Assembly: GCF_006345805.1 (NCBI RefSeq)
Contig: NC_043016.1
Location: 16,554,001-16,618,000 of the forward strand
DNA length: 64,000 nt
Direction: 5' to 3'
Source of the DNA: Octopus sinensis
Taxonomy: Eukaryota
Below are positions 1 through 64,000 of this stretch, in pieces. The notes beneath the pieces are model-generated. The model made no database searches and had not been told where the DNA came from. It was given only the letters and a program-made list of their open reading frames with translations. Both the position numbers and the translations under genes were made by a program. Every line of letters begins with the position of its first letter. The stretch's first letter is position 1.

Positions 1-299
1 ATGTGTATGCGTGTGTGTGTGTATATATATGTATGTACATATGCATGTATGTATATCACATGAAAAACAACATTCGAGCGAGGTCACTGACAGTGCCGCC
101 TGACTGGCCCTTGTGACGGTGGCACGTAAAAAAACCCACTACACTCTCGGAGTGGTTGGCGTTAGGAAGGGCATCCAGCTGTAGAAACTCTGCCAGATCA
201 GACTGGAGACTGGTGCAGCCATCTGGTTCGCCAGTCCTCAGTTAAATTGTCCAACCCATGCCAGCATGGAAAGCAGTCGTTAAACGATGATGACAATGA

Positions 300-1060
300 T
301 GTGCCTGGTCTTCCTGGATCTACCTCTTCCACAGGATCCCTCAACCTCTAAGGTGTGGTACTTTTTCACACAGCCATCCTCATCCATTCTCACCACATGA
401 CAATACCAGCACAGTCGTCTCTCTTGCACACCACATCTGATGCTTCTCAAGTCCAACTTCTCTCTCAGGGTACTTATACTCTGTCGGGTATGCACACTGA
501 CATTACACATCCATCGGAGCATACTGGCTTCATTCCTTGTAAGCTTACGCATGTCCTCAGCAGTCACAGCCCATGTTTCACTGCCATGTAGCATGGCTGT
601 GTGTACACATGCGTCATACAGTCTGCCTTTTACTCTGAGCGAGCGGCCCTTTGTCGCCAGCAGAGGTAAGAGCTCTCTGAACTTTGCCCAGGCTATTCTT
701 ATTCCAGCAGCTACACTTTCAGCACACTCTCCCCCTCTACTGACTAAGTCACCAAGGTAACAGAAGCTATCAACTACTTCTAGTTTTTCTCCCTGGAATG
801 TGGCAGAAGTTGTTCCCTGCACATTTTCAGTGTTTATTGCTCCTGAGCATCTTCCCAGTTAGCCTTCCTTTGACGTTGCTGCACCTCTTATGTGTCCATA
901 GCTTATACTGGGTACATCTTATGAGGTTTCTACCTATACCTTTTCTACCTGAGGGATCTGAGCTTTGTCTGCCTTCCTGCTTATTAAGACATTGGTTTTA
1001 GCTAGGTTGATTCTAAAGGCCTTCGATTCACTATCAGAACCAGAGGTGTGGAAGCAAGGG
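300..1060 (-). mobile_element. RTE-clade LINE, 3' ORF fragment
   Basis: ORF 280..822 contains LEVVDSFCYLG, MLHGSETW and ERRLCWY.HVVRM, typical of the region downstream of the RT domain in RTE LINEs. Confidence 0.85.
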
Positions 1061-1062
1061 TA

Positions 1063-4000
1063 TCATCATCATCATTTAACATCCGTTTTCCATACTAGCA
1101 TGGGTTGGACGGTTCGACCAGGGTCTGGCAAGCCATGGAGGCTGCACCAGGCTCCAGTCTGATTTGGCAGTGTTTCTACAGCTGGATGCCCTTCCTAACG
1201 CCAACCACTTTGTGAGTGTAGTGGGTGTTTTTTATGTGCCACCAGCACAGGGGCCAGAGCAGGCTGGCAAACGGCCACGATCAGTTGGTGCGTTTACGTG
1301 TCACCGACACAGACGCCAGTCAGGCGACGCTAGTATCTGCTGCGTTCGGAAAGTGCTTTTTACGTGTCACCGGCATGGGTGTGTTAACTACAATTTCCAT
1401 TTTATATTTATTTTGATGTTGATGTACTTGACTCAATAGGAAGCACAGCAGATCACCCTACAATCCAAGGTTGGCACAGCAGACCATCCTGCGATCCATG
1501 AACTCACGTCATTTGTCGGGTCTTCAAAGTCACAGCATATCTCCAGAGGTCTCGGTCTTTCATCATAGCCTTTGTGAGCCCAATGTACAAAGGTCATGCT
1601 TGACCACCTCATCCCATGTCTTCCTGGGTCTACCTCTACCCCGGATTCCTTCAACAGTTTAGGAGTGGCACTTCTTCACACATCTCTCCTCATCCATCCT
1701 TAGTACATGACCATACCAACGCAATCGTCTCTCCTCCACGCTGCATCCAATGCTTCTTATGTCCAACATTTCTCTCAGGACGCTGACACTGTCGTGCATG
1801 GACACTGACATTACACATCCAGTGGATCATGCTAGCTTCATTTCTTTCAAGCCTACACATGTCCTCCACAGTCACAGCCCATGTTTCACTGCCATGAAGC
1901 ATGGCAGTTCGCACACATGTGTCATACAATCTACCTTTCACTCTGAGCAAGAGACCCTTTGTCACCAGTAGGGGGAGAAGCTTCCTAAACTTTGCCCAAG
2001 CTATTCTTATTCTAGTGGTAACACTCTCTAAGCATCCACCCCTGCTACTAACTTGGTCACCTAGGTAGCAGAAACTATCAACTATAGATTAAGTGGCAAA
2101 TTACAGCTCTGAACTAATTGTGGTTTCTGATTTACAGGTGTTTGAACTGAGTCAAGTGTGAAATGGAGCCTGTTGAGTGTCGAACAGTGATCTGGTTTTT
2201 GTATTTGAAAGGATACACACTATGGGAGACTTTTGATGAAATGAAAATAACTTATGGTGATGATGCCCCATCATATGACCTTGTGAAACGCTGGCATTGT
2301 GAATTCAAACATGGTCGGAACTCTGTGGAAACAGCTCCCACATCTGGTGGCCCCCCCTTCTGCCATTGATGAGGCATCTGTCCGTCAAGTTGAGGCTGCC
2401 ATTTTGGAAGATCAACGCATAACTATTCGCCAAATAGCCCATGAGGTCAAGATTAGTACCGGGTCTGTGGAAACTATCATTCATGACCATTTGCATATGC
2501 AAAAGGTGTCTGCCAGATGGATTCCCAGGTTGCTCGCACCTTTCCAGAAGCAAGAACGCGTCGAGTGCTCAAGGGTGAATTTGGAGATGTGCCAAGAAGA
2601 TGAGTCAAAATTTTTCAAAACACTGATTACACAGGATGAAACCTGGGTCCATCACTATGATCCAGAGACCAAAGCCCAGTCAATGCAGTAGAAGCACCGT
2701 GACTCACCTCCTCCAAAGAAGGCAAGGTCATGCTCACAGTCTTCTGGGACCAGGACGGAGTAGTGATGACAGATTTCCTGGCAAAGGGTACCACAATTAC
2801 AGGAGCCTATTATGCTTCACTTTTGAGGAAATTAAGAGAAGCTATCAAAATCAAGAGGCGGGGCAAGATCAGCAAAGGCATCCTCCTCCTGCAGGACAAC
2901 GCTCCGTTCCACAACTCGCGTATCGCCAGATCAGAAGCACAGGCGTGCAGCTATGAACTCCTCCCCCATCCCCCTACTCTCCTGACCTTGCACCCTCTGA
3001 TTTCACCTCTTCCCAGCCATGAAGTTGTTTTTGAAAGGAAAGCATTTCCCAGATGATGCAGCCTTGCTTTCTGAAGTCACATCATGGATGGAGGACCTAG
3101 CTGGGGTCTTCTACAAAAACGGTCTGCAGAGTTGCATCAAACGATGGGAGAAATGCGTAACTCTGGGTGGTTCCTATGTAGAAAACGACTAATAACTGTG
3201 CCAAGTTTCGTTGCTCTACTGCTATGGGAAGTGGGTCAGGGGCATTACTTACTGAACGCCCCTCGTACTTCTAGTTTCTCCCCAAGGAGTGTAATGGAAT
3301 TTGTTTCCTGAGTATCAATGGTGTATATTGCCCCTGTGCATCTGCCGCACACGAAAGCTATCTTCTCGGTTAATTTTTCTTTGATATTGCTGCACCTCTT
3401 ATGTGTCCATAGCTTACACTGGGTACATCTTACGGAGTTTCTACCTACACCTTTTCTACAGATCAATCAGGGCCACCTACCTGAAGCGGTATGAGGTGAG
3501 TTTGCCTTCCTACTTACTGGAACTTTGGTCTTTGCTACATTGACTCTAAGGCCTTTTGATTCTAAACCTATCTTCCACACACAAAACTTCTTCTCTAGTT
3601 CCGGTAGCGATTCTGCTATGAGGGCTAGGTCATCAGCATAGAGGAGCTTCCAGGGACAACCCATCTTGAATTCCTCTGTTATTGCCTGGAGGACTATGAT
3701 GAATAGAAGGGAACTGAGGGCTGAGACTTGGTGGACGCCAACTTCTACCCGGAATTCTTCACTGTACTCATTGCCAATCCTAACCTTACTACTAGCCTCT
3801 CTGTAGAGGGCCTGTACAGCCCTTATTAACCATTCGTCAATCTCCAGTTTCCGCATTGCCCATGAGATAAGGGATCGGGGGACCCTGTCAAAGGCTTTCT
3901 TCAAGTCCACAAAAGCTAAGTATAGGGTTTATCTTTGGCTAGGTATTTCTCCTGCAGTTGTTGAACCATGAATATGGCATCAGTAGTGCTTCTGTCAGGC

Positions 4001-4705
4001 AAAAAACCAAACTGCGTCTCATCTAGGCTAACTCTCTCCTTAATTAGTTGGGCTATGACCCTCTCCGTGACCTTCATTACCTGCTTGATACCCCTGTAGT
4101 TATTTCTATCTAGAGCATCACCTTTACCCTTGTAGCAGTTGACTATGGTGCTGTTACGCCAGTCATTGGGTATGACTCCATCATGAACTACCTGGTTTAC
4201 AATGCGGGTGACTAGGCCATAGCCCACACCACCAGATGTTTTAAGCATCTCGGCAGTGATTGCTGATGGGCCAGGGGCTTTTTCTGGCTTCATACCCTTA
4301 ATTGCTTTATCTACTAGGGAGCTGTCTATTTGGATAGCTGGTCCCTCTACTGGGTCAACATTTGACAGGCTCTCCTCCTCCCATTCATTTTCCACATTCA
4401 GCAGTCTTTCATAATGTCTTCTCCAAGCCTCTTTGTTTTCAGAATCATTAAAAGCAAGTGCACCATCATCCATTCAAACACATTTCTCTCCTGTGACATC
4501 ACAATTTTCTCTCACACACTGTCTTGCAATCTGAAATACCTCAGTTCTTTGGTCCTCACGTTGTTGGACATTGGCAAACTTCTTTTCCACTACGCTCTTG
4601 GCAATGTATACCTGCCGCCCAGCCTCCCTTTTGGCTACCTGGTACAGTTCCCTGCTACCCCCATCCTTCCAGGCCTGTTTCTTTGCCCTGATGGCCTTGT
4701 CTACT
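1063..4705 (-). mobile_element. 5'-truncated, decayed RTE-clade LINE (RT domain, 3' UTR, (GAT)n tail), interrupted by a mariner
   Basis: Broken ORFs 3916..4473, 3467..3910 (DLKKAFDRVP, LYADDL), 3245..3466 and 1690..1965. LINE sequence is continuous across the mariner insertion when compared with the copy at ~770-790. Confidence 0.9.
2085..3265 (+). mobile_element. mariner (DD34D) transposon with pseudogenised transposase; left TIR missing
   Basis: Frameshifted ORFs 2163-3190 with WIPRLL, TQDETW, LQDNA and (across a frameshift) YSPDLAPSDF motifs. Right TIR ...ACTGAACGCCCCTCG. TA at 2083-2084 and 3266-3267. Confidence 0.93.
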
Positions 4706-5144
4706 GTCTATATATATATATATTTTGAAATAGACTGTAAAAATCTTCTTCATCATCATCATCATCATTTATCGTCCGCTTTCCATGCTGGCATGGGTTG
4801 GACGATTTGACTGAGGACTGGCAAACCAGATGGCTGCACCAGGTTCCAATCTGATCTGGTAGAGTTTCTAAAGCTGGATGCCCTTCCTAATGCCAACCAC
4901 TCCGAGAGTATAATGGATGCTCTTTACATCACCAGCAGAGGTAAGAGCTCTCTGAACTTTACCCAGGCTATTCTTATTCTAGCAGCTACACTATCAGAGC
5001 AGCCACCATTGCTACAGACGTGGTCACGTAGGCACCAGAAGCTATCAACTACTTCTAGTTTTTCTCCCTAGAGTGTAACAAAAGCAGTTCTCCGCACATT
5101 TTCTGTTCTCATAGCACCAATAATGGAAAATAACGAGATGTTTA

Positions 5145-5652
5145 CTGTAAATCCTCAAGTATAGTCCGCCCTTGAGTATAATACACAGGAGATTTTTAGG
5201 GGGCTGTACCTCTGCAAAACCTAAACCTTGTGTATAATACGCACCCCTTCTCTAACTTGAGTCAAGGAATCTATATAACGTCCTTGGTTTTAAAACTGTA
5301 TATGGTAACGTCCTTTATTATTATTGTATATATAACACAATGCAAACGTGTAGCTTTTTTGTGCATTTTGTTTGCAGGAAATAAAGAAATAACAGTAATA
5401 ACGTTTAATAAATGTTGCTTACTGCAAGTTATGGATGATTCTTTTGACTTCATTGCTTTCAGGCTTAGCTTAAGATATTTTCACACCCAACATCACAAAA
5501 TGCGTTTGAATAAACATTGCCAGACAGCAAATAGAGACTCGAACATTGCTTAGAAAATAATTTTCACTTTTAACCTGGTATATAGTACGCACTAGGGATT
5601 TTGACCTTTAAATTTGGAGGAAAAAATGCGGATTATATTCGAGGATTTACAG
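5145..5652. mobile_element. Tc1/mariner-pogo-type MITE (~510 bp)
   Basis: TIR CTGTAAATCCTCAAGTATAGTCCGC / GCGGATTATATTCGAGGATTTACAG with TA on both sides. Second copy at 47768-48268. Confidence 0.85.
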
Positions 5653-5670
5653 TAAACGATTAATTCTTAC

Positions 5671-5794
5671 TTTGTTTTTCCAGATACGTATTCTGTTTTT
5701 TCAAATCTTCAATATCTTTCTGATGGCCAAGATTTTTCGTTCGCATAAATTGGATGTAGTCTGCCGCCTTCTTCAGGATCTGGGCCCGAGAGAC
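5671..5794 (-). CDS. Max: Max coding exon 3 (helix 2 + leucine zipper)
   Basis: ttttcag|GTC...CAA A|gtaaga, 124 nt. Translates [41 protein letters not shown], matching MAX [21 protein letters not shown]...QQDIDDLKRQN. Confidence 0.96.
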
Positions 5795-6203
5795 CTGAAA
5801 AGAAACAAGGAAAATAAAGTAAAGTTATTTAATAGACGTAGGAGTAGCTGTGTGGTAAGTAGCTTGCTTATGAATCACATGGTTCCGGGTTCAGTCCCAC
5901 TGCGTGCACCTTGGGCGGGTGTCTTCTACTATAGCCTTGGGCCAACCATGGTAGACGGAAACTGAAAGAAGTGTGTTGTATATATATATATGTATATGAG
6001 ATATGCTGTAACTGCGAGCACCCGACAAATAATGTGAGTTCAAGGCTGCTTCCTGCACCAGCTTCGCATAGCAGCCCCAGCCCATTCAAAAGTACCTTGG
6101 ATTGCAGAACGAACTGCTGTGCTTGAGGAGACCTACTGAGTCAAGTACATCAACATCAGCAATATCAAAATCAAATCAAATGGAAATTGTAGTTGTGAGC
6201 CCC

Positions 6204-6830
6204 GTGCCGGTAGCACATAAAATGCACCATCCGAACGTGGCGGATTGCAGCGCCGCCTTGACTGGCGTCCGTGCCGGTAGCACATAAAAAGCACCATCCG
6301 AACGTGGCGGATTGCAGCGCCGCCTTGACTGGCGTCCGTGCCGGTAGCACATAAAAAGCACCATCCGAACGTGGCGGATTGCAAGCGCCGCCTTGACTGG
6401 CGTCCGTGCCGGTAGCACATAAAAAGCACCATCCGAACGTGGCGGATTGCAGCGCAGCCTTGACTGGCGTCCGTGCCGGTAGCACATAAAATGCACCATC
6501 CGAACGTGGCGGATTGCAGCGCCGCCTTGACTGGCGTCCGTGCGGGTGGCACATAAAAAGCACCATCTGAACGTGGCGGATTGCAGCGCCGCCTTGACTG
6601 GCGTCCGTGTGGGTGGCACATAAAAAGCACCATCTGAACGTGGCGGATTGCAGCGCCGCCTTGACTGGCGTCCGTGCGGGTGGCACATAAAAAGCACCAT
6701 CTGAACGTGGCGGATTGCAGCTCCGCCTTGACTGGCGTCCGTGCGGGTGGCACATAAAAAGCACCATCCAAACGTGGCCGATGCCAGCCTTGCCTGGCAG
6801 CTGTGCCAGTGGCACATAAAAAGCACCCAC
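6204..6830. repeat. 67-bp GC-rich minisatellite (~9 copies) expanded inside an RTE 3' UTR
   Basis: Unit GTGCCGGTAGCACATAAAAAGCACCATCCGAACGTGGCGGATTGCAGCGCCGCCTTGACTGGCGTCC starts at 6204, 6271, 6338 and onward. Confidence 0.95.
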
Positions 6831-6982
6831 TACACTCACGGAGTGGTTGGCGTTAGGAAGGGCATCCAGCTGTAGAAACATTGCCAGATCAGACTGGGCC
6901 AGGTGTAGCCTTCTGGCTTCCTAGAGCCCAGTTGAACCGTCCAACCCGTGCTAGCATGGAAAGCGGACGCTAAATGATGATA

Positions 6983-7013
<31 letters not shown>

Positions 7014-7151
7014 TGTTATATTTCGGAATGGTCATATTGCCAGTTTAGCCAATAAAAACACACATAAAAAATCTTGCACAACAAATATTTAAACGTATAT
7101 ATATATATATATATAAATTAATCAAAATAAAAACATGATGCCAAGGATTCA

Positions 7152-7229
7152 GCGGTACATATGTTTCGGGCCTTTATTAGACGGATTTATAACAATGCAT
7201 TATGTGTGTCTATGGCCTTCTTCAGCCGC
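7152..7229 (-). ncRNA. type-I hammerhead ribozyme motif (family B), sense to Max intron
   Basis: Minus strand reads GCGG-CUGAAGA-A-GGCC...GGCC-C-GAAAC-AUAU-GUA-CCGC: stem I GCGG/CCGC and palindromic stem III ACAUAUGU. Confidence 0.8.
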
Positions 7230-7850
7230 GTACAATTACTACTTCAAGGACATGTATTACATCAAAAATTCTACGTTGGGTATGCGGTACCAGCACATCC
7301 CGTTCTTTTCCTATATATATTTTTTTTTTTTTTTCCCATATATATATATATTTTGTCTCCCATATATTATTTTTCCTACATCTATCTTTTTCCTATATAT
7401 ATATATTTTTTTTTTTCCCTATATCTATACCTTTTTCCATTTCTAGCTTTGATGTTGAGCGCACACCCCCGAACCCTGCATCCCACCCTTTCACTTATGA
7501 CTACTCCGTAATTTTCCCCTCCCCGCCCCTACGTAGTCACCTTTAACACACACCTGTAAATTTACCTTTGCAACCACCTTTTATTTTTACCTTCATTTCA
7601 TGTTAATCTTTACTCGATTACCTTTATGTTTTATTCTATTTTATTTTTTATTTCTAATTTTTAATTTTATCCTTATTTTTACTTCTATTTTTACCCCTAT
7701 TTTATCACTTTTTATCTTTATGTATGTCTATTTTTAGTTCCTTTTCCTTATCTATGTATCTGTATGTATATGTATATATGTGTGTGTGTGTATGTATGTA
7801 CACATATATATATACGTGTGTGTGATGTGTATATATATATGTGTATGCAT

Positions 7851-7913
<63 letters not shown>

Positions 7914-8973
7914 ATATATATGTATATATATATATATTCTGTTATACTTTCTTACCCTCAGGTTTCTTACTTTCATGTCTACCTTTTGTACCCACTGTAA
8001 TTCCGTATCTTGCCTGTGTGCGAGAATGGATCTACTTGTTATACCTGTGTCTGTGCATATGCATATTTTTGTGTATATGCAAAGGGATCTACTCCCCCAT
8101 GTGTGTGGGTGTATGCATATTTTTGCCCATAGGCATAGAGATTTACTTCGTCTTGTGAATGAGTGTGAGTGTGAGTGTGCCTGTATGTGCGCATGTGCAT
8201 GTATGTACATACGTACGTATGCGCATCAGTTTGTGTACCCAACTACATGCGCCTTTTCCCGTATGTATCTGTATATTTTTACATGAGAGTACGTATGTAT
8301 GCTTGTATGCGTGTGGTTGTGTATGCATGCGTATATGTACGCGTGTATATGTGTATATGTATCCATACGTGTATGCATGTACATGTTGACCACTAGACAA
8401 TTTACGAGGAAATAGATAAGCGGTTTAACCACAAACCAGACAACCCTCTACAATATACTGGGTCCCCAGACGTCCCAGTTGGTTTATGACACCCACCGCT
8501 TAGGCTTCTACAACCAGAATATGTCATCTTCCTGACCACCATGTTAGTTCGTAACCACTTCATATCCCTTACCCTTATATTCTTTTATATTTTTATATTC
8601 TTATATCCTTTTATATTTTTGATACTTTTTTATAGCTTTATATTCATTTATACCTTTTTTATATTTCTTTATATTTTTATATTTCTATATTTATATTTTT
8701 TTATCTTTCGTCCTTAATTCTCGCCCCTCTATCTTTATCCCTATTTACTCTTATTACCAGGTTCCTTCACGTCCGTGTGTATTTATATATTTATTTATTC
8801 ATTTATTTATATTACCTCAACACCCAAACTTCCTCATTCTACATTGAGAGAAAGACGGGATGGACGCTTCGTTTTTGTGCTGGTAAGGCATTATGTCGTA
8901 CGCGACTGAGAGGATTTGCATCCCCAATGTAGAATTTTTGATGTAATACATGTCCTTGAAGTAGTAATTGTAC

Positions 8974-9051
8974 GCGGCTGAAGAAGGCCATAGACACACA
9001 TAATGCATTGTTATAAATCCGTCTAATAAAGGCCCGAAACATATGTACCGC
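8974..9051 (+). ncRNA. type-I hammerhead ribozyme motif (family B)
   Basis: GCGG CTGAAGA A GGCC...GGCC C GAAAC ATAT GTA CCGC; predicted cleavage after 9047. Confidence 0.8.
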
Positions 9052-9600
9052 TGAATCCTTGGCATCATGTTTTAATTTTGATTAATTTACTCCACCACCA
9101 AACAGTATATACAGGTGCTTACAATTATCAAGTACTCACCCTGAATTTTTGTACCCAACTTATATATATATAATGATGGTTCGATCCAATTCAGGTAGTA
9201 TCAGACAAACTATATCCAATGACCAGTACCAACGAATTCAAAACATACGAATGAGGTCCCTCATCCTCCCTTGCCCATCCACATGTGTTGTCAAGTAAAA
9301 GATACTACAGGGAGAGAATTATATTATCAATAATAAGAAAGGTTAAAATTAATTAATTAATAATTAATAATTCCACCAAGTAGCATTCAGCATGTTAAAA
9401 GGACCATTTCCGGTAAACTTAAACAATATTTTATAATTATGAGTATAATTATAATTAGGGTTACTCGACAACACATGTGGATGAGTGAGGGAAGATGAGG
9501 GGCCTCATTCATATGTTTTGAATCCGTTGGTACTGGTCATTGGATATAATTTGTCTGATACTACCTGAATAGGATTGGTATGTTCAATTTTTTCAATGCT

Positions 9601-9681
9601 CTTTGCTGAAGAGGAAAATGATCAGATGAAGTGTGATTTTTACATTCTTCATACCAATCTAACTCCGAAACGTGTCCACAG
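9601..9681 (+). ncRNA. degenerate type-I hammerhead motif (family C) in interlaced inverted repeats 9185-9978
   Basis: CTTTG CTGAAGA GGA...TCC GAAAC GT GTC CACAG, one stem I mismatch. Flanking IR pairs 9185-9298/9461-9577 and 9326-9460/9845-9978. Confidence 0.6.
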
Positions 9682-9989
9682 TTAATCAAATACCGAGTGA
9701 ATTTCGTTGTTTTTCCTCTCTGTCTACGTGAATTGTTTTGAGTATATGTTGTCTGGGAGTTTCTTCTTATACTAGAAGAAATAGCTAGGTTCTTTGGCTA
9801 CTATTTCTAAAGTTTGGTATGTGGTGAAGCAAATTTTTGCTGAACCCTAATTATAATTATACTCATAATTATAAAATATTATCTAAGTTTACCGAAAATG
9901 GTCCTTTTAACATGCCGAATACTACTTGGTGGAATTATTAATTATTTATTAATTAATTTTACCCTTTATTATTATTGATTGTATATATA

Positions 9990-11544
9990 TATATACATAT
10001 ATAAAACTGAGAATGTATGTCTGTCTGTCTGTGTGTTTCCCTAAAACTTGAGAACTACACTACCAATTCCATTCAAATTTTACACATGCCTTACTTAGGG
10101 TCCGGGGAGTGTCATCAGCAAAAAAATGTTCAACTTCTTGCCTAGGGCGAGCCCATAGCAATATCATATCTTCTCCACTATTTCAGTATTACGTGTTAAA
10201 AGTGAAACAAAAACATTTCTCTATTTTATGTCAGATACTTTCACTTTAACAATAAAAATTAGAGATAATAATAACAATTGAATAATATGTAGTAAGTAAT
10301 ATTTAAAATCAAACTAAAGTATAATATAATCGTAACATAACAAAAGTAAAAATAACAATTGGTATAAAATTGCATCAATGACTTGAACTTGAATATGTGG
10401 TTTCACATGAATGGGAATAAATCAAAAATAAAATTAGCGTGCAGAAATGGAATAGTCCAGATGGAGCTGTGCACATACCGTTTACCACGGCTTTTACATT
10501 AGATTATCTGCTAATTAGCTACCATTAAGTATCTATATAAAGTTTGGCTGTATGTAATGTCTGTTTTCTCGAACAGCCGCTTCTATTGAGTACTGCTGTT
10601 GGTTTATTTCTTATACATAAAGGACTATAGCTTCAACTGCATACTGCTTTTTGATTCACCAGAAGGTTTGTTGTTTTTATTATTACTGTTTAACTATTGT
10701 TATCACGTTTGTTGGTTCCTCATAAGAGAAACGTTGTTGTGTTGCATTTGTTAAATAATTGTAAACTGTAACCCTCCCCCTTTGGGAGAAGGAGCTTTGG
10801 TTATTGTTTAAAAATTGAATTGTGTCCCTGTTTGGGGAAATTGACAATATTTTCACTGTTTATACGGAAGCACTTTTGTTAGAATGCCTTCGATAGAAGA
10901 AAGTCCAAAAATGAATTTCGCTGCAGCCGCCGGTGAGTGCAAACTCATTAAAATTAAAATGGAAGAAATACAAACCTATTTCGGATTGATCACCGACAAA
11001 GACAGTGAATCTAGGATAACACCACCAAACGAAATAAAAAATTAAATTAAAGAAAAGACTATTGTCTATAAAGTATGCAATGTAGAGAAAAAAAAAAAAG
11101 ATTTGAACACCTGGAGGAAAGCACCATCGAAAAGTGTCTTGGTGCGACTATGAAAGATATCTAACCTGAGGCAGTAAATTAGCCACAATAGAAGCAAGGT
11201 TCGAGTCAACGGAGCGTGTAAGGGAGTACTCGACTCGAACCTTGCAAAGTGGAAATATTTTATTTTTTCCTTTATATCTGGGATAGAAGTAGAGGTAGGC
11301 TGGATTGTAGCCCCACTTCTATACAAGAGGGAGGACAAGATACAATTGATCGAAATTACAAGAGACGGGGCTACAATTCCAGTCTGTTATATATTTTGAG
11401 TATTGTTATCACTAGCGATATCAAGATATAACTTTTGTATTTTGTATTTTATGTGTAGATGTATATATATAGATGTACATGTAATATATACACATATATA
11501 CATGCAGTAGCACTATGACCCGGCAACGACGGGTCATAATGCTA

Positions 11545-11545
<1 letters not shown>
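9990..11545 (+). mobile_element. non-autonomous Helitron
   Basis: 5' (TA)n-AAAACTGAGAATG plus (GTCT)n; 3' hairpin GACCCGGCAACGACGGGTC followed by CTAG|T at 11542-11546. Confidence 0.8.
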
Positions 11546-11630
<85 letters not shown>

Positions 11631-11631
11631 T

Positions 11632-11789
11632 AGGCGCAGGAGTGGCTGTGTGGTAAGTAGCTTGCTTATCAACCACACGGTTCTGGTTCAGTCCCACTGC
11701 GTGGAACCTTGGGCAATGTCTTCTACTATGGCCTCGGGCCGACCAAATCTTGAGTGGATTTGGTAGACAGAAACTGAAAAAAGCCCGTC

Positions 11790-11821
<32 letters not shown>

Positions 11822-12030
11822 ATGTTTGTGTGACTGTGTTTGTCCCCCCAACATCGCTTGACAAGCGATGCTGGTGTGTTTACGTCCCCGTAACTTAACG
11901 GTTCGGCAAAAAGAGGCTGATAGAATAAGTACGAGGCTTACAAAGAATAAGTCCTGGGGTCGATTTGTTCGACTAAAAGCAGCGCTCCAGCATGCCTACA
12001 GTCAAATGACTGAAACAAGTAAAACAGTAA
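11632..12030 (+). mobile_element. tRNA-derived SINE, dominant family, representative full copy (many copies, e.g. 16228-16590, 27303-27710, 48345-48755, 54422-54830)
   Basis: A-box TGGCTGTGTGG, B-box GGTTCAGTCC, CORE-like CCTTGGGCAA, internal microsatellite, tail ...GAAACAAGTAAAA. Confidence 0.88.
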
Positions 12031-12299
12031 AGACATATGAAAAACCCCCAACTTTGACCCCATGTGCCAAGTTAATCCCCTGTTGGTTTTACATGCACAA
12101 AAGCATTTTTTCGCCGAAGATGTGTATGGATAAGGGCCATGAACCAAAAATTCTCCACATGATAAATAACTTCAAATTGTCTTGTGATTCTGGGGTATTG
12201 CCAGGAAAGGTGATGATGTTAAAACTTAGAAAAAAAATCCCAAAGTGTTTCTAGTATTTAACATCGTTCTTTTACGTAGGTAGCGGATAGTGTTTTTCT

Positions 12300-12695
12300 T
12301 CACTACTTCAAGGAGTGATGACTCTGCCTGATATGAGTTCCGGGCTCAGCTGGCTCTGGCTGACAGTACCCGGTATGGGCCCCTGTCCAGGGTTATGGAA
12401 AGGAGACAACCTTCAAAGAAATCCGGAGTGGAGCCCCGAAGGCAGTTTAGTGTTCGACTTGACACTCTTCCGGCAGCTCCTGCAACCAAGCTGGTGCCAA
12501 ACGTAATGCTCTGCACTCCTTTGGACTATGTCAGCAAGGTCGAGAGAGGAATCCTGACGATTGGGCTACCCAGGATTTTCTTACATCTAATCAGGCCTGC
12601 ACAAGACTGGAGAGGACATGAAATGTAAAAACCAGACTGGATTAGCTTATGCGCAACTCCATTGTCCCCCGAGACAAAAGGATGCCAATAACTAA
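12300..12695 (+). mobile_element. short non-autonomous derivative of the BovB-like LINE
   Basis: 3' end GCAACTCCATTGTCCCCCGAGACAAAAGGATGCCAA matches the 3' UTR of the LINE at ~38300-38370 (minus); no RT coding sequence. Confidence 0.6.
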
Positions 12696-12709
12696 TATTG
12701 TCCATTTAT

Positions 12710-13140
12710 AAGGCGTCGAGCTGGCAGAATCGTTAGCACGCTGGGCGAAATGCTTAGCAGTATTTCGTCTGCCGTTACATGTTCAAATTCTGCCACGGGT
12801 GACTTTGCCTTTCATCCTTTCAGGATCGATAAATTAAGTACCAGTTGCATACTGCGGTTGATCTAATCGACTGGCCCCCTCCCCCAAAATTTCGGGCCTT
12901 GTGCCTAGAGTAGAAAAGAATATTGTCCTTTTATAAGGCAGCAAGCTGGCAGAAACGTTAGCATGCCAAGTGAAATGCTTAGCGGTGTTTCGTCTGTCTT
13001 TCCGTTCTGAGTTCAAATTCTGCCGAGGTCGAACTTTGTCTTTGATCCTTTTAGGGTCGATAAATTAGATACCAGTTATGCACTGGGGTCAATGTAATCG
13101 ACTTAATCCCCTTGTTTGTCCCCTCTATGTTTAGCCCCCC
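12710..13140 (+). mobile_element. two copies of a SINE with Nin/Deu-like domain (also 19878-20670, 46545-46780, 63650-63850)
   Basis: tRNA-like head (CTGGCAGAA..GTTAG; GAGTTCAAATTC) plus GCCTTTCATCCTTTCGGGGTCGATAAATTAAGTACC-type motif. Confidence 0.75.
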
Positions 13141-15570
13141 GTGCTTTTCCACCTTTCAGGTTATCATCACCATCACTGTTTCGCATCCATTTTTAGCTGG
13201 CAGGAGATGAACAGTTTGACATCAACTGGTCAACCAGGGAGCTGTCCAGTCCCCAACTGTCCATTGTGGAACGATTTCTACAGCTGGATACCCTTCCTAA
13301 TGCCAACCACTTAAGGGTGGGCTGAGTGCTTTTTACATGCCACCAGCATGGCCACGTTTACACAGCATTGGTACACATGCATTAACGCGATACCAGCACA
13401 GGAATTTCTTAATTGGCAGCGACATGGGTGCTCTTTAAATTTTATTTAGCTAGATGTACTAGAAGTGCAGCAAATGGCCCCATCTCCCAGTCCTTTGTCA
13501 TTCCCTCAGAGAGGCACAGTATCTGAAGATCTTTTCTCACCACTATGTCACACATCTTCCTGGGTCTACCCCTTCCACGAGTGTCCTCCACCGTTAACTC
13601 AGTGCAGCATATTTATGTAATGAGGGTAGCAGTGTGAAAAAGTGTCACACCCTAGCGGTTGAGGGAACCTGTGGAAGAGGTAGACTCAGGAAGACCTGGG
13701 ATGAGGTGGTGAAGCATAACCTTCAAACATTAGGCCTCACTGAGGCAATGACTAGAGACTGAGACCTTTGGAAATATGCTGTGCTTGAGAAGACCCAGCA
13801 AGCCAAGTGAGACCATAACCTGTTGGCTACGAGAGAGTGTAAGGACCTTGAGAGAAAAGTTGGACCTAAGACACATCAGATGTGGTATGCAATAGAGACA
13901 ACTGTGCTGGTATGGTCATGTGGTGAGAACGGATGAGGATAGCAGTGTGAAAAAAAGTTGAGTGATGAAGGCTGGAGGGTATATCAGCCGAAACGTGTTA
14001 ACAACAAAGAAGATGAGGACAAATATCCGTCAATTATAACTAATGTACATAATTCCTCATCTCTTAAATATAAAACTGTAAAACCTATTTCTGCACTCAT
14101 TCCTGATCACTCTCACACCCTCCTTCTGTTGTTCTTGCCACAGGCTGGGTAACCATGTACCTCCTTCACAGGAAGACACCCGTTTGTTTGTCTGTCACAC
14201 TCTAACCTCGAGACCACCTCCTCCAATGCCCCTGTGGTGCCTTGTAAAAAACATTCAGTCCACACTGTAAAGGGGTTGACATTTGAAAGGGCACCTCTCT
14301 TCAAAAATTATGCCAAAACTGCCCCTACCTGTGTTGGTACTTCTTAAAGAGCACCCAGTCGACACTGTAAAGGGGTTGGCATTTGGAAGGGGTTTAGCTG
14401 TGAAAACCATGCCTAAACTGACCTTGTCAATGCTGGTGTCATGTAAAAAAGTACTATGTCCACTCTGCAGGGTACTTGACTTTCTGAAGAGTATCCAGCT
14501 GTAAAAAGCATGGCAAAAACTGACCCTAAGCTTGCTGGTGCGACTTAAATGTATCCAGGCCACACTGTAAAAAGGTTGGCATTTTGAAGAGCATCCAGCT
14601 GTTTAAAGTCTAGCAAAACTGACCTTGCCTGTGCTGGTGTCACATAAAAAGCTCTCAGCGAATTCTGCGGAGTGGTTGGTGTTAGGAAGGGCTACCAGCT
14701 GTAAAAAACCATGCCAAAACACACAAAAATGGTGCAGGCTCCTGTGAAACCGTCCGACCCATGCCAGTATGGAAGGAGGACATTAAACAAGGATGATCTT
14801 CATCATGATCTTAAGCTAATCTTTTAGTCAAAATTTGAAAAGAAAAACATCCACAGAATACCACATTGGCTGCTGGAATGGACCAAAACCTGATAGAACC
14901 AAACTAGGTTAAAATTCCTGTTCTGGTGTAGAGGTAGACCCAGGAATACATGGGATGAGGTGGTCAAACATGACCTTTGAATATTGGGTCTCACAGAGGC
15001 AATGACAAAAGACCGAGACTTCTGGAGATATGCTTTGACTGCAAAGACCCAACAAATAACATGAGTTCATGGCTGTTTCCTGCACCAGCTTCACATAGCA
15101 GCCCCAGCCCATCGATTGCAGGACGGCCTGCTGTGCTTACCTTGGATCGTAGGGTGACCTGCTGTGCTTGAGGAGACCTATTGAGCAAAGTACATCAACA
15201 ACAAATAAAAATCAAATGGAAATTGTAGTTGTGATACCTGTGCTGGTGGCACGTAAAAAGCACCATCTGAACGTGGCCGATGCCAGCCTCCCCTGGCACC
15301 TGTGCCAGTGGTACGTAAAAGAAACCCACAACACTCACAGATCGGTTAGCATTAGGAAGGGAATCCAGCTGTGGAAACACTGCTAGATCAGACTGGAGCC
15401 TGGTGCAGCCTCCTGGCTTCCCAGATCCCGGTCAAACCGTCCCACCCATGCTAGCATGGAAAACGGATGTTAAACGATGATGATGAGTGCCCTTAACTTA
15501 GCATCAAGTACCAGATATACCTCAGTAAAACGTGCTCCCCAGTGTTTTAACAATGGAAAAAGATACTTAC

Positions 15571-15684
15571 GGTGACTTTTTCAACTTGTAATGTTGGTAC
15601 CGAGTCCCGTAGACTGTTAAAGCTTTCTTTAATATGGTCTCTGCGTTTTCTTTCTAAAGCATTATGGTGTGCCCTTTTTTCAGC
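15571..15684 (-). CDS. Max: Max coding exon 2 (basic region + helix 1 + loop)
   Basis: ttacag|GCT...ACC|gtaagt, 114 nt. Translates [38 protein letters not shown]. Confidence 0.97.
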
Positions 15685-15874
15685 CTGTAAATAAACAAAA
15701 ATATAGTTTAGGGCATAGCCTGCAAAAATAAGAAATAACTGGGCGAAGTTCAGAGAGCTACAACCTCTAATAGCAACTAAGGACCATGGAGTCTTCTCCC
15801 TAGCGCAGTATGTCAGATGCTAACCATGTTTTTAAGAGGGTGAGTCAAAAAGTGTCTGGACCGGGTGAATTTTC

Positions 15875-16160
15875 CCAGTGGTTAGGACTCGCAGTCGGAG
15901 GATCAAGGTTTCAATTCCCAGATCGAGCGTTGTGTGTTTATTGAGCGAAAACACCTAAAGCGCCACGAGGCTCTGGCAGGAGGTGGTGGCGACCCCTGTT
16001 GTACTCTTTTACCCCAACTTTCTCTCACTCTCTCTTCCTGTTTCTTGAGTAACACTGCGATGGACTGGCGTCCCGTCCAGCTGAGGGAGGGGGGGACATA
16101 CGCCACAGAAACCGGGCCAATGAGCCTGGCTAGGCTTGAAAAGGGCGCATAAGTAAATAA
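15875..16160 (+). mobile_element. tRNA-derived SINE with V-domain-like motif (partial inverted copy at 63925-64000)
   Basis: AGTGGTTAG...GGTTTCAATTCC head; GATGGACTGGCGTCCCGTCCAG motif; A-rich tail. Confidence 0.6.
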
Positions 16161-16623
16161 ATCAATAGACAAAAGAGGGGGGGGGGGGTAATGATATCTG
16201 AAATAAAAATGGTGGTGATATTAATATAGGCGTAAGAGTGGCTCTGTGGTAAGTAGCTTGTTTACCAACCGCATGGTTCCGGGTTCAGACCCACTGTGTG
16301 ACACCTTGGGCAAGTGTCTTCTACTATAGCCTCAGGTCGACCAAAGCCTTGTGAGAGAATCTGCTAGACGGAAACTGAAAGAAGCCCGTCGTAAAAGTGT
16401 GTGTGTTTGTGTCTCCAACATCGCTTGACGACCGATGCTGGTGTGTTACGTCCCCGTCACTTAGTAGTTCGTCAAAAGAGACCGATAGAATAAGTACTAG
16501 GCTTACAAAGAATGAGGGTCGATTTGCTCGATTTAAAAGCGGTGCTCCAGCATGGCCGCAGTCAAATGACTGAAACAAGTAAAAGAGTAAAGAGTTATAT
16601 ATTGAAGGACGTTCTATACTTAC

Positions 16624-16662
16624 ATCACTTTCTATGTCGACATCACGATCTTCATCACTCAT
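16624..16662 (-). CDS. Max: Max coding exon 1 (start codon, acidic N-terminus)
   Basis: aaaATG...GAT|gtaagt. Translates MSDEDRDVDIESD (cf. MAX MSDNDDIEVESD). Possible acceptor tttttag at 16689-16690. Confidence 0.95.
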
Positions 16663-17489
16663 TTTGCCCCGTTTGGTAAAACTGGCCCCTAAAAAAGGGA
16701 CACCCTGGGACAAAGTGTATATCTTACACACCAAAACCCTGTTCAAATGGGTCCCAAACCTTAATAAGGGACGATTTCGTCCTCCTTCAACGCTTTCTTT
16801 AAATGTCCAATATTTCAGGTTTCGATTTCAAATCCTGGCGTCCCAACGGGTGTATATAGTCATACACAACGTGTCCATAGAATATGATAGGGTAGATAAC
16901 AATGTGTCGATGGATGAACAGTTACAATAGTCAAAGGGTGAGGTTTGGGGTTCAAATCCAAGCGTCCTGGCGAGTATGTATCATCATATATAACGTAAAT
17001 CCGTAGATTGACTGGATATGTGTGTGTGTGTGTGTATGGTATATATATATAATATATATACAGTATATAAGAATGATGTGTTGAAGAAGTAGTTTGAGAG
17101 AATATTCAAAACTTGAGGTTTGGGTTTCGAATCCAAGTGTCCCGACGTGTGTATATTATATCCGTAACGTGCGTCCGTAGAATGAGGGTATATATATATA
17201 TATTTGTGTATATAATGTGTCGTTGGAGGATGTTAAAAGACGGAGATATGTCGCTTGTGTTGTTTGGTGGCCACGTCTTCCTTGGAGTATATTGTTGATT
17301 GATCTACTCGGATCCGTGGTGATGAGACATGCTTCTCTCGTTGTTCCTTCTTTCAGCAGTGAAGGCCACAGGTTGAGTAATTAATGGCAATATAGAATGA
17401 ATTATGTGTGTATAAATATATATATGTGTGTATACACGTATATATACAGAGGTGTATATAGATATATATATAGATAGATAGGGATCGAA

Positions 17490-17830
17490 GATGGTTTGTG
17501 TGTGGTGGACGTCACCAACGAGGAAATAGAAGGGTTTGGCGCTGCGGGCACCTGGCTACATCAACGTGAGGATGAGATCAATGGATGAGGAAGATAGGAG
17601 AAATGATGCTGTTACCATCGCTCCGCCATTGCTGTGAAAGATAGTAGCAGGGAGGAGTGGCGGTGGGAGTGAGGAGTTGGACCGTGGTGGGAGTAGGACG
17701 TTTCGGCGGCGGTGGGAGTAATACGCTGAACGGTGGTAGGAGTGGGCGGAGTAGGGGAAGTTGGGAGACGGAAGAGTTGTCGGACTTGGCTGCGGCGGCG
17801 CACCGGAAGAAGTATACATGCACGTGATTG
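17490..17830 (-). promoter_or_regulatory. putative Max promoter / 5' leader
   Basis: Non-repeat GC/CpG-rich island ~1 kb upstream of the ATG, with ETS motif CCGGAAG (17803-17809) and E-box CACGTG (17821-17826). Confidence 0.5.
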
Positions 17831-18149
17831 TGAAAGTATATATACACACAGACGCAGTTTTGTACAAGTAGAGTAAGATGGAACAATAATAGACGGGACT
17901 GTTATGTGGATGGATGTATATATGTGTGTTTAGATGTATGTATATATATATGTGTGTATATAATGTAAAATAAATAATAATGAAATTATTGTATACCGTG
18001 CTCAGGTGCACCGCAACAGATATATATATATAAGTAGGTGAATGTATTATCCTATGTTTATCGTTCGACTCCATTCTTTCATTTATTCATATATATACAC
18101 AGGTAGAGGAGGATAGAATAATAGACAGGGGACTGTTATGTGGATGGAT

Positions 18150-18752
18150 GTATATATATATGTATGTATTTAGATGTATATATGTGTGGGGGTGGGGTAT
18201 ATATATATATGTGTGTGTGTGTGTAGATGTATGCGTGGGTGTATATATGCATGGGTATATATATATATATATATGTGGGTGTGCATGTATATATATATAT
18301 GTGTGTGAGTGTATATATATATATGTGAGTATGTATGTAGATAGATGTATATATGTGTGTGTGTGTAGTTAGAGGTATATATATGTGTGTGGGGAGTATA
18401 TATATATATGTAGTTAGATATGTGTGTGTGAGTGTATATATATATGTATGAGTGTATAAATATGTGTGTGGTTGGGGTATATATATATATATTAGATGTG
18501 TGTGTGGGTGTATATATATATATAAATTAGAAAAAAAACACTTTTTATCAATTCAATACTGAAAAACTAAATTATACCATTTAGAAAAATTACATCTTAT
18601 AGAAAGATTAAATATAAGATAAAACAACAATGATCAAGTAATGTGCAAAAAAGTAAATAAAATGTATATATTTGGCAGAATATATAAATATATATATGCG
18701 TGTGTGTAGATAGATGCATATATGTTTGGGTGTATATATATGTGTGTGTGTA

Positions 18753-18792
<40 letters not shown>

Positions 18793-19510
18793 GTAGATAG
18801 ATGTATATATGTGTGTGGGTGTATATATATACGTAGTTAGATGTATATATGTGTGGGTATATATATATATATATATGTGTGTGTAAGTAGATGTGTATAT
18901 GTGTGTGTGGAGAGTATATATATGTGTAGTTAGATGTATGTGTGTGAGTGTATATATATATAGATGTATAATTGTGTGGGTGTATATATATATGTAGTTA
19001 GATGTATGTTTGTGAGTGTATATATATGTATGTATGTAGATAGATGTATATATATGTGTGGGGTATGTATATATATATATGTGTGTGTGTGTGTGTAGTT
19101 AGATGTAAATAAATGTGTGTATGAGGATGCATGTGTATATATATATGTATTATTTATATTATACATATATGTGTGGGTGCATATATGTATGCATATATAT
19201 ATATATGTAGTTAAATGCATGTATGTGTGTGTGCATGGAAAGCGGACGTTAAGCGATGATGATGATGATAAATATATATATATATATACATATACAAATA
19301 CATTCACATACGCACACACACCATACACATATGCATACATACATACACACATACACACCATACCGATATACATATATATATATATACATATCTATATACA
19401 TACAAACATACACACACACACCACATACTCCACACACATACACGTACATACATACATATATAGCCACACACTCACACATACTGACCCTCACACACACCCA
19501 CAAACAACCA
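18150..19510. repeat. compound (AT)/(GT)/(AC) microsatellite field
   Basis: Direct inspection; similar fields occur throughout the window. Confidence 0.9.
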
Positions 19511-19877
19511 ACTCACAGCCATAGAAAAGGTTGCCAGGCGCAGCGACCATTTTAAGCAAATAAAAATAAGGCATAAATGGAAATTAAACCCGTGTGTGTG
19601 TCAAATTATAAGACCCCCACCAAAAAAAAATTACTGTTCCCAGACACAACAATATAATTTTGATAAATGGGGAAAAGAGACGTGTCCCCGTACGAGCACA
19701 AGACAAACCCTGATACTAAAATATGAATCTGGGGCTGCATTACCCTAAGAATTATGATTTGCAATATTTGTATTTTGTTTGTTGTCTTAATAAATGTAAT
19801 TTTAAATAGGGGCCATTTAGGGGGGGGCGGGGTATTTACTGCGGTGCTAGTCCCGGTTTCCATTTAGGGCTTATAGA

Positions 19878-20670
19878 AGGTGGCGAGCTGGCTGAGACGT
19901 TAGCACGCTGGATGAAATACTTAATGTTGTTTCGTCTGCATTTTCGATCTGAGTTCAAATTCTGTCACGGTCAACTGTGCCTTTTGTACTGGGTCAATGT
20001 AATCGATTTAATCCCTTTGTCTGTCCTTGTTTAGCTCCTTGTGGGCAATAAAGAAATAAGAAGCGTTAGCATGCCAGGCAAAATGCTTAGCGGTGTTTCG
20101 TCTGCCATTATGTTCTCAGTTCAAATTTCCTCAAGGTCGACTGTGCCTTTTGTCATTTCGGGTTCGATAAATTAAGTACCAGTTACACACTGGGGATCAA
20201 TATAATCGAATTAATCTGTTTGTCTGTCCTTGTTTGTCCCTCTATGTTTAGCCCCTTGTGGGCAATAAAGAAATAAGTAGTGTTAGCACGCCGGGCAAAA
20301 TGCTTAGCAGTATTTCATCTGCCGTTACGTTCTGAGTTCCAATTCCACTGAGGTCGACTGTGCCTTTGTCGTTTCGGGATCGATAAATTAAGTACCAGTT
20401 ACGCACTGGGGTCAATCTAATCGACTTAATCCCTTTGTCTGTCCTTTTACATCCCCTTTTTGTTTAGCCCCTTGTGGGCAATAAAGAAATAAGAAACATT
20501 AGCACACCGAGTGAAATGCTTAGCAGTATTTCATCTGCCATTACATTCTGAGTTCAAATTCCGCTGAGGTTGTCTTTGCCATTCATCCTTTTGGGGTCAA
20601 TAAATTAAATACCAGTTGCGTACTGGAGTCGATCTAATCGACTAGCCCCTTCTCCAAAATTTCAGACCCT
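19878..20670 (+). mobile_element. head-to-tail array of ~4 Nin/Deu-like SINE units
   Basis: Repeating GTTAGCA...GAGTTCAAATTC...GTGGGCAATAAAGAAATAAG units of ~190-215 bp. Confidence 0.8.
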
Positions 20671-20919
20671 GCTCCTTGATTAATTATGTATCCATTAACA
20701 ACTTCGATACAGCACATTTAATGATCAATTAAAAATTGTTACACTTTACGATCGACAAACACCCAACTTTAAGTTTTAAAAATTGTAAACTATCTGAGCA
20801 TTCGAAGACAACCCTTCGTTAAGTTCTTTTTAAATTTAAAAAACTGTGTGTGCATGTATAAATGTGTGTATATATGTATATATATATTATTTATATTAAG
20901 GGTATTACTGTACATAAAA

Positions 20920-21002
20920 GCCTCACGCTATGAGGGACTCTTAAAGTCAAAACTACCATATTATGGTAGTGTTGACTTTAAGAGTCCCTTGTAGCGTAAG
21001 GC
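20920..21002. repeat. ~83-bp near-perfect palindrome (mini-MITE-like); second copy at ~60827-60927
   Basis: GCCTCACGCTATGAGGGACTCTTAAAGTCAAAACTACCAT / ATGGTAGTGTTGACTTTAAGAGTCCCTTGTAGCGTAAGGC. Confidence 0.85.
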
Positions 21003-21312
21003 CATTAATATAGATAAATATATTTGATTAGAATAATTTATAATTTTTCCCTTACATGCTAGCTACTTGATAAATTTTTATAAAGATTCTAGGCAAGACT
21101 TCTGCCCATCCACCCCTCAAAACCAGCCTTTTGAAAAAAAAACCATAATTTTCGACACAAAACCCCACTTTTCGGCTACAGGGAATACGAATCTGCAAAA
21201 AAAATGGTTTTTAGGGTCAGTGTTGGGGGGAAAATGTCAAAATTGAAGACATTGGGGGCAAAAGATGGGGGAAAAAATTTCACAATGTCAATTTTTGGCA
21301 ATTTTCCGGAAC

Positions 21313-21735
21313 CAGACTCTGTTTAAAGGTGATGGGATCCTTTTCCTCTTTGATCTCTTTTGAGACAATGTTAAACAGAGCAGGGCCTGTTGAGGAAAAG
21401 AAATTATGTCGCAATGTACCTATATGCTGTGATCCTGAATTATGCAGGGGACATATGGCCCATGGTCCCAGCCTTGGATGAACCTTGAAACTAATGTTCA
21501 GGTCATTTGGGCAATGCTGGCAGTATATTCTCCACATCGTACAAATGATATACCGCTCACAGCGACACTGGAGAGAGTAGAGCTACAAGGCTTTAAGGTG
21601 GTCCCAGTAATCGAGATCAGCCATACCCTTAATTCATTTAGTGAATGCTCTCTGGGGTGATTCAATTTTTTGAGATGTTTAGTTTTGTATGGGGTGACCA
21701 CAGGGGAAGGCAGTATTTGAGGTGTGGTCATACAA
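21313..21735 (-). mobile_element. CR1-type LINE 3' ORF fragment
   Basis: Across frames: QRAFTKRIKGMADLDYWDHLKAL..YSLQ...ERYII..MWRI and FSSTGPALFN..KEIK...FK. Confidence 0.7.
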
Positions 21736-22325
21736 AGCATATATATATAAGACTTCCACCCACCCCCACCCCCACCATTTTTTCCAAAATTTGTTGATTT
21801 AAAAAATTTTTTGTCCCCCAAATCCCCGTTTTCTGATATGGAGGTTCCGGAAAATTGCCAAAAATCGGCATTGTGAAATTTTCTCCTACCCTCTTCTCTC
21901 CTGCCAACTTCTTCAATTGTAACTTTTTTCACCAACACTGATCCTAACCCTAAAACCCTAACCGTTTTTTGTGGGGAGGATGGGCGGAAGACCTGCCTTC
22001 GAACATGTAAACAAATCATTAACTCTATTTGAACATGAAGAAAATTCCTCGCTGAAAGGTGGTGCTGCAAGCAGAGGTAAGACTTCTGCCCGTCCCCCTT
22101 ACTCCCATTTTCTCCCGATTTTTTGTTTATTTAAAAAAATTTTTTGCCCAAAATCCCCGTTTTCGTATCCGAGGGTCCCGGAAAATTGCCAAAAAGGCAA
22201 TCCTTTGATGTACATCGAGAAATATCTTAATGTTTGACTTCGGGTATTTCCGTGCCAAACAGCATTGTGAAATTTTCTCCCCACTTTTCCCCCGCCAACT
22301 TCTTCAATTGTAAAATTTTTCTCCA

Positions 22326-23747
22326 ACACTAACCCTAAAACTCTAACGCTAACCCTAAAACCCTAACACTCACCCTAACCCTAAAACTCTAACACTAACA
22401 CTAAAACACTAACACTAAAATCCTAACCCTAACCTTAAAACCCTAACCCTAAAACCATAACTCTAACACCCTAACCCTAAAATCCTACCCTAAACCTAGC
22501 TCTAAAACCTTAAGCCTAACCCTAAAACCCTAGCTCTAAAACCTTAAGCCTAACCCTAAAACCCTAACTCTAAAACCCTATCCCTAAACCTAACCCAAAA
22601 AACCTAACCCTAAAACTAACTCTTAAACGGTAACTCTAAAACCCTAACCCTAAAACCCTAACCCTAAAACCCTTACCCTAAAACCTTAACCCCAACCCTA
22701 ATATCCCTAACACTAACCTTAACCATACCCTAAAACCCTAACCATAAACCTAACCCTAAAACCCTAACTCTAAAACCCTCATCCTAAACCTAACTCTAAA
22801 ACACAAACCGTAACCTAACCCTAAAATCCTACCCTAACTCTAAAACCCAAACACAAACCCTAAAACCCTAACACTAACACTAAAATCCTAACCCTAAAAT
22901 CCCTAACACTAACCCCAACCATACCCTACAACCCTAATGCTAAACCCTAACCATAAGCTTAACCCTAAAACCCTAACTCTAATCCTAACCCTAAAACCCT
23001 AACCCTAACACTAACCGTAACCATAAAACCCTAACTCAAAAACCCGAACCCTAGGCCTAATCCCAAAACCCTAACCCTAAACCTACTCTAAAACCCTAAA
23101 GCTAAAGCCCTAGCCCTAAAATATCAAGCCTAAAACCTTAACCCTAAAACCCTAACCCTAAAACCCTAACTCTAAAACCCAAGCCCTAATCCTAAAACCA
23201 TAGCCCTAACCCCAACACTAAAACACTAACCCTAAAATCCCAACCCTAAACCTAACTCTAAAACCCTAACCCTAAGACCCTAACTCTAAAACCCAAGCCC
23301 TAATCCTAAAACCCAAACCATAACCCTAAAACCCTAACCCTAACCCAAAAACCCTAACTCTAAAACCCTAACCCTAAACCTAACCCTAAAACCCTAACCC
23401 TAAAACCCTAACCCCAATACTAAAACCCTAACCCTAAAATCCCAACCCTAAACCTAACCTTAAAACCCTAACCCTAACACTAAAACCCTAACCCTAAAAT
23501 CCTAAACCTAACTCTAAAACCCTAAATCTAAAACTCTAACCTTAACACTAAATCTTTAACCCTGACATTCACCCTAACCCAAAAACCCTAAACCTAATTC
23601 TAAAACCCTAACCCTAAAACCCTAACCCTAAAGCCCTAACCTTAACACTAATCCTAAAACCCTAACCCTAAACCTAAACCTAACTCTAAAACCCTAACCC
23701 GAAAATCCTAACCCTAAAACCCTAACTCTAAAACCCTAACTCTAACT
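22326..23747 (-). repeat. degenerate telomere-like array (CCCTAA / CCCTAAAA variants on + strand)
   Basis: ~1.4 kb of ACCCTA, ACCCTAAA and ACTCTAAA units. Confidence 0.93.
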
Positions 23748-24453
23748 CAAAAAGGCATTCCTTCGATGTAAATCGGGAAAATCGTAATATTTGACTTCAG
23801 GTATTTCCGTGAAAAACGAAAGTTGCCGAAGTGGGACGAGGAGAAGAAAGCTAATGTCTCTGTGTCTGTGTGTTTGTCCTTGCTCTTGTTTGTGTCTGTG
23901 TGTTCGTGTTTTGTCTGTGTCTGTGTGTTCATCCTTCCTCTGGTGTGTGTCTGTGCATTCGTTCTTGCTCTTGTCTGGGTCTGTGTGTTCGTTCTTGCTC
24001 TTGTCTGTGTGTTCATGCTTGCTTTTATCCGTGTGTGTGTGTGTGCGTCCTTGTTCTTATCCATATGTGTGTGTGTGTCCGTGCGTGTTCTTATCTCTGT
24101 GTGTGCGTGCTTATTCGGCAAGACTTCCGCCCGTTCCACCGCCGCAAAAACCCACCCTTTTAAAATAATTTGTTTTTTCGACACAAACCCCACCCCTTTT
24201 CAACTTCAGGGAATACGAATCTGCAAAAACAATAGACAAAAATCGACAATTTTTAAATTCCCACCCACCTCACCCCGACCTCCATTTTTAGCGTTTTTCA
24301 GAAAAATACGGAGATTATGATTCTCTAAATCGAGAAAAATCAAGAAAAATTGTAATATTTGACTTCAAGTATTTCCGTGCCAAACGGCATTGTGAAATTT
24401 TCTCACGCCCCTTTTCTCCCATCAAATTCTTCAATTGTAACTTTTTTCCCAAA

Positions 24454-24816
24454 CACTAACCCTAATCATAACACTAAAAACCTAATCCTAACACTAAAAC
24501 CCTGACACTAAAACGCTAACCTTAACCCTAAAACCTTGACCTTAAAACCCTAACTCTAACACTAACCCTAAAACCCTAACCCTAAACCTAACTCTAAAAT
24601 CCTAACCCTGACTCTAAAACCCTAACCCTAACACTAACCCTAACCCTAACGTTAAAGCCCTAACCCTAACGCTAAAACACTAATCCTAACGTTAAAGCCC
24701 TAACCCTAACGCTAAAACCCTAACCTTAACACTAACCCTAACTCTAAAACGCTAACCCTAAACCTAACTCTAAAACCCTAACCCTAACACTAACCCTAAA
24801 ACCTAAACCCTAAACC
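24454..24816 (-). repeat. second degenerate (CCCTAA)n array
   Basis: Same unit set, preceded by the same module as the first array. Confidence 0.9.
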
Positions 24817-25055
24817 TTGCTCGGCAAGACTTCTGGCCGTCTCTCTAAAAAAACAAGACTTTTAAAATAATTTGTTTTTTCAACACAAATACGCCCTTTT
24901 CAGCGACAGGGAATACGAATCTGCAAATAAGCAACAACCGGCATTTTTAACTTTCCATCCCCATCTACTTCATTTATTACTTTTTTCAAAAATTTTACAC
25001 CATGTCAAATGTTACGATGTTTTTGATTTACATTGAAGGAATGACTTTTTGGACT

Positions 25056-25766
25056 AGAGTTAGGGTTTATGGGGTAGCGTTACGGTTTTAGGGTTAGCGT
25101 TATAGGGTTAGGGTTTTAGAGTTGGGTTTAGTGTTAGGGTTTTAGGATTAGGGTGAGGGTTAGGGTTTTAGGGCTAGGGTTAGAGTTTTAGGGTTAGTGT
25201 TTTAGGGTTAGGATTACGGTATTAGGGTTAGGGTTTTAGAGTTAGGTTAAGGGTTAGGGTTTTAGAGTTAGGATTTTAGGGTTAGGGTTTTAGGATTAGA
25301 TATTTAAGATTAGGGCTTTAGTGTTAGGGTTTTAGGGTTAGGTTTAGGTTTAGGGTTTTAGGGCTAGGGTTAGGGTTTTAGGGATAGGTTTAGAGTTAGG
25401 GTTTCAGGGTTAGGGTTAGGGTTTTAGGATTACAGTTATAGGGTTTTAGGGTTAGGATTTTAGAGTTAGGTTTAGGGTTAGGGTTTTAGGGTTAGGGATT
25501 TAGTGTTAGGCTTTTAGGGTTAGGGTTTTAGGATTAGGGTTCTAATGTTTGGGTTTTAAAGTCATGGTTTTAGAGTTAGGTTTACGGTTAGGGCTAGGGT
25601 TTTAGGGTTTGCGTTAGGGTTTTAGGGTTAGGGTATTAGATTTAGGGTAAGGGGTAGGGTTTTAGATTGAGTGATAGGGTTAGGGTTAGCGTTTTAGGAT
25701 TAGGGTTAGGGGTTTAGGGTTAGGGTTTTAGGATTAGGGTTTTAGGGTTAGGGTTAGGGTTAGGGG
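25056..25766 (+). repeat. degenerate (TTAGGG)n array, inverted relative to the first two
   Basis: TTAGGG / TTTTAGGG units on + strand. Confidence 0.93.
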
Positions 25767-26654
25767 TTATATAGACACGGGAGTGGCACCTTGGGCAAGT
25801 GTCTTCTACTATAGCGTCAGGTGGACCAATTCCTTGTGAGTGGATTTGGTAGACGGAAACTGAAAGAAGCCCGTCGTACATATGTATATATATATATATA
25901 TATGTATGTTTGTGTGTGTGTGTATATGTTTGTGTCTGTGTTTGTTCCCCCAACATCACTTGACAACTAATGCTGGTGTGTTTACATCCCCGTAACTTAG
26001 CGGTTCAGCAAAAGAGATTGATAGAATAATTACTAGGCTTACAAAAAATAAGTCCTGTGGTCAATTTGCACGACTAAAGGCGGTGCTCCAGCATGGCCAC
26101 AGTCACATGACTGAAACAAGTAAAAGTGGAGAAGGGTTAACAAACGAGTTACTTGACAATGAATCTGCAATTATTTCAGGGTTTCTTTTCCCATTTTAAT
26201 TCCTAATTAACACAGGAAGAAATAGTTTAACGTTGACGATCTGAGAAAAATATTTGTTCTGTTAATATTATCTTCTTAATTGGAATGTCATCCCATATTG
26301 AACCTTTTCGTGTGCAGATTATTCTGTCAAAACGAATACTTTTTGATCCGCATTGTTTTGACAGAGTCATGCGTTATCTTGCGGCAATGAGATTCTGATG
26401 AGGGGGCTGTTAATTCTTAAAAGATATTGTAGGTTTGGAGTGAGAGACCAGATCTGGCCAGTTTGAACGTAAAACAGACAGAATACTTTTGGCCAGATAT
26501 GACCAGTTGAAATGCTAAATGAATAATATACATAGGTCTCTCTCTCTCTCGCTATCTATCTATCTATCTATCTGTATATCTATCTGTCTATTTATCAATC
26601 TATCTCTCTATCATTGTATCTATCTATACATCTATCAATCTATCTATCTATCTA

Positions 26655-26705
<51 letters not shown>

Positions 26706-27268
26706 ATCTATCTATCTATCTATCTGAGATATTCATGTGTGTGTGAGTGTATCCTCATAATTTAACATCCATCTTCCATGCTGGCATGTGTTGGACAGTT
26801 GGACAGCAGATGACCACCTGAAGGGATGTCCTCGTCCACATGTATGTGAGTGTGAGAGAGGCAAGGTGGCAAGTGTGCCAGTGCATTGGTGTTGCCACAT
26901 GCGTGTTTTTGTGTGCACATACGAGTTTCAATGTGGCCATCTATGTCTATGAGTGTGTGAGGACGTGTGTGATTGGGTGTATATAGGTCTGCGTATATGT
27001 ATGTATGCATGTGTGTATGTGTGCATGTGTGTGTATGTGTGGCTCCAATCTGATCTGGCAGAGTTTCCACAGCTGGATGCCCTTCCTAACACCAACCACT
27101 CCGAGAGTGTAGTGGGTGCTTTTACGTGCCACCGGCACGAAGGCCAGTCAGGCGGTATTGGCAATGGCCATGCTCAAATGGTGTTTTCTACTATAACCTC
27201 GCACCAACGAAAGCCTTGTAGGTGGATTTGGTAGACGGAAATTGAAAGAAGCCCATCGTATGTATATG

Positions 27269-27306
<38 letters not shown>

Positions 27307-27900
27307 TGCAGGAGTGGTTGTGTGGTAAATAACTTGCTTACCAACCACATGGTTTTGGATTCATTCCTACTGCGTGGCATCTTGGGTAAGTGTCTTCTAC
27401 TATAGCCTCGGACCGACCAAAGCCTGGTGAGTGGATTTCGTAGACGGAAACTGAAAGAAGCCTGTCATATATATGTATATGTATATATGTGTTTGTGTGT
27501 CTGTGTTTGTACCCCTCCCCAACATCGCTTGATAACCGATGCTGGTGTGTTTGCATCTGCATAATTTAGCAGTTCGGCAAAAGATACTGATAGAATAAGT
27601 ACTAGGCTTACAAAGAATAAATCCTGTAATCGATTTGCCCGACTAAAGGTGGTGATCCAGCATGGCCGCAGTCAAATGACTGAAACAATTAAACGAGCAA
27701 AAGAGCAAAAGAGAAAAACAGTAAAAGAGTACCATTGTCCAATTAACGAGCTAATTAACTTTAATTTTTTTAATTACAACTGAAAATCAAGTATAACCAA
27801 GCTTTATTTATCATGTCAGTGCCACTCACATCCATAATGGTAACCAGTATGTTTAATAAATATATTCATATAATTAGATAGACTGGTAATTGAGAAAGAT

Positions 27901-28246
27901 TTAACCAGTTACTGTAGGTAATATTGAAGTGTCCTCTTTACTAGAATTACAGTATGTGAATGGTTGCTGAGTTTGTATGGTTAATGGTGAGGACTGCGGC
28001 TCTGTTGGTTCCAGAGTGGCTGGAATTAAGTGTTCGTGGGTGATATATTCAGTATATTGAGGGCTGGGCTCTGTTGTGACTGTATTACGGCAGTGAAGTG
28101 CGGCCACAGCTTCGTCGTAGGATGGTGGAGGTTCAGAGTCTCGATCAGGTGGAGAGAGCTGTGGGACGCTTGACGACGAGGGTGAGTGGGTCCGTTGTAG
28201 GACCTCGCTGTAGGAAGGTGGCGCATATTCCATGGAAGGGGCAGAT
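27901..28246 (-). CDS. last exon of 2-TM PY-motif protein (Pro/Ser/Thr-rich tail)
   Basis: ttttgcag|A TCT GCC...; translates SAPSMEYAPPSYSEVLQ...EPPPSYDEAV...PTVTG*. AATAAA at 27808-27803. Confidence 0.85.
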
Positions 28247-28274
28247 CTGCAAAAGATGGGAAATTGATGCTTGT

Positions 28275-28514
28275 GTCATAATCGTCATCATCATCATCAA
28301 CATCATCATAATCATTATCATCATCTTTTTCAAAATCATCTTTCTTACAAAAATCATTGTTATCATCATCATCATCATCATTATCATCATCACCATTACT
28401 ATCAACATCATCAACATCATCATCACCACCACCGCCATTATCCTCATCAACATCACCACCGACATCATCATCATCACCATCAACATCATCATCATCATCA
28501 TCACCATCAACATC

Positions 28515-28546
<32 letters not shown>

Positions 28547-28582
28547 CATTATCATCATCAACACCACCACCACCACCACCAA
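28275..28582. repeat. (CAT)n/(CAC)n trinucleotide tract in last intron
   Basis: Direct inspection; ends ~30 nt before the acceptor on the minus strand. Confidence 0.95.
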
Positions 28583-29532
28583 ATAATATTTGAACCAAAA
28601 CGAATAAGGAACACACCAAATCACCATGAGGGATGTTTGCGGGTCCTTGAGACCACAAACCCTATTAAAATCCTAACACGGTGTTTCCAAGAATCTCATA
28701 ACAACCCTGAACGATGTCTCCATGGTTGGGGTGCATCTGTCATAGGTTGACTTGACTGTTCTGCTGAGTAAAATTCCTGTAGGCCCAAGGTACCTACTGT
28801 GCAAATGAAAAGGGCCTTCGGGTTGACAATAAATGTAGGGTGCGCAAAACAATGAATGAATATTGTTGTATGGGTGCCCTCAGACGATAAGTGGACGTAG
28901 AAACTAGTCGCATAGGACACACAAACCGTCCAACCCATGCCAGCATGAAAAGCGGACGTTAAACAATGATGATAATGATGATGACAATGATACACACACA
29001 CATATATACTTCTACAGGGTTGGCCAAAGGTCACTTGATAGTAAATCAAAACCCTTTAATTCCAAGATTTCATCATCATCGTTTAATGTCCGCTTTCCAT
29101 GCTAGCATGGGTTGGACGATTTGACTGAGGACTGGCAAACCAGATGGCTGCACCAGGCTCCAAACTGATCTGGCAGTGTTTCTACAGCTGGATGCCCTTC
29201 CTAATGCCAATATATATATATATATCCTCCGTGCCAGTGGAACGTAAAAAGCACCATCCGATCGTGGCCGTTTGCCAGCCTTGTCTGGCACCTGTGCCGA
29301 TGGCACGTAAAAAGCACCCACTACACTCATGGAGTGGTCAGCGCTAAGAAGAGCATCCAGCTGTAGAAACATTGCCAGATCAGAGTGGGCCTAGTGCAGC
29401 CTTCTGGCTTCCCAGACCCCAGTTGAACCACCCAACCCATGCTAGCATGGAAAGCCGACGTTAAACGATGATGATGATATATATATATATATATAGTATA
29501 CATATGTATGTATGTATGTATATATAGATATA

Positions 29533-29634
<102 letters not shown>

Positions 29635-30634
29635 ACGGGCTTTTGTCGAACTGCTAAGTTTACAGGCACGTAAACACACCAACATTGTTGTCAAGCAATG
29701 GTGGGGGTGGATAAACACACACACGTGCACACGCGTATATGTATATGATGAGCTTCTTTCAGTTTTCATTAACTAAATCCACTCACAAGGCTTTTGTCAG
29801 CCCAAGACTATTGTAGAAGACACTTGCCGCACAGTGAAACTGAACCCGGAACCATGTGGTTGGTAAACAAGCTACTTACCACACAGCCACTCCTATGCCT
29901 GCCTATATATATATATATATATATACGACAGGCTTCTTTCAGTTTCCGTCTACCAAATCCACTCACAAGGCTTTGGTCGGCCCAAGGCTATAGTAGAAGA
30001 CATTTGCCTAAGGTGCCGCGCAGTGGGACTGAACCCAGAACCATGTGGTTGGTAAGCAAGCTTCTTACCACACAACTGCTCCTACACCTATGTATACCTA
30101 TACACACGCACACATAAGTATACATGGGCTTCTTTCAGTTTCCGTCTACCAAATCCACTCAGAAGGCTTTGATGGGCCTAAGACTATGGTAGATGATACT
30201 TGGCCAAGGTGCCACACAGTGGGACTGAACCCGGAACCATGTGGTTTGTAAGCAAGTTATTTACCACACAGCCCCTCCTGTGCTTATATATATATATATA
30301 TACATATACAACGGGCTTCTTTTAGTTTCCGTTTATCAAATCGACTCACAAGGCTTTTGTCGGCCCAAGGCTATAGTAGAAAACACTTCCCCAAGGTGCC
30401 ACGCAGTGGGACTGAACCTGGAACCATGCGGTTGGTAGGCAAGCTACTTATCACACAGCCACTCCTACACCTATATACCCCTATACACATACACACACAT
30501 AGCATTCTCTCGGGAAGCTGGTAATCTCCATGCTTGTATATCGAAAATAACTTACCAGAATTTAAAGGACTATATTATTAATTATACGGATAAAAATGTA
30601 TATTGCTGCTAACGGTTACCATAGATACACTCAC

Positions 30635-30746
30635 CTCCATGATGCATCTGACCTCATGTCAACTGTGTCCATTATAACAGTCACGGCACACCGATTCCAT
30701 CTTCTCTGTTTATTACCATGGCGGCCACTGCCTCTCGACTTAAGGC
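30635..30746 (-). CDS. third coding exon of 2-TM PY-motif protein (frame ambiguous)
   Basis: ttccag|GCC...TGG AG|gtgagt, 112 nt. 3' part AVTVIMDTVDMRSDASW ends in phase 2, matching the last exon. Confidence 0.7.
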
Positions 30747-30798
30747 CTGGAACTTAATAAATACAACATGCATTAATATTTTGAGTATAATAGATATA

Positions 30799-30847
<49 letters not shown>

Positions 30848-31239
30848 TAACGGGAAGCTTTATGAAAATAAACAAAAGACGAAGGCAGGTGGAAAACAAA
30901 CGAACAATTGTATTAGTATGGCGCTCAGGAAATATAATAAAACAAGTATATATATTATATTAAATTAGAGATAAAACCACTATTAGGCAAATCAACAGTG
31001 AAAAACATAAGCCAATACATAAAATTAATTTTAAAATATAAAAGTTAAAATATAAAATTTTTAAATAATTTAAACTTATAAATTTTATATTATATATATA
31101 TATTATATATATATATATATATAGATATATATATATATATATATATATATAATAGGTATATAATTCCAAACTTACAGGGAAAAATTCAATTTAGCAATTT
31201 TAAATCAAACTTCACAATTATAATATATGTATATAATTA

Positions 31240-31945
31240 AGAGAAATAACCTCTATTAAGTAATTCAATAGTGAAAGACATTATCTATATTATATAGAAA
31301 AATTTACATATACTATGATAAATATTATTCAAAAAATCACTAAATTAAATAAACTTTAAATTGACGACACGCGTTTCGTGACTAGAGCCTTAAATTGATA
31401 ATAATAAAATCAATACTATTAAAATTAATTTGATTTAAAAATATAGCCACTCTTCAAGTCTAAAATAATAATAAAACAAATGTATGTATCTTAACATATA
31501 ATAAATAAATACAGAAATATACGTATCTTAACTATAAATAATCAAATAAAAAATAAGAATATTAATGAAAAATAATGAGTGGATTTCGTAGACAGAAACT
31601 GAAAGAAGATAAGTTATGATTTTATTTTTCATTAATATACTTATATTTGATTATTTATACTTAAGATACATATATTTCTATATTTATTTATTATATGTTA
31701 AGTTACATATATTTATTTTATTATTATTTTAGACCTGAAGAGTGGCTATATATTTATATCAAATTAATTTTAATAGTATCGATATTATTATTATCGAATT
31801 AAAAATAAAGTCACGAAACACGCATAGTCAATTTAATGTTTATTTAATTTAGTGATTTTTTAAATAATATTTATTATATTATATTAAATTTTTGTATATG
31901 ATATAGATAAATCTTTCACTAATGAATTACTTAATATAGGTTATT
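31240..31945. mobile_element. AT-rich ~330-bp inverted repeat pair (Penelope-like pLTR) with a hammerhead motif in each arm (family D)
   Basis: Plus 31732-31829: GAC CTGAAGA GTGGC...GTCAC GAAAC ACGC ATA GTC. Minus 31460-31363: GAC TTGAAGA GTGGC...GTCAC GAAAC GCGT GTC GTC. Confidence 0.7.
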
Positions 31946-32156
31946 CCTCAAAGTGTAAACAATATGAAGTATGAAAGCAAACGAGTTGGCTATGCAAACA
32001 ACAAGAGACAATTGTTGGCTGTCTCTCTACTCCCCGTTTCAAGCACATACACATATATACATATTTGTATATATGCATGTATATACATACATATATATAT
32101 ACATATCATACATACACACACACAGAGACATATATTATATACATATATATATACAT

Positions 32157-32198
<42 letters not shown>

Positions 32199-32545
32199 TG
32201 ATTCTAGTTTCAGCTTATGAGCTGTGGCCATGCTGGGGCACCGCCATATATATATATATATCATCATCATCATCATCGTTTAATGTCCACTTTCCATGCT
32301 GGCATGGGTTGGACGGTTCAACTGGGGTCTGGGATGCCAGAAGGCTGCGCCAGGCCCAGTCTAATCCGAATGTTTCTACGGCTGGATGCCGTTCCTAACG
32401 TTAACCACTCCATGAGTGTAGTGGGTGCTTTTTAACGTGCCACCTGCACAGGTGCCAGACGAGGCTGGCAAACGGCCACAATCGGATGGTGCTTTTTATG
32501 TTCCACCGCACGGGGCCAGATGAATATATATACATACATATTATA

Positions 32546-32589
<44 letters not shown>

Positions 32590-33354
32590 CACAAAGAAAG
32601 ACCCTTTGTCAGTTGTTGGCTGTCTATCTACTCCTCATTTCGAGCACATACATACACACACACATACATACATACAATGCATGCATGCATGCATACATAC
32701 ATACATACATACATACATACATACATACAAGTGAGGACGCCCCTGGGAGCTTCACTATGCTGATGAGCTTGTTCTAATTGCTGAGTCAATATCAGAACTA
32801 GAGGAAGTTTCAGGTGTGGAAGCAAGGATTAGAATCGAAGGACCTTAGAGTTAACCTAGCTAAAACCAAAGTCTTAATAAGTAGGAAGGCAGACAAACCA
32901 CAAATCCCTTCAGTTAGATGGCCTTGCTCGATTTTTAGAAAAGGCGTGGGTAGAAACTCCATATGATGTACCCAGTGTAAGCTATGGACAAGAAGGAATG
33001 GGGAAAAATACGCCCCACCACATATAAGAAAGTATTTATGAGACAATTTCAAAGTGCCTGAAAGCTCTCATCATCAACAAGTGTTATGTAACTAAATATT
33101 GATTTCATCCTTTCGTCCTTTCGGGGTCGATAAATTAAGTACCAGTTGCATACTTGGGTCGATCTAATCAACTAGCCCCCTCCCCCAAAACTTCAGGCCT
33201 TGTGCCAAGAGTAGAAAACTAAATATTGATTTGATTGTATGAATGTGTTGTAAACTATTGCGTTTTGAAGTTCAATGTCTTTACCATATAAAATTCTTTG
33301 TTTATTATTTTGTAATTCAAATTGCTGCATTAAATTCATTACAAAATACTTAGT

Positions 33355-34440
33355 AAATGGTGTGTATATGTGGTGAAAATGGATGAGGACAGCTGTGTGA
33401 AAAAAATCTCACACCCTAGCTTTTGAAGAGGTAGACCCAGGAAGACCTGAGATGAGGTGGTGAAGCACAGCCTTTGAACATTAGGCTGCACCGAAGCAAT
33501 GACTAATGACCGAGACCTATGGAAATATGCTGTGCGTGAAAAGACCCAGCAAACCAAGTGAAACCATAAAACATGGCCTACGACAGAGTGTAAGTGCTCT
33601 GAGAGAAAAGTTGGACCTGAGAAGCATCAGATGTGGTGTGCAAGAGAGACGACTGTGCTGGTATGGTATGGTCATGTGGTGAGAATGGATGAGGATAGCT
33701 GTGTGAAAAAGTGTCACACCCTAGCAGTTCTGGGAACCTTTGGTAAAGGTAAACCCAGGATGAGGTGGTGAAGCACGACCTTCAAACATTAGGCCTCACC
33801 GAGGTAATGGCAAGTCACTGAGACCTTTGGAAATATGCTGTGCATGAGAAGACCTGGCAAGCCAAGTGAGACTATGATCCGTGGCCTATGCCAGGGGTGT
33901 AATCAGCCCACTTATCCGTACCTTTCCATCATTCGACACTAAACTCTGCTTGCGAAGACCTGTTGAGGCAAGTTAAATCGAAATCAAATTCGATGACAGC
34001 ACTGCATGACTGGCATCCGTGCTAGTGGAGCACTAAGAGCACCATCTCAGTGTGACCTTTACAAGGGCCGCTGACTGGCCCTCATGCTGGTGGCATGTAA
34101 AAAGCATCATTCGAGCATGATCGTCGCCTAACTGGCACGTAAAATACATTATTCGAGCGAGATCATTGTCAGTGCCGCTGGACTGGCTCCTGTGCAGGTG
34201 GCACAGAAAAAACACCATTTAAGCATGGCCATTGCCAGTACCGCCTGACTGGGCCTCGTGCCAGTGGTATGTAAAAGCACCCACTACACTCTGAGAGTGG
34301 TTGGCGTTAAGAAGGGCATCCAACTGTAGAAACTCTGCCAGATCAGATTGGAGTCTGGTGCAGCCATCTGGCTCACTAGTCCTCAGTCAAACTGTCCACC
34401 CTATGCCAGCAGGGAAAGCGGACGTTAAACGATGATGATG
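33355..34440 (+). mobile_element. RTE LINE 3' end with complete 3' UTR (similar copies at 55015-55475, 55965-56900)
   Basis: ORF end (GRPRKTWDEVVKHDL-like), minisatellite-bearing UTR, GGAAGGGCATCC motif and (GAT)n tail. Confidence 0.85.
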
Positions 34441-34754
34441 AATATTTATTATTATCAAAAAAACCTACCGCATACAGAAATTTGAAAAACAATTCTACAT
34501 GCAAATAGGTCGTGGTGACCTAAATATTGATTTTATGAACATTATATATATTAAGAAAATTTTAAGTTCAATTTTAAATTACTTCTCATAAAAAGACCCA
34601 GAACTGCTAAATAAGGGGTGAGGAAACGATATAGCCGTAAATCCTCGAGTATAATCCGCATTCTTTCCAAAAATTTAATGGTCAAAAATCACTGGTGCCG
34701 AAAATGAAAGAAGCCTGTCTTATATATGTATGTGTGTATATATATATATATGTA

Positions 34755-34800
<46 letters not shown>

Positions 34801-34811
34801 TGTGTGTGCGT

Positions 34812-34848
<37 letters not shown>

Positions 34849-36056
34849 CCCCCCCGCAAGCGCTTCGACAAAAGATACCAATAGAATTAGTACCAGTCTT
34901 AGAAATAATTAGTCCTGGGGATCGATTGGTTCGACTAAAATGCGGTGCTCCAGCATGGCCGAAGTCAAATGTCTGAAAGAAGTACCGATCACAAAGCCTT
35001 TTATGATTGCTGTTTTTAAAGAAATAATTATAATTAAAATAAATAATTATAAGAATAAATTAGAACAGCGTGACCCATTTTAAGACTATAATTTGAAAAT
35101 TAGTTCTTAGAATTAAATAATCCAGGTCAACAGTCGATTAAAATAACCCCAAAATATTACGGGCGCATTTTTAACGATGCAGTAAAATCCCAGCTCAAAT
35201 TATCGAGGGCCCCAATTTACATTGATTTTGTTTGAGAGAAAATCTCTTTAGGGACATGATGGTTTAACGACTGCCCCAGGTAGGTTGCTGGCCAGGTAGA
35301 AGACTATACCAGGTTGAGGTGTCTCTTCTGGCATGGTTGTTTTTATGGTTGGATGCCCTTCCTAACACCAACTACCCCGTAAAGTGAACTAAATGCATTT
35401 TATGTGACACTAGCACACAGACAAGGTCAGTTATGGCATGGTTTTTCACAGCTGGGACCCATTCCAACTGCCAATTCCTTCACAGTGTGGGCTGGATGCT
35501 GAGACAAAATCACTCCCCTTCGATGGCAGGGCACTGATACCGTTTTAATTAATATTTTAATTTCGTATCCTCATTCCTCATTTATGAGTTCTGGTTCTTT
35601 CTAATGTGAAGTAGTAGTTTCAAATTAAAATTCAAGACTATTGAAAAGGTTGCAAGACGCAATGAAAATTTTAGGAAAATAAAAATAAGAAATAAGTGGA
35701 AATTTTACCAGTGAGTGTGTTGTTACATTATAAGGCACAAAAAGAAAGTGACTCTCCCCAGACACAACAGAATATGCTTCAGCACACGAGCTCATATAAA
35801 TAATTTTGCAAACCAAATCCAAAAACAAAAATTAAAGAAAGATTCTATGTATCATAGTTAATTTCGTTTCGTGGTTCCTCATTTACCAGTTCTGTGTGAA
35901 GGAGTGGCTATGTGGTAAGTAGCTTGCTTACCAACCACATGGTTCCAGGTTCAGTCCCACTGCATGGCACCTTGGGCAAGTGTCTTTTACTACAGCCTCG
36001 GCTGACCAATGCCTTGTGAGTGTATTTAGTAGACGGAAACTGAAAGAAGCCCGTCG

Positions 36057-36102
<46 letters not shown>

Positions 36103-36175
36103 ATATATATATATATAATATACAATATATATATTATATATATATATATATATACATAAATACATATATATACAT

Positions 36176-36215
<40 letters not shown>

Positions 36216-36383
36216 TATATATAGGCGCAGGAGTGTTTGTGTGGTACCTTGCTTACCAACCACATGGTTCTGGGTTCAGTCCCATGTGTGGCACCTTGGG
36301 CAAGTATCTTCTACTATAGCCTCAGGCCGACCAAAGCCTTGTGAGTGGATTTGGTAGACGGAAACTGAAAGAAGCCCGTCGTA

Positions 36384-36422
<39 letters not shown>

Positions 36423-36431
36423 TATATATAT

Positions 36432-36552
36432 ATCACAATCAAGGAACGGCCATAATAGGCCATTCACCCACTAGAAATAACAGCCAAAGCTATATATATA
36501 TATATATTTCTAGTGGGTGAATGGCCTATTATGGCCGTTCCTTGATTGTGAT
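36432..36552. repeat. perfect 48-bp inverted repeat with 25-nt loop
   Basis: ATCACAATCAAGGAACGGCCATAATAGGCCATTCACCCACTAGAAATA (36432-36479) and its reverse complement (36505-36552). Confidence 0.93.
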
Positions 36553-36652
36553 GTTGAACTTATAAATGGTCTATGACTATTTAATTTTTTTCCCACTAGG
36601 CCGCTGTGGGCAAAAAAAATTCTACAAAATTTTTTTTGCCTCCCTATATTGA

Positions 36653-36685
<33 letters not shown>

Positions 36686-37850
36686 CTAGCAGAGATACCC
36701 GGCGTTGCCCGGTTACATTCAATTGATGAATTAGACTTCTCTATTATATTTTCTGTAATGAACTGGAATATCTATGTTACGAATTTCATCAAAATTGTAG
36801 ATGAGGGTTATTTCCCTCTTTACACAACCTAAAAAAATTGTAATCATGTCACATGTATCCCATACTACTGATTTTCCATGTGCATATTCCAAAATTCCAG
36901 TCTTATTGAACATGTTAAAAGGATTTTGCTCCTGAAAAATGGAGGTCATGGAGCTCTAAAATGTGAGAGTTCAGGCCCCTATTGGGGGTGGGCATCTTAA
37001 TGTCAACCAGAGAAGTTGAATTGTTGAGAATCTTTTTAACTTGGGTCTTATATCTATTGATTTAATTTCTTTGAAATAGGAAATATATGTATGTTCACTG
37101 GGTTTGTAAAAGAGAGCAAAGCTACAGGAAACCAAAAGATGAATGATCACAATAAGCAGTCAGCTACCATACCCTAGTTGTTACCACTCCCAGTGTAGGA
37201 TTCCTCACCATCCAGCTGACAGGCACAGCCGTAAGATGCATTAAGAATCTATAGCAATTGGAAGGGCATGACCCAACTGAAATCAACATTAACAACTATG
37301 TGACATGAGGGCTAAGGAGAAATGAAAGTGTTACCTCTGGAGTTTGCAAATGACCACTATACTGATATATAACTGGACAGAATAAATTTACAATCTATGA
37401 ATGTCTTTGAATAACCATTCACTCATCTGGGAAGGCCAAAGTGTTACACTGTTGTACCATTGAATTAGAAATAATGCCCAACTTATATACTCGGGTAACC
37501 CTACAGCTACCAAGAGCACAACTATATTCGTTTTTGCTTAGATAAAATTGTTTTTTGCTTAGACAAAATTGTGGGTGTTAAGTCCCCATGGAGGGGTCTT
37601 TCTAACTTGTAAGAAGATGAAATTTTATAAATATTACTTCATTTGTGTCTAATATCTATGGTTAAAATTTCATCAACAGCAAAAATATATGAATTGTCAT
37701 GGGGGTTATGGCCCTTATGCATATAGAATGTAATTTCCAAATTTCATAAAGACCCATTCAGTACTTTTGACCTAGTTATGGATCATAAAAGAAATGACTA
37801 AAATATCGGAGTTAAGGCTCCCATTAGGGTGTTTTATATACATATATATA
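36686..37850 (-). mobile_element. non-autonomous Helitron (second family)
   Basis: Minus-strand 3' end CCGGGCAACGCCGGGTATCTCTGCTAG|T at 36686; 5' boundary approximate. Confidence 0.65.
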
Positions 37851-38296
37851 TCATCATCATCGTTTAGCATCCGTTTAAACGATGATGATGAAATATAGAG
37901 AGAGAGAGATAGATAGATAGATAGATAGATATAGATATATACACACATGATGATGATATATATAAATATATATATATAGAGAGAGATAGATAGATAGATA
38001 GATATAGATATATACACACACACACACATACAAAGATAATTTGATAGTTATAACTGAGTGGGAAAACAAAAATATGAGACACAGCCTAGTGCTTTTTTTA
38101 TGTTGATAAGCCTGGTACTTATTCTATTAGTTTGTTCTTGTGAAACCAGTAAGTTATGTGGATGTAAATAAGTGAACAGCAGTTGTGAAGCAGTGATGAG
38201 GGAGAAACACAAAGACACACACATAGACTTACATATATACATACATATATATATATATACAATTGATTTGTTCCCTGTCTACAAAATCTATATATA

Positions 38297-40741
38297 TTGT
38301 TGTTGGCATCCTTTTTGTCTCGGGAGACAATGGAGTTGCACATAAAATAATCTAGTCAGGCTTTTACATTTCATGTCCTAATACATCTCCTGCTGTGGCT
38401 GTGTAGTCCTATCCTGGACAAACACTCCCTCTGGCAGGTGCCGCAAATGTAGCAAAGGCTTTGCCTGGCTGGTTGTAATGTCATAATTTCTTGTTGATGT
38501 CTTTTCTTGTCTTTCCATTTCTCCTCTCTCTCTCTCTCTCTGTCGCTCCTTTGTGTTCCCTCTTTTACGGTACGTCGCCAATCTCCATGGTTGTTGGCAA
38601 CTGCTTCCCAGTTGGTAATATTGATGTTGCAGGCATTCATGTCCCTTTTACAAACATCCTTGTATCATAAGAACGGTCTTTCCACAGATCTAGTGCCCCT
38701 AGCAAGTTCTCCGTTCAGTATGTCCTTGGGGATTCTGCTATCTTCCATACGGCTAACATGTCCAAGCCATCTCATACGTCTTTGTGTGAGGAGTGCAAAC
38801 ATGCTTGGTACTCTTGCTTGCTTGAGGACATCTTTGTTGGGGACATGATTCTGCCATTTGAAGTGAAGGATTTTCCGGAGGCAGCGCAGGTGAAAGATAT
38901 TTAGGCAACGCTCTTGTGTATGGCGTCCAAGTATAACTTCCATACAGTAGAGTGCTAAGTACACATGCCTGGTAAATCTTCGTTTTTGTGGTCTTGGTCA
39001 GCTTATTTTTGTCCCATGCCCGTTTGGAGAGTCGGGCCATCACAGCCTTGCCAATGCATGTATTGAGCTCAGCATCAAGGGATAGGTTGTAGGTGACGGT
39101 AGAGCCAAGATAGGTAAACTTCTCCATCTCCTGTAGTCTGTGGTCTCCAATATGTATGTTTGGGATGTCTGATGTAGCCTGACCTATGATGTTGGTCTTC
39201 TTGAGGCTGATAACTAAGCCAAAGTTCTTCTGTGTGTGATACCAGAGCGGCATCATCAACAAATAGCATCTCCTTGATCACGACGCTTCTGATTTTGGTC
39301 TTGGCACGCAGATGCGAGAGTTTGAACAGTTTCCCATCACTTCTACTGTGCAGAAACACTCCATCATCTGATGTCTCAAAGGCATGTGACAGCAGCAGCG
39401 AGAAGATGCCAAATAATGTAGGAGCAAGAACACAACCTTGCTTTACCCCATTTTTTATTTGGAAGGCAGCTGATGTTGAACCATTGTGCTGTATGAAAGA
39501 TTTGATGATCCTCAGCAGCTTTGATGGACATCCGATGTTTTGGAGCAGGATGAAGAGGCATTTTCTACTTACCAAATCAAAGGCCTTTGTCAGATCAATG
39601 AAGGCCATATATAATGGCATTTTCTGCTCTCTGGACTTCTCCTGAAGTTGGCGTATGGAGAATATCATGTCAATAGTTGATCTGCTTCTTCTAAACCCAC
39701 ACTGCGATTCTGGATAAATTCGAGAAGCAAGCAGTTGTAGCCTGGACAGGATAATGCGAGCAAAGGCCTTTCCAACAATGCTTAGAGAGATATCCACGGT
39801 AATTGTTACAATCACCATGGTCACCTTTGTTTTTGTAAAGCGTAATGATGTTAGCATCCCGCATATCCTGAGGGACTGTACCCTCTTCCCAGCACTGACA
39901 CAGAAGCTCATGAAGGTGCCGAAGCAGGTGTGTTTTGCCGGTTTTGATTATCTCTAAGGGGATGCCGTCTTTTCCTGGAGCCTTGTTACTTGCTGGGATG
40001 AATAGCCTTGGTGAGCTCTGCTATAGATGGCAGACTCTCAAGTTCGCACATGATTGCCAAGATCTTGACACCCTCGATTGCAGCCTCAGCTACCGTGGTC
40101 TCTGTGAGTAGTGATCCTGGTAGTACTCCACCCATCTACCCATCTGCTTGCTTTGGTTCTTGATGAGATCTCCAGTAGTTGATTTCAGAGGGGCTGACTT
40201 GGATGCAGATGGACCGAGGGCCTTCTTCAAACCGGCATACATCCCACGGGTGTTGCCACTGTCAGCTGCTGACTGGATACTCTGACAGATTTCCTGCCAA
40301 TACCTGTTTGCACAGCGCCTGGCAGTCAGTTGGGTTTTATTTCTTGCCTTTCTGAGTTCTTCGACTGACTTTGTAGAAGAATCACTCTTGTATAGCATCA
40401 GAGCAGCACGCTTTGCTTCAATAACTGTTTCCAGCTCTGAGAGCCCAGCACTGAACCAATCTGGGTTTTGCCTTTCTCTCATGCCGAAAGTATCTATTGA
40501 TGTGATATACAAAGCTTTCCTGATATAATTCCACCTACTTTCAGCAGAGGAGTTTGGGCAGCTACTGAGGGCAACTTTGATAGAAACAGCAAAACATTGT
40601 CGCAGTGTAGGGTCCAAGGTTCTGGCAGTGTTAATGCTTGGTCGGCCTGTTTTCTTGGAGTGATGGACTTTTTTAGGCAGAATCCTCACCCTGCTTCTTA
40701 TTAGTGAATGATCTCTGTCACAATCCGTGCTGTGGTAACTA
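38297..40741 (-). mobile_element. BovB-like RTE LINE, 5'-truncated and frameshifted
   Basis: YPESQCGFR, FIDLTKAFDLVSR, GVKQGCVLAP, MLFVDD, FTYLGS, RWLGHVSRM and C-terminal CxxC...RIGLHSH. Confidence 0.93.
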
Positions 40742-41201
40742 CGATTGATTTGTTTCAGTTCCTGTCAACGAAATCCATATCTATATATATATATATATAT
40801 ATATATATGCATACACACACACACAAAGATGAATTGATAGATACAACTGAGTGGGCAAATAAAAATATGAGACATGGCCTTTTTTTATATTTTGATAAGC
40901 CTGGTACTTATTCAATCAGTTTCTTCTTGTGAAACCAGTAAGTTATGGGGATGTAAATAAACGAACACCAGTTGTGAAGCAGCGATAAGGGAGAAACACA
41001 AAGACACACACATAGACTTGTATATATATACATACATATATATACAATTGATTTCTTTCAGTTTCTCTCTACAAAATCCACTGACAAGGCTTTGGTTGGT
41101 CTGAGGCTGGAGCAGAAGACACATGCCAAGTTACCACACAGTGGGACTGAACTAAGGACCATGTGTTTTGGAACCAAGTTTGTTACCACACAGCCACACC
41201 T

Positions 41202-41232
<31 letters not shown>

Positions 41233-42124
41233 AGTGTGTGTGTGTGTGTATGGGTGTATATATGTATGCATATATATATGTATGCATATATATATGTGTA
41301 TATATATATATGTGTACATACTACATGTACATCTATCAACCCGTGCTAGCACGGAAAACGGACGTTAAACGATGATGATGATGATGATGATATACATATA
41401 CATCTAGACAAACATGTATACACATATATGTATATCTTTAGAAATACATCTATACATATACAGCTATACATGTACATGTATACATATACACCTATATATA
41501 TACATATATCATCATCATCATCATCATCGTTTAGCGTCCACTTTCCATGCTAGCATGGGTTGGACGGTTCAACTGGGGTCTGTGAAGCCGGAAGGCTGCA
41601 TCAGGCTCAGTCTGATCTGGTAGTGTTTTTACGGCTGGATGCCCTTCCTAACGCCAACCACTCCGTGAGTGTAGTGGGTGCTTTTTACGTGCCACCCGCA
41701 CAGGTGCCAGATGGAGCTGGCAAAGCTCCGTTTGGCATCTGTGTGGGTGGCACGTAAAAAATGTATATATATATATATATGTATGTATATATATATATAT
41801 ATATATATATACAATAAATCTCTGAACGAGGTATAGACAGTAACTGCACGACAATGTGAAGTATATATACATCCATTTATATACATGTATATATATAGTA
41901 CAATGTAAGATAGGGGTTATAGGGATAACCCACTAAGGAGCAGTTTATTTGTATTATTTTTATTGTATTATTAATTTGCATATTGATGTATATTGTTTTG
42001 TTCGATTTTGATGTTCCCATTTGTATAATTAATAAATAATATGAAATTGTAAATCTGTAGGTTGATGATCAAAATGAATTTGTTCCTCCATTTTCTTATT
42101 TGTATATATATATATATACATACA

Positions 42125-42357
42125 ATAGAGATATGTTTTTGTTTCACTTTTAACACGTAAGACTGAAATAGTGGAGAAGATATGATATTGCTGTGGGCTT
42201 GCCCTAGGCGAGAAGTTAAAAAATTTTTTGCCCATGACACTCCATGGACCCTAAGTAAGGCATGTGTAAAATTTGAATGAAGTTGGTTGTGTAGTTCTCA
42301 AGTCTTAGGGATTCACACAGACAGACAGACACACATTCTCACTTTTATATATATAGA
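42125..42357 (-). mobile_element. Helitron 5' fragment (family of 9990-11545)
   Basis: Minus strand begins TCTATATATATAAAAGTGAGAATG; homologous to 10000-10220. Confidence 0.75.
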
Positions 42358-42774
42358 CGAGAGAAATAGTAATAGGAAAGAACGGAGTGATTATGAATAG
42401 TGTTGCAAATATTATTTGGCTTGAAATGAATTCTGTCGTATTTATAAGAAAGCAGACAGCTAGAAGGATGAAGGTATCAGTGGTGGTATAGTGGTGTGGG
42501 GTCGTTTGAATTGTCCATACGCTATGAAGGTTAGAGGTGAAGTGGATGACAATATACTTCACTTGATAAGGTAGCATGTGGTAAATATCTGTTACCATCT
42601 TCCATTGTCTCGTAGTGAGAAGTAAGTTTTATATCCCTGTGTTGGGAATGAAATGAGAATGAGATGTAAGGCAACAATGTTTTTGAGATTCCGGTTCGAA
42701 TGTAAGGCAGGTTTGAAAGTGTTCCCAACAGTTATTAGTTGTAGTGGTAGAGTGTTTATGCCGAATATGTACGT

Positions 42775-43050
42775 ATGCATGTATATATATATATGTATGT
42801 ATGCCTGTATATATATATATGTATGTATGCCTGTATATATATATATGTATGTATGCCTCTATATATATATATGTATGTATGCCTCTATATATATATATGT
42901 ATGTATGCCTGTAGATATATATATATGTATGTATGCCTGTATATATATATATGTATGTATGCCTGTATATATATATATGTATGTATGCCTGTATATATAT
43001 ATATGTATGTATGCCTGTATATATATATATGTATGTATGCCTGTATATAT
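42775..43050. repeat. 26-bp minisatellite (~10 copies)
   Basis: Unit GTATATATATATATGTATGTATGCCT. Confidence 0.9.
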
Positions 43051-43239
43051 GTACAAAATCCACTGAGAAGGCTTTGGTTGGTCTGAGGCTACAGCAGAAG
43101 ACACATGCCAAGTCACCACACAGTGGGACTGAACCCAGGACCATGTGTTTTGGAACGTAGTTTGTTACCACACAGCCACACCTGCCCCTATGTATGTGTG
43201 TGTGTGCGTATGTGTGTATGGTTGGATATATTATGCATG

Positions 43240-43991
43240 TATATATGTGTACATATTACATGTACATCTTTATATATATATATACATCTACACATAAAAT
43301 ACAAAATACAAAGTTATATCTTGATATCGCTAGTGATAACAATACTCAAAATATATAACAGACTGGAATTGTTAGCCCGTCTCTTGCAATTCCGATCAAT
43401 TGGATCTTGTCCTCCCTCTTGTATAGAAGTGTGGCTACAATCCAGCCTACCTCTACTTCTGGGGGACATTTTAAATTTTTATCCGGGACGTCCTACGTAC
43501 CAGATATAAAGGTAAAAATAAAATATTTCCACTTTGCAAGGTTCGAGTCGAGTACTCCCTTACATGCTCCGTTGACTCGAACCTTGCTTCTATTGTGGCT
43601 AATTTACCACCTCTGGTTAGATATCTTTCATAGTATTGTGTCCCTGTTTGGGGAAATTGACAATATTTTCACCATTTACACGGAAGTATTTTTGTTAAAA
43701 TGTCTTCGATAGGAGAAAGTCCAAAAATGAATTTCGCTGCAGCTGTCAGATTCTAGCCACACTTCTATACAAGAGGGAGGACAAGATACAATTGATCGGA
43801 ATTACAAGAGACGGGCTAACAATTCCAGTCTGTTATATATTTTGAGTATTGTTATCACTAGTGATATCAAGATATAACTTTGTATTTTGCATTTTATGTA
43901 TAGATGTATATATATAGATGTACATGTAATATGTACACATATATACATGCACTAACACTATGACCCGGCAACGACGGGTCTTTAATGCTAG
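43240..43991. mobile_element. rearranged Helitron 3' segments forming an inverted repeat
   Basis: 43245-43455 is the reverse complement of ~43755-43960; 3' hairpin + CTAG ends at 43991. Confidence 0.75.
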
Positions 43992-44012
43992 TATAGAATA
44001 AATATTACAAAC

Positions 44013-44155
44013 CCGAATTCTTTCTCTGGCTGCTGTATGACTTTGTTTTCTAGCAATGAGGAACTGTCTCAGAGAAAAGAACATCAGTCCTAGAGATAAG
44101 GCAATCAGAAGAGGACCCATCATGGAAGCACGGGCCCCGAAGATTTTATTGAAGC
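44013..44155 (-). CDS. second coding exon of 2-TM PY-motif protein (TM2)
   Basis: ttcttgtag|GC TTC...CGG|gtttgt; phase 1 start matches the previous exon. Translates SFNKIFGARASMMGPLLIALSLGLMFFSLRQFLIARKQSHTAARERIR. Confidence 0.88.
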
Positions 44156-44381
44156 CTACAAGAAATCAGAATAATTTTCAGTTAGTTACTTTCATGGCCC
44201 TAATCCAAAACAGAATTTAATAGGTGCATATTTGAAGAAATTACAGAGAGGTCAGTAAAATGATTTTAATGTCTACAGGAATTACAATTTAAAGGGCATG
44301 TTTGGAACACAAGCAAAGATTATTTACATTATTTACATTACTTACATTTGACGGATATTTGTCCTCATCTTGTTTGTTGTT

Positions 44382-44427
44382 AACACAACCTTTCGACTGA
44401 TATACCCTCCAGCCTTCTTCAGGTGTC
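44382..44427 (-). ncRNA. minimal hammerhead (family A), stem III mutated
   Basis: GACAC CUGAAGA A GGCUG..CAGUC GAAA GGUU GUGUU. Confidence 0.6.
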
Positions 44428-44568
44428 TTGGGGAAATTTCAAACCTGCGTCTCATTCCTAATGTATTTTTCGAAATTATTATTATTACTCAGTTCAATAT
44501 TTAAGAGATGAGGAATTATGTACATTATTTACAATTGATGGATATTTGTCAACATCTTGTTTGTTGTT

Positions 44569-44614
44569 AACACAACGTTTCGGCTGATATAGCCTCCTGC
44601 CTTCATCAGGTGTC
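44569..44614 (-). ncRNA. minimal hammerhead (family A)
   Basis: GACAC CUGAUGA A GGCAG..CAGCC GAAAC GUU GUGUU; one stem II mismatch. Confidence 0.78.
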
Positions 44615-44679
44615 TTGGGGAAATTTCGAACCTGGGTTCTCATTCCTAAGGTATTTTTTGATGTTATTACTATTGTTGA

Positions 44680-44751
44680 GGTCACTGCTTGGCATCGAAC
44701 TCAGAATCTTGGGGTTAGTAGCCTGCGCTCTTAACCACTACGCCATATGCC
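44680..44751 (-). other. tRNA-like sequence / Pol III type-2 promoter (not a functional tRNA)
   Basis: A-box TGGCGTAGTGG, anticodon-like loop CT-ACT-AA, B-box GAGTTCGATGCC; acceptor and T stems poorly paired. Confidence 0.7.
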
Positions 44752-44972
44752 TGTGTGTAATTATGGAATGAATTTTAGGGCTTATAAATCTAATATTTTC
44801 CTAATACCAGTTCCCATATGCTGCTCATATCTGCACTCGGTCTGCTTAGGAGGTTGTTGTGTCCTAGCATATGTGCTGTTTCTTTTAGTTTTTGTATTTT
44901 CCATGGTGTTTTCTATATAATAACATTGAAGAATATCTTATGAATGAGAACCCAGATTCGAAATTTCCCCAA

Positions 44973-45018
44973 GACACCTGATGAAGGCTGGAGGGTATAT
45001 CAGCCGAAACGTTGTGTT
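44973..45018 (+). ncRNA. minimal hammerhead (family A), best-preserved copy
   Basis: GACAC CTGATGA A GGCTG gagggtatat CAGCC GAAAC GTT GTGTT; palindromic ACGT stem III; predicted cleavage after 45013. Confidence 0.85.
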
Positions 45019-45174
45019 AACAACAAACAAGATGAGGATGAATATCCATCAATTGTAAATAATGTACATAAATCCTCATCTCTTAAATATAGAACTGTAC
45101 AAGCAGAGATTGTTATATAAATTCATGATGGAATATTTATACACCAAAATCTTACAATACTGTTCCTGCTGCTG

Positions 45175-45515
45175 AGATCCCCTTCGGTCATGACTGACCA
45201 TGGGATCGCACCTAGAAAGTTACCCTCCCAGGCATGAGTCTCGGCAAGGTTGTTTATGGAAGACCAGCAGTCGCCCATGCCTTCCAGCCTCCCCTCTTCA
45301 TGTCACCGATGTTATCCAAGGGAAAGGCAAAGGGGCCGATGCAGCTTGGCACCTGTGATGTTGCAACTCATTTCTACTGCTGAGTGAACTGGAGCAAAGT
45401 GAAGAAATAAAGTGTCTTGCTCAAGAACATAACATGCACCCTGGTCCGGAATTCGAACTCACAACCTCACGATTGTAAGCTCGATGCTCTAACCACTGAG
45501 CCATGTGCCTTCACA
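45175..45515 (-). mobile_element. tRNA-derived SINE, fourth family (related copies ~55715-55955, ~59930-60180)
   Basis: TGGCTCAGTGGTTAGAGC...GAGTTCGAATTCC head followed by TTCTTGAGCAAGACAC. Confidence 0.75.
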
Positions 45516-46860
45516 TATTGTTGCTATAATACTGAGAAAAACAATACTCAAGCGAGGGCATTGCCAGTGCCTCTGGACTGGATCCCGTGCCAGTGGCAAG
45601 TAAAAAGCACCATTCGATAGTGATTGTTAACAGCAACAGAAGCCAGTCAAGGCGGCTCTAGCAGTTTCAGATAGTGCTTTTGACATCCCACCGGTACAGG
45701 GGCCAGAGGAGGCTGGAAACGGCCACGATCAGTTGGTGCTTTTTATGTGCCACCAGCACAGAGGCCAGAGGAGACTGGCAGCAGCCACGATCTGTTGGTG
45801 CTTTTTACATGCCACTGGCAGAGGGGCCAGAAGGCGCTGGTAATGGCAACAATCAGATGGTGCATTTTATGTGCCACCGGCATGGAAGCCATTCAAGGCG
45901 GCACTGGTATCGGCTATGTTTGGATGGTGCTTTTTACATGCCACTGGCACAGGGGCAAGAGGAGGCTGGCATTTGCCATGTTCAAATAGTGCTTTTTATG
46001 TGCTACCAACACAGAAGCCAGTCAAGGCGGTGCTGGCATCGGCCACATTCGAATGGTGCATTTTACATGCCACCGGTACAGGTATCATAACTACAATTTC
46101 CATTTGATATTTATTTTGATGTTGATGTACTTGACTCAATAGGTCTCCTCAAGCACAGCAGGTCACCCTGCGATCCAAGGTAACTACAGTAGGTCACCCT
46201 ATGATTCAAGGTAAGTACAGTAGGTCACCCTACGATCCAAGGTAAAACACAGCAGGTCGCCCTATGCTTCAAGGAAAGTACAGCAGGTCGTTTCAACCAA
46301 TTAATATCAAATAAAAGATTTTGAAAATTAAAGGTGTCAGATTTTCAAGGTATGTTTGAATGGGCTGGGACTGGTTATGCGAAACTAGTGTAGGATACAA
46401 TCGTGAACTCACTTTATTTGCCAGGCCTTCGCAGTCACAGCAGGTTGCCCTACGATCCAGGGTAAAAAGAATATATTTAAATAAGAACAATGGCTGCAGG
46501 GTGGTCAATGTCAAATATATGTTGAGAGCTCACTGCCCAGCATTAAGGTGGCGAGCTGGTAGAAATGTTAGCACGCAAGGCGAAATACTTAGTGGTATTT
46601 CGTTTGCCGTTATGTTCTGAGTTCAAATTCCGCCGAGGTTGACTTTGCCTTTCATCCTTTCTGGGTCAATAAATTAAGTACCAGTTACGCACTGGGGTCG
46701 ATGTAATCGACTTAATCCCTTTGTCTGTCCTTGTTTGTCCCCTCTATGTTTAGCCCCTTGTGGGCAATAAAGAAATTAGAAATGCTGGGCAGAGTATGTA
46801 ATTGGACAGGGTTGAGGGGGGAAAAAATTTTCAAATAATAATTAAGAAAATCTGGCTTAC

Positions 46861-47035
46861 TCATCCATGTTAAAAGTCCGCCAATGGTCAACATTATTCC
46901 GGCCACAGTGCTGAAGAGAACGCCTCGTCGAAATGGTTCTTTACCGGGAATAATGGACGAAGAAGCAAAATATGTGCGCAGTGCATTTGGGCGTCGAACT
47001 CTCTGCACCATGTGGATATTAGCCGAATGGAACAT
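46861..47035 (-). CDS. first coding exon of uncharacterised 2-TM PY-motif protein (PIRT/TMEM100/TMEM174-like architecture); exon starts at 47126
   Basis: ttttcatttacag acceptor, upstream in-frame TGA, accATG. Translates MFHSANIH...RRGVLFSTVAGIMLTIGGLLTWM, then A|gtaagc. Confidence 0.85.
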
Positions 47036-47220
47036 GGTATTGCTTGAGATGGCTGGTCAATAAGGTTGTGCTGCTGCTGCTGCTGCTAACCAGACATCAG
47101 CAGAATTAAACGGGAATTAGTTTGACCTGTAAATGAAAAGATAACAAGAGATAATATTGTAGAATAACAAAGATTAGATATTAAATCAAAATCCATATAT
47201 ATATATGCATCATTTTTATA

Positions 47221-47752
47221 ATTACTTCCGCCAAGGAAGGAGGTCGTGTTTTCATTGTCGTTGGTTTGTCCGTCTGTCTGTCTGTGTGCAACACAACTCA
47301 AAAAGTTGTAAACAATATTTGACGAAACTTGCAGGAGAGGTTAATAATGACACGGGAAACAGATAATGAAAGTTTGGTAGTGATCCGTGAATTTTTATGG
47401 ATTCTAGAAGGATTTTTACGTCTGTCTGCAAAATATCTCTGAAAATAGTATTTGATAAAACTTGCAGGAAAAGTTGTTAATGACACAGGGAACAGATAAT
47501 GAAGTTTTGGTAGTGATCCAGTCATTTTTATGGATTTTAGAAGGAATTTTCATTTGTTATATATCCTTTACATGAAGGATTACTATTACATTCTTTGATT
47601 ATCTCCCTTGAAAAGACATTCATCTTTCCACGTAACCTATGGTGGTGTTGTAGTTTCCAAATTTTATTTTTATTTCTCTATTAGTAATTTTACTCGCGCA
47701 TCTATCTTAAAATGAGCTTCACGGAAGTCAGCATTCTCCAAGTTCTTTTCTA
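47221..47752 (+). mobile_element. Helentron-associated (HINE/DINE-1-like) non-autonomous element
   Basis: 5' TTACTTCCGCCAAGGAAGGAGG, (GTCT)n, internal ~135-bp tandem duplication, 3' subTIR-like CGGAAGT. Confidence 0.65.
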
Positions 47753-47767
47753 CTTCTGTATTACATA

Positions 47768-48268
47768 CCATAAATCTTCGAGAATAATCCGCCCTTGAGT
47801 ATAATACGCAGGGGATTTTTAGGGGGCTGTACTTCTGAAAAACTTAAACCTTGTGTATAATACACACCCCTTCTCTAACTTGAGTTGTGCGTAATTAAGC
47901 CAGCAGTATCAAGTCGAACAAACACTTCCACGCATGCATAATACAATAATGGTGATGTTCTTAACTGTTATATGGGAATGTAAATATGTTTGCAAATTGT
48001 TTTTGTTACATGTTATTCTGTGTTCTGAACACTTTTATTTTAATAAATGTTGCTTACTGCAAGCTATGGATGATTCTTTTATGACTTCATTGCTTTCAGG
48101 CTTAGCTAAAGGTATTTTTGTGCCCTGCACCACAAAATGTGTCTGAATAAACATTGCCAGACAGCAAATAGAGACTCGGACATTGCTTAGAAAATATTTT
48201 TCATTTTTAACCCCGTATATAGTACACACTAGGGATTTTGAATACGGATTATACTCAAAGATTTACAG
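47768..48268. mobile_element. second copy of the pogo-type MITE
   Basis: Homologous to 5145-5652, degenerate TIRs. Confidence 0.8.
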
Positions 48269-48303
48269 TCCGTGAGATCTATTAATCTTTACTTTTTTCT
48301 CAC

Positions 48304-48343
<40 letters not shown>

Positions 48344-48761
48344 TAGGTGTAGGAGTGGCTGTGTGGTAAGTAGCTTGTATACCAACCACATGGTTCCATG
48401 TTCAGTCCCACTGCGTGGCACCTTGGGCAAGTGTCTTCTCCTATAGCCTCAGGCCGACCAAAGCCTTGTCAGTGGATTTGGTAGATGGAACTGAAAGAAG
48501 CCCCTCGTATATAGTATTATATGTATACATGTGTATATGTTTGTGTGTCTGTGTTTGTCCCCCCAACATCACTTGACAACCAATGCTGGTGTGTCTACGT
48601 CCCTGTAACTTAGCAGATCAGGAAAAGAGACCGATAGAATAAGTACTAGGCTTACAAAGAATAAGTCCTGGGGTTGATTTGATCGACTAAAAGCGGTGCT
48701 CCTGCATGGCCGCAGTCAAAATGACTGAAACAAGTATAAGAGTAAAGAGTAAAGTGTAACC

Positions 48762-49165
48762 ATGTCAGAGACAAAAAATTCAGCACAACCGTCAGATTTT
48801 CAAAGGCGTCGTATTGTTGGGCAATCTGAGGTTGGCCTTAGCCAGTGAATAATTGACGAAAATTTTTGAATTCTTCTTGCTACTGTTAATAGAATTATAG
48901 TGCAATTCAAAAGCCAAGGAGAAGAATCAATAGATTCTCATCCAAGCTGACCTGGGCCCTTGGAAAGGAGGCTTTGCTGTTTGAAGGAAATTGTGGAAAA
49001 CGAACCCCGTTCGAAGGCTTATGACATTGCAAAACAGCTAGAAGCTAGTCCAAGAACGTGTGTTATATATCTGCTTAAGCTTGGGTATTATAGACGAGTA
49101 GCTAGAAGAAAACCTCTCCTTCAACCAATTAATATCAAATAAAAGATTTCGAAAATTAAAAGTCT
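48762..49165 (+). mobile_element. Tc1-like transposase N-terminal fragment (pseudogene)
   Basis: DFQRRRIVG...TVNRII and LGYYRRVARRKPLL, with stops and frameshifts. Confidence 0.75.
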
Positions 49166-50494
49166 ATTTACTTCCTGCATGTCTGTGTAAACTCACACAC
49201 ATAAACAGCTCCCGCTGCCCTAATTTTTCTTAATCCATTGGTTTTCAATTATTGATGTAAATATCATATTAAATCTTGTCTAAATTGTTAATCATAATCT
49301 TTCTAACATACAGAATCACACACCATTAATCCTTGAATACACAATGCACGAAGGCCACATATATTCACACAATATTATCATTATTATCATTTTTAGATCA
49401 GTTTTTGTTTCATATATACATGGATTACACAAGAATTCTGAAAGAGACCATATTGCCATTAGCTGCAGTCCTGTGACAGCACCTTTCAGAGTTCTACCAT
49501 CTTGAGATCACATTTTATGCATCTGTAAAGGCAGAAATTTATTTGTGAACATTATTATTACGAGTTGGAGTCAGCAGTCGTGACGATAAGAGTTTTGTTG
49601 GTATAATTGCATACTGTAGGATGTGAAAGATGGGAAAGATGCATTGAAGTTTTAAGGAAATATTTATTTACCGTTACGTTACAAATATCTTGTCTCGATG
49701 GGCAGGTTTTGATACATCCAAAAGCATGCAAAGTAAAGTTTGTGTTTGTGTCCTCTTCATTGTTTAGTAGTAAACACAGAGAGAGATAGAATGATGTTGT
49801 AAGAGAACAGAATTAGAGCTAGAGAGAATTGTAGAGTGTTGTCTGACAGTTGCTGGCAGTAAACTTCATTTCTCCCTCTGACCAATGTTGGTCAGCCAGA
49901 CCACGTTGAGTCATCACAGAGTGGTGACTAACTGATTTTTGCTTGAGATGTGCTTGCTTTTATTAAGATCCAGAAGGATAGATATATCATTGAGAACAAT
50001 AGATTTAGTTGGTGGTCTTGTTATCTCTATTCTAGCTTTTGGTGAAGTAGAAGAGGTTAGAAAGGGTCAAGTGGTGAAGGCATTATTTCGGCCTAGCTAA
50101 AGGCATCTGGAAAATGTAAAACTGCTGTCAGAGAAAAACCATTGTTCCACCGTGGGAACAGTTCTGTTGCAGTGTTAATTTAAATTTGGCTGTGGTGGAT
50201 CGAATCCACTTCAAGCATGCAAGATTCACTACACATCTATTATTTAATTTTCCTCTCAGCTCCTTCACACTCCATAATTTATTCATATTGATATTAAACA
50301 ACCAGCAAAGCATATGTATCTTATTTCATTTCTACATGCAATATTATGCTTTCTACACATAATATCCAAGAATTCGCCCTTCATTTTCAAGTCGAAATCT
50401 GTTGCCAGCTGATCTGAAAAATGGTCTTTGACCTTCTCCTGTTTAAACAGTGAATAAGTGAAATTGTTAGGGTGACAGGTATGGTGGGTTGTAC

Positions 50495-50705
50495 TATTTA
50501 CATTATTTACAATTGACGGATATTTGTCCTCATCTTGTTTGTTGTTAACACGTTTCGGCTGATATATCCTTCAGCCTTCATCAGGTGTCTTGGGGAAATT
50601 TTGAACCTGGGTTCTCATTCCTAAGGTATTTTGCAATGTTAGTATTATTATTCAGTTCTATATTTAAGAGATGAGGAATTATGTATGTTATTTACATTAT
50701 TTACA
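50495..50705 (-). mobile_element. family-A pLTR with hammerhead core carrying a 3-nt deletion at the cleavage site (same lesion at 13963-14078, +)
   Basis: GACAC CUGAUGA A GGCUG..CAGCC GAAACGUGUUAAC. Confidence 0.7.
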
Positions 50706-50951
50706 TCCCATCAAGTAGCTGAAGGCAGACCTGTGGCTAAAACACACAGGACCCATAGACATCTGTCACATCAGGCCTACCTTCCAGTGCATGGATAAGT
50801 CCTAATATCACATGAACAATGATCCCATAGTTAACAATTAAATAACTTCTGATGGCACCTCTGTTTTGGATAACAACATCGATGATGGTAGTGGTGAGGC
50901 CCCAACTCAGGAGTTTTGGTGAAAATGAAGTTAGAATTTATTCACAATTAA

Positions 50952-51792
50952 CCCCTTAGTAGATTATCCCGAGATTACTCATGCATTGCAAATGTATCTT
51001 TTTTAGAGCCAGACAAGTATACTCGGTCAAAATTAACTTTTAATTTTAGTACTCAAACGAGTTTATTCGTTTTGTGTCGTTTCATTTTTGAGCAATCACG
51101 AATTTACTCGCGTTGTTTAAAAAAAAAAGTATTTTATCATTTGATGGATTTGGCTATCTGGAATAATTATGTTTTGTATAAAGCATCCTTGGAAACTTCA
51201 GCTTCTGTTATGAAACTGCTGAAATTTAGAATGCAAATAATCACCAAGATTATTGAAAAATATAGGCCCTTATTGCCTCCCACGAAACCAGGAAAACCAT
51301 CATCAATCAGATTTGCCCCAGCTGGTCACTTTCCCATGGAAATACCACCAAGTGATAAAAAAAAGAACCCTTCAAGACAGTGTGCAAAATGCGCAGAGAA
51401 GAGAGAAGCTAAAGGAAAGAAGATTCAAAGAGAAAGCAGATACATGTGTGATGTCTGCAAGATAACTTTGTGTGTAACTCCTTGTTTTCAAAATTATCAT
51501 TCTAAATAAACTGTATATCTCATTTTTTAAAAATTTTCCTTTCATTTAAAAGCAAAACATCTTAGAAAGAAATCAAAGATCGTTAAGTTATATGTACTTT
51601 TTCAATGTCCGAGTAAACTCGCTTAAATCCAAATGAGTAAAAGTACATTTTAATTTCTATAATAAAAAATAAAGGGAACAAGATAAAAAACTTTTTTTTT
51701 GTAATTAACACAGGGTATATCGTTAAAAAAGGAAATAAATAAATATGCTCTGAAATGAAACGCCATGTCAAAATAATTGATCCATTAAGGGG
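50952..51792 (+). mobile_element. internally deleted piggyBac (841 bp) retaining the transposase C-terminal Cys-rich domain
   Basis: TTAA|CCCCTTAGTAGAT ... ATCCATTAAGGGG|TTAA. ORF 51072..51509 with KKVFYHLMDLAIWN and RQCAKC...SRYMCDVCKITLCVTPCFQNYH. Confidence 0.92.
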
Positions 51793-52884
51793 TTAATCTC
51801 ATCGCTACTGTGGCCTGGGGCTTTAGTTCTTGTCACGGGCTTCAGGCATGTGTCAGGTAGCAGAAGACAGACCTGTGGTTAAAAAACACAGGACTTTAAG
51901 GTCAGCTGCTGGCCCATAGACATCAGGCCTGCCCTCTAGTGTATGGACATGTCCTAATATCACATGAACAATGATCCCATGGTTTAACAATTAAATAACC
52001 TCTGAGGGCACCTCTGTTTTGGATAACGCCATCGATGATGGTGGCGGTGGTGTTGATGGTGGCGGTGGTGTTGATGGTGGTGGTGGTGTTGATGGTGGCG
52101 GTGGTGTTGATGGTGGTGGTGGTGTTGATGGTGGCGGTGGTGTTGATGGTGAAGATGATGACAACGGGTTATGATTATGCTGAAAATATAAATCACAATG
52201 TCCCTGATAACTGTAAGGACCAAAATTATAATGATGACAGCAGAAATGATTATAATGAGAGGTCTCGGTCGTTCATCATTGCCTCTGTGAGGCCCAATGT
52301 TCGAAGAATGACTGTCGAACGTTGGGCCTCACAGAGGCAATGTCAAAAGACCGAGACCTTTGCAGATACGCTGTGACTGCGAAGACCCAACAAATGAAGG
52401 GAGTTCATGGCTGTATCCTACACCAGCTTCACATAACCAGCCCCAGCCCATTCAAAGTACCTTCGATTGCAGATGGCCTGCTGTGCTTATCTTGGATCGT
52501 AGGGCAACCTGCTGTGCTTGAGGAGACCTACTGAGTCAAGTACATCAACATCAAAATAAAAATCAAATGGAAATTGTAGTTGTGATACCCGTGCCGGTGG
52601 CATGTAAAAAGAACCATCCGAATGTGGCCGATGCCAGTGCCGCATTGACTGGCTTCCATAAAAAGCATTAACCGATCGTGTCTGATGCCAGCCTCCACTG
52701 GCCCCTGTGCTGGTGGCACGTAAAAAGCACACACTACACTCTCGCAGTGGTTGGCATTAGGAAGGGCATCCAGCTGTAGAAACACTGCCAGATCAGACTG
52801 GAGCCTGGTGCAACCTCCTGTCTTGCCAGACCCCGGTCGAACCGTCCAACCCATGCTAGCATGGAAAATGGATGTTAAACAAAA

Positions 52885-52918
<34 letters not shown>

Positions 52919-54195
52919 GATCAATAGTGATGATGATGGTTTTGGAAATATTGGTAGTAATGATAAAAATGTACGCGTGTGTGTACATTTTACTTGTCTC
53001 GGTTATTTGACTGTGGCAATGCTGGAGCACCACCTTTAGTCGAGCAAATCAACCCCAGGACTTATTCTTTGTAAGCTTAGTACTTATTCTATCAGTCTCT
53101 TTTGCTGAACCACTAGGTTACGGGGACGTAAACACACCAGCATCAGTTGTCATGCAATGTTGGGGGGACAAACACAGACATACAAACATACACACACACA
53201 TACATGTGTATATATATATATATATATATATATTTGGTGAAATAGAAAGATGAATAATCTTGTTGCAGATTAAGAATGCAATAAAAGGATTTCTGTTCAA
53301 TCTTCGTTCAACTCCATTTCTTCAATTCACTAATTATATATATACATATATATGATGGGCTTCTTTCAGTTTCCATCTACCAAATCTACTCACAAGGCTT
53401 TGGTTGGCCTGAACCCGGAACCATGTGGTTGGTAAGAAAGCTACTAACCACACAGCCACTCCGATGCCTATATATATACATATATATATATATGACGGGC
53501 TTCTTTCAGTTTCCGTCTACAAAATCCACTCGTAAGGATTTGGTCGGCCCAAAGCTATAGTAGAAGACACTTGCCCAAGGTTCCACGCAGTGGGACTGAA
53601 CTTGGAACCGTGTGGTTGGTAAGCAAGCTATTTACCACACACCCACTCATATAACTATATATATATATATATATATATCCATTCATCTATTGTGTGTGTG
53701 TGATGAAGGTAGAATGCAAATCCTTTGACTGACATTTTAACTTCTTGCCTTGAAGGCAACACTGGTTTTGCTACCTACTGGCTGGATTTAAAACCAACAG
53801 ATCTTTCTTAATTACTGTACGTGGTGAGTGCATGCGTGTGTGTGTATGAGCGAGAGTGTGTATGTGTTTGTGTGTGTGTGTGGAAAAAGAGAGAGAAACA
53901 GAGATAAAAAGATGTGTTAATTATACAAAATCATTTGAAGTGTGCTGTATCTATTTATAAAATAATAATATGGATTTTCCTACTAACATTTCATACCTGT
54001 GTATCTACCTTTTTCTTTTTACACATGTAGGCACGGGAGTGGCTGTGTGGTAAGTAGCTTGCTTAACAACCACATGGTTCCGGGTTCAGTCCCATGCGGG
54101 GCACCTTGGGCAAGTGTCTTCTGCTATAGCCTTGGGCCGACCAAAGCCTTGTGAGTGGATTTGGTAGACGGAGACTGAAAGAAGCCCGTTGTATA

Positions 54196-54231
<36 letters not shown>

Positions 54232-57225
54232 TGCATGTATGTATGTATGTATATGTTTGTGTGTCTGTGTTTGTCCCCCCAACATCGCTTGACAAGTGAT
54301 GCTGGTGTGTTTACGTCCCCGTAACTTAACGGTTTGGCAAAAAGAGTCCAATAGAATAACTATTAGGCTTATAAAGAATAACTCCTGGGAAACTCAAAAA
54401 AGCCCATCATATATATATATATAGGTGTAGGAGTGGCTGTGTAGTAAGTAGCTTGCTTACGAACCATATGGTTCCGGGTTCAGTCCTACTGCATGGCACT
54501 TTGGGCAAGTGTCTTCTACTATAGCCTCGGGCCGAACAAAGCCTTGTGAGTGGATTTGGTAGACGGAAACTGAAAGAAGCCCGTCGTATATATATATATA
54601 TATGTATGTGTATGAATATGTTTCTGTGTCTTTGTTTGATCCCCAATATTGCTTGACAACCGATGCTTGTGTGTTTGTGTCCCCATAACCTAGCAGTTCG
54701 GCAAAAAGAGACAATAGAATAAGTACTGGGCTTACAAAGAATAAGTCCTGGGGTCGATTTGCTCGACTAAAGGCATTGCTCCTGCATGGCCACAGTCAAA
54801 TGACTGAAACAAGTAAAGGAGTAAAAGAGATGTGTATTTATTTAGCATGGACATAATTGGTACACACGCGCACACATACACACACACCATATTCAGGTTT
54901 GACAACTGTTATGTTTCCCTTCTTTCAGAAATAGTCAATGACATTGAAGAGCATAAAAATTCACGTTGTAGCTGAGAAAAAGTTGGAAGCCATCTGAATA
55001 TTGGAAAAGAGTTACTGAAGCACAACCTACAAACATTAGGCCTCACGGAGGCAATGACTAGTGACTGAGACCTTTGGAAATATGCTGTGCTTGACAAGAC
55101 CTGGCAAGCCAAGTGAGACCTTAACCCGTGACCTACAACAGTGTAAGTGCTCTGAGGGAGATGTTGGACCTTAGAAGCATCAGATGTGGTGTGCAAGAGA
55201 GACGACTGTGCTGGTATGGTCATATGTTACGTGTGGATGAGGACAGCTGTGTGAAAAAGTGCTACACCCTAGCAGTTGAGGGATCCTGTGGAATAGACAG
55301 ACCCAGGAAGACCTGGGATGAGGTGGTGAAGCATGACCTTCAAACATTAGGCCTCACCAAGGCAATCATTAGTGACTGAGACCTTTGGAAATATGCTGTG
55401 CTTGAGAAAACCCGGCAAGTCAAGTGAGACCATAACCTCATGGCCTATTCCATGGGTGTAACCAGCCCACTTATGTGATCACAGACGATAAGTAGCCTAG
55501 TCCAGTATGTATAAATAGCAGACGTGATAGCTAGTCGCAGAAGTGCCACGTAGGGTGACCCGGAGTCGTTAGTAGGGCATTGAGTTCTGTTGAGTTGAGT
55601 TGCCGGATGTGAGAGTTCGGTCGTTGAGTAGAGGCACATAATTGGTGAAGGCCTGCCATCCAAATGTGCAATGTGACCTATACATACATACATCTCTTCG
55701 GAGAGCACCTTCGGTGATGACTGACAATGGAATTGCACCTAGAAAGTTACCCTCCTGGCACAAGTCCTACCCTCTCCACACCACCAGTGTTATCCAAGGG
55801 AAAGGCAAAGGGGCCAATATAGCTTGGCACCTGTGACGTCACAACTCATTTCTACAGCTGAGTGAACTGAAGCAACATGAAATAAAGCATCTTGCTCAAG
55901 AACATAACATGCAGCCCGGTCTGGGATTCGAACTCACAATCTCACGATCATAAGTGAATCATGGGCTGTGACTGCTGAGGACATGCGTAAGCTAGCAAGC
56001 AATGAAGCCAGTATGATCCGACGGATGTGTAATGTCAGTGTGCATACTCAACAGAGTGTAGGTACCTTCAGAGAAAAGTTGAACCTAAGAAGCATCAGAT
56101 GTGGTGTGCAAGCGAGACGACTGCGCTGGTATGGCCATGTGGCGAGAATGGATGAGGATAGCTGTGTGAGAAAGTGCCACACTCTAGCGGTTGAGGGAAC
56201 CTGTGAGGAAGACCTGGGATGAAGTGGTGAAGCACAACATTCGAACTTTAGGCCTCACCAAGGAAATGACTAGTGACCGAGACCTTTGGAAATATGCTGT
56301 GCTTAAGAAGACCCGGCAAGCCAAATGAGACCATAACCTTGTGGTCTGTGCCAGGGGCGTAACCATCCCACTTATGCATACCTTTTCCTTCTTTGGACAC
56401 TAAACTCTGCTTGCGAAAACCTGTTGAGGCAAGTGAAATCGAAATAGAAATCAAAGTGAAATTCGATGACGTGCACGAGCACCATACGAGTGTGATCGTT
56501 GACAGAGCGGCTAACTGGCACATAAAAGACACCATTCGAGTGTGATCGTTACCAGCTTCACCTTACTAGCTTCCGTGCCGGTGGCATGTAGGAGGCACCA
56601 TTCGAGCGGGATCATTACCAGCATTGCCTTACTGGCACCTGTGCCGTTGGCATGTGTAAAAAAAAAAAAAAATTTGAGCAAGGTCATTGCCAGTGCCACC
56701 TGACTGGCCCCCGTGCTGGTGGCATGTAAAAGCACACACTACACTCTTGGAGTGGTTGGCGTTAGGAAGGGCATCCAGCTGTAGAAACTCTGCCAGATCA
56801 GACTGGAGACTGGTGCAGCCATCTGGTTCGGCAGCCAACAGTCAAACTGTCCAACCCATGCTAGCATGGAAAGCGGACGTTAATCGATGATGATGATAAT
56901 GATGATGATATATATACACACATATATGATGATATATATATACACACTTATATGATAATATATATACACACACATATATATATATACGACGGGCTTCTTT
57001 CAGTTTCCATCCACCACAATCCACTCACAAGGCTTTGGTTGGCCTGAGGCTATAGTAGAAGATACTTGCCCAAGGTGCCACGCAATGGGACTGAACCCGG
57101 AACCATGTGGTTGGGAAGCAAGCTACTTACCACACAGCCACTCCAGCGCCTATACATACATTATGTAAAAACAATATTCATTAAAGAAAAAAACAGAATG
57201 AACAAATGAGCTACAAAACACTCAC

Positions 57226-57264
57226 CTTTCTTCGCCCTTTCTCCATTATCTTTTCAGCCACACC
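57226..57264 (-). other. candidate 39-nt upstream micro-exon
   Basis: gtgtag|GGT GTG GCT GAA AAG ATA ATG GAG AAA GGG CGA AGA AAG|gtgagt in a short non-repeat island. Confidence 0.5.
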
Positions 57265-57454
57265 CTACACACACATAACAGAAATACTAACACATGATAA
57301 GCCTCTTAGTATAATGATTTATAGACATTATTAATAGTGAAGACAAACAGACACACTCAAAAAAGCATACCCCTGTATAAAGATAATTATTTGTTCAATA
57401 TCTGTATGATTGTAGTACACCACATATATACACACAAGATATAAACTGGAACTA

Positions 57455-57980
57455 TAGGCGCAGGAGTGGCTGTGTGGTTAGTAGCTTGCTTACCAACCAC
57501 ATGGTTCCGGGTTCAATCCCACTGCGTGACACCTTGGGCAAGTGTCTTCTACTATAGCCTTGGACCCAACCAAAGCCTTGTGAGTGGATTTGGTAGACGG
57601 AAACTGAAAGAAGCCCATCGTATATATGTATATATAGGCGTAGGAGTGGCTGTGTGGTAAGTAGCTTGCTTACCAACCACATGGTTCCGGGTTCAGTCCC
57701 ACTGCCTGGCACCTTGGGCAAGTGTCTTCTACTATAGCCTTGGACCCAACCAAAGCCTTGTGAGTGGATTTGGTAGACGGAAACTGAAAGAAGCCCATCG
57801 TATATATGTATATATAGGCGTAGGAGTGGCTGTGTGGTAAGTAGCTTGCTTACCAACCACATGGTTCCGGGTTCAGTCCCACTGCGTGGCACCTTGGGCA
57901 AGTGTCTTCTACTATAGCCTCGGGCCAACCAAAGCCTTGTGATTGGATTTGGTAGGCGGAAACTGAAAGAAGCCTGTCGC
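57455..57980 (+). repeat. three tandem 180-bp SINE-head units
   Basis: Units at ~57455, 57635 and 57815; the first two share the variant TGGACCCAAC. Confidence 0.9.
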
Positions 57981-58581
57981 ATATATATATATATGTGTGT
58001 GTGTGTGTATGACTGTGTGTGTGGGTGTGTATATATACACACAGGATTGGTTGTGTGGTAAGTAGCTTGCTTACCAACCTCACGGTTCCGTGTTCAGTCC
58101 CACTATGTGGCACTTTGGGCAAGTTTCTTCTATTATAGCCATCTGGTTCACAAAAGCACCCACTACACTCTTGGGGTGGTTGGTGTTAGGAAGGGCATCC
58201 AGCTGTAGAAACTCTGCCAGATCAGATTGGAGCCTGGTGCAGCCATCTGGTTTGCCAGTCCTTGCACCACGGGTCCACCAAATCCTCTTTTATTGTTTTA
58301 TTCAGTATATTCATTTCTAAATTTATCCATCTCACACATACCGAAGTATATAGCATGCACCGCGCCCCATAATAAATACCTACAGCATGCACATACAAAT
58401 AGAACCCTCCACACATACGCACACATGCAGACATACACACATATGCATACATACATATATGCAGACCTATATACACCCAATCACACACGTCCTCACACAC
58501 TCATAGACATAGATGGCCACATTGAAACTCGTATGTGCACACAAAAACACACGCATGTGGCAACACCAATGCACTGGCATT

Positions 58582-58631
<50 letters not shown>

Positions 58632-58794
58632 AATAAAGAGAGATAGAAAGATAGATAGATAGATAAATAGATAGATAGATAGATAGGTAGTTAGATAGAG
58701 GTAGATATATAGATCGATAGATACATAGATATACAGATAGACAGACAGATAGACTGATAGACAGACAGACACACAGACACACAGATAGATAGAT

Positions 58795-59725
58795 TTCTTT
58801 ATTGGCCACACAGGGCTAGTCACAGAGGGGACAATTTCAATGTAGAGTTTTTCTTTTCTGTTCGAGGTGAAAACAAAGGGAAAAAATAGGGACAACGATC
58901 AAAAGGGATCGAAATCGTTGGGGATATATGCAAAAAATTTGGAAATAGTACAAAAAGTTCCCAAGAAATGGGGAGGTTTATCTGTGGAAAGAAAAACCTA
59001 CGAAAAGACCACAGTAACCTCGGGCAATTACGTCACATATTAACAAATTTATTTACAAATAAGTAACTCTCTTTTAAATTTTTACGGTTCAAAGGATCAT
59101 GCTCAAGGTGGCTTCATCATTCATAGGTGCCATCCTTGCTATATTTACCCATCTTTTTTTTAAACAGTCGCTAGACAAAACTTGCCTCTCTACTCTCACT
59201 TTCCTCTTCAAGTGATACTTGAAAAAGTTGATGAGAGATTGACCAGAGAGGAAAGTGTTTGTCTCTAATCCTTTCAGGTGCGTCTACTAGATACATTCTT
59301 TCGCCATAGCCACAAGTATTATGAAAATAGCTCTTCCTTCCTGTTTGAAGGAAGGAGGTGTGACAATATTGACGATAGACTCAGCTGATAAACCGACTCG
59401 TTCCACACGTGACAGCAGTCGTTCGACATAAGCCCACAGGTCGGAAATTGTTGGACACTGCACGAGTGCGTGCAGAACGGTTTCGTCGCTCTGACCGCAT
59501 CTCGGGCAGGTCGGCCCCGTGTCTCTCGAACAATGTCTATAGCGCTTCTCGATAGCACTGCCAGGCCAGGGATCTCTGGAAATTGTCCATACGTCCCGGC
59601 CCGAAAGTTGTTTTGAACAGGCGAGTCAGGTATTCTTCGTCGACGCCCAGGTATGCCCCGAGATCGTCATCGTACCTTCCCTCCACAGGTTTGCCCCGTA
59701 GCTTAATGCCCGAAACAAGTAAAAC
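58795..59725 (-). mobile_element. Tx1/L1-clade LINE 3' fragment
   Basis: RSLAWQCYREAL and CPRCGQSDETVLHALVQCP (zf-RVT-like); AATAAA at 3' end. Confidence 0.75.
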
Positions 59726-61768
59726 GAACAAACAAGCATACATACATACATACATACTTACTTACTTACTTACATACATACATACATACATACACACACC
59801 CATATACATACATACATACACACACACATACATACACACACACACATACATAAATACATACATACATACATACATACAAACACATACATACATACATACA
59901 TACATTTCGCTTAATGGTAGACTCTCGCGTCCGAGGAAGACGGTTCTGCAACTTCTTGCTGAGCAAACTGTACAGATGATGTGTTTGCGTTGATCAAATG
60001 CTTGTGCTGCACATAAGCGCACACCCTCCATCAGATATATACTCACACTATAACTGCACAGGTTCACGGTGTGCCAAATGCCAATGTCGAAATGTTCGCA
60101 GAGTAAGATGAGATGAAGTGTTTTGCTGAAGAACACAACGCAACGCCCAGCTCGAGAATCGAACATGCGATTTCGCTATCGCCTGTGCAAATCCCCTAAC
60201 AACGCCCACACACATTACACACACACACACAAACGCACATACACAAACGCACACACACACACACACAAACGCACACACACACACACACACACTAACACAA
60301 ATATTTACTGTTTGGGTTTATGTTACAATAAAACCAATTTTACTCTACTTAGGATTATACAATACATTTGTTTGAGCAGAAATTTATTGTACTTTAAGAA
60401 GTAAAATATTGACAGTGGCTTCAAATTTTCGGTTAGCCATCATTGGATTGTCTGATGATGGCTTAGCTGGACCTCGGTGTATCTACCAATGCTATACATA
60501 CCACAGACAGACAGAGAGATAAACACAGTCACGCAAACACTCAGATATTTATAGTTAATTATTTACGTAAAAAACAAAAAACGAAAAAGAAAACCCAGCT
60601 AAAGCGGAATGTTTGCACGAAAGAAGAAAACAAAATCTTAGGTATTTAGCATCTTAGTGATGCTAGCGTCGTTTTCCAGCATCCCAGTTACTGATAACTG
60701 ATGGCATCTCTCTCTCTTTCTCTCACTCTCTCTCTCTGCATCATACACCCATACACCCATTGCATATCTACACATACACACATATAAATATATATATTTA
60801 TTTATATATATTAAAAGCATTCATATTATACATAAATACTTCACGTTACGAGGAACTCTTAAAGTCAAAACTAATTATGGTAGTGTTAACTTTAAGCGTC
60901 CCTCGTAGCGCGAAGCATTTATGTATAGTAATTCTTTTGATACTCTTTACTCTTTTCTTCTCTGTGTCTGTGTGTTCGTGCTTGTTCTTCTCTGTGTCTG
61001 TGTGTGCGTCGCTTGTTCTTCTCTGTGTCTGTGTGTGTGGCTTGTGTGCTTGTTCTCTGTGTCTGTGTGTGCGTGCTGGTTCTTCTCTGTGTGCGTTTGC
61101 GTTCTTATTCTTTTCTGTGTGTGCGTGTGCGTGCTTGTTTTCTGCTGTGTTTGTGTGTGCGTGGCTTGTTCGTATCTGTGTGTGTGCGTGTGTGCACGCA
61201 CTTGTTCTTGTGTGTGTGTGTGTGCTTGCACGCGCACACACAGACACGAACAACCCCGAAGTGAATAGTCGAGTTGTCACGGAAACAGTCGAGTGTTTAT
61301 TTTGGTGTTCTCGATCGAATGAATGCCATGCTTCGACATAACTCGACAATTCACTTCGGATATCTCCGTGACAGCTGCTGAAATCAACGAAGCACATGGT
61401 TCCGGGTTCATTCCCACTGCGTGCCACCTTGGGCAAGTGTCTTTTACTACAGCCTCGGACCTCATTATATCTATTTTAGCCGTCGTCACGGAGAAGATCC
61501 GAAGTGAATTGTCGAGTTATAGCGAAGATATCCGAACGGAAATGTTAAATGTTGTCGAGGTATGTGGAAGGAATGCCGTAGTAGTCTTACAAAGAATAAG
61601 TCCTGGGGTCGATTTGCTCGACTAAAGGCGGTGCTCTAGCATGGCCGCTGTGAAATGACTGCAACAAGTAAGCGAATAAACGAACAGAAGGTTTATAATT
61701 ATTAATGAGACAGGCAGAGAACCTGATAAGCATTAGGCGTTCATGTTTAATTAAATATGCGTGTGTGC

Positions 61769-61806
<38 letters not shown>

Positions 61807-61887
61807 CAGAGAAAGAGAGAGGAGGAGGAGGCGGAGGGATGAAAAGCGAAAGTAGAAATCGACCATTACCGATCGGAATATACTTAC

Positions 61888-62060
61888 ATCTTCTGTTGTA
61901 AATAAATACACAAGCTGGCGTAGTGTAAGGTACCAAGTCTTCTTGGCCGAAGAAGCAAGAGCGGGTCCTTCTCTGGGTGTTCCGAGGCCCGAAAGACCCA
62001 TTATTATTATTTTTTTTTGGCCCCAGCCCAGGCAGATCCGACAACACACCAACACTAACT
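61888..62060 (-). other. candidate first exon / TSS of the 2-TM gene transcript
   Basis: Inr-like TCAGTT (62062-62057), ATG in strong context ataATGg (62001), consensus donor GAT|gtaagt at 61888. Confidence 0.5.
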
Positions 62061-62601
62061 GACACACGTAGTAGCTATTTTTACTCATCCCCCACTCTAA
62101 ACATCCGCCTCCAACCCACATTCACTCACACACACACACACACACATAGATAATCTTACGTAAATTAACAATAATAATTAATTAATAAATTACAACAATT
62201 ATTTATTAATTATTATTATTATTATTATTATCATTATTATTATTATTGTTGTTGTTGTTGTTGTTGCTGTTGTTATTTCAGAGAGAGAACGAAAGACGAA
62301 AATAGAATTTTTTAAAAAGTTAAACAGGAGTGGCTGTGTGGTAAGTAGCATGCTTACCAACCACATGGTTCCGGGTTCAGTTCCACTGCTGACCAAAGCC
62401 TTGTGAGTAGATTTGGTAGACGGAAACTGAAAAGAAGCCCGTCGTGTAGATAGATATATATATGTATATAAAAGAAGCCCGTCGTGTAGATAGATATATA
62501 TATGATAGATAGATATATATATGTATGTATGTATATATATATATACCGTTGGCGATTTTTTTTTCTCTGTCTTCCCTTCTCTGGATCTTTCTTTCTCCTA
62601 T

Positions 62602-62636
62602 GTTTCCGACGAGGAGCTCCGCTCGAAACGTTAAAC
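62602..62636 (+). ncRNA. minimal hammerhead motif (family E), U4C core variant, in pLTR-like repeat 62545-62745
   Basis: GTTT CCGACGA G GAGC tcc GCTC GAAAC GTT AAAC. Confidence 0.65.
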
Positions 62637-62743
62637 CCTCCTTCTTTCCTTCTTTCCTGAGCGTCCAACAATAATACTATATTTGTTCCACGCCTCGCGT
62701 TGTTGTGTTTTTTTTTTTTGTGCTTTCTTGTTTGGATTAACTT

Positions 62744-62780
<37 letters not shown>

Positions 62781-62788
62781 ATATGTAC

Positions 62789-62839
<51 letters not shown>

Positions 62840-62843
62840 TATA

Positions 62844-62891
<48 letters not shown>

Positions 62892-62969
62892 GTATGTATA
62901 TATGTACATATATATATATATATAATATATATATATATGTATGTATGTATGTATGTATATATATATGTA

Positions 62970-63011
<42 letters not shown>

Positions 63012-64000
63012 GGCAGGCGCAGGAGTGGCTGTGTGGTAAGTGGCTTTCTTACCAACCATATGGTTCTGGGTTCAGTCCCACTGCATGGCACCTTGGGCAA
63101 GTGTCTTCTACTATATCCTCGAGCTGAGGGTTTTAAGGTTAGGGTTTTAGGATTAGTGTGGGGAAAAAGTCAAAATTGAAAAAGTTGGTGGAGAAAGGGT
63201 GGAAAAAAGTTTCACAATGCTGATTTTCTTTGCCAAAGAAAATTTTTTAAATAAACAAATTTAGGAGAAAATAGGGGTGGGGGATGGGCGGAAGTCTTTC
63301 CCAAAAAGGAAATTTTAAACAGTTACATTTTATGTAATGAAATAGTATATTCTTGATTATAGCATATAACTGGTCAGTTTCCGTCTACCAAATCCACTCG
63401 CAAGGCATTGGTCGGCCCATGGCTATAGTAGAAGACACTTGCCCAAGGTTCCACGCAGTGGGTTGTACCCGGAACCATGTGGTTGGTAAGCAAGTCACTT
63501 ACTACACAGCCACTCATGTGCCTATATATATATTCATTTCCAAAATAAATTATTATTATTATCAGCCATTATTATTATTATTATAAATAAATTATTACCA
63601 ATCATTATATTATTATAAATAATGTTATATAAATAAATTATTCACTAAGCTGGCAGAATCGTTAGCAAGCTGGACAAAATGCTTAGCGGTGTTTTGCCCG
63701 TTGCTGCATTCTGAGTTCAAATTCCGCCAAGGTTGAATTTGCTTTTTATCCTTTCGGGGTCAATAAATTGATTATCAGTGAAACACTGGGGTCGATGTAA
63801 TCAACTACGTCCCTCCCCCTAATTTCAGGCCGAGTGCCTTTAGTAGAAAGGATTATTATTACTGTTATTAGCAGTCATTATTATTATTATAAATAATATT
63901 ATATAAATTATATATTATTTTTTATTTATGTGCCATTTTCAAGCCTAGCCAGGCTCATGGGCCCAGTTTCCCGGTTTCTGTGGCGTATGTTCCCCCCAGC

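Follow-up and report, generated by a model that had tools for sequence, protein, structure and literature searches.

Several described systems come close to the octopus element reported here. According to the accessible text of its report, the Anolis element PAc, of the Penelope/Poseidon group (Frangieh et al. 2024, PMC11167929), has a reverse transcriptase (RT) followed by a C-terminal GIY-YIG domain in one ORF, a hammerhead ribozyme that overlaps the ORF start, inverted and partial-tandem pLTRs, and two internal sites at which reverse transcription was shown to start and which delimit a 30–40-nt tail. The octopus family resembles it in all of these. Unlike PAc as described there, its pLTR begins with a tRNA-derived A/B-box head, the 5' ends of its copies stop at that head, and its ORF is without Pol III terminators. 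The Schistosoma repeats Sm-alpha and Sj-alpha (PMC6765202, PMC2770079) are, like the octopus repeat, tRNA-derived and apparently Pol III-transcribed, and they bear a hammerhead. However, they are non-coding, propagate in tandem and carry canonical hammerheads, and the accessible parts of the two reports describe no module common to them and an autonomous partner, whereas in the octopus family the autonomous element has head and hammerhead as its own terminal repeat.

A Pol III promoter in a terminal repeat is also known. The TRIMp3 elements Cassandra, Helenus and Ajax (Kojima 2024, PMC10886601) carry one that is derived from a small RNA and regenerated on transposition, as proposed below for the octopus family. 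They are non-autonomous, LTR-bearing and no longer than ~1.3 kb, whereas the octopus Penelope-like element (PLE) encodes an RT and an endonuclease, and the available text of the same work holds that the autonomous partners of Pol III-promoter TRIMs must use Pol II. Finally, metazoan non-LTR retrozymes (PMC7229834, PMC7761336, 10.64898/2026.07.22.740005) share type-I hammerheads and pLTR-related repeats of 150–400 nt with the octopus family, and pLTR-derived examples are described in vertebrates, coral and insects (10.64898/2026.07.22.740005). They differ in being built of tandem units, each with a hammerhead, and in yielding abundant circular RNAs that are highly self-paired (PMC7229834); in the octopus family, tandems are rare accidents and the monomer is predicted to be unstructured.

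Both the pairing of a Pol III promoter with a hammerhead (Sm-alpha) and the placing of such a promoter in terminal repeats (TRIMp3) are therefore known, in each case from non-coding elements; a coding PLE with a putative promoter of this kind is apparently new. In the open literature, no tRNA-headed or Pol III-transcribed autonomous PLE was found; Repbase, Dfam, subscription papers and supplements, which lay outside the scope of that search, may hold the family. The accessible text of the octopus-related PMC13282606 makes no mention of hammerheads, and that of PMC7229834 and PMC7761336 makes none of octopus.

The window analyzed here is a stretch of 64,000 nt from Octopus sinensis (GCF_006345805.1, contig NC_043016.1, positions 16,554,001 to 16,618,000), and its copies were sought in the 2.72-Gb genome. 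An earlier note, made from the letters of the window, had described a tRNA-headed tandem hammerhead cassette at its positions 44320–45100. As judged from sequence comparison, this cassette is an ordinary damaged insertion of an autonomous PLE (RT plus GIY-YIG, ~2.7 kb), 5'-truncated and carrying an inverted arm and a partial tandem, because of its sister copies, the linkage of head and ORF, and the order of parts in full-length units. Inverted arms and partial tandems are typical of PLE insertions (PMC8557442). The repeats at the locus are far beyond chance, since the inverted arms (180 nt) are 92% complementary and a 33-mer of the hammerhead has 1,997 exact matches in the genome versus 0 for a reversed control.

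On the plus strand lies the inverted pLTR arm (44918–45097), recognized by repeat and sequence comparison, which is 5'-truncated and has the long, tail-bearing family 3' end at its terminus. The remainder is on the minus strand and reads, in order, ORF 3' fragment, UTR, tRNA-like head, AAT-rich linker, pLTR body 1 and pLTR body 2. The ORF fragment (44790–44915) holds the ~40 last codons, with small deletions and a truncated 5' end. A Pfam scan of its 37-aa window ORF gave no match; it can be identified as the C-terminus of a GIY-YIG endonuclease because longer sister copies reach the endonuclease and the RT, and the family aligns to the PF01541-bearing protein P0064. Copy comparison places a short 3' UTR at 44753–44789, and at its end a family palindrome, degraded here, overlaps the start of the head. 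The head itself (44680–44752) has its A box at 44745–44735 and its B box at 44700–44691. The linker, pLTR body 1 and a ~35-nt tail follow (44490–44679, by sequence comparison), with the likely ORF start codon, placed by family comparison, at 44643–44641. Body 2 (44328–44489, also by sequence comparison) is a partial tandem that is truncated in the linker and ends at the short family 3' end. A position scan puts the first TTTT downstream of the head in flanking DNA, at 44257–44260 on the same strand, where Pol III would be predicted to stop.

Each pLTR segment contains a hammerhead of the minimal type I, in which stems I and II are 5 bp each, stem III is a palindrome of four bases and a single unpaired base precedes stem II, a layout of the sort described for PLE pLTRs (PMC4209133). 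Only the inverted one (44973–45018, plus strand, predicted cleavage after 45013) is intact, with its core preserved and stems I and II fully paired. In fold checks, the hammerhead of body 1 (minus strand, predicted cleavage after 44574) has a stem II mismatch, and in that of body 2 (minus strand, predicted cleavage after 44387) the stem III palindrome is broken. The earlier note had picked out the GIY-YIG-like ORF end, the head, the two predicted cleavage sites 187 nt apart and the inverted third copy at these same places, and had proposed a Penelope-like origin and dimer-type hammerheads. All of this is borne out, as is its remark on the stem III mutation downstream, to which the broken stem II pair upstream can be added. 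Across 99 hammerhead copies, the free core position is the sole clear non-CpG variant (63 T, 34 A). Rfam reported neither a hammerhead nor a tRNA in 44200–45600 at E 10 or less, and a 10-kb scan gave sub-threshold matches only, mostly on microsatellites.

Using the ORF fragment as a query brought up sister copies that also cover a GIY-YIG-type domain and an RT. The aligned long copies, from which duplicate loci were removed before the family majority was built, give a single frame of 829 aa in that majority. Individual copies are 89–97% identical to it, and among 151 RT matches no copy is intact and no open frame exceeds 575 aa. The RT domain matches RVT_1 (E 3e-8), and across RT and endonuclease the family protein is 42% identical to P0064; Pfam GIY-YIG had no direct match in the three family fragments scanned, and no solved structure matched. 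Proteins of the closest relatives are 54–68% identical, and one relative (P0003) has a matching N-terminal peptide. Two copies (L153, L163) contain the full unit of head, linker, ATG, hammerhead, tail, ORF (RT, GIY-YIG), UTR, head and pLTR. Here the hammerhead sits inside the start of the ORF and would cut ~23 codons into it. By every feature tested, the element is an endonuclease-bearing (EN+) PLE: it has a single ORF with a PLE-type RT and then GIY-YIG; pLTRs, partial tandems and an inverted 5'-truncated arm; a 30–40-nt tail at one end; and a minimal type-I hammerhead in the pLTR. Its likeness to the Penelope/Poseidon clade is one of architecture as described. Some copies (L002/L003, on G000:C9955, and L034) are 97–98% identical to the window copy and have the same private deletions, with longer ORFs and different flanks; they could be a small subfamily or a source lineage.

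The tRNA-like head retains A and B boxes and, when compared with 15 distinct genomic tRNA sequences, is closest to tRNA-Arg(TCT), with 50 of 73 nt identical (z 7.5). Neither ARAGORN nor Rfam calls it as a tRNA or finds a cloverleaf, which rules out a functional tRNA gene. By its position across copies, the head is the 5' part of the family pLTR. Of 30 RT-anchored copies, 21 extend as far as the head, and in all 21 it follows the ORF end; ORF-end anchors gave the same order in 27 of 30 loci, the window's own among them. On the other side of the head, a further 29 head-anchored loci were compared: the pLTR is directly adjacent in 23, and in 4 an insertion separates the two. Of four older copies fetched, two (L367 and L369, 75–83% identity) keep the head, one (L366) keeps part of it and one (L368) ends earlier. 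The possibility, raised in the earlier note, that the head stands beside the pLTR only at this locus as a chance SINE insertion is ruled out by the head following the ORF end in sister copies, older ones included. A separate SINE family with an unrelated tail is also rejected, because head, linker and pLTR together form the repeat of the autonomous element. The head is a likely internal Pol III promoter.

In distant PLE loci from metagenomes, no tRNA was found in the 60 of 80 that were scanned; when the A/B-box criteria were relaxed, 13 of the full 80 had loose matches, which may lie within or outside the pLTRs. The palindrome at the head start (44769–44743, degraded in the window) resembles the relic of a fold-back junction, and the element may thus have acquired the head through its own way of forming inverted junctions.

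The ends of the copies point to the head as well. Exact 20-mers are counted 989 times just upstream of the head, 4,938 times inside it and 65 times at the ORF start. In a set of 70 hammerhead-anchored loci, taken in genome order via an exact hammerhead match, 45 reach the 5' border of the head, and 34 of these stop within the 27 nt from -20 to +6; the 11 that pass the border have ends spread across ~600 nt. Intact heads give a sharper picture: 63 of 71 end at -9 to +1, none at -10 to -20, and 8 continue. Four distinct loci (L153, L163, L310, L321) hold head, pLTR and ORF start in one contiguous run, and the 5' ends of this set are at -3, -5, -8 and -8. When 30 loci were anchored at the 5' ORF instead, no uninterrupted passage into a preceding unit was seen in any of them. 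Transcription beginning near -7 would be 13 nt ahead of the A box, about the distance that is usual for type-2 Pol III promoters. The A and B boxes are at tRNA spacing with 5' ends just before the A box, as in a type 2 Pol III unit, and the head probably marks the 5' end of the RNA; both statements on 5' ends are read from DNA copies.

At the other side, the family has two 3' ends ~35 nt apart. An inverted arm is present in 41 of the 70 hammerhead-anchored loci, and 34 of these 41 inverted pairs (34 of 38 that could be classified, P 6e-7) join one long and one short 3' end. This pairing (L061–L130) suggests priming on both target strands, with one reverse transcription start site per strand, in a coupled reaction. 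Among 30 loci anchored at the ORF start (L306–L335), the ORF extends just 60–230 nt beyond the tail in 21, and another pLTR often comes next; for one of these 21 (L314), the break is a gap in a long copy.

The coding strand is also unusual. In mammalian cells, the minimal signals for Pol III termination are described as TTTT and TVTTT (PMC8466645). In the family majority (2,662 nt, built from 97 kb of natural copies with a coverage of at least 12 everywhere), the sense strand has no run of four or more T (T4) and one TVTTT, as would befit a type 2 Pol III unit. Single copies hold 41 T4 runs, which are scattered, the most shared occurring in 3 of 35 and 5 of 117 copies. Eighteen T-matched controls carry 2.3 T4 per kb, which gives 5.5 expected versus 0 observed (P 0.004), and the 11 lowest-T controls give P 0.02. 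For T4 or TVTTT together, 1 is observed versus 10.4 expected from the T-matched set (P 0.00035), P is 0.005 with the 11 lowest-T controls and 0.012 by shuffling, and 1 of 62 controls is as low. Internal nulls for these T-run tests are modest (P 0.01–0.03). Synonymous shuffles for T4, for example, give P 0.03, a conservative null, since the family also avoids the codons GTT and CTT (12 of 99 versus 49 of 201, P 0.014). Their odds ratio is 0.44 against a control median of 0.90 and is as low in 1 of 62 controls. Runs of four G are absent from the majority too, where just 1.1 were expected.

The 62 controls are 43 related PLE ORFs from metagenomes, 29–45% identical to the family, and 19 chromosomal LINE ORFs of the same genome; the closest relatives of the family are outside this set. 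Also left out were frames below 350 aa, a locus whose longest frame is other than the PLE ORF (L244), and 30 nearly identical LINE loci of uncertain origin that lie on unplaced contigs and all contain T4. One control PLE ORF of 479 aa (L227, Ga0314668_10026746) likewise lacks T4 and TVTTT, and its 2-kb contig shows no clear A/B head.

The reading favored here, with slightly more confidence than doubt, is that the full-length coding element is transcribed by Pol III from the internal promoter in its head. The full proposal goes further, to an autonomous coding retrotransposon that would run on Pol III from end to end, with a captured tRNA promoter in its pLTR, terminators purged from its 2.5-kb ORF, an uncapped RNA that is translated, and SINE-like offspring from the same transcript; for this, the scales are evenly poised. 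Pol III would start ~7 nt before the head, cross the terminator-free ORF and the 3' pLTR and stop at the first flanking T run, and the promoter would be regenerated at each transposition because the head lies in the terminal repeat. Reverse transcription would be primed by the element's protein at two internal sites, separated by ~35 nt, as was shown for Anolis Poseidon. When this happens in the 3' pLTR, full-length or, mostly, truncated coding copies would result; in a head-started pLTR, the products would be the far commoner SINE-like copies of ~280 nt, which number in the thousands. Priming on both target strands would yield the inverted arms, and a template jump would yield the 187-nt tandem of the window.

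The weak step of this mechanism is the translation of an uncapped Pol III RNA whose hammerhead cuts within the coding region. Self-cleaving ribozymes can induce cap-independent translation (PMC13725137). This solution is less apt here, because the cut falls after the start codon and because uncleaved RNA is reported to be the main substrate in PAc (PMC11167929). Characterized PLEs, moreover, have pLTR promoters, introns and poly(A) transcripts (PMC8557442), which counts against the Pol III reading.

One could also consider the head as a Pol III promoter for short RNAs only, comprising head, hammerhead and tail, that is, a SINE mobilized by the PLE. The short RNA would stop either in the flank or soon after the ORF begins, where it would meet a weak terminator, and the coding mRNA would come from Pol II read-through or from a Pol II promoter in the same pLTR. 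This is unlikely, though it deserves to be taken seriously. It accounts for the five-fold excess of the head over the upstream UTR, poses no translation problem, and agrees with the usual shortness of Pol III transcripts (PMC10886601). Also, the unit has its only TVTTT (a TCTTT) 77 nt beyond the tail, and it is there (358–363) that 5 of the 21 short ORF-start fragments end, a hint of a discrete third 3' end at a weak terminator. However, the ends near this motif form no clean peak, with 6 of the 21 at 343–352, and the avoidance of T runs along the whole ORF and the full-length copies that start at the head would both be left unexplained.

Somewhat more doubtful is the suggestion that the head is a SINE relic captured in the pLTR, inert or co-opted by Pol II. 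The 5' pile-up would then come from cDNA fold-back at the palindrome, and the scarcity of T runs from the A-rich strand bias of retroelements. The sense strand is indeed 38% A, the head lacks a cloverleaf, and Pol II-type pLTR promoters are described in Penelope and Chlamys (PMC8557442). The palindrome (about -18 to +8) spans the start of the head, and fold-backs make up 13 of the 63 junctions found there, so that cDNA fold-back could yield a 5' peak without a start site; these 13 junctions are compatible with an RNA starting at -7 and could arise without it too. By a crude test, however, the other 50 of the 63 junctions have no long fold-back; the T-matched retroelement ORFs are not freed of T4 by their composition, and the head persists in an older subfamily.

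The earlier note had itself taken the tandem for a functional Pol III-driven retrozyme whose 187-nt monomer circularizes and spreads, and although the head keeps undamaged A and B boxes and T4 is absent before 44260, so that one transcript could span both hammerheads, and although non-LTR retrozymes derive from pLTRs (10.64898/2026.07.22.740005) and Sm-alpha joins a Pol III promoter to a hammerhead (PMC6765202), this is highly improbable in view of two mutated ribozymes, one with a broken stem III palindrome, and of tandems that are rare, irregular and poorly structured. A direct tandem of two hammerheads was found at 2 of the 70 hammerhead-anchored loci, with periods other than 187 nt; in non-LTR retrozymes, tandems are conserved and each hammerhead is intact. 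The predicted 187-nt circle (33% GC) is 51% paired, with a z of +0.39 versus 200 shuffles, and the two local units are 88% identical, on par with unrelated family copies. In the window, one outer end is long and one short, and the inner junction joins a long end to a linker-truncated copy; it may have come from a template jump. The 187-nt tandem is a rare local duplication, an ordinary PLE partial-tandem insertion, and not a conserved unit. Of the proposal in the earlier note, the likely Pol III promoter is supported, and the tandem retrozyme or circular RNA unit is not supported.

Three raw RNA-seq runs and one contig set were aligned to one copy (L160) at 85% likeness. Between 6,603 and 9,765 reads mapped per raw run, about equally in both orientations, in libraries that may be of related species, have unspecified strandedness and whose reads are cut at the AAT linker. 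Depth climbs toward the 3' end and tracks genomic copy number, and loose ends mark both family 3' ends. There is no pile-up of starts at the head or the hammerhead, in reads that are insensitive to small, uncapped or circular RNA. Among the 15 of 51 joints that were listed, back-joints of 31 and 34 nt occur and none goes back ~187 nt, a weak test of the circle. The signal looks like read-through of intronic and UTR copies.

The SINE/LINE divide assigns Pol III to short non-coding passengers and Pol II to coding elements. If the Pol III reading is true, this rule would not hold for an autonomous PLE driven by a tRNA promoter, which would also provide a natural, kilobase-long Pol III mRNA. One could then test cap-independent translation and the function of PLE hammerheads, which is so far unexplained, and one route would open from a PLE to tRNA-hammerhead repeats of the Sm-alpha kind. 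Should Pol III play no part, the thousands of copies that begin at the head would still map, from the genome alone, the 5' end of a PLE RNA and both reverse transcription start sites. Octopus tRNA-derived SINEs named OK, OR1 and OR2, the last a CORE-SINE, were reportedly described by Ohshima and Okada in 1994, a work cited in PMC4758252. The short copies of the present family may be filed as SINEs in repeat libraries.

Some minor observations can be added. The near-identical LINE loci on unplaced contigs (L176–L205) include many intact ORFs and occur on such contigs only; contigs similar to theirs hold tRNAs that differ from the chromosomal ones, possibly from a second organism in the assembly. 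In the window, ~230 nt downstream of the tandem, where the earlier note had placed an acceptor, there is a splice-acceptor-like AG with a hydrophobic exon-like stretch, which would mark a candidate host gene; a Pfam scan of the stretch gave no match. Two further truncated copies of the window pLTR lie at 13963–14083 (plus strand) and 50495–50696 (minus strand), and the latter is also a partial tandem, in which a tail is joined to a linker-truncated copy, with a single hammerhead. Another tRNA-like head with A and B boxes, unlike the first and attached to a body of its own (45434–45510, minus strand), is probably an unrelated SINE. An inverted repeat at 43263–43928, with 180-nt arms that are 94% complementary and 306 nt apart, is MITE-like, and minisatellite-like arrays with periods of 62–67 nt and 31 nt occupy 45650–46082 and 46151–46289.
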